From contig NC_042997.1 in NCBI RefSeq assembly GCF_006345805.1, positions 33,790,001-33,854,000 of the forward strand: a DNA stretch of 64,000 nucleotides, written 5' to 3'. A program made the position numbers and the translations under genes. Origin of the DNA: Octopus sinensis (taxonomy: Eukaryota). The notes beneath the pieces are model-generated. The model saw only the letters and a program-made list of their open reading frames with translations. It had not been told where the DNA came from and ran no database searches. Below are positions 1 through 64,000 of the stretch, piece after piece; positions within the stretch are counted from its first letter, which is position 1; each line of letters begins with the position of its first letter.

Positions 1-104
1 CTAACTTAATGATAACTAAGTTATTTTACTAAACTCTTTCTTATATTTAAAATAATTGAGAGAAAAACAGAGAATCTCAAAATAAATACAGTAATGAAAG
101 GATA
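1..104. mobile_element. Right half of a TTAA-type (piggyBac-like) MITE, same family as 56272-56492
   Basis: ctaacttaatgataactaagttattttactaaa...gtaatgaaagg matches the second half of the complete element at 56272-56492. Confidence 0.75.
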
Positions 105-168
105 GTGAAAGTATCTGACATAAAATAGAGAAATGTTTTTGTTTCACTTTTAACACGTAATACTGAAA

Positions 169-511
169 TAGTGGAGAAGATATGATATTGCTATGGGCTC
201 GCTCTAGGCAAGAAGTTGAACATTTTTTTTGCCCATGAAACTACATGGACCCTAAGTAAGGCATGTGTAAAATTTCGAATGAAATTGGTTGTGTAGTTCT
301 CAAGTTTTAGGGAATTGTAGTGGAGAAGATATGATATTGCTGTGTGCTCGCCCTAGGCAAAAAGTTAAAAAATTTTTTGGCGACGACACTTCTCAGACCC
401 TAAGTAAGGCATGTGTAAAATTTGAATGAAATTGGTTGTGTAGTTCTCAAGCTTTAGGGAAACACACAGACAGACAGACACACATTCTCAGTTTTATATA
501 TATATAGAGAT
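169..511 (+). mobile_element. 3' part of a non-autonomous Helitron-type element with an internal ~149-bp tandem duplication
   Basis: tagtggagaagatatgatattgct at 169 and 318; ends acagacagacacacattctcagttttatatatatatagagat like the other Helitron-type 3' ends here. Confidence 0.6.
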
Positions 512-1010
512 GGTATTTATTTTACTGTATCTGTTTATGAAAATAATCTAGTTACCAAGGGATGCAGCTTGATGCATCAGTTTTCACTGGTATATATATA
601 CATGCATGCACACTCTTTGGTTTTAACAAATATGAGAAAAAGTATGCAGTCCCAAAGGAGAATTTAATAGTTTACATAGGCTAATTCGGTAACCTGTTGC
701 TCTGGAGTTTCCTTTCTCGTGTTGATTTTTCAGACAGGAATAGACTGGATGATGGGGTGAAATATTACTGCAATGATGAATAGACTTGGACACATGACTG
801 GCTGAATTCACAAGCTGGTTTTTTGACTGGGGCGGTCAATCTAGGAAAACCACAAGATGAGGAAGTGAGAGAAAGGAATTACTTTAGTAATTCTTGGTAT
901 TGATCATCTCTCTTCCTTTCATGCTAAGCAGCCATTAGTCTGCTTGTGTGTATGCGTAGGTGTGTGTGTGTGTGTGTGTGTTAGAGATGGAGGGAGAGAA
1001 GAATTATTAT

Positions 1011-1500
1011 TTACCGATGCCAGCACCGCCTCGACTGGCTTCTGTGCCGGTGGCACATAAAAAGCACCATCTGAACGTGGCCGATGCCAGCACCGCCTCG
1101 ACTGGCTTCTGTGCCGGTGGCACATAAAAAGCACCATCCGAACGTGGCCGATGCCAGCACCGCCTCGACTGGCTTCTGTGCCGGTGGCACATAAAAAGCA
1201 CCATCCGAACGTGGCCGATGCCAGCACCGCCTCGACTGGCTTCTGTGCAGGTGGCACGTAAAAAGCACCAACTGATCGTGGCCGATGCCAGACCCCTCTG
1301 GCACCTGTGCAGGTGGCACGTAAAAAGCACCCACTACACTCGCGGAGTGGTTGGCGTTAGGAAGGGCATCCAGCTGTAGAAACACTGCCAGATCAGACTG
1401 GAGCCTGGAGCAGCCCCTGGCTTCCCAGACCCCGGTCGAACCGTCCAACCCGTGCTAGCGCGGAAAACGGATGTTAAACGATGATGATGATGATGATGAT
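1011..1500 (+). mobile_element. Family D non-autonomous RTE-related retroposon with four to five 67-bp tandem units and a (GAT)n tail
   Basis: gatgccagcacc at 1016, 1083, 1150, 1217 (period 67); shared 3' end ggcgttaggaagggcatccagctgtagaaac...cgttaaacgatgatgat. Confidence 0.85.
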
Positions 1501-1589
1501 GAAGCCTACCTTAACCTCCTGTTCCTGCTACCTTTTTCTTTTTCTTTTTGCCCACTTCTCATATCACTTCAGCTGGTGGCCTGTCATCA

Positions 1590-1655
1590 GCCTTCTGGCC
1601 TCCCAGACCCCAGTTGAACCGTCCAACCCATGCTAGCATGGAAAGCGGATGCTAA

Positions 1656-1686
<31 letters not shown>
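1590..1686 (+). mobile_element. Family D 3' tail fragment
   Basis: ccagaccccagttgaaccgtccaacccatgctagcatggaaagcggatgctaaa(tga)n. Confidence 0.8.
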
Positions 1687-1687
<1 letters not shown>

Positions 1688-1977
1688 ATAGTCTTTTGGT
1701 TTTTTTTTTGCTAAACCACTAAGTTATGGAGACATAAACAAACCATCAGAAGTTGTCAAGAAATGGTGGAGGATAAACACACACACACATACACACATAT
1801 GCACACACACACACACATGTATGTATTACATATTCGACCAGACTATCAGATGTTGTTATACATCGCTGGTCACAATACATTTTGCATTGTTTTAGCTTTT
1901 GATTGATGCCACCCTGTTGGCTAGGTGAGCAGGCCAACACTCCTCCAAATCAGAAGGTTAGTTCATTGCAAGGTTAC

Positions 1978-2118
1978 CCTTTTACAGCTGAGTGGACTGG
2001 AGCAATGTGAAATGAAGTGTTTTGCTCAAGAACACAATGCACCACCTGCTCTGGGAATTGAAACCATGATCTAGCAATTGGGAGTGCAACATCCTAACCA
2101 CGAGGCCATGTGCCCTTG
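1978..2118 (-). mobile_element. tRNA-derived SINE-F head and CORE-like segment
   Basis: Minus strand: A-box-like tggcctcgtggtt, B-box-like gtttcaattcc, then cttgagcaaaacacttcatttcacattgctccagtccactcagctg. Confidence 0.65.
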
Positions 2119-2465
2119 TATGTGCGCACACACACATGCACGCACGCACGCACACACGCACGCACACACACACACACACACACAAAATGGGTTTCTTTTA
2201 GTTTCTGTCTACCAAATCCACTAACAAAGCTTTGGTAGGCCTGGAGCTATAGTAGAAGGCACTTGCCTAAGGTGCCATGCTGTGGGTCTGAATCTGAAAC
2301 TTACTCCTATAAGTCACACCTGTACCTCTAAGCTATACCTGTGCCTGTTTTTCTGTTTCATCGTTATCTGTCTATTTTCCCCTCATCTTCCTTTAGTTCT
2401 CTCCTTCCTTTTTTCTATAATTTCTGTGTAAACTAACAATTTTATCTGAGCATGCATACACACTC

Positions 2466-2873
2466 TACTCTTTTACTCTTTTACTTGTTTCAGTCATTTG
2501 ACTGCGGCCATGCTGGAGCACCGCCTTTAGTGAGCAAATCGACCCCGGGACTTATTTTTGTAAGCCCAGTACTTATTTATCGGTCTATTTTGCCGAACCG
2601 CTAATGATGGGGACGTAAACACCCAGCATCGGTTGTCAAGCAATGCTAGGGGTACAAACACAGACACACAAACATATACACACACACTTATATATATATA
2701 TACATATATACGACAGGCTTCTTTCAGTTTCCGTCTACCAAATCCACTCACAAGGCATTGGTCGGCCCGGGGCTATAGCAGAAGACACTTGCCCAAGATG
2801 CCACGCAGTGGGACTGAACCCGGAACCATGTGGTTGGTAAGCAAGCTACTTACCACACAGCCACTCCTGCGCC
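2466..2873 (-). mobile_element. SINE-A, full length (~400 bp, tRNA-like head, (GTAAAAGA)n tail)
   Basis: Head ggcgcaggagtggctgtgtggt, B box ggttcagtccc, CORE-like cttgggcaagtgtctt, internal (TA/CA)n; at least 10 near-identical copies in the window. Confidence 0.9.
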
Positions 2874-2959
2874 ACGTGTATGTGTTTATTGTATGTATAC
2901 ACATGCTGCTAGCTGTTTTCATGCTCTTGCTTGATGGAGCTAGGGTCATTCCAAGTTTA

Positions 2960-3262
2960 GTGCTCTCAGAGGCATCATCATGCATAGAGCTGGCCAGGTC
3001 CACCAGTGCTCTCCATCACTGGCAGTCTCGTGCCAGCCCCTCTGCATCCTTCAAGGTGATGTCGAGCCTCTGTGAATCTTCACTAATCATGTCTAGCCAT
3101 CTGGTGTGGAGCTTGCCATTAGGCCTCTTCCAGCCCACAGCTGCTGTGTTGATTGAGAGTAAAGCCTTGGTAGAATGATCTAGTGGGAGACGGAGGACAT
3201 GTCCGTATCAGCGCATGTGATGGATAGCTATGAGGTAGGAGACTGCTGGCTGATACATGCAT
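2960..3262 (-). pseudogene. RTE-clade LINE ORF C-terminal relic
   Basis: Minus frame MYQPAVSYLIAIHHMR*YGHVLRLPLDHSTKALLSINTAAVGWKRPNGKLHTRWLDMISEDSQRLDITLKDAEGLARDCQ*WRALV matches the RTE W-GHV-R...WKRPRGRP-TRW...DR-W pattern, with in-frame stops. Confidence 0.8.
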
Positions 3263-3407
3263 GCAATTCTTTCTTGGAAGCATGATGGCACTATCTAATG
3301 TTCTTGAAACCATTAATCCTTTTAGCCAGGGTCTTTGAAAGGGGCCAGTTTTCTGTTCTATAGAATGTTTTTGGATATGTATTTGTGTATGTGTTTTATA
3401 TATATAT

Positions 3408-3757
3408 CATCATCATCATCATTTTGTGTCCGCTTACCATGCTAGCATGGGTTGGATGGTTTGACTGAGGACTGGCACTGCACCAGGCTCCAATCTGTTC
3501 TGGCAGAGTTTCTACAGCTGGATGCCCTTCCTAACGCCAACCACTCTGAGAGTGTATTGGGTGCTTTTTACGTGCCATCAGCACAAGGGCCAGTCAGGAG
3601 GTACTGGCAATGGCCACGCTCAAATGGTGTTTTTTATGTGCCACCTGCACAGGAGTCAGTACAGCAGCACTGGCAACGACCTTGCTCGGATGTTTTGTTC
3701 ATGTCAGTAAGGCGATGCTGGTAACGATCACGCTCAAATGGTGCTTTTTACGTGCCA
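3408..3757 (-). mobile_element. Family D copy, older
   Basis: (cat)n tail; ggatgcccttcctaacgccaaccactc; three degenerate ggtgctttttacgtgcc units. Confidence 0.85.
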
Positions 3758-3861
3758 TATATATATATATATATATGCACGCATATATTTATACCATGTT
3801 ATTTATGTGCACTTATATTGCAGATTCAGCCAAGCATGTTCACTTCATTTTTTTTTTCCAG

Positions 3862-4064
3862 TTTATCAAGTCCTCTGTATTCAGGATTGCAGTTCCAACA
3901 CAAATGTCACAGAATCTGCCTATCACTCTAAAGGAAACAACCTTTGTTGCCAGCAGCAGTAGTACCTCTCTGAACGTTCTCCAACCCATTCTTCTTCTAG
4001 CTGTTATACTTTTAGAGCAACCATCCTCCCTACATATTACATCTCCTGTGAGCCATCTTGGCAT
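3862..4064 (-). pseudogene. RTE-clade reverse transcriptase thumb-region relic
   Basis: GDVICREDGCSKSITARRRMGWRTFREVLLLLATKVVSFRVIGRFCDICVGTAIL resembles the RTE consensus YLGD...GG...I-ARI--GW-KFREL...L---KG-LY--CVR--MLYGSETW. Confidence 0.8.
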
Positions 4065-4289
4065 TTAAGCTAATCTATTTCTGCTGTACTTATAGTATGT
4101 ATTGCTGCAGTGCATCGATCACATATGAAGCTCATGTTCTGTTAGTCTTAAATGGGTATGTTTAAGACTAAAAGTCGAGGAAAGCTATTTCCTTGAAGAT
4201 AGCCAGGTCTAGTCTTTTTCCTACTTATTAAAACCTTTGCCTTTTGCTTAGTTTGCCTTAATACCTCTTGATTCTAAGTTTAGCTTAAA

Positions 4290-5368
4290 ACTTGCGGAAG
4301 AGGGAGAACCAGAAAGACATGGGACAAAATACTGAAGACCAATTTCAAGATGCTGAGCCTTATGAAGGAGATGACAAAGGAGCGAGATATGTGGCACCTT
4401 GCTGTACTCAAGAAGACCCAGCCACCATATTAGAATTGATACCCTAAAACACCTGGGAGGAACTCTGCCCTACATCCACCAGCATCCTCTGTACCCCATC
4501 AACCATTTCCCCCCATTTTTCATCCCCACAAGACCCATCACATCTCTATCACCTGAGAGCAAAATAGGTGCATGCTACGACCCCCTACTTTCTCAGTTAC
4601 CTCCTTCCCCACCCTGGACCTCTTCCATCTCCCATTATCTTCTCCCATCTACTGTTTCCACCTGTCACCTGCTTTCTGTGCCTTTTCCCCCCCTCTGTTG
4701 TTCTCCACCATTAACACCTTGCTTATCTGCTTTCGCCTTCAATGCCCCCACGCACCTACCTCAACCCCTGACCCTGAGCCTGTTCTATATTTCACTCCAT
4801 AATTTCCCTCAGTCACTTCTATCCCACCCAGTCCAAACCTCTTTATCACCCCACTTATTCTCACCACCCTCAATGTCCCTTGAGGTCATGTCCCAACTTC
4901 TTAGTCATCATCCCTCTCACTATTGCTCTCTTTATCATACTCTCTAACTCACCTTCCTTTTTCTTTCAACAGGTGTGTTCATGTATCTACTCTACATGAC
5001 ACCTATCCCCGTCCCTCTATACCTCTAATCTCTCATCAACTGGTACAAAAAGCCACCCCCACCCTTACTATCACTCTGTCCTCCCGGCCGAGGATTTTTT
5101 GCCTGTAAGTTACTTGGTGACCCTGTTGATGCAGGTGCTACGTAAAAAGTACTGGTGCTGTTGTCATATAAAAGCATTGATGCTGGTACCACAAAAAAAG
5201 CACCTGATGTTCTTTGTAAAGTGATTGGTATCAGGAAGGGCACCTGGCCATAGAGACAAAGCCAAAACTGACTATAGAGCCTGGTGCAGTTCCTGGTTTT
5301 ACCAGCTCCTGTCAAACTGTCGAACCCATGCCAGCATGGAAAACTGATGTTAAATGGTGATGAGGATA
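4290..5368 (+). mobile_element. 3' end of an RTE LINE: ORF C-terminus, ~900-nt pyrimidine-rich 3' UTR, family-D tail
   Basis: RGRTRKTWDKILKTNFKMLSLMKEMTKERDMWHLAVLKKT at ~4299-4418, then a C/T-rich UTR ending in a degenerate D tail (aggaagggcacc...cccatgccagcatggaaaactgatgttaaa). Confidence 0.7.
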
Positions 5369-5402
5369 CAATATATGTGTGTGTGTGTGTATATATATAT
5401 AT

Positions 5403-5450
<48 letters not shown>

Positions 5451-5564
5451 CACACACACACACACATACGTACACATTATCAGGAGTGACAGTTGGAAGA
5501 AAATATTGATTTCTTTCATTTATGTAATATCAATTTTTGAAGGTACAGCAAATATAGTTGATTG

Positions 5565-5710
5565 AATTGTTTTCTCCCCAGTACCACTTAGTAAATATAT
5601 TACTAGTATATATATTTTATTAACTCTGGAAGGATAAAAGGCAAAATCAACCCTGTGTGATTCGAATCAGAATCTACAGGGGACGACGTAATTTACTTCA
5701 AGGCATTTAA
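5565..5710 (-). mobile_element. Degenerate SINE-B fragment
   Basis: ggaaggataaaaggcaaaatcaacc...ttcgaatcagaat resembles the reverse complement of the SINE-B body. Confidence 0.55.
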
Positions 5711-6437
5711 TTCAATAAAAACCTAGAAGGAAACGAAAAAAATTATGGTATATGTGTTTGCCGTAGGGACCTGTTGCTGCATTGACTCTTTCTGACCAAA
5801 ACAACTGGTCTCTTTGAATTTTAGTGATTATATTTTAGTTCATGCTTTTTGTTTTTTACTAACAGAATACTACAAAGGATATTTTTAATATTTTAATGTG
5901 AAAGGGCAGTGTATTAGCAAAATTGGTACAATGGTTGTTAAAAATGGTTGTTAAAATGCCTTGTGAGATTTAGTTGCCTCTTTTACATTTTGAGTTCAAA
6001 TCTTACTGTAGTTGACTTGGGCCTTTAATTTTTTTTTTTGTTTTGCATGGGTGTATGGTGTCTGATAGAATAAGTACCAGTCATATACTAGAGTTGATAA
6101 TATTGACTACTAGCAGCTGTACCTGAGCTGGACCCAGGTTTGTTGGTACCTAATATACAAATGAGTAGACAAGTGAAAGAAAAGGGCACTCAACACATTT
6201 AATAGGAGTTATATATATTATTCAAAACACTTTGATTCGATTCCATACAGCCTCAGGTTTTGCAGGCTTTCAACAGAAGCCAATCTGGGTTTAGATTACA
6301 GAATGGAGAGATACAGGAAATCCATGATGGCTACAGGAAGATAGGCTTCTGTTGGTTAAGGCAGGTCACATAGTGTTGTCAAAGAATATCAGTTGCTTAG
6401 CGACTGTAGTTCCTTTAGAAAGTGGAATTTATATATA

Positions 6438-6832
6438 TACTAGCAGTATCACCCGGCGTTGCTCAGGTTTGTAAGGGAACTAACTATATAAGCATTTTTA
6501 GAGATGTAAAGTATAATAGCCATCTCAATATGGCTAACCACAAAGGGGGTGTTACTGTAGCTTTTTACGTTCTGAGATTTAATAATACATTTTTAGAGAG
6601 TTACTTCCCTTATATAATAGCAAAAAAAAGGATTAAAAATGAGAAAAAATGATGGTAAATTTTTTTTTAAATCGTAGACTCATCATAGACGCGCGCTAAT
6701 ACCCAGAAGGGCTCGATATGAATCACGACTATAAGATACCCGCTTTTGGTTACACTGCACCGCAAAATGTGGGAGTAGTTAGGAATCTAAATCGTAGGAG
6801 ACAGACACACAACTTCACTTTTATATATAAAA
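6438..6832 (+). mobile_element. Non-autonomous Helitron-type element
   Basis: 5' tactagcagtatcacccggcgttgctcagg (hairpin); 3' gagacagacacacaacttcacttttatatata; homologous to 14323-14726. Confidence 0.75.
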
Positions 6833-6866
6833 ATATATATATATGTGTGTGTATGTGTGTGTGTGT

Positions 6867-7168
6867 GGAGGCGCAATAGCCCAGTGGTTAGGGCAGTGGA
6901 CTTGCGATTGTAGGATCGTGGTTTTGATTCTCAGACCGGGCATTCTGAATGTTTATGGAGTGAAAACACCTAAAGCTCCATGAGGCTCCGGCAGGGGGTG
7001 GTGGTGATCCCTGCTGTACTCTTACGCCACAGCTTTCTCTCATTCTTTCTTCTGTTGGCCTTCTCACTTAGCCAGCAGGGTGACGTCATCTGAAGGCTAA
7101 AACAATGCAAAGTGCAATGTGACCAGCGATGTGGAACCACATCTGATAGCCTGGTCAATCACGGTGAT
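6867..7168 (+). mobile_element. SINE-C (~300 bp, tRNA-like head)
   Basis: ggaggcgcaatagcccagtggttagggcag (A box), gttttgattc (B-box-like), end ggtcaatcacggtgatatata; copies at 48516 and 50571. Confidence 0.85.
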
Positions 7169-7422
7169 ATATATATATAAAGTTTTAATTAAAGATTAGA
7201 TTTAAATTTAAAATGTGTTTTGGGCATGTCCCTAGGAGTATGCCAGCAAAGTATGTTCACTGCTTATGGCTACCTGGCATCATCCACGGTAATTGCACAA
7301 TCATTGCTGGATCTATGTGAGGAATTCCGCAGTGCATGTTGAATATAGTAGAAACAACTGATATGGAAAATAGAATGCACTGGAAATGTTATCACAACAA
7401 TACAATGAATTTCAATGCACAA

Positions 7423-7603
7423 TGCACCCACTACACTCGCGGAGTGGTTGGCGTTAGGAAGGGCATCCAGCTATAGAAACTCTGCCAGATCAGACTGGAG
7501 CCTGGTGCAGCCCCTGGCTTCCCAGACCCCGGTCGAACCGTCCAACCCGTGCTAGCGCGGAAAACGGGCGTTAAACGATGATGATGATGATGATGATGAT
7601 GAT
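7423..7603 (+). mobile_element. Family D 3' portion, young
   Basis: Near identical to 1327-1500, with a (GAT)n tail. Confidence 0.9.
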
Positions 7604-8044
7604 GAAACCAAGTTCTATCCCCTGAAGAGTAGCACTGGGTAGTTTTTCTACCTGGTCAGCTTCTACCTATGCATGTATGGAAGATGGACATTAAATGATG
7701 ATGATGATTATATGTGTGTGTATGGTTTTGATTACAAGAGATTGAGGCATATGAGAGTGAAGCATTCCTCAAATTAGTGAGACAGAATGATGCAAAACAA
7801 TTAAGTAGTCTATTATCATAGCACAGAATGCATTGATGAAGGCCAGTTCACTGTTGTTTGGTAATCCACAACTGTCAATATTATCCATAAACCTCCCCTG
7901 ATGAATGGAACCTTAAGCATGTCATAAAAACAACAAAAACAAATGATTAGGTTATCTGGTATTGCTACAAAACAGTCCCACAGTAAAACAGACCCACAGA
8001 CTTTTCAGTAGAAGTTTTTATTGTCATGTAAGCATTGTACTGTA

Positions 8045-8207
8045 AGATATGCAGTATGCACAACATCCATAAAATTATGTAATATGTTATGCAGCTCTCA
8101 ACTCATCAGGCTAACCTAATAAACATGTCACTGCTGCTTGTTTATTTGCTTAGCCTGATGAGAGTTGCATAATGTAATCTTATTGATGTGGTGCATACTG
8201 CATATCT
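8045..8207. repeat. Imperfect foldback with a CTGATGA hammerhead half-core (probable Penelope-like pLTR relic)
   Basis: agatatgcagtatgcac...ctcatcaggctaa..taataaaca and tgtttatt..ttagcctgatgagag...gtgcatactgcatatct; 13-nt loop. Confidence 0.6.
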
Positions 8208-8309
8208 GAATGTGCTATACTTATGTCACAGTAAAGACTCTTAATGAAACGATTGTAATGATTGTAGATAACCCATTTGTCTGTTTTTACCATATATACA
8301 TGTATATAC

Positions 8310-8523
8310 TCTTTTACTATTTTACTTGTTTCAGTCATTTGACTGCAGCCATGCTGGAGCACCACCTTTAGTCGAGCAAATTGACCCCGGGACTTATTCT
8401 TTGTAAGCCCAGTACTTATTCTATCGGTCTCTTTTGCCGAACCGCTAAGTGACGGGGACGTAGACACACCAGCATCGGTTGTCAAGCAATGCCAGGGGGA
8501 CAAACACAGACACACAAACACAT

Positions 8524-8568
<45 letters not shown>

Positions 8569-8729
8569 TATGACAGGCTTCTTTCAGTTTCTGTCTACCA
8601 AATCCACTCACAAGGCATTGGTCAGCTCGGGGCTATAGCAGAAGACACTTGCCCAAGATGCCACGCAGTAGGACTGAACCCGGAACCATGTGGTTGGTTA
8701 GCAAGCTACTTACCACACAGCCACTCCTG
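8310..8729 (-). mobile_element. SINE-A
   Basis: Same body as 2466-2873. Confidence 0.9.
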
Positions 8730-8756
8730 TTTTTAATAAAAAATATATAATGTCTA

Positions 8757-8912
8757 TTTTCCAAGCTGGCATGGGCTGGATGATTTGACTGAGGGCTAGC
8801 AGGCCAGAAGGCTGCACCAGGCTCCAATCTGATCTGGCAAAGTTTCTACGGTTGGATGCCCTTCCTAACACCAACCACTCTGAGAGTGTAGTGGGTGCTT
8901 TTTACGTGCTAC
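8757..8912 (-). mobile_element. Family D fragment
   Basis: ggatgcccttcctaacaccaaccactctgagagtgtagtgggtgctttttacgtgc. Confidence 0.8.
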
Positions 8913-9368
8913 CAGAGAGTGGAGTGAGCAAGTTTTTATTGCATAAATTTAGAATTGTTTCATCAACATTTGAACCTGGGAGTTTTGCTACATTATTATA
9001 TAATATATACAACTATAGACTTAAGCTGTCGCATTATATCAATACATTTGAATGTCGATTCATCAGAATCATGTATACCTGAATGAAGTCGATATGTATT
9101 TATATATTTTAATTGAGTACCACATACCACTTTCTTTCATTTGTTCACTCACTTGTGTGTGTGTGTATATATATATATACATTCATATATATATATATAT
9201 ATATATATGTCCATGTTTGTATGATTATGTGTAGAAAAATATATTAATCAGTGAAATTCTAACTTAGTCTGATTTTCATGTTTTACTATTTGCAATTTTA
9301 AAATATTGAAATAAACTAGTACTTTCATGCATTAAGCAATCATCATCAACTTTGTGTGTGTGGTGTGT

Positions 9369-9423
<55 letters not shown>

Positions 9424-9825
9424 TCAAAATAAGCAACAAGAATGACTCTGGTAATTTGGTATGATCGTTTTGTACTACATCATTTTATTAAATGTTGTAA
9501 GTATTACAACTGTTTAAAAATGCTAACCACTCACCAACCAATTATAAAGGTTTTCTATTAATACAAAAATTCTCATATCAATTTTTGTATTAATGGAAAA
9601 CCTCTATAATTGGCTGATGAGTGCTTAGCATTTTAAAACTGTTGTGATACTTACAACATTTAATAAAATGATGTAGTACAAAACGATCGTACCAAATTAC
9701 CGGAGTCATTCTTGTTGCTTATTTTGATTATAATCACCCCACGGATTTATATGGATAACACCATACAGAATTCTGGTGCATCTAAATTAAGTACCATATT
9801 CATTTGAATCTAAAATTTTTCTGAA

Positions 9826-9828
<3 letters not shown>
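9424..9828 (+). mobile_element. Penelope-like pLTR-type element: 148-bp inverted arms plus extension, inside (TA)n, with a decayed hammerhead core
   Basis: Arms 9424-9571 and 9580-9727, ~10 mismatches, 8-nt loop; ggCTGATGAgtgcttagcattttAAAAC at ~9612-9639; flanked by TA tracts 9372-9422 and 9829-9864. Confidence 0.7.
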
Positions 9829-9867
<39 letters not shown>

Positions 9868-10056
9868 CAAACAGACACACACACACACACATTCGTGTGG
9901 TAGTCTTTTGGTCTTTACTACCTTCCTGCTTCATTCTAGTTGATTCCAGCTGGAAAAATCACTCCTCTTTCTGTTGAACAATTCCCAACCCGTACAAAAT
10001 TCTGAAGTGTAACTTAAACACCAACAAGGGGGAAATTGCCATATTCATGGTGACCA

Positions 10057-10269
10057 TCACACCTCTGTTGTGTTTGGACTAAAATAAAATGAAGAGCCAA
10101 GGCATGGGTATGCTCCAACTGAGCTGGAATCCTCTTTATTTTGAATAAACTGTTTTAAAAAGATGAAGACAATCTTCAATTCATCTAGAATTGTTACATC
10201 CATATCAACGTTCAACTTGAGCATGATTTTTTGTTTCAAAATACTGTTCTTATCTAAGTAGTTACACAA
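10057..10269 (-). pseudogene. Possible hAT-transposase relic
   Basis: LDELKIVFIFLKQFIQNKEDSSSVGAYPCLG resembles the hAT L--l--FL-PF---T--LS----PT motif; an hAT-like end ggtgagagaccactgctgta lies at ~10475-10494; similarity judged by eye only. Confidence 0.3.
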
Positions 10270-11612
10270 AATGAATTATTTTTCTAATCTGTAATTTTTT
10301 CCAATGCCTGTTGCTGTACATAGTCGTGTACAATATTTTTAGTTTATATGTCTGGAACGAAAAAAGATCAAATTTCAGAAAAAATGAACAAATTAGAGTT
10401 TGCTTATGCCAGACATGGTCAAAGACTTTTCTACTGTTTGAGTTAAAAATATTGGTTTATTGAAAGTTCTCAAAGGTGAGAGACCACTGCTGTATACAAG
10501 AATAGGTTTACAAGAATAAGTTTACAAGAATAAGGTTATGATGGGAATGTGGTTAAGGAAGAATGCTGTCTGGTGCAGAAAGCTCAAAATAGCAAATTAT
10601 CCAGCTTCAGCACCAACGACATTTGTTTGGAAGGAGTGTGAGCTAATGGGAGCTGTGTATATTGAAGTCATCAAGTATAGTAACTTTGAGACCCAAGACA
10701 AAGAGAGAGAGAGTGAGAGAGAGAGAGAAATCCTTTAAAAGTCACGTAACCTGTGATCTCCTTGAGATGATGTGCCTTTATTCAAAATTTCAATGAACAT
10801 GTCTTGGATTGGAAGATGATGCCTTTATACTCTCCTATGAAAATTCCACAACAAACACATGACTTCTGTCAAGGAAGTCATCAGGGTTCATTTGTTAACC
10901 TTTTGGTGCAGAAAGAAGAAGAGTAATAATAATTCATCTAAATATATTTGGCCATTTAGTCTAATAAACTATCTTACTACAGTTTCCTTTCTGTATTTTC
11001 TGAGTTAAGGGGTTAACTTTACCTTCCACTCTCTCCAGGATTGGTGAAATAAATTGCATTAAGTGTCCTGATGTCAATTCTTTTGATCACACCCTGTCCC
11101 TTACATACTTGTAGACCAATGCTGCCTATGTAAGAAATCGATATGATATTGTTTGTTTAAGTGATTGTCATCCATATAATGTTATATAATAAGTCAGCAC
11201 GTTAAAGGTTAACAAGAAATTTCAGTAATGATGAGGTCACGAACAAACCATGCACAGACCAAGATTTTAGTTGCCACAACAGGAATTTAGTTACTTTGTG
11301 TGTGCATGTGTATGCATGCATGTATGTGTGTGTGTGTGTGCTGATATGTGCAAGTAGGAATATTTAAGGATGGGCTAATTCAATTGAATGTATTAAGAGA
11401 CAAGAATATCATAGATGTTATCAAAAGTGACAGTTCTAAATTGACAAGGTAGAAGGAGGTTATAAGATATGATTAACAAGTGTTTAATAAAGTCGATATA
11501 TGTAAATGTCAAGAAGGAATTTTAGTGGCTAAAAGTTCAAGTTAAATTGAAAGCTTCTGTAAAGAATAACTGGAATTGGTGGATCACAGTTTCAATTCTT
11601 GTTAGATTATAA

Positions 11613-12015
11613 GCAGGAGTGGCTGTGTGGTAAGTAGCTTGCTAACCAACCACATGGTTCCGGGTTCAGTCCCACTGCGCGGCATCTTGGGCAAGTGTCC
11701 TCTGCTATAGCCCCGGGCCGATCAATGCCTTGTGAGTGGATTTGGTAGACGGAAACTGAAAGAAGCCCATCGTATATATGTATATATATATATGTGTGTG
11801 TATGTTTGTGTGTCTGTGTTTGTCCCCCTAGCATTGCTTGACAACCGATGTTGGTGTGTTTATGTCCCCGTCACTTAGAGGTTCGGCAAAAGAGACCGAT
11901 AGAATAAGTACTGGGCTTACAAAGAATAAGTCCCGGGGTCGATTTGCTCGACTAAAGGCGGTGCTCCAGCATGGCCGCAGTCAAATGACTGAAACAAGGA
12001 AAAGAGGAAAGAGGA
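11613..12015 (+). mobile_element. SINE-A
   Basis: Full head-to-tail match to the family. Confidence 0.9.
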
Positions 12016-12245
12016 AGAGGACCAATATACACCTTTTATAATTCTGATTGGACTGGCATTTGTGGTTCAAGTTTGACTGTCAGAACCAATGTGAAATACC
12101 ACAAAGAAAAGCTTTTCGTATATGTAAGCATTCAGGTCTCATTGTAATGTAATTTGTTGGCTAAAATCTCAAGTCAAAAGTGGAAGCAAGTGCATGTCAA
12201 AGTGGATATTGTGATTTAGAGGTGTTGTTAAATCTTCACTGTTTG

Positions 12246-12560
12246 CTATCATCATCATCATTGTTCGACCGTGGTCGAGACAATGGAATTTACCATGCTA
12301 TGCCAAACTTCACGGTCCATCTTGGCATTACGGAGGTCCTGTTGCTGGATGCTTGTATCCCTGGAGATTACATCAGGGTAGGAGGGTGTGCGCCCTCTGG
12401 TATTGCGAGTAGATGGCTTCCAGAGGAGAAGAGTAGAAATTACTTCTTTTTCAGCTCTACAACAATGTCCAGCAAACTGGACTCTCCTACCTTTCACAAT
12501 AGATGACACAGGTGGTAGTTTCCCATATATTTGCATTTTGGTTGGATGGCGCCTCCACGA
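12246..12560 (-). pseudogene. RTE-type LINE 3' end with a (GAT)n tail
   Basis: IYGKLPPVSSIVKGRRVQFAGHCCRAEKEVISTLLLWKPSTRNTRGRTPSYPDVISRDT...DREVW...STTVEQ* followed by tgatgatgat. Confidence 0.85.
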
Positions 12561-12734
12561 GAGATTTTGAGCTCTCATAAGATTTTGAGCTCTATACCCT
12601 AGCCTATCTTTTTCAATATGTATGCATATGTGTATGTTTACCTGCACGTATGTGTATATCTGTCTGTCTATCTGTCTAAGCAACTACTCTACCAACACAT
12701 GCAATTTGAACGACCTGTGCCATAACCTATGTTA

Positions 12735-13143
12735 TACTCTTTACTCTTTTACTTGTTTCAGTCATTTGACTGCGGCCATGCTGGAGCACCGCCTTTAGTC
12801 GAGCAAATCGACCCTGGGACTTATTCTTTGTAAGCCCAGTACTTATTCTATCGGTCTCTTTTGCTGAACCGCTAAGTGACGGGGACGTAAACACACCAGC
12901 ATCAGTTGTCAAGCAATGCTAGGGGGACAAACACAGACACGCAAACACATATACACACATACATATATATACATATATACGACAGGCTTCTTTCAGTTTC
13001 CGTCTACCAAATCCACTCACAAGGCATTGGTCGGCCCGGGGCTATAGCAGAAGACACTTGCCCAAGATGCCACGCAGTGGGACTGAACCCGGAACCATGT
13101 GGCTGGTTAGCAAGCTACTTACCACACAGCCACTCCTGCGCCT
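12735..13143 (-). mobile_element. SINE-A
   Basis: Full match to the family. Confidence 0.9.
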
Positions 13144-13324
13144 CTCCCATGTTACGTCCACTTTTGCACTACTTTCTGAAACCTCCACCTCTCTCTCTCA
13201 CGCAAGCAAGGTCGTATGTACATCCTGTAGCCCTGTGCTGATAAAGACCAGTGGAATAATAAAAAAAAAAACTTTCTTCATTGAAAAACAGGTGAGGGTT
13301 GGTGACAGGAAAAGCATCTGACCA

Positions 13325-13512
13325 TAAAAATACTGTTTTATGTTCACAGTGGCCTGATCTGGCCTCTCACGCCTACTTTACAATGTCATTCTGAAAATAA
13401 ATAGTTACATCATTGAAATATCAAAGCTATGAGATAATGCATAATTAATTCAAAACAATGTGAATAAATAAGCAATAATACATCTGAGAAAGAAATCTGA
13501 CTGCTAAAGGGT
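13325..13512. mobile_element. TTAA-type MITE fragment
   Basis: Shares cctactttacaatgtcattct...agctatgagataatgcataattaa...aaagggttga with 63365-63592 and 34381. Confidence 0.6.
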
Positions 13513-13574
13513 TGATATGTGTTCATCCAATCCATGCCAGCAGAGAAAAATGGTCCTGAAATGAATGAATGAAA

Positions 13575-13655
<81 letters not shown>

Positions 13656-13658
<3 letters not shown>

Positions 13659-13790
13659 TACAAATAAAAGTCAGAAGATGGAATATACGAGAATATATTA
13701 TTAATCACAACAATTGTTTCGACACATCCAGCATCGACTCCTCTTGCGGGACACACAAAAACTGGTACAGCAGCATCCAGAATGACACAC
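13656..13790 (-). mobile_element. Penelope-like pLTR relic next to (TA)n
   Basis: Minus strand gtcGAAAC-AATT-GTT (palindromic minimal stem III); the CUGANGA half is not recognisable. Confidence 0.4.
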
Positions 13791-13829
13791 ACACATATAT
13801 ATATATATATATCAATGTCATTATTCAGT

Positions 13830-14278
13830 TTTATGTGAAGATTTCTTGCCAATAGAGAAAGAGCTGGTTTCTAACCTAGACCCAAGGCTCCTTCATTGGA
13901 ATTTTAACATAGCATTTTTCTATGTATGTATGTGTGTGTGTGTGCAGATTTGTATGTTTTTGTTTTATGTATGTATTCTCATGCATATAGTTGCATGTCT
14001 AGACATGCATATATATACTTAAATGATAAGCTTCTGGAAAGTTTTACAGATTTTTACAGTTCCACTGATGGCTTGAATTTGTAGTCTTCAAATCAGCTTT
14101 TATCCTTTCCGGTTTTGAGAAGCCAAATTTCTCAAGATTGGGCCTTATGCAGTGTCTTACATATCTCAGTGCTCCAATAATTACAGGTATAAACCTGAAC
14201 TTGTAATCTGGATAGATTAATTGCAGATTTCTCAATAGTTCAGCATAGGTATTTTCTTTCTCACTGATTTTGAGCTTT
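13830..14278 (-). pseudogene. R4/Dong-like LINE 3' end (post-REL C-terminus plus 3' UTR)
   Basis: LKISEKENTYAELLRNLQLIYPDYKFRFIPVIIGALRYVRHC...LEKFGFS matches the K---Y--L---l--l------v-PVIIGALG pattern of REL-type LINE C-termini. Confidence 0.75.
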
Positions 14279-14322
14279 ATGTATGTATGTTTGTCTCTTT
14301 GTATGTATGTATGTATGTATAT

Positions 14323-14726
14323 ATCTTTATATATAAAAGAGAGGTTGTGTGCTGTCTGTCTCCTACAATTTAGATTCCTAACTACTCCCACATTTTGCGG
14401 TGCAGTTTAACCAAAACCGGGTATCTTATGGTCGTGATTCATATCGAGCCCTTCTGGGTATTAGTGCGCATCTACGATGAGTCTATGATTTTAAAAATAA
14501 CTTACCATAATTTTTTTCCATTTTAATGCATTTTTTTCGCTATTATATAAGGGAAGTAACTCTCTAAAAATGTCTACGATGAGTCAACAATTTAAAAAAA
14601 ATTTACCATAATTTTTTTTCCATTTTGAATGCATTTTTTTTGCTATTTTTTGGCTATAACTCTCTAAAACTGCTTATATAGTTATTTCCCTTACAAACTC
14701 GAGCAACACCGGGCGATACTGCTAGT
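14323..14726 (-). mobile_element. Non-autonomous Helitron-type element
   Basis: Reverse-complement homolog of 6438-6832. Confidence 0.75.
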
Positions 14727-14779
14727 ATATATTTATATATATATGTTTGTATAAGTTGTTTGAAGTGATGTTCAGATTT

Positions 14780-15280
14780 TATATATTAAGAAAAGAAACT
14801 AGTCGGGTTTGGATAAGAACTATTTATTTAGTGTTTTTGTCCCTTTGAAGGATTCATCATGAATGATTATAGAAAATTCATACCTTTTATATATTTGTGA
14901 GTTAGTTGAATACAAATCCGGAGTTGGATTTGTTTTCTTAGGTTTTAGAAGGAGGAAGTTTTTTTGAGATACTCTTTGTAATTTTGAATCTAGATATATG
15001 TGTGTATATATGTGTGTGTAAGCATGTGTGTGTTGTGAGTTTTTAAACTCACACATACCTCTATATTCAAAATGACAAAGAGCATCTCAAATAACCACTC
15101 CCAAACCAGCATCTTTCCCAAACCCTAGAAAACAAATTCAACTCCAGATGTTTTTCAACTCACTTACGTATCATATATATAAAAGGTATGAATCTTCTAT
15201 TCATGATAAATCCCTAAAAGGAATGAAAACACGAAATACATAGTTTTCATCCAAATTTTGATTATCTTTTTTTCTTTATA
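14780..15280. repeat. Old foldback (~200-bp arms, ~75% identity) with hammerhead relics in both arms
   Basis: Arms ~14780-14990 and ~15066-15280; two-arm consensus TGATGA-ATCCCT-caa-AGGGAT-GAAAAC. Confidence 0.55.
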
Positions 15281-15285
15281 TATAT

Positions 15286-15331
<46 letters not shown>

Positions 15332-15847
15332 CATTATCAATTAAACTCCACCTTCCATTGGCATAGGTTGGTCTATCTATATATATGTATATATATAAAT
15401 AAATAAATATATATACATACATAAATATATTTATATATACATATATATATGTATATAAATATACATATGCATATATATATATATATACACACACACATAT
15501 GCATATATAAATCAAGGAAAGGAGTTAAAAAATTCAAAGGCCGATGTATATATTCATTTGAACCATATTAATAAAGTTCTCCATGGTATACAAAGTGCAT
15601 ACATTAGATGCATTCATCTATATGGTATATAAAAATTTCTAAGAATTTATAAGTACATATACACAAAAATTTAGAAATCTATAAAAATTCATACACATAA
15701 AAATTCATAAATGTAAATATAAAAAAAAGTGTGAGTCCTTAAATATACTTGCAAAGTCTGAACGAAAAGGATGATGAAGTGGATGCAAGCTGATTCGTAA
15801 AGAGTCTGGAACATGTATAAAGTCTATGTATAAAGTTTTACATATGC

Positions 15848-15885
<38 letters not shown>

Positions 15886-15909
15886 TTATACATATACATA
15901 TGCATAGAA

Positions 15910-15947
<38 letters not shown>

Positions 15948-16079
15948 TTATACATATACATATGCATAGAAATATTAAAAAAAATATATATATGTATATA
16001 CATATGTGTATATATGTATATATATATGTATATATATATGTATACATATGTATATATATATGTATATATATATGTATAC

Positions 16080-16120
<41 letters not shown>

Positions 16121-16194
16121 TATACATATGTATACATATGTGTGTGTGTATATATATATATACATACATTCATATGTATACACATACACACATA
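15276..16194. repeat. (TA)n/(TATG)n low-complexity block with short non-microsatellite inserts
   Basis: Direct inspection; source of the poly-YI ORFs. Confidence 0.9.
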
Positions 16195-16444
16195 TACTAG
16201 CAGCTAAACCTGGTTTCAACCGGTTGGTTTAGATGATGTGGCTGTAAAAACCTGCTCTGTGTAAGCATTCAACTTGTTTGGGCACACTTACGTTAAAAAA
16301 CAATTTTAGAAAGACTGTTTTCTGTCAAAATTCTAACAAAAAAAAAAAAAACAACCAAGATTCTACCAAATGAAAAAATAAATCCAAATACTAAGCGAAC
16401 AAAGATGAACCATCTTACTACCATTGCACATACCCACAAACACA

Positions 16445-16475
<31 letters not shown>

Positions 16476-16658
16476 TCACATACCCCCCTTTTACATACAC
16501 ACATATATTCGCAGAGTTGAAACACTGTTTGATTTCTTTCTTTCAGTGTACAATTTTCATCATCCCACTACCAAGTATAAGATCACCCCTTCCTGCTTTA
16601 TTCATCTATCACCGCTTGCTTTCTCATTCATAAACACAAGAGTATTATTATAGTAGAT
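16195..16658 (+). mobile_element. Non-autonomous Helitron-type element, second family
   Basis: 5' tactagcagctaaacctggtttcaaccggtt (hairpin); 3' catcccactaccaag...tattattatagtagat shared with 60471-60887. Confidence 0.65.
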
Positions 16659-16804
16659 TATCTCAGTAACCATAGGAGCTATGAAAAAATAGAAAGCCCA
16701 GCATCACCACCGGATCATTCTACACATCTGTAATTTTTTGCGCAATTCCACCCAACCGTTTGACCGTGAATCCCAAGCCAAGAAAGAATCGCCCATGTTA
16801 AATT

Positions 16805-17045
16805 TATATCTATAGATATATACATATATATAAATATACATATATATGTATATATATTAGTATATAAATATATATGTATATATATGTAGATAAATTTATG
16901 TATATATAAGAATATGCATATGTAGATAAATATATGTATATATAAGAATATGCATATGTATATAAATATATATATATATATAATATATATATATATATAT
17001 AATATATATATATATATGTATATAAAGATATATGTATATATATGT
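16805..17045. repeat. (TA)n-rich microsatellite
   Basis: Direct inspection. Confidence 0.9.
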
Positions 17046-17050
17046 GAGAA

Positions 17051-17466
17051 TCAGAATTGAAATCGATCAATGGAAATTGCAGCTGAGTTACCAGTGCCGG
17101 TGGCACGTAAGAGAACCATCCGAACGTGGCCGTTGCCAGTGCCGCCCCGACTGGCCTCGTGCCAGTGGCACATAAAAAGCACTATCTGATCGTGGCCGTT
17201 TGCCAGACTTGTCTGGTACCTGTGCTGGTGGCACATAAAAAGCACCATCCGATTGTGGCCGTTTGCCAGACTCGTCTGGTACCTGTGCCGGTGGCACGTA
17301 AAAAGCACCCACTACACTCATGGAGTGGTTGGCGTTAGGAAGGGCATCCAGCCGTAGAAACATTGCCAGATCAAACTGGGCCTGGTGCAGCCTCCTGGCT
17401 TCCCAGACCCCAGTCAAACCGTCCAACCCATGCTAGCATGGAAAGCGGACGCTAAACGATGATGAT
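17051..17466 (+). mobile_element. Family D with its non-tRNA 5' head
   Basis: Head aaatcgatcaatggaaattgcag is shared with 59420-59380 (minus); three to four variant units; (GAT)n tail. Confidence 0.85.
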
Positions 17467-18096
17467 ATAAAATAGAAGTTTGAAAACCATTATAATGCAA
17501 TTTTTAATGTATGAGAACCTTGTCAAATAGAAGGATCAAAACATTACATAAGAAAATATATAAACAATTGTTTTGTTTATTTAAAAGTCCCTTTGTCACA
17601 TCTTTGAAATTTCTGTTGGATTTTATACATTCCTACTTGGAAAATATCTGACAAAATGATGTAAGAAAAAACTATGAGCAACATTGTGTGTTCTTCACTT
17701 CATACAACTTTGACAGCCAGATTCTATCCATTATGATAGACTGAGAGGTGTAGTCATAGGAGAAAGGCTTACTAAGAGTGAGATAGAAAGAGAGAGAGAA
17801 AGAGAGAGAGAGGAATTGGTATTTGTATTTGATTGGTATTTTATTTTATTGACCTGAAAAGGATGAAAGGTGTAGCTACCTTTAGTGGGTTTTGAACTCA
17901 AACTGCAAAGAGCCATAACAAATATTACAAGGTATTTATCCAAATACTCTAGCATATCTGTCAGTTGATTACCACATAGATGTGTGCATGTGCTTGCACG
18001 TTCACACACACACACACACACACACTCTCGGTAACAAGAAATGTATGCATTTCACAGGCTATATCATAATCAGTCTTAAGATATTTTTCATCACAA

Positions 18097-18350
18097 GTGC
18101 TTAACAAATTCTGTTGTGTCTGGGGAGAGTCATTTTCTTTTTGTGCCTTAAGATTTAACACACTTACTGGTAAAATTTCCATTTATTTCTTATTTTTATT
18201 TTCCTAAAATTTTCGTTGCTTCTTGCAACCTTTTCAATTGTCTTGACTCTTGAAAATAAGAATTAAGTGGAAACCGGTGAGAGTTTTAAATCTTAAGGCA
18301 CAAAAAGAAAATGTCTCTCCCCAGACTCAACAGAATATGCTTCAACACAC
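18097..18350. repeat. Foldback or MITE-like element with ~100-bp imperfect inverted arms
   Basis: ttctgttgtgtctggggagagtcattttctttttgtgccttaagattta versus taaatcttaaggcacaaaaagaaaatgtctctccccagactcaacagaa. Confidence 0.7.
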
Positions 18351-18439
18351 AAACTCTTGTAAAGAATCTTGCAAACCAAATCCAAAAACGAAATATGTTT
18401 AATAAATATTTATAAAATAATAAATCATATGGAGTTGTA

Positions 18440-20990
18440 ATAAAAGTTTGTTGAGTGAAAGAATAGTTGGATCAACCCTGGCGTTGCTGGCACTCTAGGT
18501 AAGATGAACTTCAGCACCCATACAAACATATACATCGAAAATTTTAACAAGCAATAATGCCTGTAACATTTTGTTGTAAAATCCTGCCTCAAATATATCC
18601 CTTTTGATCCATACTAGCATGGAAAAACCAACATCAAATGCATAATGCTTGAAACAACTACCATTAGTTGCCATGACATTCAGACAGCCCTGCTCTTGCT
18701 GTTGCCAATCCTTGCCTGTTTTTTGCATAAAGGGTCTTTACTCCCGAGGTCTTTGAAAGCAGAGAGAGACAGGTTGTAATGTCAGCAAGGAATGTAAATG
18801 TTTTCTCAAACAGTGACAAGGTGTGAAATATCAAAATTCACTCATGTTTTCCTTATTATATTTAATGATCTCCTTTTCATTCTAATTATTTTTCTAGACT
18901 CATTAAGATTAGTTTGTAATAATTCTCTAGTAATGTCGGGCCCTTTCCTCCCTGTGTGTACAGTCAATATATTCTGTCTGTATTAGCTATAGAGTATTTG
19001 ATTTAAGAATGATGTGAAAAGTTTTCTTGCTTACTATCTAGACTCTTCAGTTCATTTAACTTCCAGATTATTACATCAGTGCTGTATTTTATGATTGGAA
19101 TAGCTAATGTATTTATTATACTGATTATCTTATTTCTGACATAGAATTTTGATTTTAAAATTAGAATGACTCACCAGTAATATTAAAAATTGTTTTTCCT
19201 TGATTTTTGTATGTTATATCTTATCAGTTTCATCTACTCCTTAGTATTAGCATTAATGGTTATGTTCTAATTCACTGATTTCAGTATCTAAATTGAACTT
19301 GATCTTTTGACTTTTAGTTAATTTTTTCCTTCTTCTTAGATTAGTTTTAGTACACTTGTCCTGTCTTACTCCCATTTTTTGTATCACTGCTGAATCAATG
19401 TATAGTTCTTAATAAGTTCTGCAGCTGATGAGGAATCTATTAAATCATCCATATCAAATCATTGGTGATTTGATTCAACAGATTAGTTAAGAGTCAGAGC
19501 TAGACAGACTAGTAGTGGGGACAGTGAGTCTCCTTGGAAAATTCCTCTCTTTTGTGATAGCAATAATTTTTATCATCTTTTTTATATCTTGCAGTGTTAT
19601 TGATGTCTTGTATTTTCATATATTGTTGTTGATACACTGTGGGGCTGTTTTGTTTTAAGTGCATTGTCTTCAATATTCAGGATTATGCTATGTTGTTGAG
19701 GGCTTTTTTTGTTTTTGTTATCAAACCATGCTTGAATTTCTGTTTCTTTTTGTTATATTCAACAACTGCTGTGTTTATCAATACAGTTATTGATAAATAT
19801 AGCAAGTTAAAGTATGTCATGTAGATATATATATAATATTTGGATGAAATTTCCGTAATTGATAGAGAACAATGGTAGAACCAATAGACAGATAACCATG
19901 GTAGAAATGTAAAGAAATCAAAGAAGCAGTATATATAACAGCCTTCTAGAAACCTGATCAGTAACCATAGTGCTAATACCAAATTAGTGATGGAAAAAAA
20001 AAAATTATATTACCAATATAGGCACAGGAGTGGCTGTGTGGTAAGTAGCTTGTTTACCAACCACATGGTTCTGGGTTCAGTCCCACTGCTTGGCATCTTG
20101 GGCAAGTGTCTTCTACTATAGCCTCGGGCCGACCAAAGCCTTGTGAGTGGATTTGGTAGATGGAAACTGAAAGAAGCCCGTCGTACATATGTATATATAT
20201 ATGTTTGTATGTGTGTGTGCTTGTGTGTCTGTGTTTGTCCCCCTAGCATTGCTCGACAACCGATGCTGGTGTGTTTACGTCCCCGTAAATTAGCGGTTCG
20301 GCAAAAAGAGACCGATAGAATAAGTACTGGGCTTACAAAGAATAAGTCCCGGGGTCAAGTTGCTCGATTAAAGGCGGTGCTCCAGCATGGCCGCAGTCAA
20401 ATGACTGAAACAAGTAAAAGAATACAAGATATCATGTATGTTGTTTCTGCTCCTTTGTTAGAACATTATTATCTTCTAGGTAAACACCCAGCCTATTGTA
20501 GAATATAAAATGTCAGGAACTTTATATATATTGTTGGTCTTGTATTATTATTTTTGAAGATTAGTATTATTATCCCCTCTAGTCACCATTTAGATGTTGA
20601 TTCTAATCTTTGTCATAACTCATAGAATTCTGTTGCTATAATAAATTCATGGTTACTGGTACTCTAAACTAGAAATGGAAGTATTTATCAATTTAGCAAG
20701 TCTTCCAGTTGCTGGTCACCTTGATTATATTAGCAAATTCCTCTGATAATAATTTCTCTTGCCATACTTGTGATGTTACTGGAATAATTTCTCTCCCCCC
20801 CCCCTCCTTTCGCCAGTTGTATTCTTGTTGCATATTTTTGGTTTCCTGTCCTCTCTCTCTGTATGATTCAATTTTTCTCGTTAATGGTGAAGTTTTCTTT
20901 TTTCCATTGATGTCTTTGTAGAATTACCAACCACAATTATTTCAAATAAGTGATTCCGATGGAAGAAGTCCTCTAATTTTCAGCTTTCAA
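18440..20990 (-). pseudogene. Heavily decayed R4/Dong-clade LINE (RT through zinc knuckle), interrupted by SINE-A
   Basis: Collinear minus-strand motifs: KW*LEGIIILIFK (~20570), RNRNSSMV (~19735), RGIFQGDSLSPLLVCL (19548-19501), MDDL (19452-19441), QDKC (~19355), INTLAIPIIKYS--IW (~19100), LYTQGGKG (~18950), WIKRD...CMGAEVHL (~18610-18495). Confidence 0.8.
20021..20425 (+). mobile_element. SINE-A inserted in the R4/Dong relic
   Basis: Full family match. Confidence 0.9.
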
Positions 20991-21014
20991 AATTATTTTT
21001 AACATGATCAGATA

Positions 21015-21435
21015 GGCGCAGAAGTGGCTGTGTGGTAGGTAGCTTGTCTACCAACCACATGCTTCCGGGTTCAGTCCCACTGCGTGGCACCTTGGGCAAG
21101 TGTCTTCTACTATAACCTCGGGCCGACCAAAGCCTTGTGAGTGGATTTGGTAGATGGAAACTGAAAGAAGCCCGTCGTATATATGTATATATATATATAT
21201 GCGTGTGTGTGTTTGTGTGTCTGTGTTTGTCCCCTAGCATTGCTTGACAACCGATGCTGGTGTGTTTATGTCCCCGTTACTTAGCGGTTCGGCAAAATAG
21301 ACCGATAGAATAAGTACTGGGCTTACAAAAAAAAAAAATAAGTCCCGGGGTCGAGTTGCTCGATTAAAAGGCGGTGCTCCAGCATGGCCGCAGTCAAATG
21401 ACTGAAACAAGTAAAAGAGTAAAAGAGTAAAGAGT
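21015..21435 (+). mobile_element. SINE-A
   Basis: Full match; tail gtaaaagagtaaaagagtaaaagagt. Confidence 0.9.
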
Positions 21436-21637
21436 TGTTTACATTTTTTTCCGTATCTTTCTTTTTCTTAATTCTGTATTTTCTTAATATTTGCTTTGTT
21501 CTTTTTTTTATTATTATTATTAATTCTTAATATGAGACTATGTCCTTCTTATTTTATATGAGGCAACCTCTTTTTTGTTTCATGATGATGATGAAGATAA
21601 GGGTAGGCCTTTCCTACTTTTGTTCATCTATTGTATA

Positions 21638-21855
<218 letters not shown>

Positions 21856-22262
21856 CTCTTTACTCTTTTTACTCTTTTATTAGTTTCAGTCATTTGACTG
21901 CGGCCATGCTGGAGCACCGCCTTTAATCAAGCAACTCGACCCCGGGACTTATTCTTTTGTAAGCCCAGTACTTATTCTATCGGTCTCTTTTGCCGAACCG
22001 CTAAGTAACGGGGACATAAACACACCAGCATCGGTTGTCAAGCAATGCTAGGGTACAAACACAGACACACAAACACACACATGCATATATATATACATAC
22101 ATACATACGACGGGCTTCTTTCAGTTTCCGTCTACCAAATCCACTCACAAGGCTTTGGTTGGCCCGAGGCTATAGTAGAAGACACTTGCCCAAGGTGCCA
22201 CGCAGTGGGACTGAACCCGGAACCATGTGGTTGGTAAACAAGCTACTTACCACACAGCCACT
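21856..22262 (-). mobile_element. SINE-A
   Basis: Full match. Confidence 0.9.
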
Positions 22263-22549
22263 CATATATATATATATATGTATATATATATCTCTATATA
22301 TCTATCTATCTATATATCTATATATATATATATATATATGTATATATAAATATGTTAAGTTAAGTTAATTTTTTGGCTCAAAAAGCAAAAAGCAAGGCCA
22401 TGTAGTTATTTACAGGGTGGTGTTCATTCATGCAAAGAGTTCAGGCCATTTCTGGTCAAGAGAGACTTTGAACCGATCCTTTTCTTTGTATTTCTTTTAA
22501 GGGTTTCTGTGGTAGGTAATATACTCTGTTTGGCTTGAACTTATTTTCC

Positions 22550-22582
<33 letters not shown>

Positions 22583-22587
<5 letters not shown>

Positions 22588-22933
22588 ATATAAACGGCAG
22601 TTTGTCTGTCTGCATGTCTGTGTGTCTGTTAAGGTTGTACCCTCACCCTGACCACGGCTTTCAACTGATTCTGATGAAACTTGACACACACATAGCCCAA
22701 TGTCATAATTCAAAACTAACGCAGCGAAAATTTTGAAAAGTTCCCCCAGTTCTGAAAAAAAGAAACACAAACCACAGACTGTCTAGGGGACGCAACTCGA
22801 CCTTTTTAACTTTCCAAAAAAATTTACCATCATTTTTTTTCCATTTTTTTTGCTATTTTTTGGCTATAACTCTCTAAAAATGCTTTATAGTTATTTCCCT
22901 TACAAACCCGAGCAACGCCAGGCGATACTGCTA

Positions 22934-22935
<2 letters not shown>
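22583..22935 (-). mobile_element. Helitron-type element sharing its 5' ~140 bp with 6438 and 14726 but with a different 3' half
   Basis: tactagcagtatcgcctggcgttgctcgggtttgtaagggaaataac...; 3' end cagacagacaaactgccgtttatatagaga. Confidence 0.7.
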
Positions 22936-22967
<32 letters not shown>

Positions 22968-22977
22968 TATTGAGTAA

Positions 22978-23115
22978 ATTAGGTTATTTAATGTATAGAT
23001 ACTTGTATATGCTTCTGAAAAAAAAAAAAGAGTTAAGTCAAGTAAAACCAGGCCTTCCAGGTTTTTTTTTTTTTTCAGAAGCATATACAAGTATCTATAC
23101 ATTAAATAACCTAAT
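22978..23115. repeat. Perfect 52-bp inverted repeat with a 34-bp spacer
   Basis: attaggttatttaatgtatagatacttgtatatgcttctg(A)12 and (T)12cagaagcatatacaagtatctatacattaaataacctaat. Confidence 0.95.
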
Positions 23116-23592
23116 ATACTACATAATATATGGTAGAAACTCTGTATATTTGATGACACTATATTTGGGGACTATTTAAGCAATGTGTTAATGGATGGTT
23201 AATTGGTAGGATGTGGTACCGAAGAAAGAGGAAAAACTCTTAAGATACCTATTTCTCTACCTTTTATCGTATTGTTTACATAAATGTATTCATGTACAAA
23301 ATATCATATAATTTCTATAGAAAATATGTAGAGATGATTTTAAAAAGTGATTGAATAGCACTGGTAACACAGGTAGGACACAGTATTGACTTTAATATAC
23401 TTGGTAATATATTATGGTTTCATAATGAAATACAGTGCCTCTAACCATTTTATTATAATAATATGCAGCCATATACTACCACGCGTATTAAAGGCTTATA
23501 AATCAGTACTTTGTTACAGGTCAATACCATGTTAGCAAAGCTATTCAATCACTATTCAGTACTGGCTCTAGTTTCTATAGAAAATCTGGAGA

Positions 23593-24003
23593 GGCGTAGG
23601 AGTGGCTGTGTGGTAAGTAGCTTGCTTACTGACAACATAGTTCCAGGTTCAGTCCCACTGCTTGGCACCTTGGGTAAGTGTTTTCTACTATAGCCTCGGG
23701 CTGACCAAAGCCTTGTGAGTGGATTTGGTAGACGGAAACTGAAAGAAGGCCGCTGTATATATGTATATATATGTGTGTGTGTGTGTATGTTTGTGTGTCT
23801 GTGTTTCCCCCCCCAACATCGCTTGACAACCGATGCTGGTGTGTTTATGTCCCCGTAAATTAGCCGTTTGGCAAAAGAGCGCGATAGAACAAGTACTAGG
23901 CTTACAAAGAATAAGTCCTGGGGTCGATTTGCTCGATTAGAGGTGGTGCTCCAGCATGGCCACAGTCAAATGACTGAAACAAGTAATAGAGTAAAAGAGA
24001 AGT
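23593..24003 (+). mobile_element. SINE-A, more diverged
   Basis: Full match with substitutions. Confidence 0.85.
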
Positions 24004-24539
24004 AGCTTTAAAAAGTGATTGAATTGTACTGCTAATACAAGTAGGACATAGCGTTAACTTATGAGCTTTTGATATACTTGGTTCTATGTTATTGCTGAAT
24101 AATGAAATAAGGTGTCCTTACCAGCAATTAATATGTACATACCAGTTGCCATGCCAATGTGTTTCATGCGTAAAGTTGGTACATTCAGTTACGTTAGAGT
24201 GCTCAATTTGGTGGTGCTGAAGAAGAAGCAAGAACTCTCGAATTATGCACATACATCCATTACCTGTTTTTCTGTCTTTGAATCACATTGTTTACGTAGG
24301 TGTATTTGCATATGAAATGTAATTTTCAGTGCTGGCTCTAGTTTCTATTGAAAACTTGTAGGCATAACTTTGAAGTTATTTCTTATGAAGTTTTTTATGC
24401 TTAGATGGGGAATTGATGATCCATAATTTTTGATCTTATTATGATAACTTCTCCAATTTTCCCTCATTGCTGACACTGTTTGATTTGTGAAAGGCTGTGT
24501 TTTTTTTTGTTATTGTATGTGGATATTTGAATGGTGGTT

Positions 24540-24800
24540 CTTCTCAAGGGGTTTTATATAGTCAACTTCCTCATCTTTATTTTTTATTTCTCCTCACTAT
24601 TTATTTATGTTTTAATGTGAGAGACGGTCGCTTGTCCTTTTAATATGAAGTTGGTTTTATTTACATTTTTTACATTAGATGGAAGAAGGCTGGAGGGTAT
24701 ATCAGCTGAAATGTTGTGTTAACAACAAACAAGATGAGGACAAATATCCGTCAAATGTAAATAATGTACATAATTCCTCATCTCTTAAATATAGAACTGA
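24540..24800 (+). mobile_element. Penelope-like pLTR relic with a decayed hammerhead
   Basis: tgGAAGA-aGGCTG-gagggtatat-CAGCT-GAAATGTT at 24679-24716; CpG-decay pattern of CTGAAGA...CAGCCGAAACGTT. Confidence 0.5.
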
Positions 24801-26279
24801 AGTTGGTTTTGTTATATTCTTCTATTGCATTTTTTTTGGAGTATTGTTAATTCACTATATGTGGGTGGTCATTTCATTTCCCCTGTAAGATGATGAATTG
24901 ACAGAGTTTTGTAGAGAATACTTTGCAGTATTTGTTCCAACTATTTGAAATCTGATTTCAAATCCTCCTGAGATCAACCTTACCTTTCAACCTTTTGTGA
25001 CTGATGAAAAATGTACTGATTCTGTGGGATTGATGAATAGAGCTGTTAAAAGTTTGGGGAAAATGCCTTGCCTTTCAATATCTGTTCTGGTTCTTTGTGT
25101 TCTGATGGCAACACTTGCAAAAACACTAGTATCAAACTGCAAGTTGGTAGCCTTTCCCTTATATAAACATTGATAGTGTGAAGATGAGAGGAGATACCCA
25201 CGTGTGTGGACAACTGTCAGTCTTTGTTAGTGTTAAGCAAAAATCTTGTCCAAGTATGGTCAACCTTGAGCAATAGAACCCCTGTATTTTCTTTCCATTG
25301 CCAAACTTCATATTTTGTTGTTGTTGAACTCCAGGCTAGCCCTGATTATGTAGACATGTAATCAAGGGCAATCCCTTAAATCTCATCTTGTTTACACGAA
25401 TAGCACATGTTGGACTTACATTATGTAATATATACCACTTTCTTTTAGGATGGTATAGTGTGATGTGAGGGATATTTGGTTGCTATTTCTAACAGTTTGA
25501 GGAACCACATAAAAGCTCCCTTACTGGCTTGTGATGGTTCATAAATTTTGTGTGCACTGGGTTTACTTGTGCTGCTTTCATTGGCTTCAGGAGAAATTAT
25601 CTTTTCTTTTTTTTTAGATGGTAGTCATTTCTTTTATATATATGTTTCTCCATTGTGTATACTTAAATAGAAATGCTTCTATTTCTGAAATTTTTTTTTT
25701 TGTGTGTTTCCTATAAATTCTTATACATTTGCTAATGTATTTCAGTTTAGTTATCATCTTACTTCTCCGTTTGTTCTTCTCCAAGATTTTTATGTGTTTC
25801 TTTTATGGTGCTAGTATATGCTGATGTAGTATGGTCGTGCCATGTACTCATAACACCTTCTTGCTATTGTTCTTTACTTCACCATTCTCTTGTAGCTTTC
25901 ATTGTATTTGATAGTTGTGTTAGAGGGATTAATCTAACTGACCTGATGATCGTGTCAATGCAAAAATAGTGGGGTCACATTAAATGCACACTATAGTGTT
26001 TCCCATAAGCCATAGGACCATCAAGTTTTGTTTTGATTGTCTGTTTGTGTGGTTGGTCATGGTTACTGCTTTGCAGAGTGTTCGTTTCGTTTTGTCTTAG
26101 CTTGGTAAATTTTCTTTTGTTTTATGATTTCTGATGAGTTCTTATGCTCCTACATCGTTAGATTTTATTCACTGTCGAACCAAAGAAGGCATAAAATGAA
26201 TAATTGCCGATTTTGTTTAGCCCAAGGTTATCGTTGATCTAGCAAGCCTATGGTCTAAGACATTCTAACATTACCCATT

Positions 26280-26521
26280 CTGCCTATTTTTTTTCAGACA
26301 TAGATTATAGTCATATAGGATCCAAAAAGTCACTTCTATTGATTTTTTAATGGCTTTGCGGGGTGACTGGCGAAATGTAAAGATGTGCATGACCACCCTT
26401 GGACAGTTTTGAATGACCATAGAAAGTGTGAGCCCTCTAACTGAAAAATTGTGGATTTGTATAAAGGACATGCACACACACACACACACACACACATTTT
26501 GCCATTTATATATATAGAGAT
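26280..26521 (+). mobile_element. Helitron-type 3' fragment
   Basis: Ends (ca)n-ttttgccatttatatatatagagat like the other Helitron-type ends. Confidence 0.45.
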
Positions 26522-26739
26522 GAGTATGTGTGTTTGTGTCTTTGTTTATCCCCTACCACTGCTTGACAACTGATATTGGTGTGTTTACGTCCCTGTAACT
26601 TAGCAGTTGTCCAAAAAAAAGAATGGAATAAGTACTAGGCTTAACAAAAAATAAATACTGAAGTCGATTCATTTCACTAAAGATTCTTCTAGGCAGTGCC
26701 CCAGCATGGCCAATGTCTAATGACAGAAACAAGTAAAAG
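26520..26739 (+). mobile_element. SINE-A 3' half, old
   Basis: gtgtgtttgtgtc...ccccagcatggccaatgtctaatgacagaaacaagtaaaaga. Confidence 0.75.
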
Positions 26740-27113
26740 ACAAGAGCACTCAGAGTGCACAAACCTCTGCCAAGGCAACACCAGCGTCCTCTCAACGATT
26801 AGCCAGAGATGATTTTTAAAATGAGAATGTCTAAAGTAAACTCGACTGCTCTCATGAACAAGAATACTAAAAAAGAACTCGACTGCTCTCAAAAATTAAG
26901 TAAAATAAAACAGGAAGAATAATCCAGAATCCTTGTCCGGTACTGGACTGATCCCAAAATCTAATCAGTTCATGCCAGTCACAAGGCCAAACATCCCTGA
27001 AAGCTTCATCCGAATCCATCCAGCAGTTCTTGAGATATCCTGTCCATGGACAAACAAACTAACAAACACGAATGAAAACAATACCTCCGCCTTCGCTAAG
27101 GCAGAGGTAATAA
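26740..27113 (-). mobile_element. Complete Helentron-associated element (HINE/DINE-1-like)
   Basis: Subterminal inverted repeat acctctgcc (26763-71) and ggcagaggt (27100-08); terminal hairpin acctccgcctt-cgct-aaggcagaggt; palindrome gcactc-a-gagtgc (26746-58); ends in TT context on the minus strand. Confidence 0.8.
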
Positions 27114-27630
27114 AGATAAAAGATGTCGCTGTATATTCTACTTTCACAATGCTTTTCTATGTGAGTGTTGGTGCAATTTAGAGTCTGGATGTGTTGGATC
27201 GACAGTTAACAAAAATTGTTGTGCTACAATGGGAAAATAATTTTAGTTAGGATTTTCTGATGGTGTCTCCACTGAAGGCCTTTGAAGGAAACAGCAGAGT
27301 TCTCTTATGACACACAAACACATTAGATATTGTGATCTTTGATCCGACTTTTGCTGATGCATACCACTTTTTGTTCATATGAATATTTTCTTTTTTATCT
27401 ACCCAAGTTATAATTTACTAAGCACAAGATCTCTGTCTGTCTGAAGCAAAATTCTTACTTGCATGTAAATATACTAGCTATTATCTCAAACTTTCTCTTG
27501 ATATGACATAAGCTATTGAAGTCACAGACACATACACAGTGGAAATAATGTCAATCTGCTTATTACTGATCACTGCTATGTGTGTGTTCAGTGACTTTCT
27601 CTCCCTCTCTCTCTCGCACTCTCTCTCTAT

Positions 27631-27674
<44 letters not shown>

Positions 27675-28261
27675 AGAAAGAGAGTAAGTAAAGCAGTGAC
27701 TAATGCTTGCTTTGTTGTTTACTGTGATTACTCCATAAATTTTATAATCCATTCTAAAGAAAAGTTGGTCACAGATTAAAAAATATTCTTTAATACTTTC
27801 CTTTAATAACCTAGCAATTCTCTGCTACATTAAAGAATTGAACTTAATGCACCAACTAATCAAGCTAGTTTTGGAATTGAGTAGAGAGGATACAGGTAGT
27901 GATGTCTTAAAATTCTCCCATATCTCAATGGCAGTGTGGTTGGGTATCCCAGCACTCTAATTAGGGTGGTAACTGTATAACTTGGCACCCCAGTTCAAAG
28001 TTCAGTCACCAAAGGAGTTACTGAAGTATGAAACAAACTGCCGGCATCAGTTGTTAGTTGTCGGAGCACTGCATCCTTCAATACTTCCATGCTTCCTGAG
28101 ATTCGCCAACACTACACCTGATTTTCTCCCCACCATACACACACAAAGCATGTATCTGACTCATACACTGTTCACTTCTCAGACATTTGTATATTACTGC
28201 ACATGCTTTATACGCACTTTTGACAAGTTGTGGTGCACCTGAGCACTGTATACAACAATTT

Positions 28262-28292
28262 CATTATTATTATTATTATTATTATATTATTA

Positions 28293-28323
<31 letters not shown>

Positions 28324-28392
28324 TATTGTTATTATTATTATTATTATTATTATATTATTATTATTATTATTATCATTATTATTATTATTTTA
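28262..28392. repeat. (ATT)n microsatellite, probably a retroposon tail
   Basis: Direct inspection; preceded by gagcactgtatacaacaatttc. Confidence 0.85.
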
Positions 28393-29180
28393 ACATTGGT
28401 AGTTGCTTATCACATTAGTAATTACACGTATGCATGCATATACACGCTCTGATATTCCAAACCTTTTGCTGTGTATGATGAGGTGGGAGTCCCGTAGGGT
28501 GGGTGGCACCCCAGTTCAAAAGTTCCATAGCACAAGGAATACACCACAATAGCTTGCACATCACTTCAGTAACTCCACGCATGCATACGTACACAATCCG
28601 ATGTTCCAGATATTTTTGTTGTCGATGCATTAAAAACTTTTTGCTAATCAGTTAAGATTTAATAATGTTTACAACCAGAGCTGTGTTCACTAGATACTCT
28701 GTTTCCCATTATCTCATATAATCTGAAGAAACATTTCACCCAATATCAATAAAAAGTTAATGAATGAAAACAAGAAAATTTATTTCCATTCTCTGTTTCT
28801 CTCTACGTGGTCATTATTTGAATGTATTTTGCACTAATAACTATTATAGATAGACACCGATGCCTAAAAGAAAATGTTTTGCCATGTAACTATGTGAGCG
28901 AATGTCTATAACTTGTAATTCGCTCAACAATAAATAGTACTATGCAGTGTAATTAATATCTGAATAATTTGCAAAAGAAAGCAACTTTTTCATTTTTTTC
29001 TTTGAAAACCAAAATACTCTCTAGTTTGCTAGGACTTCCTGAGATTCAGCAATATCTAAGATACCAAAGTAATCAATGAAGCAAATGGAATAAAAACAGT
29101 TACGTAACACAAAAAAGCATTTTGGTGGTTAGAAATGTTACATAAAGAGAATAATGGTATTGATGCTGTAAGATGTGTAA

Positions 29181-29963
29181 GGTGGCGAGCTGGCAGAAGC
29201 GTTAGCACGCCGGGCGAAATGCTTTGCAGTATTTCGTCTGCCGCTACATTCTGAGTTCAAATTCCGTCGAGGCCGACTTTGCCTTTCATCCTTTTGGGGT
29301 CGATAAATTAAGTACCAGTTATGCACTGGGGTCGATATAATCGACTTAATCCGTTTGCCTGTCCTTGTTTGTCCTCTCTGTGTTTAGCCCCTTGTGGGTA
29401 GTAAAGAAATTGGTATTTCGTCTGCCGCTACGTTCTGAGTTCAAATTCCACCAAGGTCAACTTTGCCTTTCATCCTTTCGGGGTTGATAAATTAAGTACC
29501 AGTTACGCACTGGGGTCGATATAATTGACTTAATCCGTTTGTCTACCCTTGTTTGTCCTCTCTGTGTTTAGCCCCTTGTGGGTAGTAAAGAAATAGGTAT
29601 TTCGTCTGCCGCTACGTTCTGAGTTCAAATTCCACCGAGGTCAACTTTGCCTTTCATCCTTTCGGGGTTGATAAATTAAGTACCAGTTACGCACTGGGGT
29701 CGATATAATCGACTTAATCCGTTTGTCTACCCTTGTTTGTCCTCTCTGTGTTTAGCCCCTTGTGGGTAGTAAAGAAATAGGTATTTCGTCTGCCGCTACG
29801 TTCTGAGTTCAAATTCCACCGAGGTCAACTTTGCCTTTCATCCTTTCGGGGTCGATAAATTAAGTACCAGTTACGCACTGGGGTCGATATAATCGACTTA
29901 ATCCGTTTGTCTGCCCTTGTTTGTCCCTTCTGTGTTTAGCCCCTTGTGGGTAGTAAAGAAATA
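29181..29963 (+). mobile_element. SINE-B tetramer (one head plus four 184-bp bodies) within a single 21-bp TSD
   Basis: Units at 29231, 29415, 29599, 29783; TSD ggtattgatgctgtaagatgt at 29156-29176 and 29964-29984; B box gagttcaaattcc. Confidence 0.92.
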
Positions 29964-30000
29964 GGTATTGATGCTGTAAGATGTTGTTAGGTATAATTCC

Positions 30001-30226
30001 TATTTCTTTATTGCCCACAAGGGGCTAAACATAGAGGGGACAAACAAGGACAGACAAGGTGATTAAGTCGATTACATTGACTCCAGTACGTAACTGGTAC
30101 TTAATTTATCGACCCCCGAACGGATGAAAGGCAAAGTTGACCTCAGCGGAATTTGAACTCAGAATGTAATGGCAGACAAATTACCGCTAAGCACTTTACC
30201 TGGTGTGCTAATGTTTCTGCCAGCTT
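30001..30226 (-). mobile_element. SINE-B
   Basis: Full reverse-complement match; flanking ttaggtataatt duplicated (~29987 and ~30228). Confidence 0.88.
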
Positions 30227-30774
30227 ATTAGGTATAATTTTGCTGTGTTAGTGATGTATTGGTTTGGTACTGTTGAATGATTAGGCATATACTAATTATT
30301 GTTGTTGTATGATTATGGATTAGCTCTGAGCACACTTATTATAAAAGGCATCTTAGCATGACCATCACATCATTTTTGTGAGTATTATCTATCTAGGAAC
30401 ACAGATGAGGGCAGCTGCGTCGAACTCTCTCATGCACCAAATGGCAATTGCTAAAAAGCATTCGTGAAGTAAAATCATGTAGCAACACCAAATGGCGGTG
30501 CCCCAGCATGGCCACAGCTTGTGAGCTGAAACTAAAAATTTAAAAAAAAAAAAATTTTTAAATTACTTAGTTGGTTCTTTTTTAAAAATGGTAGTGTAAT
30601 TTTAAAGAGATTTGGCTGCTATTTCTTGCGACTTAAGTAGCCATGTAGTATTATGGCTAGAGCAATTGCTGCTCTCATATCAAAGCGGTCTCTTTAATTT
30701 TCTCAGTTCTTGATTGATGTGTTTTTAGCTGATCAATGATGGGGTTTCTATGTGTGCGTGCGTGTCTGTGCGTG

Positions 30775-30819
<45 letters not shown>

Positions 30820-31376
30820 GTAATTGTTAGCTCATGACTATACGGTGGCTATTGGTATTTGTTGGTTCTTTTGGGAATATGTTGGTGTTTCTTTTATGCA
30901 TTTGTTTTCAGATAGAATGGAGTTGATTGTAGCTAATAGTAGTAACAAAGTCTTGTTCTGTTGTGTAACTAGATTGCCTTCCACCCCGCATACACATGTA
31001 TGTGTGTGTGCACAATCGCACATGTGTGTGTATGTGTGTGTAAAGAGTCTTTGCTGCTGTGAACTGTTCTGTTTGTGATGGTTTATTTTTTTTTACTCTA
31101 ATTGTTTTACTACTTTTAGTCATTGGACTATATAGCTTTACTGGCTGACTATCTTCAATTACATCCACTCAGCAGCTATTTTATCAGTCTCAGATAATGA
31201 AAAACAAAATTGACTTAAGAGCAATTTGATCCCAAAATGTGAAGGAACGTAACCAAACACTACATGGTGTTTTGTCCAATGTTCCACTGATTCTGACATT
31301 CAACTGTTAATTCTGATCTGTCTTGTCTGTTATCGTTTGGTAGAGAAAAGGTGCAACAGGCAGGCAGGCGTAGATT

Positions 31377-31850
31377 TATTTCTTTATTGCCCACAGGGGG
31401 CTAAACATAGAGGGGACAAACAAGGACAGACAAAAGGATTAAGTCGATTACATTGACCCCAGTGTGTATCTGGTACTTATTTAAGGCTGCAAGCTGGCAG
31501 AAACGTTAGCACGCCGGGCGAAATGCTTAGCAGTATTTCGTCTGCTGTTACGTTGTGAGTTCAAATTCCGCCGAGGTCGACTTTGCCTTTCATCCTTTCG
31601 GGGTCGATAAATTAAGTACCAGTTACGCACTGGGGTCGATGTAATCGACTTAATACCTATGTCTGTCCTTGTTTGTCCCCTCTGTGTTTAGCCCCTTGTG
31701 GGTAATAAAGAAATAGGTACTTATTTAATCGACCCTGAAGGATGAAAGGCAAAGTCAACCTTGGTGGAATTTGAACTCAGAACATAATGGCAGATGAAAT
31801 ACCGCTAGGCAGTTCACCTGGCCTGCTAATGATTGTGCCAGTTTGCCGCC
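31377..31850 (-). mobile_element. SINE-B (minus) with a second SINE-B (plus, 31485-31715) nested inside
   Basis: 13-bp TSD ggtacttatttaa at 31472-31484 and 31716-31728. Confidence 0.9.
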
Positions 31851-32221
31851 CTATACTAGGACCAATATTGTATATGATAGCAGTTGTTGTATGGTATGGC
31901 TTTATTGTAGTCATGGGTAAACTACTAATGGTGGCACACCTCATGAAAAATTACCTTGAATTTTTTTTAGTTGTGCAGCCTGCCCATTCTTGTTTTCCTG
32001 TCTGGAAACTTTAGAGCCATCTCAGCAAATTAAAGTGACACTTTTTAATTTTACAATGTGACCTGAGACTCCTACAGAAGTAAACTGCTGTCTTTTTCTT
32101 TCTCTTTCTCAATGGTATTTTATTTAACCTGAAAGGAAGTGTTTATATACCTCAGTGTATGGAGTTTCTTCCCCACTAGTTCTGATGTCATATGGCTTGG
32201 TCAGCACTGATTGTATAGATC

Positions 32222-32602
32222 TACTAGCAGTATCGCCCGGCATTGCTTGGGTTTGCTTCAACCCTTTAGAATTGGAATTTGAAAAGTAAACATTTTGCAT
32301 TATGTAGCTCTTTAAGTGAACATTTTTCTGGTTGAAATACACTGAAAAATGGCAACACAGCAGTAAAAAAATCGTAAAAAAATAGGGATTTTCATAGAAA
32401 AAAAGCACCTTTTTGATGTAAATAATTTTTGGTATTAACATGGTCTGATTTGAATTTTTTCTTCTACCGAAGGAAGAGCAAGCCTTCTATCATACTCTCA
32501 ATTTTGGTCAACTTGCGCTGCAGGGTCTTAAAGGAGATAGTGTAGTTGAAGGCTACCAAACCTGCCATACACAGACAACTTCAGCTTTATATATAGAGAG
32601 AT
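32222..32602 (+). mobile_element. Helitron-type element with the same 5' terminus but a third body type
   Basis: tactagcagtatcgcccggcattgcttggg ... cagacaacttcagctttatatatagagagat. Confidence 0.7.
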
Positions 32603-32670
32603 GAGGAAGTATTTATACCATGACTAACTAGCTTTTGTTCAGTCATAATGTAACCAAGAGTATATTAACC

Positions 32671-32892
32671 CTATTGATACCAAACTGCCTGAGACTGCCT
32701 CAGATTCTATGACATAAATTTACTCTTTTAAAGTGGTCTAAATTACAATCTTCTATTAAAATTTTATGCTAATTTGTTCCAAACCCCAGCTTAATAATGA
32801 AAAAGTCATTTTATGAAATACTTCATTGTTTTAAAAATTAATTGAAACAAAATCACCGTATGTTGACAGAAATATGGTAACAAAAAATTTAA
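32671..32892. mobile_element. TTAA-type MITE, old copy
   Basis: ttaaccctattgatacc start; body similar to 56272-56492. Confidence 0.6.
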
Positions 32893-33849
32893 TGAAAATG
32901 CTTCTTTTTTTTTAAGATAGAAGGGTGTGATTTGAGGGAATTTAGGCTACTACTTTTACTAGAAGTAGTAGCCAAAATTCTTTATTAAGTTTGTGTATGT
33001 AGTCCCAGTTCTGGCTTTGTCTGAGACACTGATGACCAAAGGCATTCCAGTAATGCTTTTATTTGAACACAAGGCATCTAAGACTACATTATCCTGTGTT
33101 GTTTTATTTTCTTTTTTTAAGGAAGGTAAGGTACAATTTGTGGGGGTAGAGTCGGATGCTATTTCTAGAAGGTTGGAGTGACTGCATAGAACAAAACTCT
33201 ATTATTGGCTCGTCACAAGACTTGTTTAAAATGGTGAATAAAAACCAGATGCAATTTTTTTTTTTTTTAACAATCAATAATAGACATTGAAAAAAAACAA
33301 AAAAAACAAATAAGACCAACCTCCACCACCACCACCATCACCACCATCATCAACACCACCACCACTACACCACCACCACTGCTTCTGCCACATGAGTTGA
33401 ATGATAACCTCATATACAGCTATGTAACTTGAGATTTGAAAATCATGGCTAAATAAATGACAATTTTTTTTAATTTTTATAAAGAGTTCATAAAATATGA
33501 CATTCATCTTGGTGTTTGTATGCATTGTTGTTGTTATTGTTAGTTGTTATATAATTTTGTTTGCAACAACAATAATGAAAATAACTATTTTATTTTTTTA
33601 AAAATATTTTTCAAAAAATAATGATTGTAACAATGATTTACACGTTTTTTAAATAAATCCCCCACCGTCTTTTGTTTTTGTGTTGTCTTAAATGTTTTTG
33701 TGGCCCCTGTGGCCAATAAACAGAGAGTTATTATTATTATTATTATTATTAGATTAGTGTAAAGTGGCAAGCTGGCAGAATTGTTAACACACCAGACTAA
33801 ATGCTTAGCAGCATTTCGTTCAAGTTTGCATTCTGAATTCAAATTCTAT

Positions 33850-34375
33850 CCTACCTTCTTTGTCTTCTCTCCACTGTATACTTATCCCACAACATTTTTT
33901 TCTTCATTCACTGTATTCACCTATTCCTCACCTCTAGCCATGTCTCACTCTCCCCTCCTCATACACTCTTGCATCCTTCATCTGCATGCATTCCCTGTTC
34001 TTTTGTCCCCACTCATGTCTTCTCATCTTCTACCTCCCTGAAACCGCATCACCACTATCTCTGTTTCCAGCTCCACCCTGGTTACTCCCACTCTCCCTTG
34101 CTCAGTGTGAGGAGCTGTGTAGTTCCTCTACAGCAAGAAACCTGTTCTGTTTTGGCTCCTTCTCATCACCTAGCATAAAGCTGCCTTCATCTCTACTGTA
34201 GTCCCATCCTGTTGAAGGTGATCTTACCACATGGTGACTTCACTAGTGCTGGTGCCACACAAAAAGCATGCTGTATATTCTGTAAAGTGATTCATATTAG
34301 GATGTGTATCCAGCCATAGAAACCATGCCAATTCAGACATTGGTGCATTTGCAGTCCTTGGACCTGTCACATCCC
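33850..34375 (+). mobile_element. RTE LINE 3' UTR relic with a D-type tail
   Basis: C/T-rich body; cctctacagcaagaaacctgtt shared with ~49658; ends in a degenerate D tail. Confidence 0.55.
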
Positions 34376-34380
34376 TTTAA

Positions 34381-34847
34381 CCCTTTAGTGTTTAAACTGG
34401 CCATACCAGGCCAAAATTGTCTTCCTGTTTTATTCTCAAACCAGCCAGCTCTGACCCCTCACACCTACCCTACAAAGTCATTCTAAAAATAAACAGAGAC
34501 ATCATCAATATCCCAGAGTTACAAGATGCTGAACAATTAATTTAAAATAATCGGTGGCACGTAAAAAGCACCATCCGACCGTGGCCGTTTGCCAGCCTCG
34601 TCTGGAACCTGTGCCAGGGGCACGTAAAAAGCACCCACTACACTCATGAAGTGGTTGGCGTTAAGAAGGGCATCCAGTCGTAGAAACATTGCCAGATCAG
34701 ACTGGGCCTGGTGCAGCCTTATGGCTTCCCAGACCCCAGTTGCACCGTCCAACCCATGCTAGCATGGAAAGCGGACGCTAAACGATGATGATGATGATGT
34801 AATTAAACAGGCTTTACATTTGACAGAGTAATCTGAATGATAAAGGG
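34381..34847. mobile_element. TTAA-type MITE interrupted by family D (34551-34799)
   Basis: TTAA-ccctttagtg ... taaaggg-TCAA; D copy inside. Confidence 0.7.
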
Positions 34848-34984
34848 TCAAACTGTCCAGCCTGTGCCAGCATGGAGTAAGGATGTTGAAAGAGATGGTG
34901 ATGGTGATTATATATGTGCGCATATGTATAGGGACACAGATCCTGTTTTCTTGTACTTGTATAGCTCATGTGTCAATACACACA

Positions 34985-35382
34985 TACATGGCTTTGTGGT
35001 AAGGAGTTTGCTTTCTAATCATATGGCTCTGGGTTCAGTCCCACTGCATAGTGTCTAGAGCAAGTGTCTTCTACTATAGCCTCAGGCTGACCAAAGCCCT
35101 GTGACTGAATTTGGTAGATGGAAACTGAAATGAACCCATTGTATATATATATATCTCTGTCCGTTTGCATATCTGTGACATCACGTGATAGTTGTAAATG
35201 AGTGCCACTGTCATGTAGGCAGTGTCCTTTATTTCCAATATTCTTGGGAAAATGTCTGGCCATAGGGAAATAATGCCTTGCTTGGAAACAGGAGTGGGGC
35301 ATCCGACCATAGAAAATCTGCCTCAAATAAACTCTGACTCATGCAAATATGGAACACGGGACATAAAAACGATGCTGCTGAT
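34985..35382 (+). mobile_element. Chimeric SINE: SINE-A head/CORE plus a different body and D/RTE-like tail
   Basis: First ~150 bp match SINE-A; end ggggcatccgaccatagaaaatc...catgcaaatatggaacacgggacataaaaacgatgctgctgat. Confidence 0.65.
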
Positions 35383-35447
35383 ACACTTATATGCAGATTT
35401 GTGTATACATATATCTATAATTTCTTTATATATATATATATATATAA

Positions 35448-35635
35448 AGGGAAAGTTTATGAAAAAAAACAAAAGACGAAGACAGGTGGTGTACAAAAGA
35501 AACAGATGTATTAGTATAACGCTCAGGAATAGAAAAAGTCTTTTACGTTTCGAGCCTATGCTCTTCTACAGAAAGGGACACAGAGAAAACAAGGAGAGAA
35601 ACAAGGAGAGGAAAAAATGTGTGTAGTGGCTAACG
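35448..35635 (-). mobile_element. Penelope-like pLTR fragment with a non-canonical hammerhead-like motif
   Basis: Minus 35575-35540: CTTT-CTGTAGAA-GAGC-ATAG-GCTC-GAAAC-GTA-AAAG; abuts (TA)n; second copy at 57841-57985. Confidence 0.6.
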
Positions 35636-36091
35636 ATGTGCATACTCATTTACATAGATTTTTTTTACACATAGATGTGCTTGTATAAATTTGTGTGTGT
35701 ACAGAGTACTTCCTGTATGATAAATATCTAATTAAGTGCAGGTTCCCATATTTTAGACAAACCATAAATAGTTTTTAATAAACTGAAATTATCTCCTAAA
35801 AGAGAAGAAAAGTCATTAGGGTTATTGAATGTTATCCTCAGTGGGGGCAAGGGAAAGAACTACTTAAGCTTCAGTCATCCCAAAATGAAATGGAGACATG
35901 CAAGGGAGTTGGGAGAATAGATCTGATTTTAGGCAAACATAGTGACAACTGTAGACATGTTTCAATCTAATTGGACCTTGTCAGCCAACAAACTTCACTC
36001 AATAGTTGCCAAGTTTTAAGGCTGACTGAAATTCTGGTTGCTTTCTATTTCCACTGTTCAGGAAATAAATTCTCATGTCAGTGCTGTTTTC

Positions 36092-36125
<34 letters not shown>

Positions 36126-36965
36126 TCTTCTCATTTTAAAGTAGTTAGTTCTTTTCTACACAAATTACATTATGTATTCGACATTAGAAACCTTGTGTTT
36201 CTATTTTGAACTGTTTGTTGCCTGCCAACAAAAGCTATGGCAAAATTAGCCTCATGTTTCACTCTGATATTCTTAATTCTGGACTACCCCACTCACCTGA
36301 ACCCTAAATATTTCTCTTTCTTTCCATTCTCATCGATTTTGAGGTATGTTGGTGAAAATTACCAAATTATTCAATTTTCTATATATTTCCCTATTGAAAC
36401 CAATTTTTTTTTTTTTAAAGAAACATCTTTAATCATTTGTGTTTATTTTTTCAGTTAACTCATTGTTGTCTTCATAACATCATCTCTTAACTTCATCAAT
36501 TATTTGTTTGTTGTAGCAATAGTCCAACACACCATTTCACCTTTTTTTTAGTAATTCCTTTTCTTTCCTTGATTCTATTTTATTACACATTATTTTTTTT
36601 TTTGTTACTGTGGTAATTATAAAAGTGCAACGGACAGATAACAAAAGCATTTGTCTTATTTATATCTGCATTTGTATGTGTGTGTGTGTGTGTGTGTGTC
36701 CATCCACTCCCTAGTACCACTGCAAACATGAAAAAAAATGAGTGTAAACTGATGACATTGGTGATGATGATAATATATCTTTATATAGACACAAATGCTA
36801 TGCGACACTCAATTTGAATGCATTTAATTTTAAAGGATAACTGTACAAAACAAAATGCGGAATATGACAAAACAATGTTCCAGTGAAATGCTGAAGAACT
36901 TTTCACATTTACTTGCCAACATACCACAACTATTATTAGCCCACAAATGCTCTTTCTTCTCTTTC

Positions 36966-37246
36966 TACTACTACTACTACAACCACCACCACCATGACCA
37001 CACCCACGACTCCCCACCCACACCCACGACCACCCACCATGACCACGAACCCCCACTACTACTACTAATACCACCACCACCACCACAACCACCACCACTA
37101 CCACCACCACCACCACACCACCACCACCACAACCACGACCCCCACTCCCCACAACTACTACTACCACTACCACCACCACCACCACCACGACCCCCCCACA
37201 ACCACGACCACAAACCCCCACTACTACTACTACTACTACCACCACC

Positions 37247-37299
<53 letters not shown>

Positions 37300-37320
37300 A
37301 CCACCACCACCACCACCACC

Positions 37321-37353
<33 letters not shown>
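36966..37353. repeat. Mosaic (CAC)n/(TAC)n triplet satellite
   Basis: Direct inspection; acaaccacgacccccc submotif recurs. Confidence 0.95.
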
Positions 37354-37984
37354 GTTTCCCTATTCTTTTTCACATCTTTGCCAATCCTTTTGTCCAATCC
37401 TTCTTTAACTCCAGAGTTTCTATGACTGGATTGTCTGCCTTTCACTGACCTTCACTTATATATATATATGTATGTGTCTATATAAGTCTCTATTGACCAA
37501 ATCCACACACTTGCCCAGTAGAACTGAACCTGAAACCATGTGGTTGAGAAGAAGCCAGATTCTTACCACACAAACCACACCTGTGCCTATATATATATAT
37601 ATGTGTGTATATAATTTACATACATAGTCACACGCTTGCACACCCATCCACCCACCCACCCACCCACACAGACACACACACAAAACATATGTCAAAATTT
37701 AGCAAGCTAATTGATATCTCAGGAAATTATAACAACTAAGATAAATTAAATCAAAAAACAAAAAAAGAAAAAAGTAGTAGAGAAACAGTATTGAACAGAA
37801 ACAGTCATAACTATCATTGAAATAGTTCCTTTGCATTGGAAACTCATAGTTCACCACTTTTCAATTCCCATTGTGACAAAAAAAAAAACAAAACATTACA
37901 TTATTACGTAAAAAAAAACAAGGGACGGAGAGAAGAACAGAGAAATAGAAATAAATTTTTTCTTATACAGAAAAGGTATACATT

Positions 37985-38211
37985 TACACACACACACACA
38001 CACACATTCATGTGTCTATGTATTTGTGCACACATACACACACACACACACACATTCATGTGTTTATGTATTTGTGCACACATACACACACACACACATT
38101 CATGTGTCTATGTATTTGTGCACACATACACACACACACACATTCATGTGTTTATGTATTCTTTGCACACATATACACACACACACACATTCATGTGTCT
38201 ATGTATTTGTG

Positions 38212-38243
<32 letters not shown>

Positions 38244-38555
38244 TTCATGTGTTTATGTATTTGTGCACACATACACACACACACACACACACACATGTGT
38301 TTATGTATTTGTGCACACATACACACACACACATTCATGTGTTTATGTATTTGTGCACACATACACACACACACACCACATTTATGTGTTTATGTATTTG
38401 TGCACACATACACACACACACACACATTCATGTGTTTATGTATTTGTGCACACATACACACACACCACACACACACACACACATTTATGTGTCTATGTAT
38501 TTGTGCACACATACACACACACACACACACACATTCATGTGTTTATGTATTTGTG

Positions 38556-38600
<45 letters not shown>

Positions 38601-38745
38601 TTATGTGTCTATGTATTTGTGCACACATACACACACACACACACAACACATTTATGTGTCTATGTATTTGTGCACACATACACACACACACACACACACA
38701 CATTCATGTGTTTATGTATTTGTGCACACATACACATACACACAC
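37985..38745. repeat. Minisatellite: 15 copies of a ~32-bp core separated by variable (CA)n
   Basis: Core cattYatgtgtYtatgtatttgtgcacacata counted 15 times. Confidence 0.95.
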
Positions 38746-38904
38746 GCGCGCGCAAGCGTTCACGCGTTCGAACACATGTGTGCACATAGGCATATTTTCA
38801 CAACACCTAGACATTTATGCCTATAAGTGAATTAATAAGGTAAAAATACAATTTTTTTACTTTTACGTGTTCCTGTCTACTGAGAAGAACTATTTTGGCA
38901 TTTG

Positions 38905-39409
38905 TCCAACCATCACACTGCTACCACCACCACCAGCAACAACACCACCACTTACATTATCACCACCAGCATTAACAGAGACATACTACAGCAACAACAA
39001 CTCCTACTACTACTACTACTACCACCACCACCACGACTACTACTACTACTACTACAACCACCACGACCACAACCACGACCCTCCCCACCACGACACCCCA
39101 CCTACAACCATGACCACAAATCCCCAATACTACTACTACTACCACCACCACCACCATCACTACCACCACCACCACCACCACTACCACCACCACCACCACC
39201 ACCACCACCACCACTACCACTACCACCACCACCACAACCACGACCCCCACAAACCCCCACCACTACTACTACTACCACCACCACCACAACCACGACCCCC
39301 CCACTACTACTACCACTACCACCACCACCACCACAACCACGACCACAACCCCCCGCAACCACGACCACAAACCCCCACTACTACTACTACTACCACCACC
39401 ACCACCACG

Positions 39410-39462
<53 letters not shown>

Positions 39463-39500
39463 CACCACCACGACTATTACTACTACTACTACTACTACTA
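38905..39500. repeat. Mosaic (CAC)n/(TAC)n triplet satellite related to 36966-37353
   Basis: Same submotifs in similar order. Confidence 0.95.
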
Positions 39501-39989
39501 ATGGTAGTAGCGTTTAGTTTCTTCTTCTGTAGTATAACTTGTCATTTCAGTCTCTTAGTTTTCAACAATCACAGCATTAGGCCTTTGACACTTGTCTCTA
39601 TCAATCATCTCCTCATCCTCCTCATCCTCCTCGTCCTTCTTCTTCTTCTTCTTCTTCTTCTTCTTTTCCTTCTTCTTGTCCTCAGCAAAGCAAAATAAAT
39701 TCCCCCCCTCTCCTCCTCCTTTCACTTCCACCTATGCTCTCTCTCTCTGTCTGTACCTCTCTTCTCAACCACTTTTTCCTGTTTCACATCTCACCTTGTA
39801 AAACTATATAAGCAACAAGACCATCACCAACAATGACAACAACAACAACAACAACAAAAATGTTACCATTCCTTGACTACTGAAAAGGAAAGAAAAATTT
39901 GTTTCCCCCCCTCATATTTAAAAGAAGCCCTCCACGCTAGTGGATAGATCTTAACAAAATTCTGTAGTTTATCTTTTCTGACATTCTAT

Positions 39990-40112
39990 TTGTCTCTGTT
40001 TCTATGCATATATGTGTGTGTGTGTGTGTGTTTATATATATATATATATATATATATGCTTATGTGTGTATTTGTACGAATGTGTGCGCTGTGTTTGTAT
40101 ATATATATATAC

Positions 40113-40149
<37 letters not shown>

Positions 40150-40259
40150 ATGTATATATATATATACATACATATATATATATATACATAATGTATATAT
40201 ATATATATATATACATACATATATATATATATATATATATGTATATAGATACATATATA

Positions 40260-40334
<75 letters not shown>

Positions 40335-40390
40335 TATATACATATATACATATATATATACATATTATATACATATATACATATATATAC

Positions 40391-40447
<57 letters not shown>

Positions 40448-40472
40448 CACCACACACACACACATACACACA
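39990..40472. repeat. (TA)n/(TACA)n low-complexity block
   Basis: Direct inspection. Confidence 0.95.
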
Positions 40473-40948
40473 CTAAAATTCAATTTATATCATTTGGCTG
40501 ATCACTGGTTCACTGCATTTCTGATATCAAAAATGATAAGGGAGTCTTTGTACAACTTGGGTGGAATACATACCACAGGGTAGTTTTGTTCAAAAAGCTC
40601 TCCTTTATCGGTTTTTCTCACCTAAGTGTACAACAATTGCTGATATATATCAGTTAAAGACCCCCCCCACACACACACGCATGCATGCATGCATACACAC
40701 GTGCACACACATACACACACACTCAAATTAGATAAATGCATATGAATCTAGGCAGTGCAATTTCAGTTCATTGAAGTAAGATATTCAATTGCAGAGAATG
40801 CATAATGTCTCCACAGGTAGATTATCAAACGGGGGAGAACGGGCATCAAAAACACCACAGAAAAAAAATAAGGTATATTTACCTTCCCCCCAACATTATT
40901 ATTTTCGTTGTTATTATTATTATTATCATTATTATTATTATTATTATT

Positions 40949-41506
40949 GAGTGAGAGAGCAGTTCATGCCATCAAAGTGACACTGGGGTAAAATATACGA
41001 AGCCCAATATACCCATCATGACTACCCGCCTGATAAGGGTACACCAGGCACATGCATCACAACCATATGTGCGCGACATGGTCATCTCATATCAAGATAA
41101 ACAGCACATGACCTTGCAGGTGGGGCCCAGTTAGAATTTTCTTCAGGTTGAGTAGCCCATCCCGCTCAAAAGGTCCCTGAATAAGGGTTGTTTAAGGATG
41201 TTGAAAGAACCACCCATGTTTCCAGAGGCGAATTATTCAAACCCCAAAGAATCCCTCTCAACACATGGCTATGATGCTCCCCCACTACTTCTGCTCGTGA
41301 TCAGAGATGCACATATCGTCAGCCACTAAGGGACATGCTCAACTGGTTAAGGTCAAACAACTGACAAGCAAATCTGTGGTATTGAGCAGAATATTTGCTG
41401 TAGCCCATCTTTTATACCAAGATAAAACAATGTACATGATAACACTTCCAATCAGTTAAGATCAGAAGCCACGAGAACCAGTGCCTGGTACTGCATCAGG
41501 GCATTT
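40949..41506 (-). mobile_element. ~560-bp unclassified interspersed element inserted in an (AAT)n tract
   Basis: Complex GC-richer block bounded on both sides by (att)n; minus-strand end actgctctctcactc(aat)n; no ORF, no TIR. Confidence 0.5.
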
Positions 41507-41738
41507 ATTATTATTATTATTATTAATAATATAATTTTATAGTCTCATAACAGCCAATTAATGTTACCGAATGGTTTCATGCTAAAACTTCCAGAAGGTG
41601 GAGAGGTAAAATTAGCAATTATCAGATATGGCTAAGTCTGTTGATTGCAAACTTCATCTCTCCTTTTCTGGAACAGTTTTGGCATGAAACCATATGGTAA
41701 CATTAATCGAATTGACTGTCATGCAGCTATGATATATA

Positions 41739-41785
<47 letters not shown>

Positions 41786-41859
41786 TAGTAATGATATACC
41801 CACTTTATTACCATTTTATTATATGAATTCCCTTTATTTTTCTGACTCATGAAATCTTA

Positions 41860-41910
<51 letters not shown>

Positions 41911-41916
<6 letters not shown>

Positions 41917-42025
41917 AAGGGCTAAAAAACCACTATGTGGTTAGCCATATGCTAGAAGTAGATCACCTGTGATCAAACTTCTAGCATATGGCTAACCACA
42001 TAGTGGTTTTTTAGCCCTTTAAATA
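41911..42025. repeat. Perfect 49-bp-arm palindrome between (TA)n tracts
   Basis: Arms 41911-41959 and 41977-42025 identical in reverse complement; the centre holds gatcac-ct-gtgatc. Confidence 0.95.
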
Positions 42026-42135
42026 CACACATATATTAGAATTTTCTCTGATTCTTCAGATTTTTGTATGCTAGGCTACTGGTTTTAAATTGATATTAAT
42101 TAAATTGATATTCAATTTATCTCCCTCTTTATTTA

Positions 42136-42175
<40 letters not shown>

Positions 42176-42328
42176 TAGTATAAACAGCTAAGTGCAATTT
42201 AATACCATAAAGGAGAAATTTTATCATCACTAGTTGTGGCTGAGGGTGTCAAAACACCTATGTTGCAAGAAATAAGATTTAAACACTCTTAATGCTCTAA
42301 GAAGAATGCAATATATATACATTAACGA

Positions 42329-43125
42329 GGCGGCAAGCTGTCAGAAATGTTAGCACACCAGGCAAAATCCTTAGCAGTATTTCGTCTGTCTTTACGTATG
42401 GAGTTCAAATTCTGCCGAGGTCATCTTTGCCTTTCATCCTTTCAGGAATTGATAAATTAAGTACCAGTTGCATACTGGGGTCGATCTAACTGACTGGCCC
42501 CCGCCCAAAAAATATCGGGCCTTGTGCCTAGAGTACAAAAGGCGGCAAGCTGGCAGAAATGTTAGCATGCCGGGCAAAATCCTTAGCAGTATTTCGTCTG
42601 TCTTTACGTATGGAGTTCAAATTCTGCCGAGGTCATCTTTGCCTTTCATCCTTTCAGGAATTGATAAATTAAGTACCAGTTGCATACTGGGGTCGATCTA
42701 ACTGACTGGCCCCCGCCCAAAAAATATCGGGCCTTGTGCCTAGAGGTCAAAAGGCGGCAAGCTGGCAGAAATGTTAGCATGCCGGGCAAAATGCTTAGCA
42801 GTATTTTGTCTCTCTTTACGTTCTGAGTTCAAATTCTGCTGAGGTCGACTTTGCCTTTCATCCTTTCAGGGCTCGATAAATTAAGTACCAGTTGCGTACT
42901 GGGGTCGATCTAACTGACTGGCTCACATGACTAAACATACATACATATACCCAGACACACACATGCACAATCACACACACGTATATATACCCATTTGTTC
43001 ATTCATTTTTATGTCTGTTATTTTCATGCTAGCATGGGTTAGTGGAATATATTACCGAAGCAATGTTTTACAGTTGGATACGCCCCCAAAATTTCGGGCC
43101 TTATGCCTAGAGTAGAAAAGACTAT
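42329..43125 (+). mobile_element. Tandem trimer of a SINE-B variant (period 212); the third copy is split by an insertion (~42923-43080)
   Basis: Heads at 42329, 42541, 42753; the variant tail cgggccttgtgcctagag resumes at ~43082. Confidence 0.85.
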
Positions 43126-43264
43126 ATATATATACACTAACAGGGAAGATAACCTTCCCATGAGTGTCTCCAGGATCACTAGACTAGACTAGTTTCACCT
43201 ATCAGTTGTAGGCTTGTCATATTTGTAATAGCAGTAATGATATTTTGAATGCATTTTATATATA

Positions 43265-43645
43265 CGCGCAGGAGTGGCTGTGTGGTAGGTAGCTTGCTAA
43301 CCAACCACATGGTTCCGGGTTCAGTCCCACTGCGTGGCATCTTGGGCAAGTGTCTTCTGCTATAGCCCCGGGCCGACCAATGCCTTGTGAGTGGATTTGG
43401 TAGACGGAAACTGAAAGAAGCCTGTCATATATATGTATATATATATATATGTGTGTATGTGTGCTTGACAACCGATGCTGGTGTGTTTGCGTCCCCGTCA
43501 CTTAGCGGTTCGGCAAAAGAGACCGATAGAATAAGTACTGGGCTTACAAAGAATAAGTCCCGGGGTCGATTTGCTCGACTAAAGGCGGTGCTCCAGCATG
43601 ACCGCAGTCAAATGACTGAAACAAGTAAAAGAGTAAAAGAGAGTA
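43265..43645 (+). mobile_element. SINE-A with a short internal deletion
   Basis: Family match lacking the tttgtccccctagcatt segment. Confidence 0.9.
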
Positions 43646-43784
43646 TACATTTTAGATCATTGCACAATGGATGAAAAGGAAATGCATCTCCTATGCAAAA
43701 TCTTCCTCGGTTAAGACATCAAAATGTAAACAAATTGATGGAATTTGTCTTTTATATATGTGGTCTGAGTATTTTAAGTGAAGG

Positions 43785-43910
43785 TATGTAGAGAAATGAG
43801 AAGAAAGCATGGGAAGGTGAATTAAAGGATGGGAGGAAGTGAAACCGATGAGAGGGTGAGGTTTGAAAGTAGTCTGGAGCCAACAGAAGCTCCAAAGTTG
43901 ATGTGTATCT
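43785..43910. repeat. ~125-bp dispersed repeat fragment, second copy at 46651-46778
   Basis: gaaatgagaagaaagcatgggaaggtgaat...gaggtttgaaagtagtctgg...aaagttgatgtgtatct in both. Confidence 0.8.
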
Positions 43911-43960
43911 GACCTGAAGAGAGGACGTGCCCAGAAGGGGTTGAAAATCTATAGGGAGGG

Positions 43961-44006
<46 letters not shown>

Positions 44007-44436
44007 AAAAGGGATTGGTAGTGTAGATATGAGAGCAGAGACAACATAGGGGAGATGGGACCATATGAGAGGAAGCGAAGAGAAAGGGTTAATCAAATAA
44101 ATAATAGTAATAAACTGGCCCTCCATCAGTTATGAAGATGAGGGTTCCACTTGATCCAATCAGGGGAACAGCCTTCTCATGAGATAAATGTGCAAGTGGC
44201 TGAGTACTCCACAGACATGTGTACTCTTAACGTAGTTGTCAGGGAGATTCAGCATGACACAGAATGTGACAAGGCTGGCTCTAACCGTCCAACCCATGCT
44301 TCATGGAAAACGGACGTTAAACGATGATGATGATGATGATACTACTAATTTTTGGTAGCAGACTGGACTAGAACCATGTGAAATAAAGTTTCCTTGCTCT
44401 AATAAATGTACCAATAAAAATATGACTGATTAGAAA

Positions 44437-44776
44437 GGTGCATGGCTCAGTGGTTAAAGTGTTGGTCTCACAATCATTTGGTAGAGAGTTCAATTCTTGG
44501 ACCAGGCTCTGAGTTTTGTTCTTCATTAAGGTACTTTATTTCATGTTACTCCAGTCCACTCAGATGTAGAAATGAGTTGTGACATCACTGGTACCAAGCT
44601 GTATCAGTCCTTGCCTTTCCCTTAGATATCATCGATAGCACGGAGAGGGGAGGCTGGTATGCATGGGTGACTACTGGTCTTCCATAAACAACCTTATCTG
44701 GACTTGTGACTTGGAGGGGAATCTTTCTAGGTGCATTACATGGTCATTCATGACCGAAGGAGGGGTCTTTACCCTC
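44437..44776 (+). mobile_element. tRNA-derived SINE-E
   Basis: A box tggctcagtggtt (44443), B box gagttcaattc (44486), CORE-like ctccagtccactcag. Confidence 0.65.
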
Positions 44777-44802
44777 CATACCCTGATCAGAAAGAATGAG
44801 AA

Positions 44803-44839
<37 letters not shown>

Positions 44840-44867
44840 TAATAATGATAGTAATAATAATAATATT

Positions 44868-46475
44868 ACCTGTGAACTTGCGTAAATACATATTTACCTG
44901 TGAACTTGCGTGTGTAATCTGGGAATGCATACAACGAGCTTCTCTGCCCTAGGTGTACGGAAAACACTCGGCGAGAAACAGAAGAATTTGAAGAAGAAGG
45001 AAAAAACATAATAATAATAATAATAATAATAATACCTGTGAACTTGCGTAAATACATATTTACCTGTGAATTTGCGTGTGTAATCTGGGAATGCATACAA
45101 TGAGCTTCTCTGCCTAGTGTACGGAAAACAACTCGGCGAGAAACAGAAGAAAATTTGAAGAAAGAAGGAAAAAACATATAATAATATAATATTACCTGTG
45201 AACTTGCGTAAATACATATTTACCTGTGAATTTGCGTGTGTAATCTGGGAATGCATACAATGAGCTTCTCTGCCCTAGGTGTACGGAAAACACTCGGCGA
45301 GAAACAGAAGAAAATTTGAAGAAAGAAGGAAAAAACATAATAATAATAATAATATTACCTGTGAACTTGCGTAAATACATATTTACCTGTGAATTTGCGT
45401 GTGTAATCTGGGAATGCATACAATGAGCTTCTCTGCCCTAGGTGTACGGAAAACACTCGGCGAGAAACAGAAGAAAATTTGAAGAAGAAGGAAAAACAAT
45501 AATAATACTAATAATAAAAAATAATACCTGTGAACTTGCGTAAATACATATTTACCTGTGAATTTGCGTGTGTACTCTGGGAATGCATACAATGAGCTTT
45601 CTCGCTGCCCTAGGTGTACGGAAACACTCGGCGAGAAACGGAAGAAAATTTGAAGAAAGAAGGAAAAAACATAATAATAATAATAATATTAACCTGTGAA
45701 CTTGCGTACGTTAACATATTTACCTGTGAATTTGCGTGTGTAATCTGGGAATGCATACAATGAGCTTCTCTGCCCTAGGTGTACGAACACTCGGCGAGAA
45801 ACAGAAGAAATTTGAAGAAAGACGAAAAAACATAATAATAATAATAATATTACCTGTGAACTTGCGAAATACATCGTTACCTGTGAATTTGCGTGTGTAA
45901 TCTGGGAATGCATACAATGAGCTTCTCTCCCTAGTGTATCGAAAACACTCGGCGAGAAACAGAAGAAAATTTGAAGAAAGAAGGAAAAAACATAATAATA
46001 ATAATAATAATAATAATACCTGTGAACTTGCGTAAATACATATTTACCTGTGAATTTGCGTGTGTAATCTGGGAATGCATACAATGAGCTTCTCTGCCCT
46101 AGGTGTACGGAAAACACTCGGCGAGAAACGGAAGAAAATTTGAAGAAAGAAGGAAAAAACATAATAATAATAATATTACCTGTGAACTCCGTAAATACAT
46201 ATTACCTGTGAATTTGCGTGTGTAATCTGGGAATGCATACAATGAGCTTCTCTGCCCTAGGTGTACGGAAAACACTCGGCGAGAAACAGAAGAAAATTTG
46301 AAGAAAGAAGGAAAAAACATAATAATAATAATAATATTACCTGTGAACTTGCGTAAATACATATTTACCTGTGAATTTGCGTGTGTAATCTGGGAATGCA
46401 TACAATGAGCTTCTCTGCCCTAGGTGTACGGAAAACACTCGGCGAGAAACGGAAGAAAATTTGAAGAAAGAAGGG
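44868..46475. repeat. Tandem array of 10 units (~160-169 bp) separated by variable (AAT)n
   Basis: Unit starts 44868, 45034, 45194, 45357, 45526, 45692, 45852, 46018, 46178, 46339. Confidence 0.97.
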
Positions 46476-46845
46476 AAAAAAGAAAAAAAAAATGATGATA
46501 AATAAATAAGTATATCAGAATGGGGTGAGCAGGAATGAGGGTGGTGGTGTATTTGTGGAGGTAGCAGGACTTTGAGAAGACATCAATGAAATGGGTGAAT
46601 CTTGATGGCAAATCGAAGACAGGTTGAAGGGAAGAAGTAGAAGAAGAAGGTATGTACGGAAATGAGAAGAAAGCATGGGAAGGTGAATAAAAGTATGGGA
46701 AGAAGTGAAGCCGATGAGAGGGTGAGGTTTGAAAGTAGTCTGGGGCCAACAGAAGCTCTAAAGTTGATGTGTATCTCACCTTGAAAATATAGTGCTCAGG
46801 TGCCATAAAAACAACAACAACAACAACAACAATAATAATAATATT

Positions 46846-47073
46846 TATTTCTTTATTGCCCACAAGGGGCTAAACATAGAGGGGACAAACAAGGACAGAT
46901 GAACGGATTAAGTTGATTACATCGACCCAGTGCGTAACTGGTACTTAATTTATCGACCCCGAAAGGATGAAAGACAAAGTTGACCTCGGCGGAATTTGAA
47001 CTCAACGTAACGGTAGACGAAATACAGCTACGCATTTCGCCCGGTGTGCTAACGTTTCTGCCAGCCCGCTGCC
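46846..47073 (-). mobile_element. SINE-B
   Basis: Full reverse-complement match; tail abuts (aat)n. Confidence 0.9.
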
Positions 47074-47519
47074 TTAGAATAATAATATTGGTTTCAGATT
47101 TTTGCATAAGGTCAGTAAGTTTGGAGTGGGGGCTAAGTTGATTACAGCAACACTCCCCCCCTTCCCCCACTGCTCAGCCGGTACTTATTTTATGGGCCCT
47201 GAAAAGGTGAAAGGCAAAGTACACTTTGGCAGAATTTGAATATAGAATGTAAAGGTGGATGAAATGCCACTAAGCATTTTGACCAATTCTGCTAGCTTGC
47301 CGCCTTAACATCAACAACAAAAACAACAACAACAATAAGAAGAAAAAAGAAAAAAGGAAAAAGAATAAAGGTAATGAGGGAAACAGATTGAGGAAGAAAG
47401 TGGAGGGTGGTGTTACATGGTGTGTGAGAGAAAAGGTTTTAGTGGAATTAAAATAAAGATAAATATTGTAAAGTAGATTAAAAAAAATTAAAATAAACTT
47501 AAATCAAGGATGACAATGA

Positions 47520-47880
47520 TTTCATCATCATCACATGTCCCTTTTTCCATGCTGGATAGTTTGTCAAGAACAGATGAGCTAAAGAGCTCTGCTAGGTTCT
47601 ATGTCTGCTTTGACATGGTTTCTACAGCAGGACTCCTTTCCTAATGCTAACCGTTTAACGGAGTGTACTGGGTGTTCTTTTACACTGCGCCAGCACTGGT
47701 GAGGTCACCAAGTACCCGCAAGCCCGCAAGATAAGTCCCCTCAGGTGAGCAGGGTATAGACTGGAGAAGGAAACTGTGAGAGAGGGAGAGGAGCTGGTAT
47801 CTTGCTGAAGAGGTGAATACATTGCTTGCCCATCTGGAAAGTGGAAGAGAGAAAGAGAGAGAGAAATAAAGAGATGTAAG
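47520..47880 (-). mobile_element. Old RTE 3' UTR / D-tail relic
   Basis: catcatcatcacatgtccctttttccatgctgg...ccttcctaatgctaacc pattern. Confidence 0.55.
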
Positions 47881-48515
47881 TCTAGGTATGACATGAATAT
47901 GAGACGGAAAAGGAAGTGTGCTGAGTAAAAATGGTGTGACAAATGATTAAAGATCAGAAGTGAATTGGACACAAAGGATATCAGTTCAATGTAGCGGAAA
48001 TCATGAAAATAGATTCTGAGTTGTGCAGGGAAGGCCTGATAGAGCCTGAATTCTGCTGAGATGGATGGACCTTCTCAAGCACAACTTAATACCTTTGTCT
48101 TGGTATCCTATCTTTACTTGTGTTGATTCACCAGATGTGATAAATAATAATGGGACTCGTATAAATGTAGAGTATTCTTCATACACAATAACTAAAAGGC
48201 TCTAATTTCCAGGAACCAAGCTTGGCTTTTCTTTGAAATACTCTCTTCCTCTCTCTCTCTCACACACACACGTCTATATTTGCTCAGTCATTCATTCCTT
48301 TTTATGCTAGCCAGTCCTAACCCCTTTTACATGGATGCTCTAACAATGTTTTGGAATGGTTTGTTCAGTTTGATTTGAGTTGGAAATTCTGGTAACATTC
48401 ATCACTTCTGTGCATAATGCTAATTGTCTGTCTGTCTATATGTATGTGTGTCTGTGTATATATATATATATGTGTGTATATATATATGTGTGTGTATATA
48501 TATATATATATATGT

Positions 48516-48804
48516 GGAGGTGCAATGGCCCAGTGGTTAGGGCAGCGGACTCACGGTCGTAGGATCGCGGTTTCGATTCCCAGACTGGGTGTTGTGTGCG
48601 TTTATTGAGCGAAAACACCTAAAAGCTCGACGACGCTCCGGCAGGGGGTGGTGATCCCTGCTGTACTCTTTCACTACTCCTTCTCTCACTCTTTCATCTG
48701 TTGGGCTTCTCGCTTAGCCAGCGGCGTGGCGTCATTCGAAGGCTTAAACAATGCGAACGCATTGTGACCAGCGATGTGTAGCAACATCCGATGGTCTGGT
48801 TGGT

Positions 48805-48810
<6 letters not shown>
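48516..48810 (+). mobile_element. SINE-C
   Basis: A box tggcccagtggtt, B box gtttcgattccc. Confidence 0.9.
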
Positions 48811-48850
<40 letters not shown>

Positions 48851-49539
48851 CTTTAAAACAGAAAAAATATTTATATATGTATATATATATATAGATAGAT
48901 AGATAAATAGATAGATAAACATACATACATCTGTCCTGACACAAGCGCACGCACACACTTGTATATTTGCCCATTTGTTCATTCATTTTTTTATGTCTAT
49001 TATTTTCATGCTAGCATGGGTTAGACGAATATATTACTGAAGCAATGTTTTACAGTTGGATACCCTCCTTGTCACAAACCCTTATTTTTCAAGTAATGGG
49101 AATCTTTTATTCCATATGTTTCTCAATGCTCAAAGCCACTGTCTATATATATAGTGGCTATCTGTCTATCTGGGTGTGTGTGTCTGTGTGTAAACAAAAC
49201 AGGAAAGTTTGTTCTGAAATTATTTATTTAATTATTTATAGCATCCTTACATATGTTCCAGTGAAGATTGTAAGATTGAATTACATAAGTACTGCCTAAT
49301 TCAATTATTATATTTACATCAGAGTTGATTTCAGAAAGCTGACATTTACTGTAATGTTTACTCGGTGATCAATGTAATTATGGCGACCACTGGCAAGAAA
49401 GTCGAAATAGCATACATTCTCTCCATAGCTTCCAATGTGAGAATGTAGGGAAAAAAAAAATTTGAGTTCTAAATAGTGTTTATGTTATGGTGTGCACATT
49501 AATTTACACTGTACAAATATATATATACCTGGCACTTCC

Positions 49540-49953
49540 ACCACCATCTCTCCCCCCCCCCATCTTTTGCACTCTTACCTGCTTGCTCTCTTCCACTCTT
49601 TCATTTTTCATCTCTCTCTCTTTTGCTCTCTCTCTCTCTGGCTGGTAACCATGTGTCTCCTCTACAGCAAGAAACCTGTTTTTATCCCTCTGTCACATTC
49701 TAACCTGTCATCACTTGGCACAAGGCCACCTCCTTCAGTGCCCCCCCTCCTTTCAAAGGATCTTATTTGGTGACCCCCACCAGTGCTGGTGCATCCAGTC
49801 CAGTCCACACTATAAAGTGGTTGGTGTATGGAAGGGCATCCAGCTGTAACACCCATGCCAAAACAGACGGTGAAGTCTGGTGCTGTTTTCTACCTTGCCA
49901 GCCCCTGTGAAACCATCCATCCCATGCCAGCATGGAAAATTGGACATTAAATG

Positions 49954-49955
<2 letters not shown>
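49540..49955 (+). mobile_element. RTE 3' UTR relic with a D-type tail
   Basis: cctctacagcaagaaacctgtt...ggaagggcatccagctgtaac...ccatgccagcatggaaaattggacattaaatgat. Confidence 0.65.
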
Positions 49956-50000
<45 letters not shown>

Positions 50001-50034
50001 GAAAGAATGGAGTTGAACGACGATTTAACAAAAT

Positions 50035-50132
50035 TCCTTTATTCTTGACATATGTTTCGAAGACTGCATATTCTTAATTCTGAAGGAATAAAGGGTGCAT
50101 TATGCCACCTTCTCATCAGGAAAGACAAGGAA
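50035..50132 (-). ncRNA. Hammerhead ribozyme, antisense-arm copy (G1.1 mutated to A)
   Basis: Reverse complement reads ttccttgtctttcCTGATGAgaagg...cttcGAAACatatGTCaaga; stem I closing pair lost. Confidence 0.65.
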
Positions 50133-50240
50133 CTTATGTCAGCATCATGACGAACAAAAACTTTTAGATGACTGCCCACACGGAGTCCATAGTGTGGGCA
50201 GTCATCTAAAAGTTTTTGTTCGTCATGATGCTGACATAAG

Positions 50241-50339
50241 TTCCTTGTCTTTCCTGATGAGAAGGCAGCATAATGCACCCTTTATTCCCTCGGAATTAAG
50301 AATATGCAGTCTTCGAAACATATGTCGAGAATATAGGAA
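50241..50339 (+). ncRNA. Minimal type-I hammerhead ribozyme (predicted cleavage after GUC 50324-50326)
   Basis: Stem I TTTC/GAGA plus TTCCT/AGGAA; core CTGATGA 50254-60; stem II GAAGGCAGCATA/TATGCAGTCTTC; GAAA 50315-18; stem III AC-ATAT-GT with a palindromic loop. Confidence 0.8.
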
Positions 50340-50525
50340 TTTTGTTAAATCGTCGTTCGACTCCATTCTTTCATTTATTTATAGTAAAATAAACACACAA
50401 ATTTCCACACAAAAGCACGTGATCTCTGCCCTTGGCATGTAGCTTCAACCGTGTTTTCTGACGTGAATTTGCTACCCGGGTATCGGTTAACCGAATTATC
50501 CATACTAGGATAATTCATTCAACTA

Positions 50526-50565
<40 letters not shown>

Positions 50566-50570
50566 TTGTC

Positions 50571-50832
50571 AGAGGCGCAATGGCCCAGTGGTTGGGGCAG
50601 CGGACTCGAGTGTTTATTGAGCAAAGACACCTAAAAGCTCCATGAAGCTCCAGCAGGGGGTGGTGATCCCTGCTGTACTCTTTCAGCACCATTTCTCTCA
50701 CTCTTTCTTCTGTTGGCCTGCTCGCTTAGCCAGCGGGGTGACATCATTCGAAGGCTAAAACAATGCGAACGCATTGTGACCAGTGATGTGTAGCAACATC
50801 TGATGGTCTGGTCGGTCACGTGATCACATGAT
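50571..50832 (+). mobile_element. SINE-C with a deletion across the B-box region
   Basis: Head tggcccagtggttggggcagcggactcg joined directly to agtgtttattgagc. Confidence 0.85.
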
Positions 50833-50833
50833 A

Positions 50834-51287
50834 TAGGTTGTCATTGACTTATGACCACATTTGGTTCCAACTGACTAGTCATAAGTCAATTTGGTTGTAA
50901 GTCAGCCTATAGGCCTGCATAGCTTTGTTTTATATTTTTACATTCTTAAGGTACATTCTCAGGTAAAAGTCACACACAGCATTCTGTATTATACTACAAC
51001 AATGTTATTTGTTCATAGAAAAGTACCAAAGAATGCAGATGCAAAAAATACACAGTGTAGTGTAAGAAACAGTTGCAAAACTTACATAAAAATTTATTGT
51101 AGACTGGTGCTTGGCTGTGGATCTTCGATGTCGTTTGTTAGCTGACATCATCTGTAGACGAGTTAATTTCTAAGACATTAAACCCATTAGATTTCAACGG
51201 GATCATTTATTATTGCTGCCGGAAGCTGGCGTGTCAATTGTAAACATGATTAGTTGTAAGTCGGATAGGTCATAAGTTGACGACGAC

Positions 51288-51290
<3 letters not shown>
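50834..51290. mobile_element. Tigger/pogo-type (Tc1/mariner) MITE
   Basis: TIRs taggttgtcattgacttatgacc and ggtcataagttgacgacgacctg, TA on both sides; resembles the Tigger TIR CAGGTAGTCCTCGACTTACGACC. Confidence 0.75.
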
Positions 51291-51317
<27 letters not shown>

Positions 51318-51319
<2 letters not shown>

Positions 51320-51452
51320 GTTGGCGTTAGGAAGGGCATCCAGCTGTAGAAACTCTGCCAGATCAGATTGGAGCCTGGTGCAGCCACTGGCTCTCCAGAC
51401 CTCAATCAAACCGTCCAACCCATGCCAGCATGTAAAACGTGCGTTAATCGAC
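51318..51452 (+). mobile_element. Family D 3' fragment
   Basis: ggttggcgttaggaagggcatccagctgtagaaactctgccagatc. Confidence 0.85.
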
Positions 51453-51454
51453 GA

Positions 51455-51787
51455 TAGGCTCCGAAAGGGGTATCAGGGAGTAGTGTCCCTGCCTTTCTGA
51501 GCTAGTTTTCCACCACATTTCTTAAAAGTTGTGGTAGAGGCCTTGGTATTGGGATCACTCATATCTAGAAACTGAAGTTGATGGTAAGCAATGGTATGCT
51601 CCTTGTAGAAAATCCTACTCCAAAAAAGCCCCATGATTGCAAAGGAGAATGGGCACCAGCCAGCCCAAAGGTTGGGGTGGGCTGCACCTACCTACCTCAG
51701 TTGCTATGGCATTGAAGTGGATCCGGTCACCCCCCGTTAATGGGGACAAAACCTGGATTTAAAACACTGGATGATGATGATGATGAT
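51455..51787 (+). mobile_element. Unclassified (GAT)n-tailed retroposon fragment
   Basis: GC-richer block ending aaaacactg(gat)n; single copy in the window. Confidence 0.45.
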
Positions 51788-51799
51788 ATAACTATATGA

Positions 51800-52065
51800 A
51801 AACATGTGGCTTAGTGGTTAGGCTATTGCTATTGCACTCACAATAGCTGGATTCTGGGTTCAATTCCCAGACCAGGCAGCATGTTGTGTTCTTGAGCAGA
51901 ACATTTCATTTCACATTGCTCCAGTTCCTCCTTCAATTAGTGGGTAATGTTAACCTGCTTGCCTGGTCAGCGGGGTGGCACCATTTGAAGGCTTAAACAA
52001 TGCAAAAAGCACATTGTGACCAGCGATGTGTAACAACATCTGATAGTCTGGTTGGTCACATGATA
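51800..52065 (+). mobile_element. Chimeric SINE: F-type head/CORE plus C-type tail
   Basis: tggcttagtggtt...gggttcaattccc...cacattgctccag, then gaaggcttaaacaatgc...cattgtgaccagcgatgtgtaacaacatctgatagtctgg. Confidence 0.7.
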
Positions 52066-52087
52066 TATACATACACACACACACACA

Positions 52088-53360
52088 CATCATCATCATC
52101 ATCATCTTTTATCATCTGTCTTCCATGCTGCTATGGGTGGATGGTTTGATAGAATCCAATGACCTGGAGCACTGTTTTAAACATCAGTGTCTACTTCAGC
52201 ATGGTTTCTATGGTTGGATGCTTTTTCTAACACCAAACACTTTACAGAGTGTACTAGATGCCTTCTCCATGTTACTGGCACTAGCGAGTTTGTCGAGTAC
52301 TTTGCGTAACATAGAAAATGCTCCCTTGACTGAGTGGGAGTGTACTAGAGAAGGAGGTGGCTTTATACCATGTGTTGAGAGGCTGAAATATGATAGAAGG
52401 ATAAAAGAATTCCATGTCTGTCCCACACTATATTATATATTATATATGTGGTTGGAGCACCTGGAAAGAGAGTTAACAATGTTGGTGACAAAGGTATCAG
52501 TCATTTAAGGTACATATAAGAAGGTGAGTATAAGAGAGATTACAGATATGGGATTAGGATAGATGGATGAGAAAGTTCCTAAGAATGTGAGAGGTGAGTG
52601 ACACACTGCTGGTGATGGGGGTGGTAGTGGTGAATATAGTGAATGTTGAACAAAAGCAGAGATGTGGTCAGTAATAAATATCAATTTAGTTAGGAAAGTC
52701 AAAAAAATAGGAGCAGATTATGGAAGAGGAGGAGGGGGTAAGTGGAAGTAGAGAAAAGGTGGAGTGCAGCAGTATAATAAAAAAATTGATAGATGAAAAA
52801 TTGGGAGATGATGTGTGGAGTGGGTGTGTGGGTGTATACAACGACAAAGATAGAGGTCAGAGATACAGTGGAGTGGATATAGTGTATGGCAGAAAAAAAG
52901 GAGGGGTAGGTTCATGGTTGGTATGAGAGGGTGTTGTGATAGCAACTATGAGATGATGCTAAAGATGAGATATGACAGTGCAAAGATTTAGTTCAGGGGA
53001 AAGGGAGAGACATCTGGTGGCACAGAAAGCCAACGAATGATCAATGAATAATAAAGTGAGAAGGGATGATTGTGAAAATGAGGAATAGATGTTTAAAAGA
53101 AGTGAATCCAGTGAGAAGGGTAGCACAAAAGAGGCTGAAATATGTGCAGATGTATTCTCATATGAATACAGCAACTGAATAATAGTACTGTAGTTAGGAG
53201 AGTGATGGTGGGACGGTTGATGGGAAGACGAGAAGTGGTGAAGGCTTACAGGGGAAAGACTGGGTGCAGGAGCGTGGCTTAGTTAGTGTACAGACATAAA
53301 CCTAATGCTTTTAGGGCCTCACTCTTCCAATGACAAATGGGTCTTCTCAAGGGAATCACC
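52088..53360 (-). mobile_element. RTE LINE 3' end with a long purine/pyrimidine-skewed UTR and D-type tail
   Basis: (cat)n tail at 52088; minus cttgagaagaccc...ccctaaaa (~53350-53310) matches 4408-4450. Confidence 0.6.
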
Positions 53361-53419
53361 AGTCAAGTGGAGGGAAAGTAAGAATGTGAAAAATAATGGG
53401 ATAACGAAGAATATTCTTT

Positions 53420-54095
53420 TCCGTTTCATTATTTTTTCTTCTCACTACCTTCCATCTACTCCTTTCACCATTCATTTTTTTCCCTCTTCTTTTTCTCCGC
53501 CCCTTGTCTCTCCTAATACCCCTCTTTCATTTCTTTCCTTTTTTCCTTCTTTGCATTCTTTCTTCCTTCTTTTCATTTTTACTTTCTATCCTTCCTTACC
53601 ACTCATATTTTTTTTTGTTTATTTTTATTCTCTTCACTTTTCTCATTCCTTTCTTTCTGTTTTCTTCTTCTGATGTTTTATTTCTTTCTTTATTCTTCTC
53701 CCTCTCCCTTTACACTCTTCTCTCTTCTCTTCTCTCTTTCTTTTGTCTCGTTTCTTTCTCTTACACTCTCATTCATTCTTTCTCTTCATAACTACGTTTC
53801 ACTTTTCACATCCTGTTCACTTTGTTTTTCCTTGTTATCTCCCTTTTCTTTCTCTCTTTTCTTCACTTCTTTCATTCCTTCCTTCTTTCTTCCATCCTTT
53901 CATTCTTCACACACTTTCATTCTTCTCTCTTGTAATCTCCACTCATTTCTTTCTCTATCTTCTTGTTTGTCATTCTCTTCTTCCTTCCTTCTTTCTTTCT
54001 GCTCTCCTTTAAACTTTCTTTCTTCTTTTCTTTGTTTTTTTCTTTCATTCATCCCCTCTTTCTGCCTGTTTCTATTTTCCCCACACAATCTTAGT

Positions 54096-54128
<33 letters not shown>

Positions 54129-54450
54129 TACACACATACACACATACACACACACATACATACACACACACACATACACATACACACACATACACACACA
54201 CATGCACACATACACACATACACACGCACACACACACACACATGCACTAGTTTTATTCTCTCTATCGTGCTCACTATATTTTATTCTGCCTTTACTCTCC
54301 CTCCTCTCTTCACCACCTCCCTCCCACTCTCTTTCTCTCTTCCTCTTCATCCCCCATCTCTCCACCTCTTCACCACCTTCCTCTCTTTCTCTCTTCCTCT
54401 TCATCCCCCCTCTCTCTCCACCTCTTCACCACCTCTTGCAGAGATGCATT
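53420..54450. repeat. ~1-kb CT-rich low-complexity tract with a central (CA)n block
   Basis: Direct inspection. Confidence 0.9.
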
Positions 54451-54910
54451 ATCAGATTAAATCTAAAAACTGTGTTGTCATTTATCTATTAACAAAAAAT
54501 GTGGGGGGAGGGGAAGGAGGGGGGGAGAGAGCAAATGAAAGATAATAAAAAAAATATGACAGAAGATAACAAAAAAGGAAAAGAAAGACAAAAAAAAAGG
54601 AACCTTGCATCTTCCATTTCTTCCCCCCCCTCCTGTTCCACTTCTCCTTTTCCTTCTTGCAGCGCTATGAATTTCAACACATTTCAGCTCTATAGAACTG
54701 TGTCCAATGATGATGGTGATGATAATGGCAGTGGGGTGGGGGGAGGTTGAGTGATGGTGGTGATAGCAATGGTAGCAATAGTAGTGGTGGTAGTGGTGGT
54801 AGTGTTGGTGGTTTGTGGTTGCGATTGTGGGTGATGTTTGGCTCTGATGATATATGGAAATGTTTTGTGTCTGATGTGTTTATGAAATTAAAAATTTGTT
54901 TCTTGACAGT

Positions 54911-54944
<34 letters not shown>

Positions 54945-55379
54945 GAGCGAGAAAGGCAGAGATAAGAGAGTTACTGTGGTGGAGGACATGGAAGGAATGT
55001 TAGATATATGTATAGGGAGACCTTCATAGTAAAGACCACCATATTGCAAACATTCAGAGAAGGGTATCTGTTCCGAAAACTGGGTAACTCAGTATCTTGA
55101 TATCTTATTGAGTTCTCTCAATATGTATGAGTCACTTGTTTAAGGGGTCCCTGTAAATGTCATAAGTATTGCTACTCTTCCTCTGATAAAGCCATATATT
55201 TTGGATTGGATTGGATTTGATTATCCATGTTCAGTCCACCACAGGACAAGGGCCTCAGCATATTTCCTCTATCAAGCCATGAATTTGAGCTTGAGATCAT
55301 ACTGGTCTGATGAGCCTACTTTGCCACACTGGTTGACATTGCTTGGCAGAAGGTGCAGTTTTTATACTCATACCTAGGA

Positions 55380-55545
55380 ATAGTTGAGTCAATTACATTG
55401 ACTCTAATGCTCAACTGGTACTTATTCTGTTGACCCTGAAAAGATGAAAGTAAAGTTGGCCTTGGCAGGATTTGAACCCAGAATGCTAAGGTTGATGAAA
55501 TATCACTAAACATTTCGCCTGTCATGCTATCTATTCTGCTGGCTT
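55380..55545 (-). mobile_element. Degenerate SINE-B
   Basis: ctggtacttattctgttgaccctgaaaagatgaaag...ggatttgaacccagaat. Confidence 0.7.
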
Positions 55546-57748
55546 GTCATACATAAATAAGTAAAAAAACAAAATGGTTTTGAAGTTGTATTGTTTGACC
55601 CTTGGTCAGCAGTGCTGTGAAAACAAAAAATCCAACACTATGAACTGTATTTTTAGGGTTCACATTTTTTAATGTTTTGAGTGAGATTTGGTTTACTATG
55701 TGGAGGCAGCTCCATAATTGAGGAACTTTAAGATACTAGATTTTTGAGGTTAGTTTAAGCCGTCTGATACTTTTTGGCTGTGTTTCTCAGTGAGACACAA
55801 AATCCAAGACCTGACTTGCTTTGAGATTACTTGCTCAGGTAAATAAAATTCTACTGAGTTGTGGCAATGAAGAAGATGGTGTGTCGAGATATAACTTGTC
55901 TAATTGGATCTGTTTGAAATGGATATATCAACTTATGTTAATAAAATTTACTGAGAGCAAAAACCAGGTATTTTGGACCGAGACCTTCTTCAAATGTACT
56001 TTAATTTATGAATTTTAAGTTCTTGCTTTTCTTCATCTACAAAACCAAATTTTTGATAAAGTGACCCTTAGTTTTGTTTTCCATGTTAAATTTAAGTTTT
56101 TTTTTTGTAAGAAAGTTAAACTGTGTCTAGGTGTGTTGTAAGAGGTGACTAAAAGATATGACCACTGGAAGGGCACCTGGCTGTAAAATATCGTATTAAA
56201 AAAAGGTAACTATAATGAAATCTCGAGGTTTGCAAAAGGAATCCCTGTTTCAGCAGACAAAATGGCCTTAACCCTTTTGATACCACCTGGCTGAAACCAC
56301 CTCCAGCTCTGTAGTACAAATGTCTTGTTTTCATAAGTTTTGAATTAAAATCTCCCACCAAACCTTAGTCACAATTTATGTTCCTAACATTAGCTTAATG
56401 ATAACTAAGTTATTTTACTAAATTCTTCGTTATATTTAAAATGAATTGAAAGAAACACAGAGCATTTCAAAATAAATGTGGTAATGAAAGGGTTAAAATG
56501 TCTGTAAGAGAGCTAAAGGATACTGTTTGATGATGATTTAAGGAAGGTGAATGACAGAGAATTAAAGGCTGAGAGGAGTAGTCTGTGGAGGAATTTTAGA
56601 AATACCAAAAAATATACACTGGATGCTGGATGTTTATGCTATCTATTCTGCTGGCTTGTCATACATAAATAAGTAAAAAAACAAAATGGTTTTGAAGTTG
56701 TATTGTTTGACCCTTGGTCAGCAGTGCTGTGAAAACAAAAAATCCAACCACTATGAACTGTATTTTTAGGGTTCACATTTTTTAATGTTTTGAGTGAGAT
56801 GTGGTTTACTATGCAGAGGCAGCTCCATGATCGAGGAACTTTAAGATACTAGATTTTTGAGGTTAGTTTAAGCCATCTGATACTTTTTGGCTGTGCTTCT
56901 CAGTGAAACACAAAATCCAAGACCTGACTTGCTTTGAGATTATTTGCTCAGGTAAATAAAATTCTACTGAGTTGTGGCAATGAAGAAGATGGTGTGTCGA
57001 GATATAACTTGTCTAATTGGATCTGTTTGAAATGGATATATCAACTTATGTTAATAAAATTTACTGAGAGCAAAAACCAGGTATTTTGGACCGAGACCTT
57101 CTTCAAATGTACTTTAATTTATGAATTTTAAGTTCTTGCTTTTCTTCATCTACAAAACCAAATTTTTGATAAAGTGACCCTAGTTTTGTTTTCCATGTTA
57201 AATTTAAGTTTTTTTTTTGTAAGAAAGTTAAACTGTGTCTAGGTGTGTTGTAAGAGGTGACTAAAAGATATGACCACTGGAAGGGCACCTGGCTGTAAAA
57301 TATCGTATTAAAAAAAGGTAACTATAATGAAATCTCGAGGTTTGCAAAAGGAATCCCTGTTTCAGCAGACAAAATGGCCTTAACCCTTTTGATACCAACC
57401 TGGCTGAAACCACCTCCAGCTCTGTAGTACAAATGTCTTGTTTTCATAAGTTTTGAATTAAAATCTCCCACCAAACCTTAGTCACAATTTATGTTCCTAA
57501 CATTAGCTTAATGATAACTAAGTTATTTTACTAAATTCTTCGTTATATTTAAAATGAATTGAAAGAAACACAGAGCATTTCAAAATAAATGTGGTAATGA
57601 AAGGGTTAAAATGTCTGTAAGAGAGCTAAAGGATACTGTTTGATGATGATTTAAGGAAGGTGAATGACAGAGAATTAAAGGCTGAGAGGAGTAGTCTGTG
57701 GAGGAATTTTAGAAATACCAAAAAATACACTGGATGCTGGATGTTTAT
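55524..57748. repeat. Direct tandem duplication, two copies of ~1112 bp
   Basis: atgctatctattctgctgg at 55524 and 56636; both end tggatgctggatgtttat; 2-bp AT junction overlap. Confidence 0.97.
56272..56492. mobile_element. Complete TTAA-type (piggyBac-like) MITE
   Basis: TTAA-CCCTTT...AAAGGG-TTAA; duplicated at 57384-57605. Confidence 0.8.
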
Positions 57749-57789
57749 ATTCAAATCTTACTACAGGATAATATATATATATATATAGA

Positions 57790-57840
<51 letters not shown>

Positions 57841-57844
<4 letters not shown>

Positions 57845-58180
57845 AGAGTTTACGAAAAAAACAAAAGACGAAGACAGGTGGTGTACAAAACAAACAGATG
57901 TATTAGTATAACGCTTAGGAATAGAAAAAGTCTTTTATGTTTTGAGCCTACGCTCTTCTACAGAAAGGTACACAGGAAAACAAGGAGAAAAAAGGAGAGA
58001 AAAAAGGAGAGAAAAAAAGGAGAGAAAAAAGGAGAAAAAAAAAAGGAGAGAAAAAAGGAGAGAAAAAAGAGAAAAAAAAGGAGAGAAACAAGGAGAGAGA
58101 AAAAAAGGAGAGAAAAAAAGAGAGAAAAAAGGAAAGAAAAAAAGGAGAGAAAAAAAGGAGAGAAAAAAGGAGAGAAATAT
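57841..58180 (-). mobile_element. Penelope-like pLTR fragment (family of 35448) with an expanded aaaaaaggagag minisatellite
   Basis: Matches 35448-35610; motif decayed at CpGs (cgaaacg to caaaaca); a 12-13-bp unit expanded at 57980-58180. Confidence 0.65.
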
Positions 58181-58411
58181 ATATATATATATATAAAGAT
58201 TGTTAATTATCACTAGGTTTTTGCTTTCTTTTTCCAGCTAAGAAGAAAATTTCAATTAAGAACAACAGGTCTTGTGAAGATGTTTATAAGCCCAGGCTAG
58301 AAGGGAAATGTAGGCTGCATTTCAAGCATGTTATTAGGGTATTTACTAATCAGTGGTAAACACATACAACTTATGTATGGGTTACTAGTTTATACATGTA
58401 TGTATAGTGTA

Positions 58412-58795
58412 CCTACTCTTTTACTTGTGTCAGTCATTTGACTGCGGCCATACTGGAGCACCGCCTTTAATCGAGCAACTCGACCCTGGGACTTATTCTT
58501 TTGTAAGCCCAGTACTTATTCTATCGGTCACTTTTGCCAAACTGCTAAGTATCGGGGACATAACACACCAGCATCAGTTGTCAAGCAATGCTAGGGGGAC
58601 AAACACAGACACAAACACACGCATGCATATATATATACATATACGACGGGCTTCTTTCAGTTTCCGTCTACCAAATCCACTCACAAGGCTTTGGTTGGCC
58701 CGGGTCTATAGTAGAAGACACTTGCCCAAGGTGCCACGCAGTGGGACTGAACCCGGAACCATGTGGCTGGTAAACAAGCTACTTACCACCCAGCC
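58412..58795 (-). mobile_element. SINE-A
   Basis: Family match. Confidence 0.9.
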
Positions 58796-59062
58796 ACCTG
58801 AAAGTTACAGAACAGAATGAATGTGCAAGAATGATTTATGGAAACTAATTTTTTTTTCTCTCAAAGGACCTTCTTTGCTTGTAATAGGGAGTGTAGGCCC
58901 AACCAGATTCATTAGCTCAAACAAACCAACCCCCTTCTCTATGTTCAAGCCTGTCTGTACATGACCCCTAACAAAACAGATTCCTCTCCTACTTTATTAT
59001 TGATTTTGTTGTTGTTTAACCATATGTCAGCTCTATACTAAATTCATGAGAAGATAAGAGTC

Positions 59063-59420
59063 ATCATCATCGTTTAACGTCCGTTTTCCATGCTAGCATG
59101 GGTTGGACAGTTCAACCGGGGTCTGGGAGGCCAGAGGCTGCATCAGGTTCCAGTCTGATCTGGCAGTGTTTCTACTGCTGGATGCCCTTCCTAACGCCAA
59201 CCACTCCATGAGTGTAGTGGGTGCTTTTTATGTGCCACCGGCACAGGGGCCAGGGGAGCTGTCAAACAGTCACGATTGGTTGGTGCTTTTTACATGTCAC
59301 TGACACGGACGCCAGTCAGGTGGTGCTGGCATCTGCCACGTTCGGACGGTGTCTTTTACGTGTCACCGGCATGGGTATCTTAACTACAATTTCCATTTGA
59401 TTTTTATTTTGAAGTTGGTG
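59063..59420 (-). mobile_element. Family D with 5' head
   Basis: (cat)n tail, two to three units, head aaatcaaatggaaattgtagttaagatacccatgccggtg. Confidence 0.85.
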
Positions 59421-59461
59421 TTGACGTACTTGATGCAATAGGTCGTGATGGAGAATTTAGA

Positions 59462-59700
59462 ACTGTGATTCTTAACCATTTTTGCCTCTGGACCTCCTCT
59501 GATTCCTGTTTTACTCAGGTGGACTCTCATTTTAGAAAAAGAAAATCCTGTTATATTTTTATAATTAAATATTATTAGGAATTGTAAAAAAAAAAAAAAT
59601 ATCAAAATATTTTGTGTATTGTAGAAATATGTCAATTTATTGTTTGTAAATTATATGTAGATCCTTAAGGGTCATATGAACCCTGGTTGAAAACTACCGA
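59462..59700. mobile_element. Decayed hAT (Charlie-like) MITE
   Basis: Ends ctgtgattcttaacc and ggttgaaaactaccg resemble CAGTGGTTCTCAACC TIRs; internal ggacc..c/ggtc motifs. Confidence 0.5.
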
Positions 59701-59828
59701 TTTAAAGGATAAAGAAAAAAAGGGAGGCAATATTCAGCCTCAGATCAGATTTATAATCAGAAATATTCTAGCCTTGACCATTCCATCTTTTATTCAGGCA
59801 GTTTGTATCAGACTTCGATGAGCTGGTC

Positions 59829-60240
59829 AGGGCAGTGAGCTAACAGACCATTGGACAAAATGCTTTGCAGTATTTTTTTCTGGCGGCGAGCTGGCAGAAA
59901 CGTTAGCACGCCGGGCGAAATGCGTAACCGTATTTCGTCTGCCGTTACGTTCTGAGTTCAAATTCCACCGAGGTTGACTTTGCCTTTCATCTTTTCGGGG
60001 TCGATTAAATAAGTACCAGTTACGCACTGGGGTCGATATAATTGACTTAGTTCGTTTGTCTGTTCTTGTTTGTCCTCTCTGTGTTTAACCCCTTGTGGGT
60101 AATAAAGAAATAGGTATTTTTTTTCTGGTGTTTTACATTCTGAGTTTAATCCTGTTAAAGTCAACTTCACTGTTCGTCCTTTTGAAGTCAATAAAATAAA
60201 GTACCTGTCAAGTACCAGCTCAATGTCATCAGCAAACGAC
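59829..60240 (+). mobile_element. Old SINE-B with a young SINE-B (59882-60112) nested at its internal gtattt site
   Basis: TSD gtatttttttct at 59870-59881 and 60114-60126 (one T difference). Confidence 0.85.
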
Positions 60241-60470
60241 CCCTCCCATCAAAGTTGCTGGCCTTCTCCCTAAATTAGAAGCCATTGTTCTACAGGGACT
60301 TTGTTATTTTCTTTTAAAGACAGTGGGGTGTGATTTGAGAGAGATTTGGCAGTTATTTCTAGGAGATTGAGTGACTGTTTGTTTGTACTTGAGCGAACTC
60401 AGTGAGTTTGAGAAATGTGAGAGGACTGTGACAAGATTAAGGAGTGTGACAAAGAGAAAAATATTATACA

Positions 60471-60887
60471 CTAGCTGGCCCCGAGCTGTCAAAAATGATA
60501 TCTACCTGTATTTTATATATAAATAAGGTACAAAATAATCACAGATACAAACATTCACATACTTCCCTTCTACACCTCACGCATATACTCACACAGAGTT
60601 GAAACACTGTTTGATTTTTCTTTTCAGCATTGAATGTTCACCATTCCACTTCTATTGCACACAGACACACATGCACACACACATTCACATAACTCCCTTT
60701 TACATACACACACATCTATGCTCACAAAGTTGAAATGCTGCTTGATTTTTTTTGTTCACCGTAGAACTTCCATCATCCCACTACCAAGTTTGCCGTCACC
60801 CCTTCCTTGCTTATTCATCTATCACCCCTTCCTTTCTCATTCATATGTTGTGATGGAGAAATACACAAGGGTATTATTATAGTAGAT
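60471..60887 (+). mobile_element. Helitron-type element (family of 16195)
   Basis: ctagctggccccgag start; internal duplicated gagttgaaacactgtttgattt; end gtattattatagtagat. Confidence 0.6.
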
Positions 60888-61134
60888 ATTACTGTGAGGA
60901 GAAGAGGAGACAAGAGGGATTGAATAATTGAGAAAATAAATAAATATAACAGAGGCAGTATTTAAGAAGATGAAAGGGATGATAGAGAAAGGGTGAGAGA
61001 GAAAGAGAGGTGATGTGGCAGATCAAAAGATTGTTGTTACTGAGTCTTAGTTTAGCCTTGATTGTGCAAATTAGGGATCAAAATCATTCCACCTGGGACC
61101 ATCTTAATAGAAAAGCTAAAGGTTACCTTCTTGA

Positions 61135-61367
61135 GTCATGCTGATTCATAAGGGTCATTTTCCAGGTTTCTATGGCGTATATATTCCGCTCCTGGATGGG
61201 ATGCTCGTCTCTCGCAGGATTACTCATTTTTGCCAGCTGAGTGGACTGGAGAAACATAAAATGAAGTGTTTTGCTCCAGAATGCAATGCATCACCTGGTC
61301 CAGGAATTGAAACCACAATCTTATGATTATGAGTCCAACACCCTAACCACTAAGCCATATACCTCCA
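61135..61367 (-). mobile_element. SINE-F
   Basis: Minus: ggaggtatatggcttagtggttagggtgttggactc...gtttcaattcc; same body as 1978-2118. Confidence 0.75.
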
Positions 61368-62264
61368 CTGGGACCATCTTAGGCATAATGTTTCTAGTGG
61401 AGGACTTAACATTACCCAGTTAATCTTTTTTTTTTTTTGTTTCTTTTTAAATGTTTCACAGGGTATGATTGGAGGAAGATCTTGCTGCTATTTCTAAGAC
61501 AAATCGAGAGATTTGACCTCATAAATGCATCTTCATTGTCTTGAAAATAAAGTCATTGAAAGAAGCGTGTTGCAAAGATAGATATGAACTAATAACCGCA
61601 CGTGGTTATTTTGCTCCAGTGCAGAGACGCTGTAGAAGGGTACAAATATCCACTGCTGGGAATTGTACACCGGTTAAGTGTTAGGTCTTTATCTTGCATT
61701 GATAAGCTCAGTTGTATAGTCCCATGGGTCCCTGAAGAAGAAGAAGAAGAAGAAAGAAAGCTTGTAAAAGACTGGCACATCTAGGGGGAGAATTATCTCT
61801 CATTTGATTAATACCGTAACAAAATATGATAGGCACCAGTACTCTGTGACACCTGATCTTGGCAATGGTTAATGAAAAGGAAAAGAATGAAAGATAGAAA
61901 GAAAGAAACAGAAACATTCTTGTAAATTGCTTTTATTTTTTCATAAATTTTCTTTCCATTTTATGTAAATTTCCTAAGGGGAAGTCGAAATATTTATCTA
62001 TTTATATTTGTTAAAAAGGAAAAAAATGTCAAAATAATTTTCATGAATAAATGCTTGTTTTTTTTTATTTTATTGAAATATTAATCCAAAGTAAATCAAA
62101 CTGACAGATATTTTTGCCCTGACTGACTTCAACATTGCTTATTCTATAGCAGTGTCCTTTAAACTTCATCATACATATTCCTACCAAAATTTTGAATCAG
62201 CAATTTTCAATTATTTTTCTGCTTCCCTCCTCTCTCCAAAATGTTATGCATATATACATACACA

Positions 62265-62296
<32 letters not shown>

Positions 62297-62544
62297 CACA
62301 CACTCATATATATATTATATTTTTAGAGAATTACTTTATTTAATATGAAGTAAATCCGATTTATTTCTAAACTGTACCTATTATTTTATGCACATAAAAT
62401 ACACACACATCATTATCATCATTATTTTTACATCTAGTTTTCCATGGTGGTATTGGCTAGGCATGATTTGTTGAGGCAGATTTTCTATGGTAGGATGCTC
62501 TTCCTGTCTACAACCTTTACTTGTTTTACTAGTTATGTGTTATT

Positions 62545-62612
62545 TTTTTTATTCTATTTTTTTTTATTCTATTTTTTTTATTCTATTTTTTTTATTCTAT
62601 TTTTTTTTATTC
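62545..62612. repeat. Short tandem repeat (ttttttttattcta) x5
   Basis: Direct inspection. Confidence 0.9.
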
Positions 62613-62950
62613 AAAGCTGCCGAACCATGTGAGTCTGCTGAAGAATGTAAACAATGTCAGTTTTTTTGCTCGAATGGGGTTAATGGAAATATTATTTAGA
62701 ATCAACATTTATACATGCATGCACATGACAAGTTTCCACAGTTTCTGCTTGTCAGTTTCACTCACAAGGCATTGGTCAGCTGAGGCTATAATAGAAGATG
62801 CTTGTACAAGGTGGTTACTCAACCCCAAACCATCTGGCTATGAAACGAACTTTAGATCCATAGACTTATGCCTATACACACACACATACACACACAAATA
62901 CACACGTGTATATGTGTTTGCATGCACATGTGTATATCTGTTCACATTTT

Positions 62951-63126
62951 GTCTGTCGTTATGTTCTGAGTTCAAATTCCGCCGAGGTCGACTTTGCCTT
63001 TCATCCTTTCGGGGTCGATAAATTAAGTACCAGTTACGCACTGGGGTCGATGTAATCGACTTAATCCATTTGTCTGTCCTTGTTTGTCCCCTCTATGTTT
63101 GGCCCCTTGTAGGCAATAAAGAAATA
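62951..63126 (+). mobile_element. 5'-truncated SINE-B with a 17-bp TSD
   Basis: tatatctgttcacattt 62933-49 and tacatctgttcacattt 63127-43. Confidence 0.88.
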
Positions 63127-63364
63127 TACATCTGTTCACATTTGTGCTTGCTTCTCTGAAAATTGCAGTCTCTGAGTAGTGGTGTTGCCAGTTCTCTCAT
63201 CAACAAATCTACATGCTTTGTGCTTTCAAAGCCACACCAAATAAAAAATCCCTTACTTAAAAAAACAGGTAAAGGTTACTAACAGGAAAGGTCTAGAAAA
63301 ACAGATATAGAAACAAACAAATGTAAATGAACAAATATATGTGTTTGTTGTATTTAGTTTTGTC

Positions 63365-63592
63365 CCTAACTTTTTAGCATTTAAATTGGCCACATCCGGC
63401 TCAAATATTCTCTCTATTCTGTGTTCAAACCAGCTAGATCTATTCTCTGACACCTACCCTACAATATCATTCTAAAAGTATACAATCACATCATTGAAAT
63501 TTTATAGCTATGAGATAATGCATAATTAACTAAAAGCAATGTAAATGAATAAGTATTACATTTAACTGAATAATTTGAATGCTGAAGGTTTA
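63365..63592. mobile_element. TTAA-type MITE, decayed
   Basis: ctaactttttagcatttaaattggcc...tgctgaaggttta; body shared with 34381 and 13325. Confidence 0.6.
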
Positions 63593-63819
63593 TACACTCT
63601 GATTTCAAACTCCCCCTTGGGAGTTGATAAAACAAACAGCCCTGTATATATATATTAGAGCCAAACTGAAATTATGTCACAATTTCAGAACTCTTTGAGA
63701 TTGTTTGTGTGTTGGTTTAATATTCTGGTCTACTGAGTACATGGTTATGAATGAAATTTTACTGCTACATCTATTGTGTTGCACTCTTGAGCAAGATACT
63801 TAACTCTTCTTGTAGCTAA

Positions 63820-64000
63820 GGCGGCGAGCTGGCAGAAACGTTAGCCCACCGGGTGAAATGTGTAGCCGTATTTTGTCTGTCGTTACGTTCTGAGTTCAAA
63901 TTCCGCCAAGGTCGACTTTGCCTTTCATCCTTTCGGGGTTGATAAATAAAGTACCAGTTTCGCACTGGGGTCGATGTAATCGACTTAATTCCTTTGTCTG
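63820..64000 (+). mobile_element. SINE-B running off the window end
   Basis: ggcggcgagctggcagaaacgttagc...gagttcaaattcc. Confidence 0.9.

What the first reader, a model, noticed from the sequence alone, without database searches (positions are those of the whole stretch)
49990..50527. Intact hammerhead ribozyme inside a 192-bp-arm foldback inserted in (TA)n
Seen: arms 96% identical with a 10-nt loop. The right arm holds a complete minimal type-I hammerhead: CUGAUGA, a long stem II, GAAA, AC-AUAU-GU stem III, a GUC site and a two-part stem I. All 7 arm mismatches lie outside the inner 74 bp. Three are CpG-type changes in the left copy, one removing the C2.1-G1.1 pair, so only the right copy looks fully competent. 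Known: Penelope-like element pseudo-LTRs encode such minimal hammerheads (Cervera and de la Pena 2014), and PLE insertions often carry an inverted truncated pLTR. Inference: a ~540-bp ORF-less, TA-targeting ribozyme element. A read-through transcript could fold either as ribozyme or as a long duplex that masks it and invites ADAR editing, a potential switch on host pre-mRNA cleavage.
Basis: partly seen in the sequence, partly recalled or inferred. Interest (0 to 1): 0.85.

Follow-up and report, generated by a model that had tools for sequence, protein, structure and literature searches.

The report
Fossil hammerhead ribozyme in retroelement foldback
A real but ordinary relic: a short, gene-less mobile-element insertion next to a (TA)n repeat. 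It carries two head-to-head copies of a hammerhead self-cleaving RNA motif of the kind known from Penelope-like retroelements, and it is almost certainly inactive here.

Summary
The arms are 49990-50181 and 50192-50383, with 7 differences in 192 bp and a 10-nt spacer. The right arm carries a complete type-I hammerhead with its cut after C50326. The left copy has lost the G1.1-C2.1 pair.

The motif is not chance. My descriptor finds it once in the window. It finds 0.033 hits per shuffled window, 0.0008 when G10.1-C11.1 is required, and none with a palindromic helix III. Rfam Hammerhead_1 is the only family hit on the 117-nt stretch: 19.9 bits against a gathering score of 34, the shortfall going with a 50-nt insertion in helix II. 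The left copy scores 13.7 bits.

The architecture fits published Penelope-like element (PLE) insertions and retrozyme-type monomers: no ORF, (TA)n context, an inverted copy on the opposite strand, a 2-bp palindromic helix III, and an AC-rich stem-loop 72-92 nt 3' of the cut. Five of the seven differences are CpG decay, so this is an old insertion and not an assembly artefact.

No PLE ORF or second copy could be reached, so PLE parentage is inferred. The proposed ADAR/ribozyme switch is unsupported: each strand has one sense copy, helix III needs a dimer, and the foldback duplex (-357 kcal/mol) swamps the ribozyme fold (-19 kcal/mol).

Verdict: new member of a known kind, modest interest.

The parts
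49954..49993 (.). Left (TA)n tract, imperfect from 49954 and pure over 49963-49993. It grows out of the (GAT)n-type tail of a SINE that ends at 49953.
49990..50181 (-). Left arm: an inverted partial copy of the element, equivalent to 50192-50383. Its outer end merges into (TA)n through a shared TATA.
50041..50125 (-). Degenerate hammerhead copy. G1.1 has become A (a C-to-T change at 50046 on the + strand), which breaks the 1.1-2.1 pair.
   Evidence: Rfam RF00163 13.7 bits, E=1; fails the descriptor
50182..50191 (.). 10-nt spacer GGAGTCCATA between the arms.
50192..50383 (+). Right arm: the sense copy of the element's 5' part.
50238..50342 (+). Type-I hammerhead ribozyme motif: stem I 50238-50253 / 50327-50342; core CUGAUGA 50254-50260; helix II 50261-50314 (54 nt, about 19 bp); GAAA 50315-50318; helix III A15.1-C15.2/AUAU/G16.2-U16.1 at 50318-50325 (the 8-nt palindrome ACAUAUGU); predicted cut after C17 = 50326.
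50384..50527 (+). Asymmetric 'tail', present only on the right side. It holds an AC-rich tract (50391-50419) that forms the 5' strand of a stem-loop (50398-50471), and a 9-bp hairpin at 50493-50516. It is uncertain whether all of it, only its first 30-40 nt, or none of it belongs to the insertion.
   Evidence: fold z-score -2.64 on + against -1.74 on -; compared with PMC11167929
50529..50563 (.). Right (TA)n tract, immediately upstream of a tRNA-like SINE at 50566-50825.

Best explanation
This is a dead retro-insertion derived from the hammerhead-bearing terminal region of a Penelope-like element (PLE): either the pLTR/ORF-junction region itself or a PLE-dependent non-autonomous monomer of the 'non-LTR retrozyme' type.

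One sense copy runs from 50192 to at least 50383, possibly to about 50420 or to 50527. A head-to-head inverted partial copy occupies 49990-50181. Both were laid down at integration beside or inside a (TA)n microsatellite. The inverted copy arose either because the PLE enzyme nicks and primes on both target strands, or because the first cDNA strand snapped back and copied itself.

In the parent element the hammerhead, which has a short palindromic helix III, cuts multimeric transcripts as a dimer or with help from the element's protein. At this locus it is a fossil. There is one sense copy per strand, it is masked by a roughly 190-bp duplex, and the sequence has been decaying neutrally, mostly at CpGs.

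Shown: the anatomy, the non-random hammerhead motif, the absence of an ORF, and the CpG-type decay. Inferred: PLE parentage, the mode of origin of the inverted copy, and inactivity.
For: - The hammerhead motif is unique in the window and far above chance (0.033 hits per shuffled window relaxed, 0.0008 with G10.1-C11.1, 0 of 2574 with a palindromic helix III).
- RF00163 is the only Rfam hit on 117 nt, aligned end to end with a 50-nt helix II insertion. The left copy is weaker.
- The MFE fold keeps stems I and II.
- No ORF homologue or domain was found, and there is no other copy in the window.
- The element abuts (TA)n, which covers only 2.3% of the window.
- Differences between the arms are 6 transitions and 1 transversion with no indels; 5 of 7 are CpG decay. 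This is real divergence, JC 0.037 between the arms.
- Literature: PLE hammerheads lie in pLTRs, mostly as solo truncated copies, and some occur as pairs 100-700 bp apart on opposite strands. G10.1-C11.1 and a palindromic 15.2-16.2/loop 3 are family hallmarks (PMC4209133).
- PLE insertions often carry an adjacent inverted 5'-truncated copy and a one-sided tail. Naiads prefer (TA)n targets, and a microsatellite bias was proposed for Neptune (PMC8557442).
- The PLE protein cuts AT-rich DNA on both strands, extends both, and starts reverse transcription in an AC-rich stem-loop about 85-92 nt 3' of the hammerhead cut (PMC11167929). Here an AC-rich tract that forms a stem-loop lies 72-92 nt 3' of the cut, just where the left copy stops.
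- Retrozyme monomers related to pLTRs average about 300 bp (bioRxiv 10.64898/2026.07.22.740005).
Against: - No RT/GIY-YIG ORF, no direct pLTR repeat and no second family member could be found in the window or in any collection reachable here.
- The Rfam score is below gathering (19.9 against 34).
- The unpaired nucleotide between A9 and G10.1 that is typical of PLE min-hammerheads is absent.
- Helix II (54 nt) is much longer than the 6-8 bp described for PLE min-hammerheads.
- The right-hand asymmetry is 144 bp if the insertion ends at 50527, not the published 30-40 bp tail.
- The two copies share exactly the same inner end, which the simple 'independently 5'-truncated inverted copy' picture does not predict.
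- The source organism was not verified.
Confidence: 0.6

Rival explanations
1. It is a foldback (MITE-like) DNA transposon, 49994-50379, flanked by a TA or TATA target duplication. The 144 bp to its right is ordinary host DNA. The hammerhead is either a coincidence or a captured retroelement fragment.
For: The palindrome is flanked by TATA on both sides, 49990-49993 and 50380-50383. Nearly the whole unit is inverted repeat with a 10-nt centre. The hairpin tip resembles a palindromic miRNA-precursor model (RF03633, 52 bits, below gathering). Tc1-mariner elements and MITEs are annotated in Octopus vulgaris, my unverified guess at the source group (PMC13282606).
Against: A complete hammerhead arising by chance inside 384 nt of arm has a probability of roughly 1e-4 or less (scaled). 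The termini (AAATAAATGAAAG...) do not resemble Tc1/mariner ends (from general knowledge). The tail is structured on the sense strand. The TATA may simply be the microsatellite. No second copy is available to show precise ends.
Confidence: 0.12
2. A solo hammerhead-bearing retro-insertion (50192-50527) was there first. Its first 192 bp were later duplicated in inverted orientation by a DNA-level event: fork template switching, or fold-back repair of a break at the unstable (TA)n.
For: There is perfect symmetry around a 10-nt spacer. Microsatellite (TA)n tracts are fragile (general knowledge). The arms' divergence only dates the duplication, not the insertion.
Against: The duplicated segment would have to end exactly at the (TA)n/TATA junction. 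Inverted adjacent copies are already a documented product of PLE integration, so no extra event is needed.
Confidence: 0.15
3. This is the first reader's functional reading: a regulated ribozyme element in which read-through RNA toggles between an active hammerhead and an ADAR-edited duplex, controlling cleavage of a host pre-mRNA.
For: The right copy's core and helices are intact. Long duplex RNA is an ADAR substrate (general knowledge).
Against: The duplex is -357 kcal/mol against -18.8 for the ribozyme fold, and the antisense arm is made first in either transcription direction. The 2-bp helix III needs a second sense copy, which a single transcript lacks; single min-hammerheads showed no cleavage in vitro. 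The sequence decays at CpGs like neutral DNA. There is no evidence of a host gene or of transcription, and no conservation data.
Confidence: 0.03
4. It is not a real feature: either a chance hammerhead-like string or a palindromic assembly artefact.
For: Rfam is below gathering and silent in the whole-window scan. At the relaxed descriptor's chance rate of 0.033 hits per 64 kb, a genome of gigabase size would hold many chance hits.
Against: The strict features are essentially never met in shuffles, and the motif sits inside an obvious insertion. The arms differ by 7 substitutions, mostly at CpGs, with no indels. That is not what a chimeric-read or fold-back artefact gives.
Confidence: 0.03

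Closest known systems
Hammerhead ribozymes of Penelope-like element pseudo-LTRs (Cervera & de la Pena 2014, PMC4209133)
   Same: Type-I topology, a full conserved core, G10.1-C11.1, an enlarged helix II, a short proximal helix I, and a palindromic 15.2-16.2 plus loop 3 that implies action as a dimer. Most genomic copies are solo truncated fragments, and pairs occur on opposite strands 100-700 bp apart; here the two cut sites are 279 bp apart.
   Different: There is no unpaired nucleotide between A9 and G10.1. Helix II is 54 nt (about 19 bp with internal loops) against 6-8 bp. Helix III keeps 2 bp and a 4-nt loop, like the 'less atypical' or canonical metazoan variants. No PLE ORF is linked to it here.
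Metazoan non-LTR retrozymes and their monomers (Cervera & de la Pena 2020, PMC7229834; Li et al. 2026 preprint)
   Same: A short (about 300 bp), low-GC, non-coding unit with one type-I hammerhead with a 1-2 bp palindromic helix III, thought to be mobilised by PLEs. Dispersed monomers are known.
   Different: This is not a tandem array. The unit does not run from cut site to cut site. It is arranged as an inverted pair, and there is no evidence of circular RNA.
PLE insertion architecture and integration mechanism (Craig et al. 2021, PMC8557442; Frangieh et al. 2024, PMC11167929)
   Same: An AT-rich or (TA)n target, an adjacent inverted copy, a one-sided extra segment, and an AC-rich stem-loop shortly 3' of the ribozyme.
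   Different: The published tail is 30-40 bp, whereas the asymmetry here is 144 bp unless the insertion ends near 50420. Both copies end at the same inner point. Naiads, the clade with the documented (TA)n bias, lack canonical hammerheads.
Rfam RF00163 Hammerhead_1
   Same: The full-length alignment to the model places stems I, II and III and the core exactly as read by eye.
   Different: The score is 19.9 bits, below the gathering score of 34. The alignment carries a 50-nt insertion in helix II.

Membership tests
Hammerhead ribozyme, type I | Conserved core C3 U4 G5 A6 N7 G8 A9 / G12 A13 A14 / A15.1-U16.1 / H17 | tested here: met
   CUGAUGA at 50254-50260, GAAA at 50315-50318, U16.1 at 50325 and C17 at 50326
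Hammerhead ribozyme, type I | Three helices around the core, with helix I open and helices II and III capped | tested here: met
   Helix I is 4 bp, a 4x4 loop, then 8 bp. Helix II is about 19 bp. Helix III is 2 bp plus an AUAU loop.
Hammerhead ribozyme, type I | Score at or above the Rfam RF00163 gathering threshold | tested here: not met
   19.9 bits against 34 (E=0.009 on 117 nt). There was no hit in the whole-window gathering scan or in the 721-nt scan. The alignment carries a 50-nt helix II insertion.
Hammerhead ribozyme, type I | Self-cleavage after H17 | not testable with these tools
   Needs in vitro transcription, or mapping of 5'-OH and 2',3'-cyclic-phosphate RNA ends.
Hammerhead ribozyme, type I | Compensatory changes in the helices across family members | not testable with these tools
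   Only the two arms of one insertion are available. C50266-to-U keeps a G-U pair, but that is a single observation.
PLE-associated min-hammerhead (Cervera & de la Pena 2014) | G10.1-C11.1, and a palindromic 15.2-16.2 with loop 3 | tested here: met
   G50261-C50314; ACAUAUGU is an 8-nt palindrome.
PLE-associated min-hammerhead (Cervera & de la Pena 2014) | An unpaired nucleotide between A9 and G10.1 | tested here: not met
   G10.1 follows A9 directly.
Penelope-like element | An ORF with a telomerase-like RT and a GIY-YIG endonuclease | tested here: not met
   The element has no such ORF. The window's ORF lists show nothing that looks like one, but only five of those ORFs were scanned against Pfam. 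A truncated or non-autonomous copy need not carry the ORF.
Penelope-like element | Direct pseudo-LTRs from a partial tandem arrangement | tested here: not met
   There is no direct repeat of the unit in the window.
Penelope-like element | An adjacent inverted copy and a one-sided tail | tested here: inconclusive
   An inverted copy is present. The extra right-hand segment is 144 bp, or about 35 bp if the insertion ends after the AC tract.
Penelope-like element | An AT-rich or microsatellite target | tested here: met
   The left end is fused to (TA)n. The right end is at (TA)n if the boundary is 50527. This is a single insertion only.
Non-LTR retrozyme | A head-to-tail tandem array of hammerhead-bearing units | tested here: not met
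   No tandem copy was found. At most it is a monomer derivative.
MITE / foldback DNA transposon | Many copies with fixed termini and target-site duplications | not testable with these tools
TATA is present on both sides of the palindrome, but it cannot be told apart from the microsatellite.

The most novel reading that the evidence does not exclude
The locus may represent a so far undescribed family, probably in a cephalopod, of hammerhead elements with a 54-nt helix II domain that integrate as near-perfect foldbacks. Their hairpin transcripts would act as double-stranded RNA, feeding small-RNA or ADAR pathways. These would silence or tune the parent PLE or retrozyme RNAs, or gate ribozyme activity by editing.
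Probability: 0.06. Interest if true: 0.6.

Novelty: new member of a known kind. Interest (0 to 1): 0.28.

Why it matters
This hammerhead falls below the Rfam gathering score, most likely because of its long helix II. Standard annotation would therefore miss it, although structure-aware reading finds it.

If the family is confirmed in the source genome, it would add a lineage to the catalogue of PLE and retrozyme hammerheads. The lineage is probably cephalopod; I found no paper in the library that describes octopus hammerheads.

It would also give a clean example of the head-to-head insertion product expected from a PLE enzyme that primes on both strands. It does not by itself open a new question.

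Tried and rejected
1. Relatives through proteins. The 115-aa reading frame across the element found no homologue in the 5.8-billion-protein search. It is not on record as a gene. The exhaustive HMMER search gave one hit, a 5841-aa repeat protein at 27% identity, which I judged spurious.

2. Relatives through DNA patterns.
- The gapped hammerhead pattern found nothing in metagenome or viral contigs.
- The 21-mer covering stem I and the core gave three mutually related metagenome contigs (L001-L003) that match over the 21-mer only, which is chance.
- The same 21-mer gave nothing in viral contigs.

3. Reaching the source genome through a LINE fragment in the window. The best proteins are only 54-75% identical, and the one long contig (L004) shares nothing else with the window. 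I abandoned this route.

4. Text search for the flanking SINE sequence and for mir-5882 found no papers. The organism therefore remains unverified. 'Cephalopod' is my recollection of the SINE sequence, not a test.

5. The mir-5882 hit on the hairpin tip (52 bits, gathering score 95, both strands) I read as a generic perfect-hairpin match and rejected as homology.

6. The RNAcofold dimer of 50235-50345 gave a stem II domain swap, not the extended helix III, so it was uninformative.

7. Gene conversion as the explanation for the mismatch-free inner 74 bp was rejected in favour of the CpG distribution.

8. The bacterial promoter and terminator scan is irrelevant to a eukaryotic window.

Full report
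**Observation**

The sequence is as described. The repeat finder reports one long inverted repeat centred on a 10-nt spacer. All seven are substitutions, six transitions and one transversion, with no indels.

In the sense register, the left copy carries CpG-to-CpA at the equivalents of 50292, 50327 and 50359. The adjacent pair 50266/50267 reads CA in the right copy and TG in the left. That is the signature of one ancestral CpG that decayed differently in each arm. Five of the seven differences are therefore CpG decay.

Seven of the eight inferred ancestral CpGs lie outside the inner 74 bp. This explains the clean inner segment without invoking conversion. The pattern also argues against a fold-back assembly artefact.

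**Is the hammerhead real?**

Read directly, the right arm has these parts:
- stem I 5' strand 50238-50253
- CUGAUGA 50254-50260
- a 54-nt helix II closed by G10.1-C11.1 (50261/50314)
- GAAA 50315-50318
- C15.2-AUAU-G16.2, U16.1, and C17 at 50326
- stem I 3' strand 50327-50342

I wrote a descriptor requiring CUGANGA, helix II of at least 4 bp, GAAA, helix III of at least 2 bp, UH, and helix I of at least 4 bp.
- It finds this site and nothing else on either strand of the 64-kb window.
- In 2574 dinucleotide-preserving shuffles of the window it finds 0.033 hits per window. With G10.1-C11.1 required the rate is 0.0008, and with a palindromic helix III it is zero.
- A second, PLE-style minimal descriptor also finds only this site.

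Rfam is silent at gathering thresholds and in a 721-nt E-value scan. When only 117 nt are given, Hammerhead_1 (RF00163) is the single hit among 4227 families. It scores 19.9 bits against a gathering score of 34, with E=0.009. The alignment runs end to end and places every element as read by eye, with a 50-nt insertion in helix II.

The left copy on the minus strand scores 13.7 bits, with the 1.1-2.1 pair flagged as broken. The minimum-free-energy fold of 50235-50345 keeps both parts of stem I and all of helix II. I conclude that the motif is an evolved hammerhead. It is not formally a member by Rfam's threshold.

**Anatomy and surroundings**

The window is eukaryotic, non-coding, and full of SINEs and microsatellites. 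There are no tRNA genes, and no ORF in the lists looks like a real coding sequence.
- To the left, a (GAT)n-tailed SINE ends at 49953 and runs into (AT)n.
- To the right, a (TA)n tract (50529-50563) immediately precedes a tRNA-like SINE. Its two other copies in the window are also preceded by (TA)n or (TG)n.
- Pure (TA)n of six or more units covers 2.3% of the window, so abutting it is not random.
- The element occurs once in the window.
- Its longest frame (115 aa) has no homologue and no domain.

The 144 bp between the palindrome and the right (TA)n exists on one side only. On the + strand it folds better than every one of 200 shuffles (z = -2.64). An AC-rich tract (50391-50419) forms one strand of a stem-loop, and there is a 9-bp hairpin near the end. 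The minus strand is less exceptional, at z = -1.74.

**Relatives**

None could be obtained. Protein-space and DNA-pattern searches of the public collections found nothing usable. An attempt to reach the source genome through a LINE fragment showed that the collections do not hold it. Family size, true boundaries, covariation and linkage to an autonomous element therefore remain untested.

**Comparison with the literature**

Cervera and de la Pena (PMC4209133) describe hammerheads in PLE pseudo-LTRs with four relevant traits:
- an enlarged helix II and a short helix I
- a conserved G10.1-C11.1
- a palindromic 15.2-16.2 and loop 3, implying action as dimers
- most copies are solo fragments, and some are pairs 100-700 bp apart on opposite strands

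Here the two cut sites are 279 bp apart on opposite strands. Their single-motif constructs did not cleave.

Craig et al. (PMC8557442) describe three further features:
- an inverted 5'-truncated copy next to many PLE insertions
- a 30-40 bp tail at one end
- (TA)n preference in Naiads, which lack canonical hammerheads, and a proposed microsatellite bias in Neptune, which has them

Frangieh et al. (PMC11167929) report four findings:
- a PLE protein cuts AT-rich DNA on both strands and extends both
- it starts reverse transcription in an AC-rich stem-loop about 85-92 nt 3' of the hammerhead cut
- the tail is the stretch between two start sites
- the ribozyme cleaved only when the protein was present

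In this locus the AC-rich tract lies 72-92 nt 3' of the cut and begins just where the left copy stops.

A 2026 preprint relates retrozyme monomers to pLTRs. If the window is from an octopus, which is my unverified recollection of the SINE sequences, Penelope elements are abundant and recently active there (PMC13282606). By that paper's calibration (JC 0.09 for about 25 My), the arms' JC distance of 0.037 would date the event to roughly 5 My ago.

**Most likely mechanism**

A short RNA carrying the hammerhead region of a PLE, or of a PLE-dependent non-autonomous unit, was reverse-transcribed at a nick in or beside (TA)n. The head-to-head copy arose at integration, in one of two ways:
- two cDNAs primed on the two target strands both ran to the same RNA 5' end, or
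- the first cDNA snapped back on itself.

The left copy's outer end coincides with a TATA in the element (50380-50383). That would allow joining to (TA)n by microhomology. These steps are inferred.

In the parent, the ribozyme would process multimeric transcripts as a dimer through the ACAUAUGU palindrome, or with protein help. At this locus it should be inert for three reasons:
- A transcript of either strand contains one sense and one antisense copy, so the dimer cannot form within one molecule.
- The antisense arm is synthesised first.
- The foldback is about -357 kcal/mol against -18.8 for the ribozyme-competent fold.

The CpG decay fits neutral evolution.

**Rivals**

- A MITE-like foldback DNA transposon with a TA duplication remains possible, because TATA flanks the palindrome. 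It would leave the hammerhead as a coincidence with a probability of roughly 1e-4 or less.
- A later DNA-level inverted duplication of a solo insertion cannot be excluded from one locus.
- Chance or artefact is unlikely for the reasons given.

**Verdict**

It is a new member of a known kind. The modest points of interest are the unusually long helix II, which hides it from Rfam, the very clean head-to-head structure, and a possibly undescribed host lineage.

Noticed in passing
window 50566-50825, 48517-48812, 6868-7168: Three copies of a tRNA-like SINE. All are preceded by (TA)n or (TG)n, and two are also followed by (TA)n. The copy next to the finding has a 43-bp internal deletion in its tRNA-like head. 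This is a second repeat family associated with TA microsatellites in the window.
   Followed up: partly
window 49807-49953 and about nine other sites (for example 1346-1467, 7443-7564, 34640-34770): A SINE family that normally ends in (GAT)n. In the copy left of the finding the tail has become (AT)n, which is the left-hand microsatellite of the insertion.
   Followed up: partly
window 44848-46481: A 163-bp satellite in about 10 tandem copies, 92% matching. The hammerhead descriptors find nothing in it.
   Followed up: partly
window 50148-50225, both strands: The tip of the foldback gives sub-threshold hits to the miRNA-precursor model mir-5882 (RF03633): 52 and 51 bits against a gathering score of 95. 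It shares UGCCCAC/GUGGGCA with the model. Most simply this reflects a 33-bp perfect hairpin, not homology. No literature on that family was found.
   Followed up: partly
window 50256-50442: The AUG inside the CUGAUGA box opens a 61-codon frame that ends at TAG 50440; the stop-to-stop frame is 50092-50439. In the anole PLE the ORF also starts at the ribozyme (PMC11167929). Here no homologue or domain was found, so this may be chance.
   Followed up: partly
window 50266-50267 against 50106-50107: The adjacent differences, CA in one arm and TG in the other, imply one ancestral CpG that decayed independently in the two arms. Together with three further CpG losses, this suggests the element was CpG-methylated in the germ line.
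   Followed up: yes
window 12261-12683 (-) and about 3100-3290 (+): C-terminal fragments that look like RTE-type LINE reverse transcriptase by eye; Pfam found no RT domain in either. The best database proteins for the 12261-12683 fragment are 54-75% identical and come mostly from ENA assemblies; the contig examined shares nothing else with the window.
   Followed up: partly
L001 4866-4886, L002 3248-3268, L003 309-329: Three mutually related metagenome contigs contain the exact 21-mer TTCCTTGTCTTTCCTGATGAG, followed by a short GGTACC hairpin. There is no further similarity and no GAAA box, so I judged it a chance match.
   Followed up: yes
window 36780-40600: About 4 kb that, judged from the composition of the ORF translations (long V/G, H/Y/T/P and I/Y runs), is low-complexity or microsatellite DNA and produces long spurious ORFs. 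It was not examined further.
   Followed up: no
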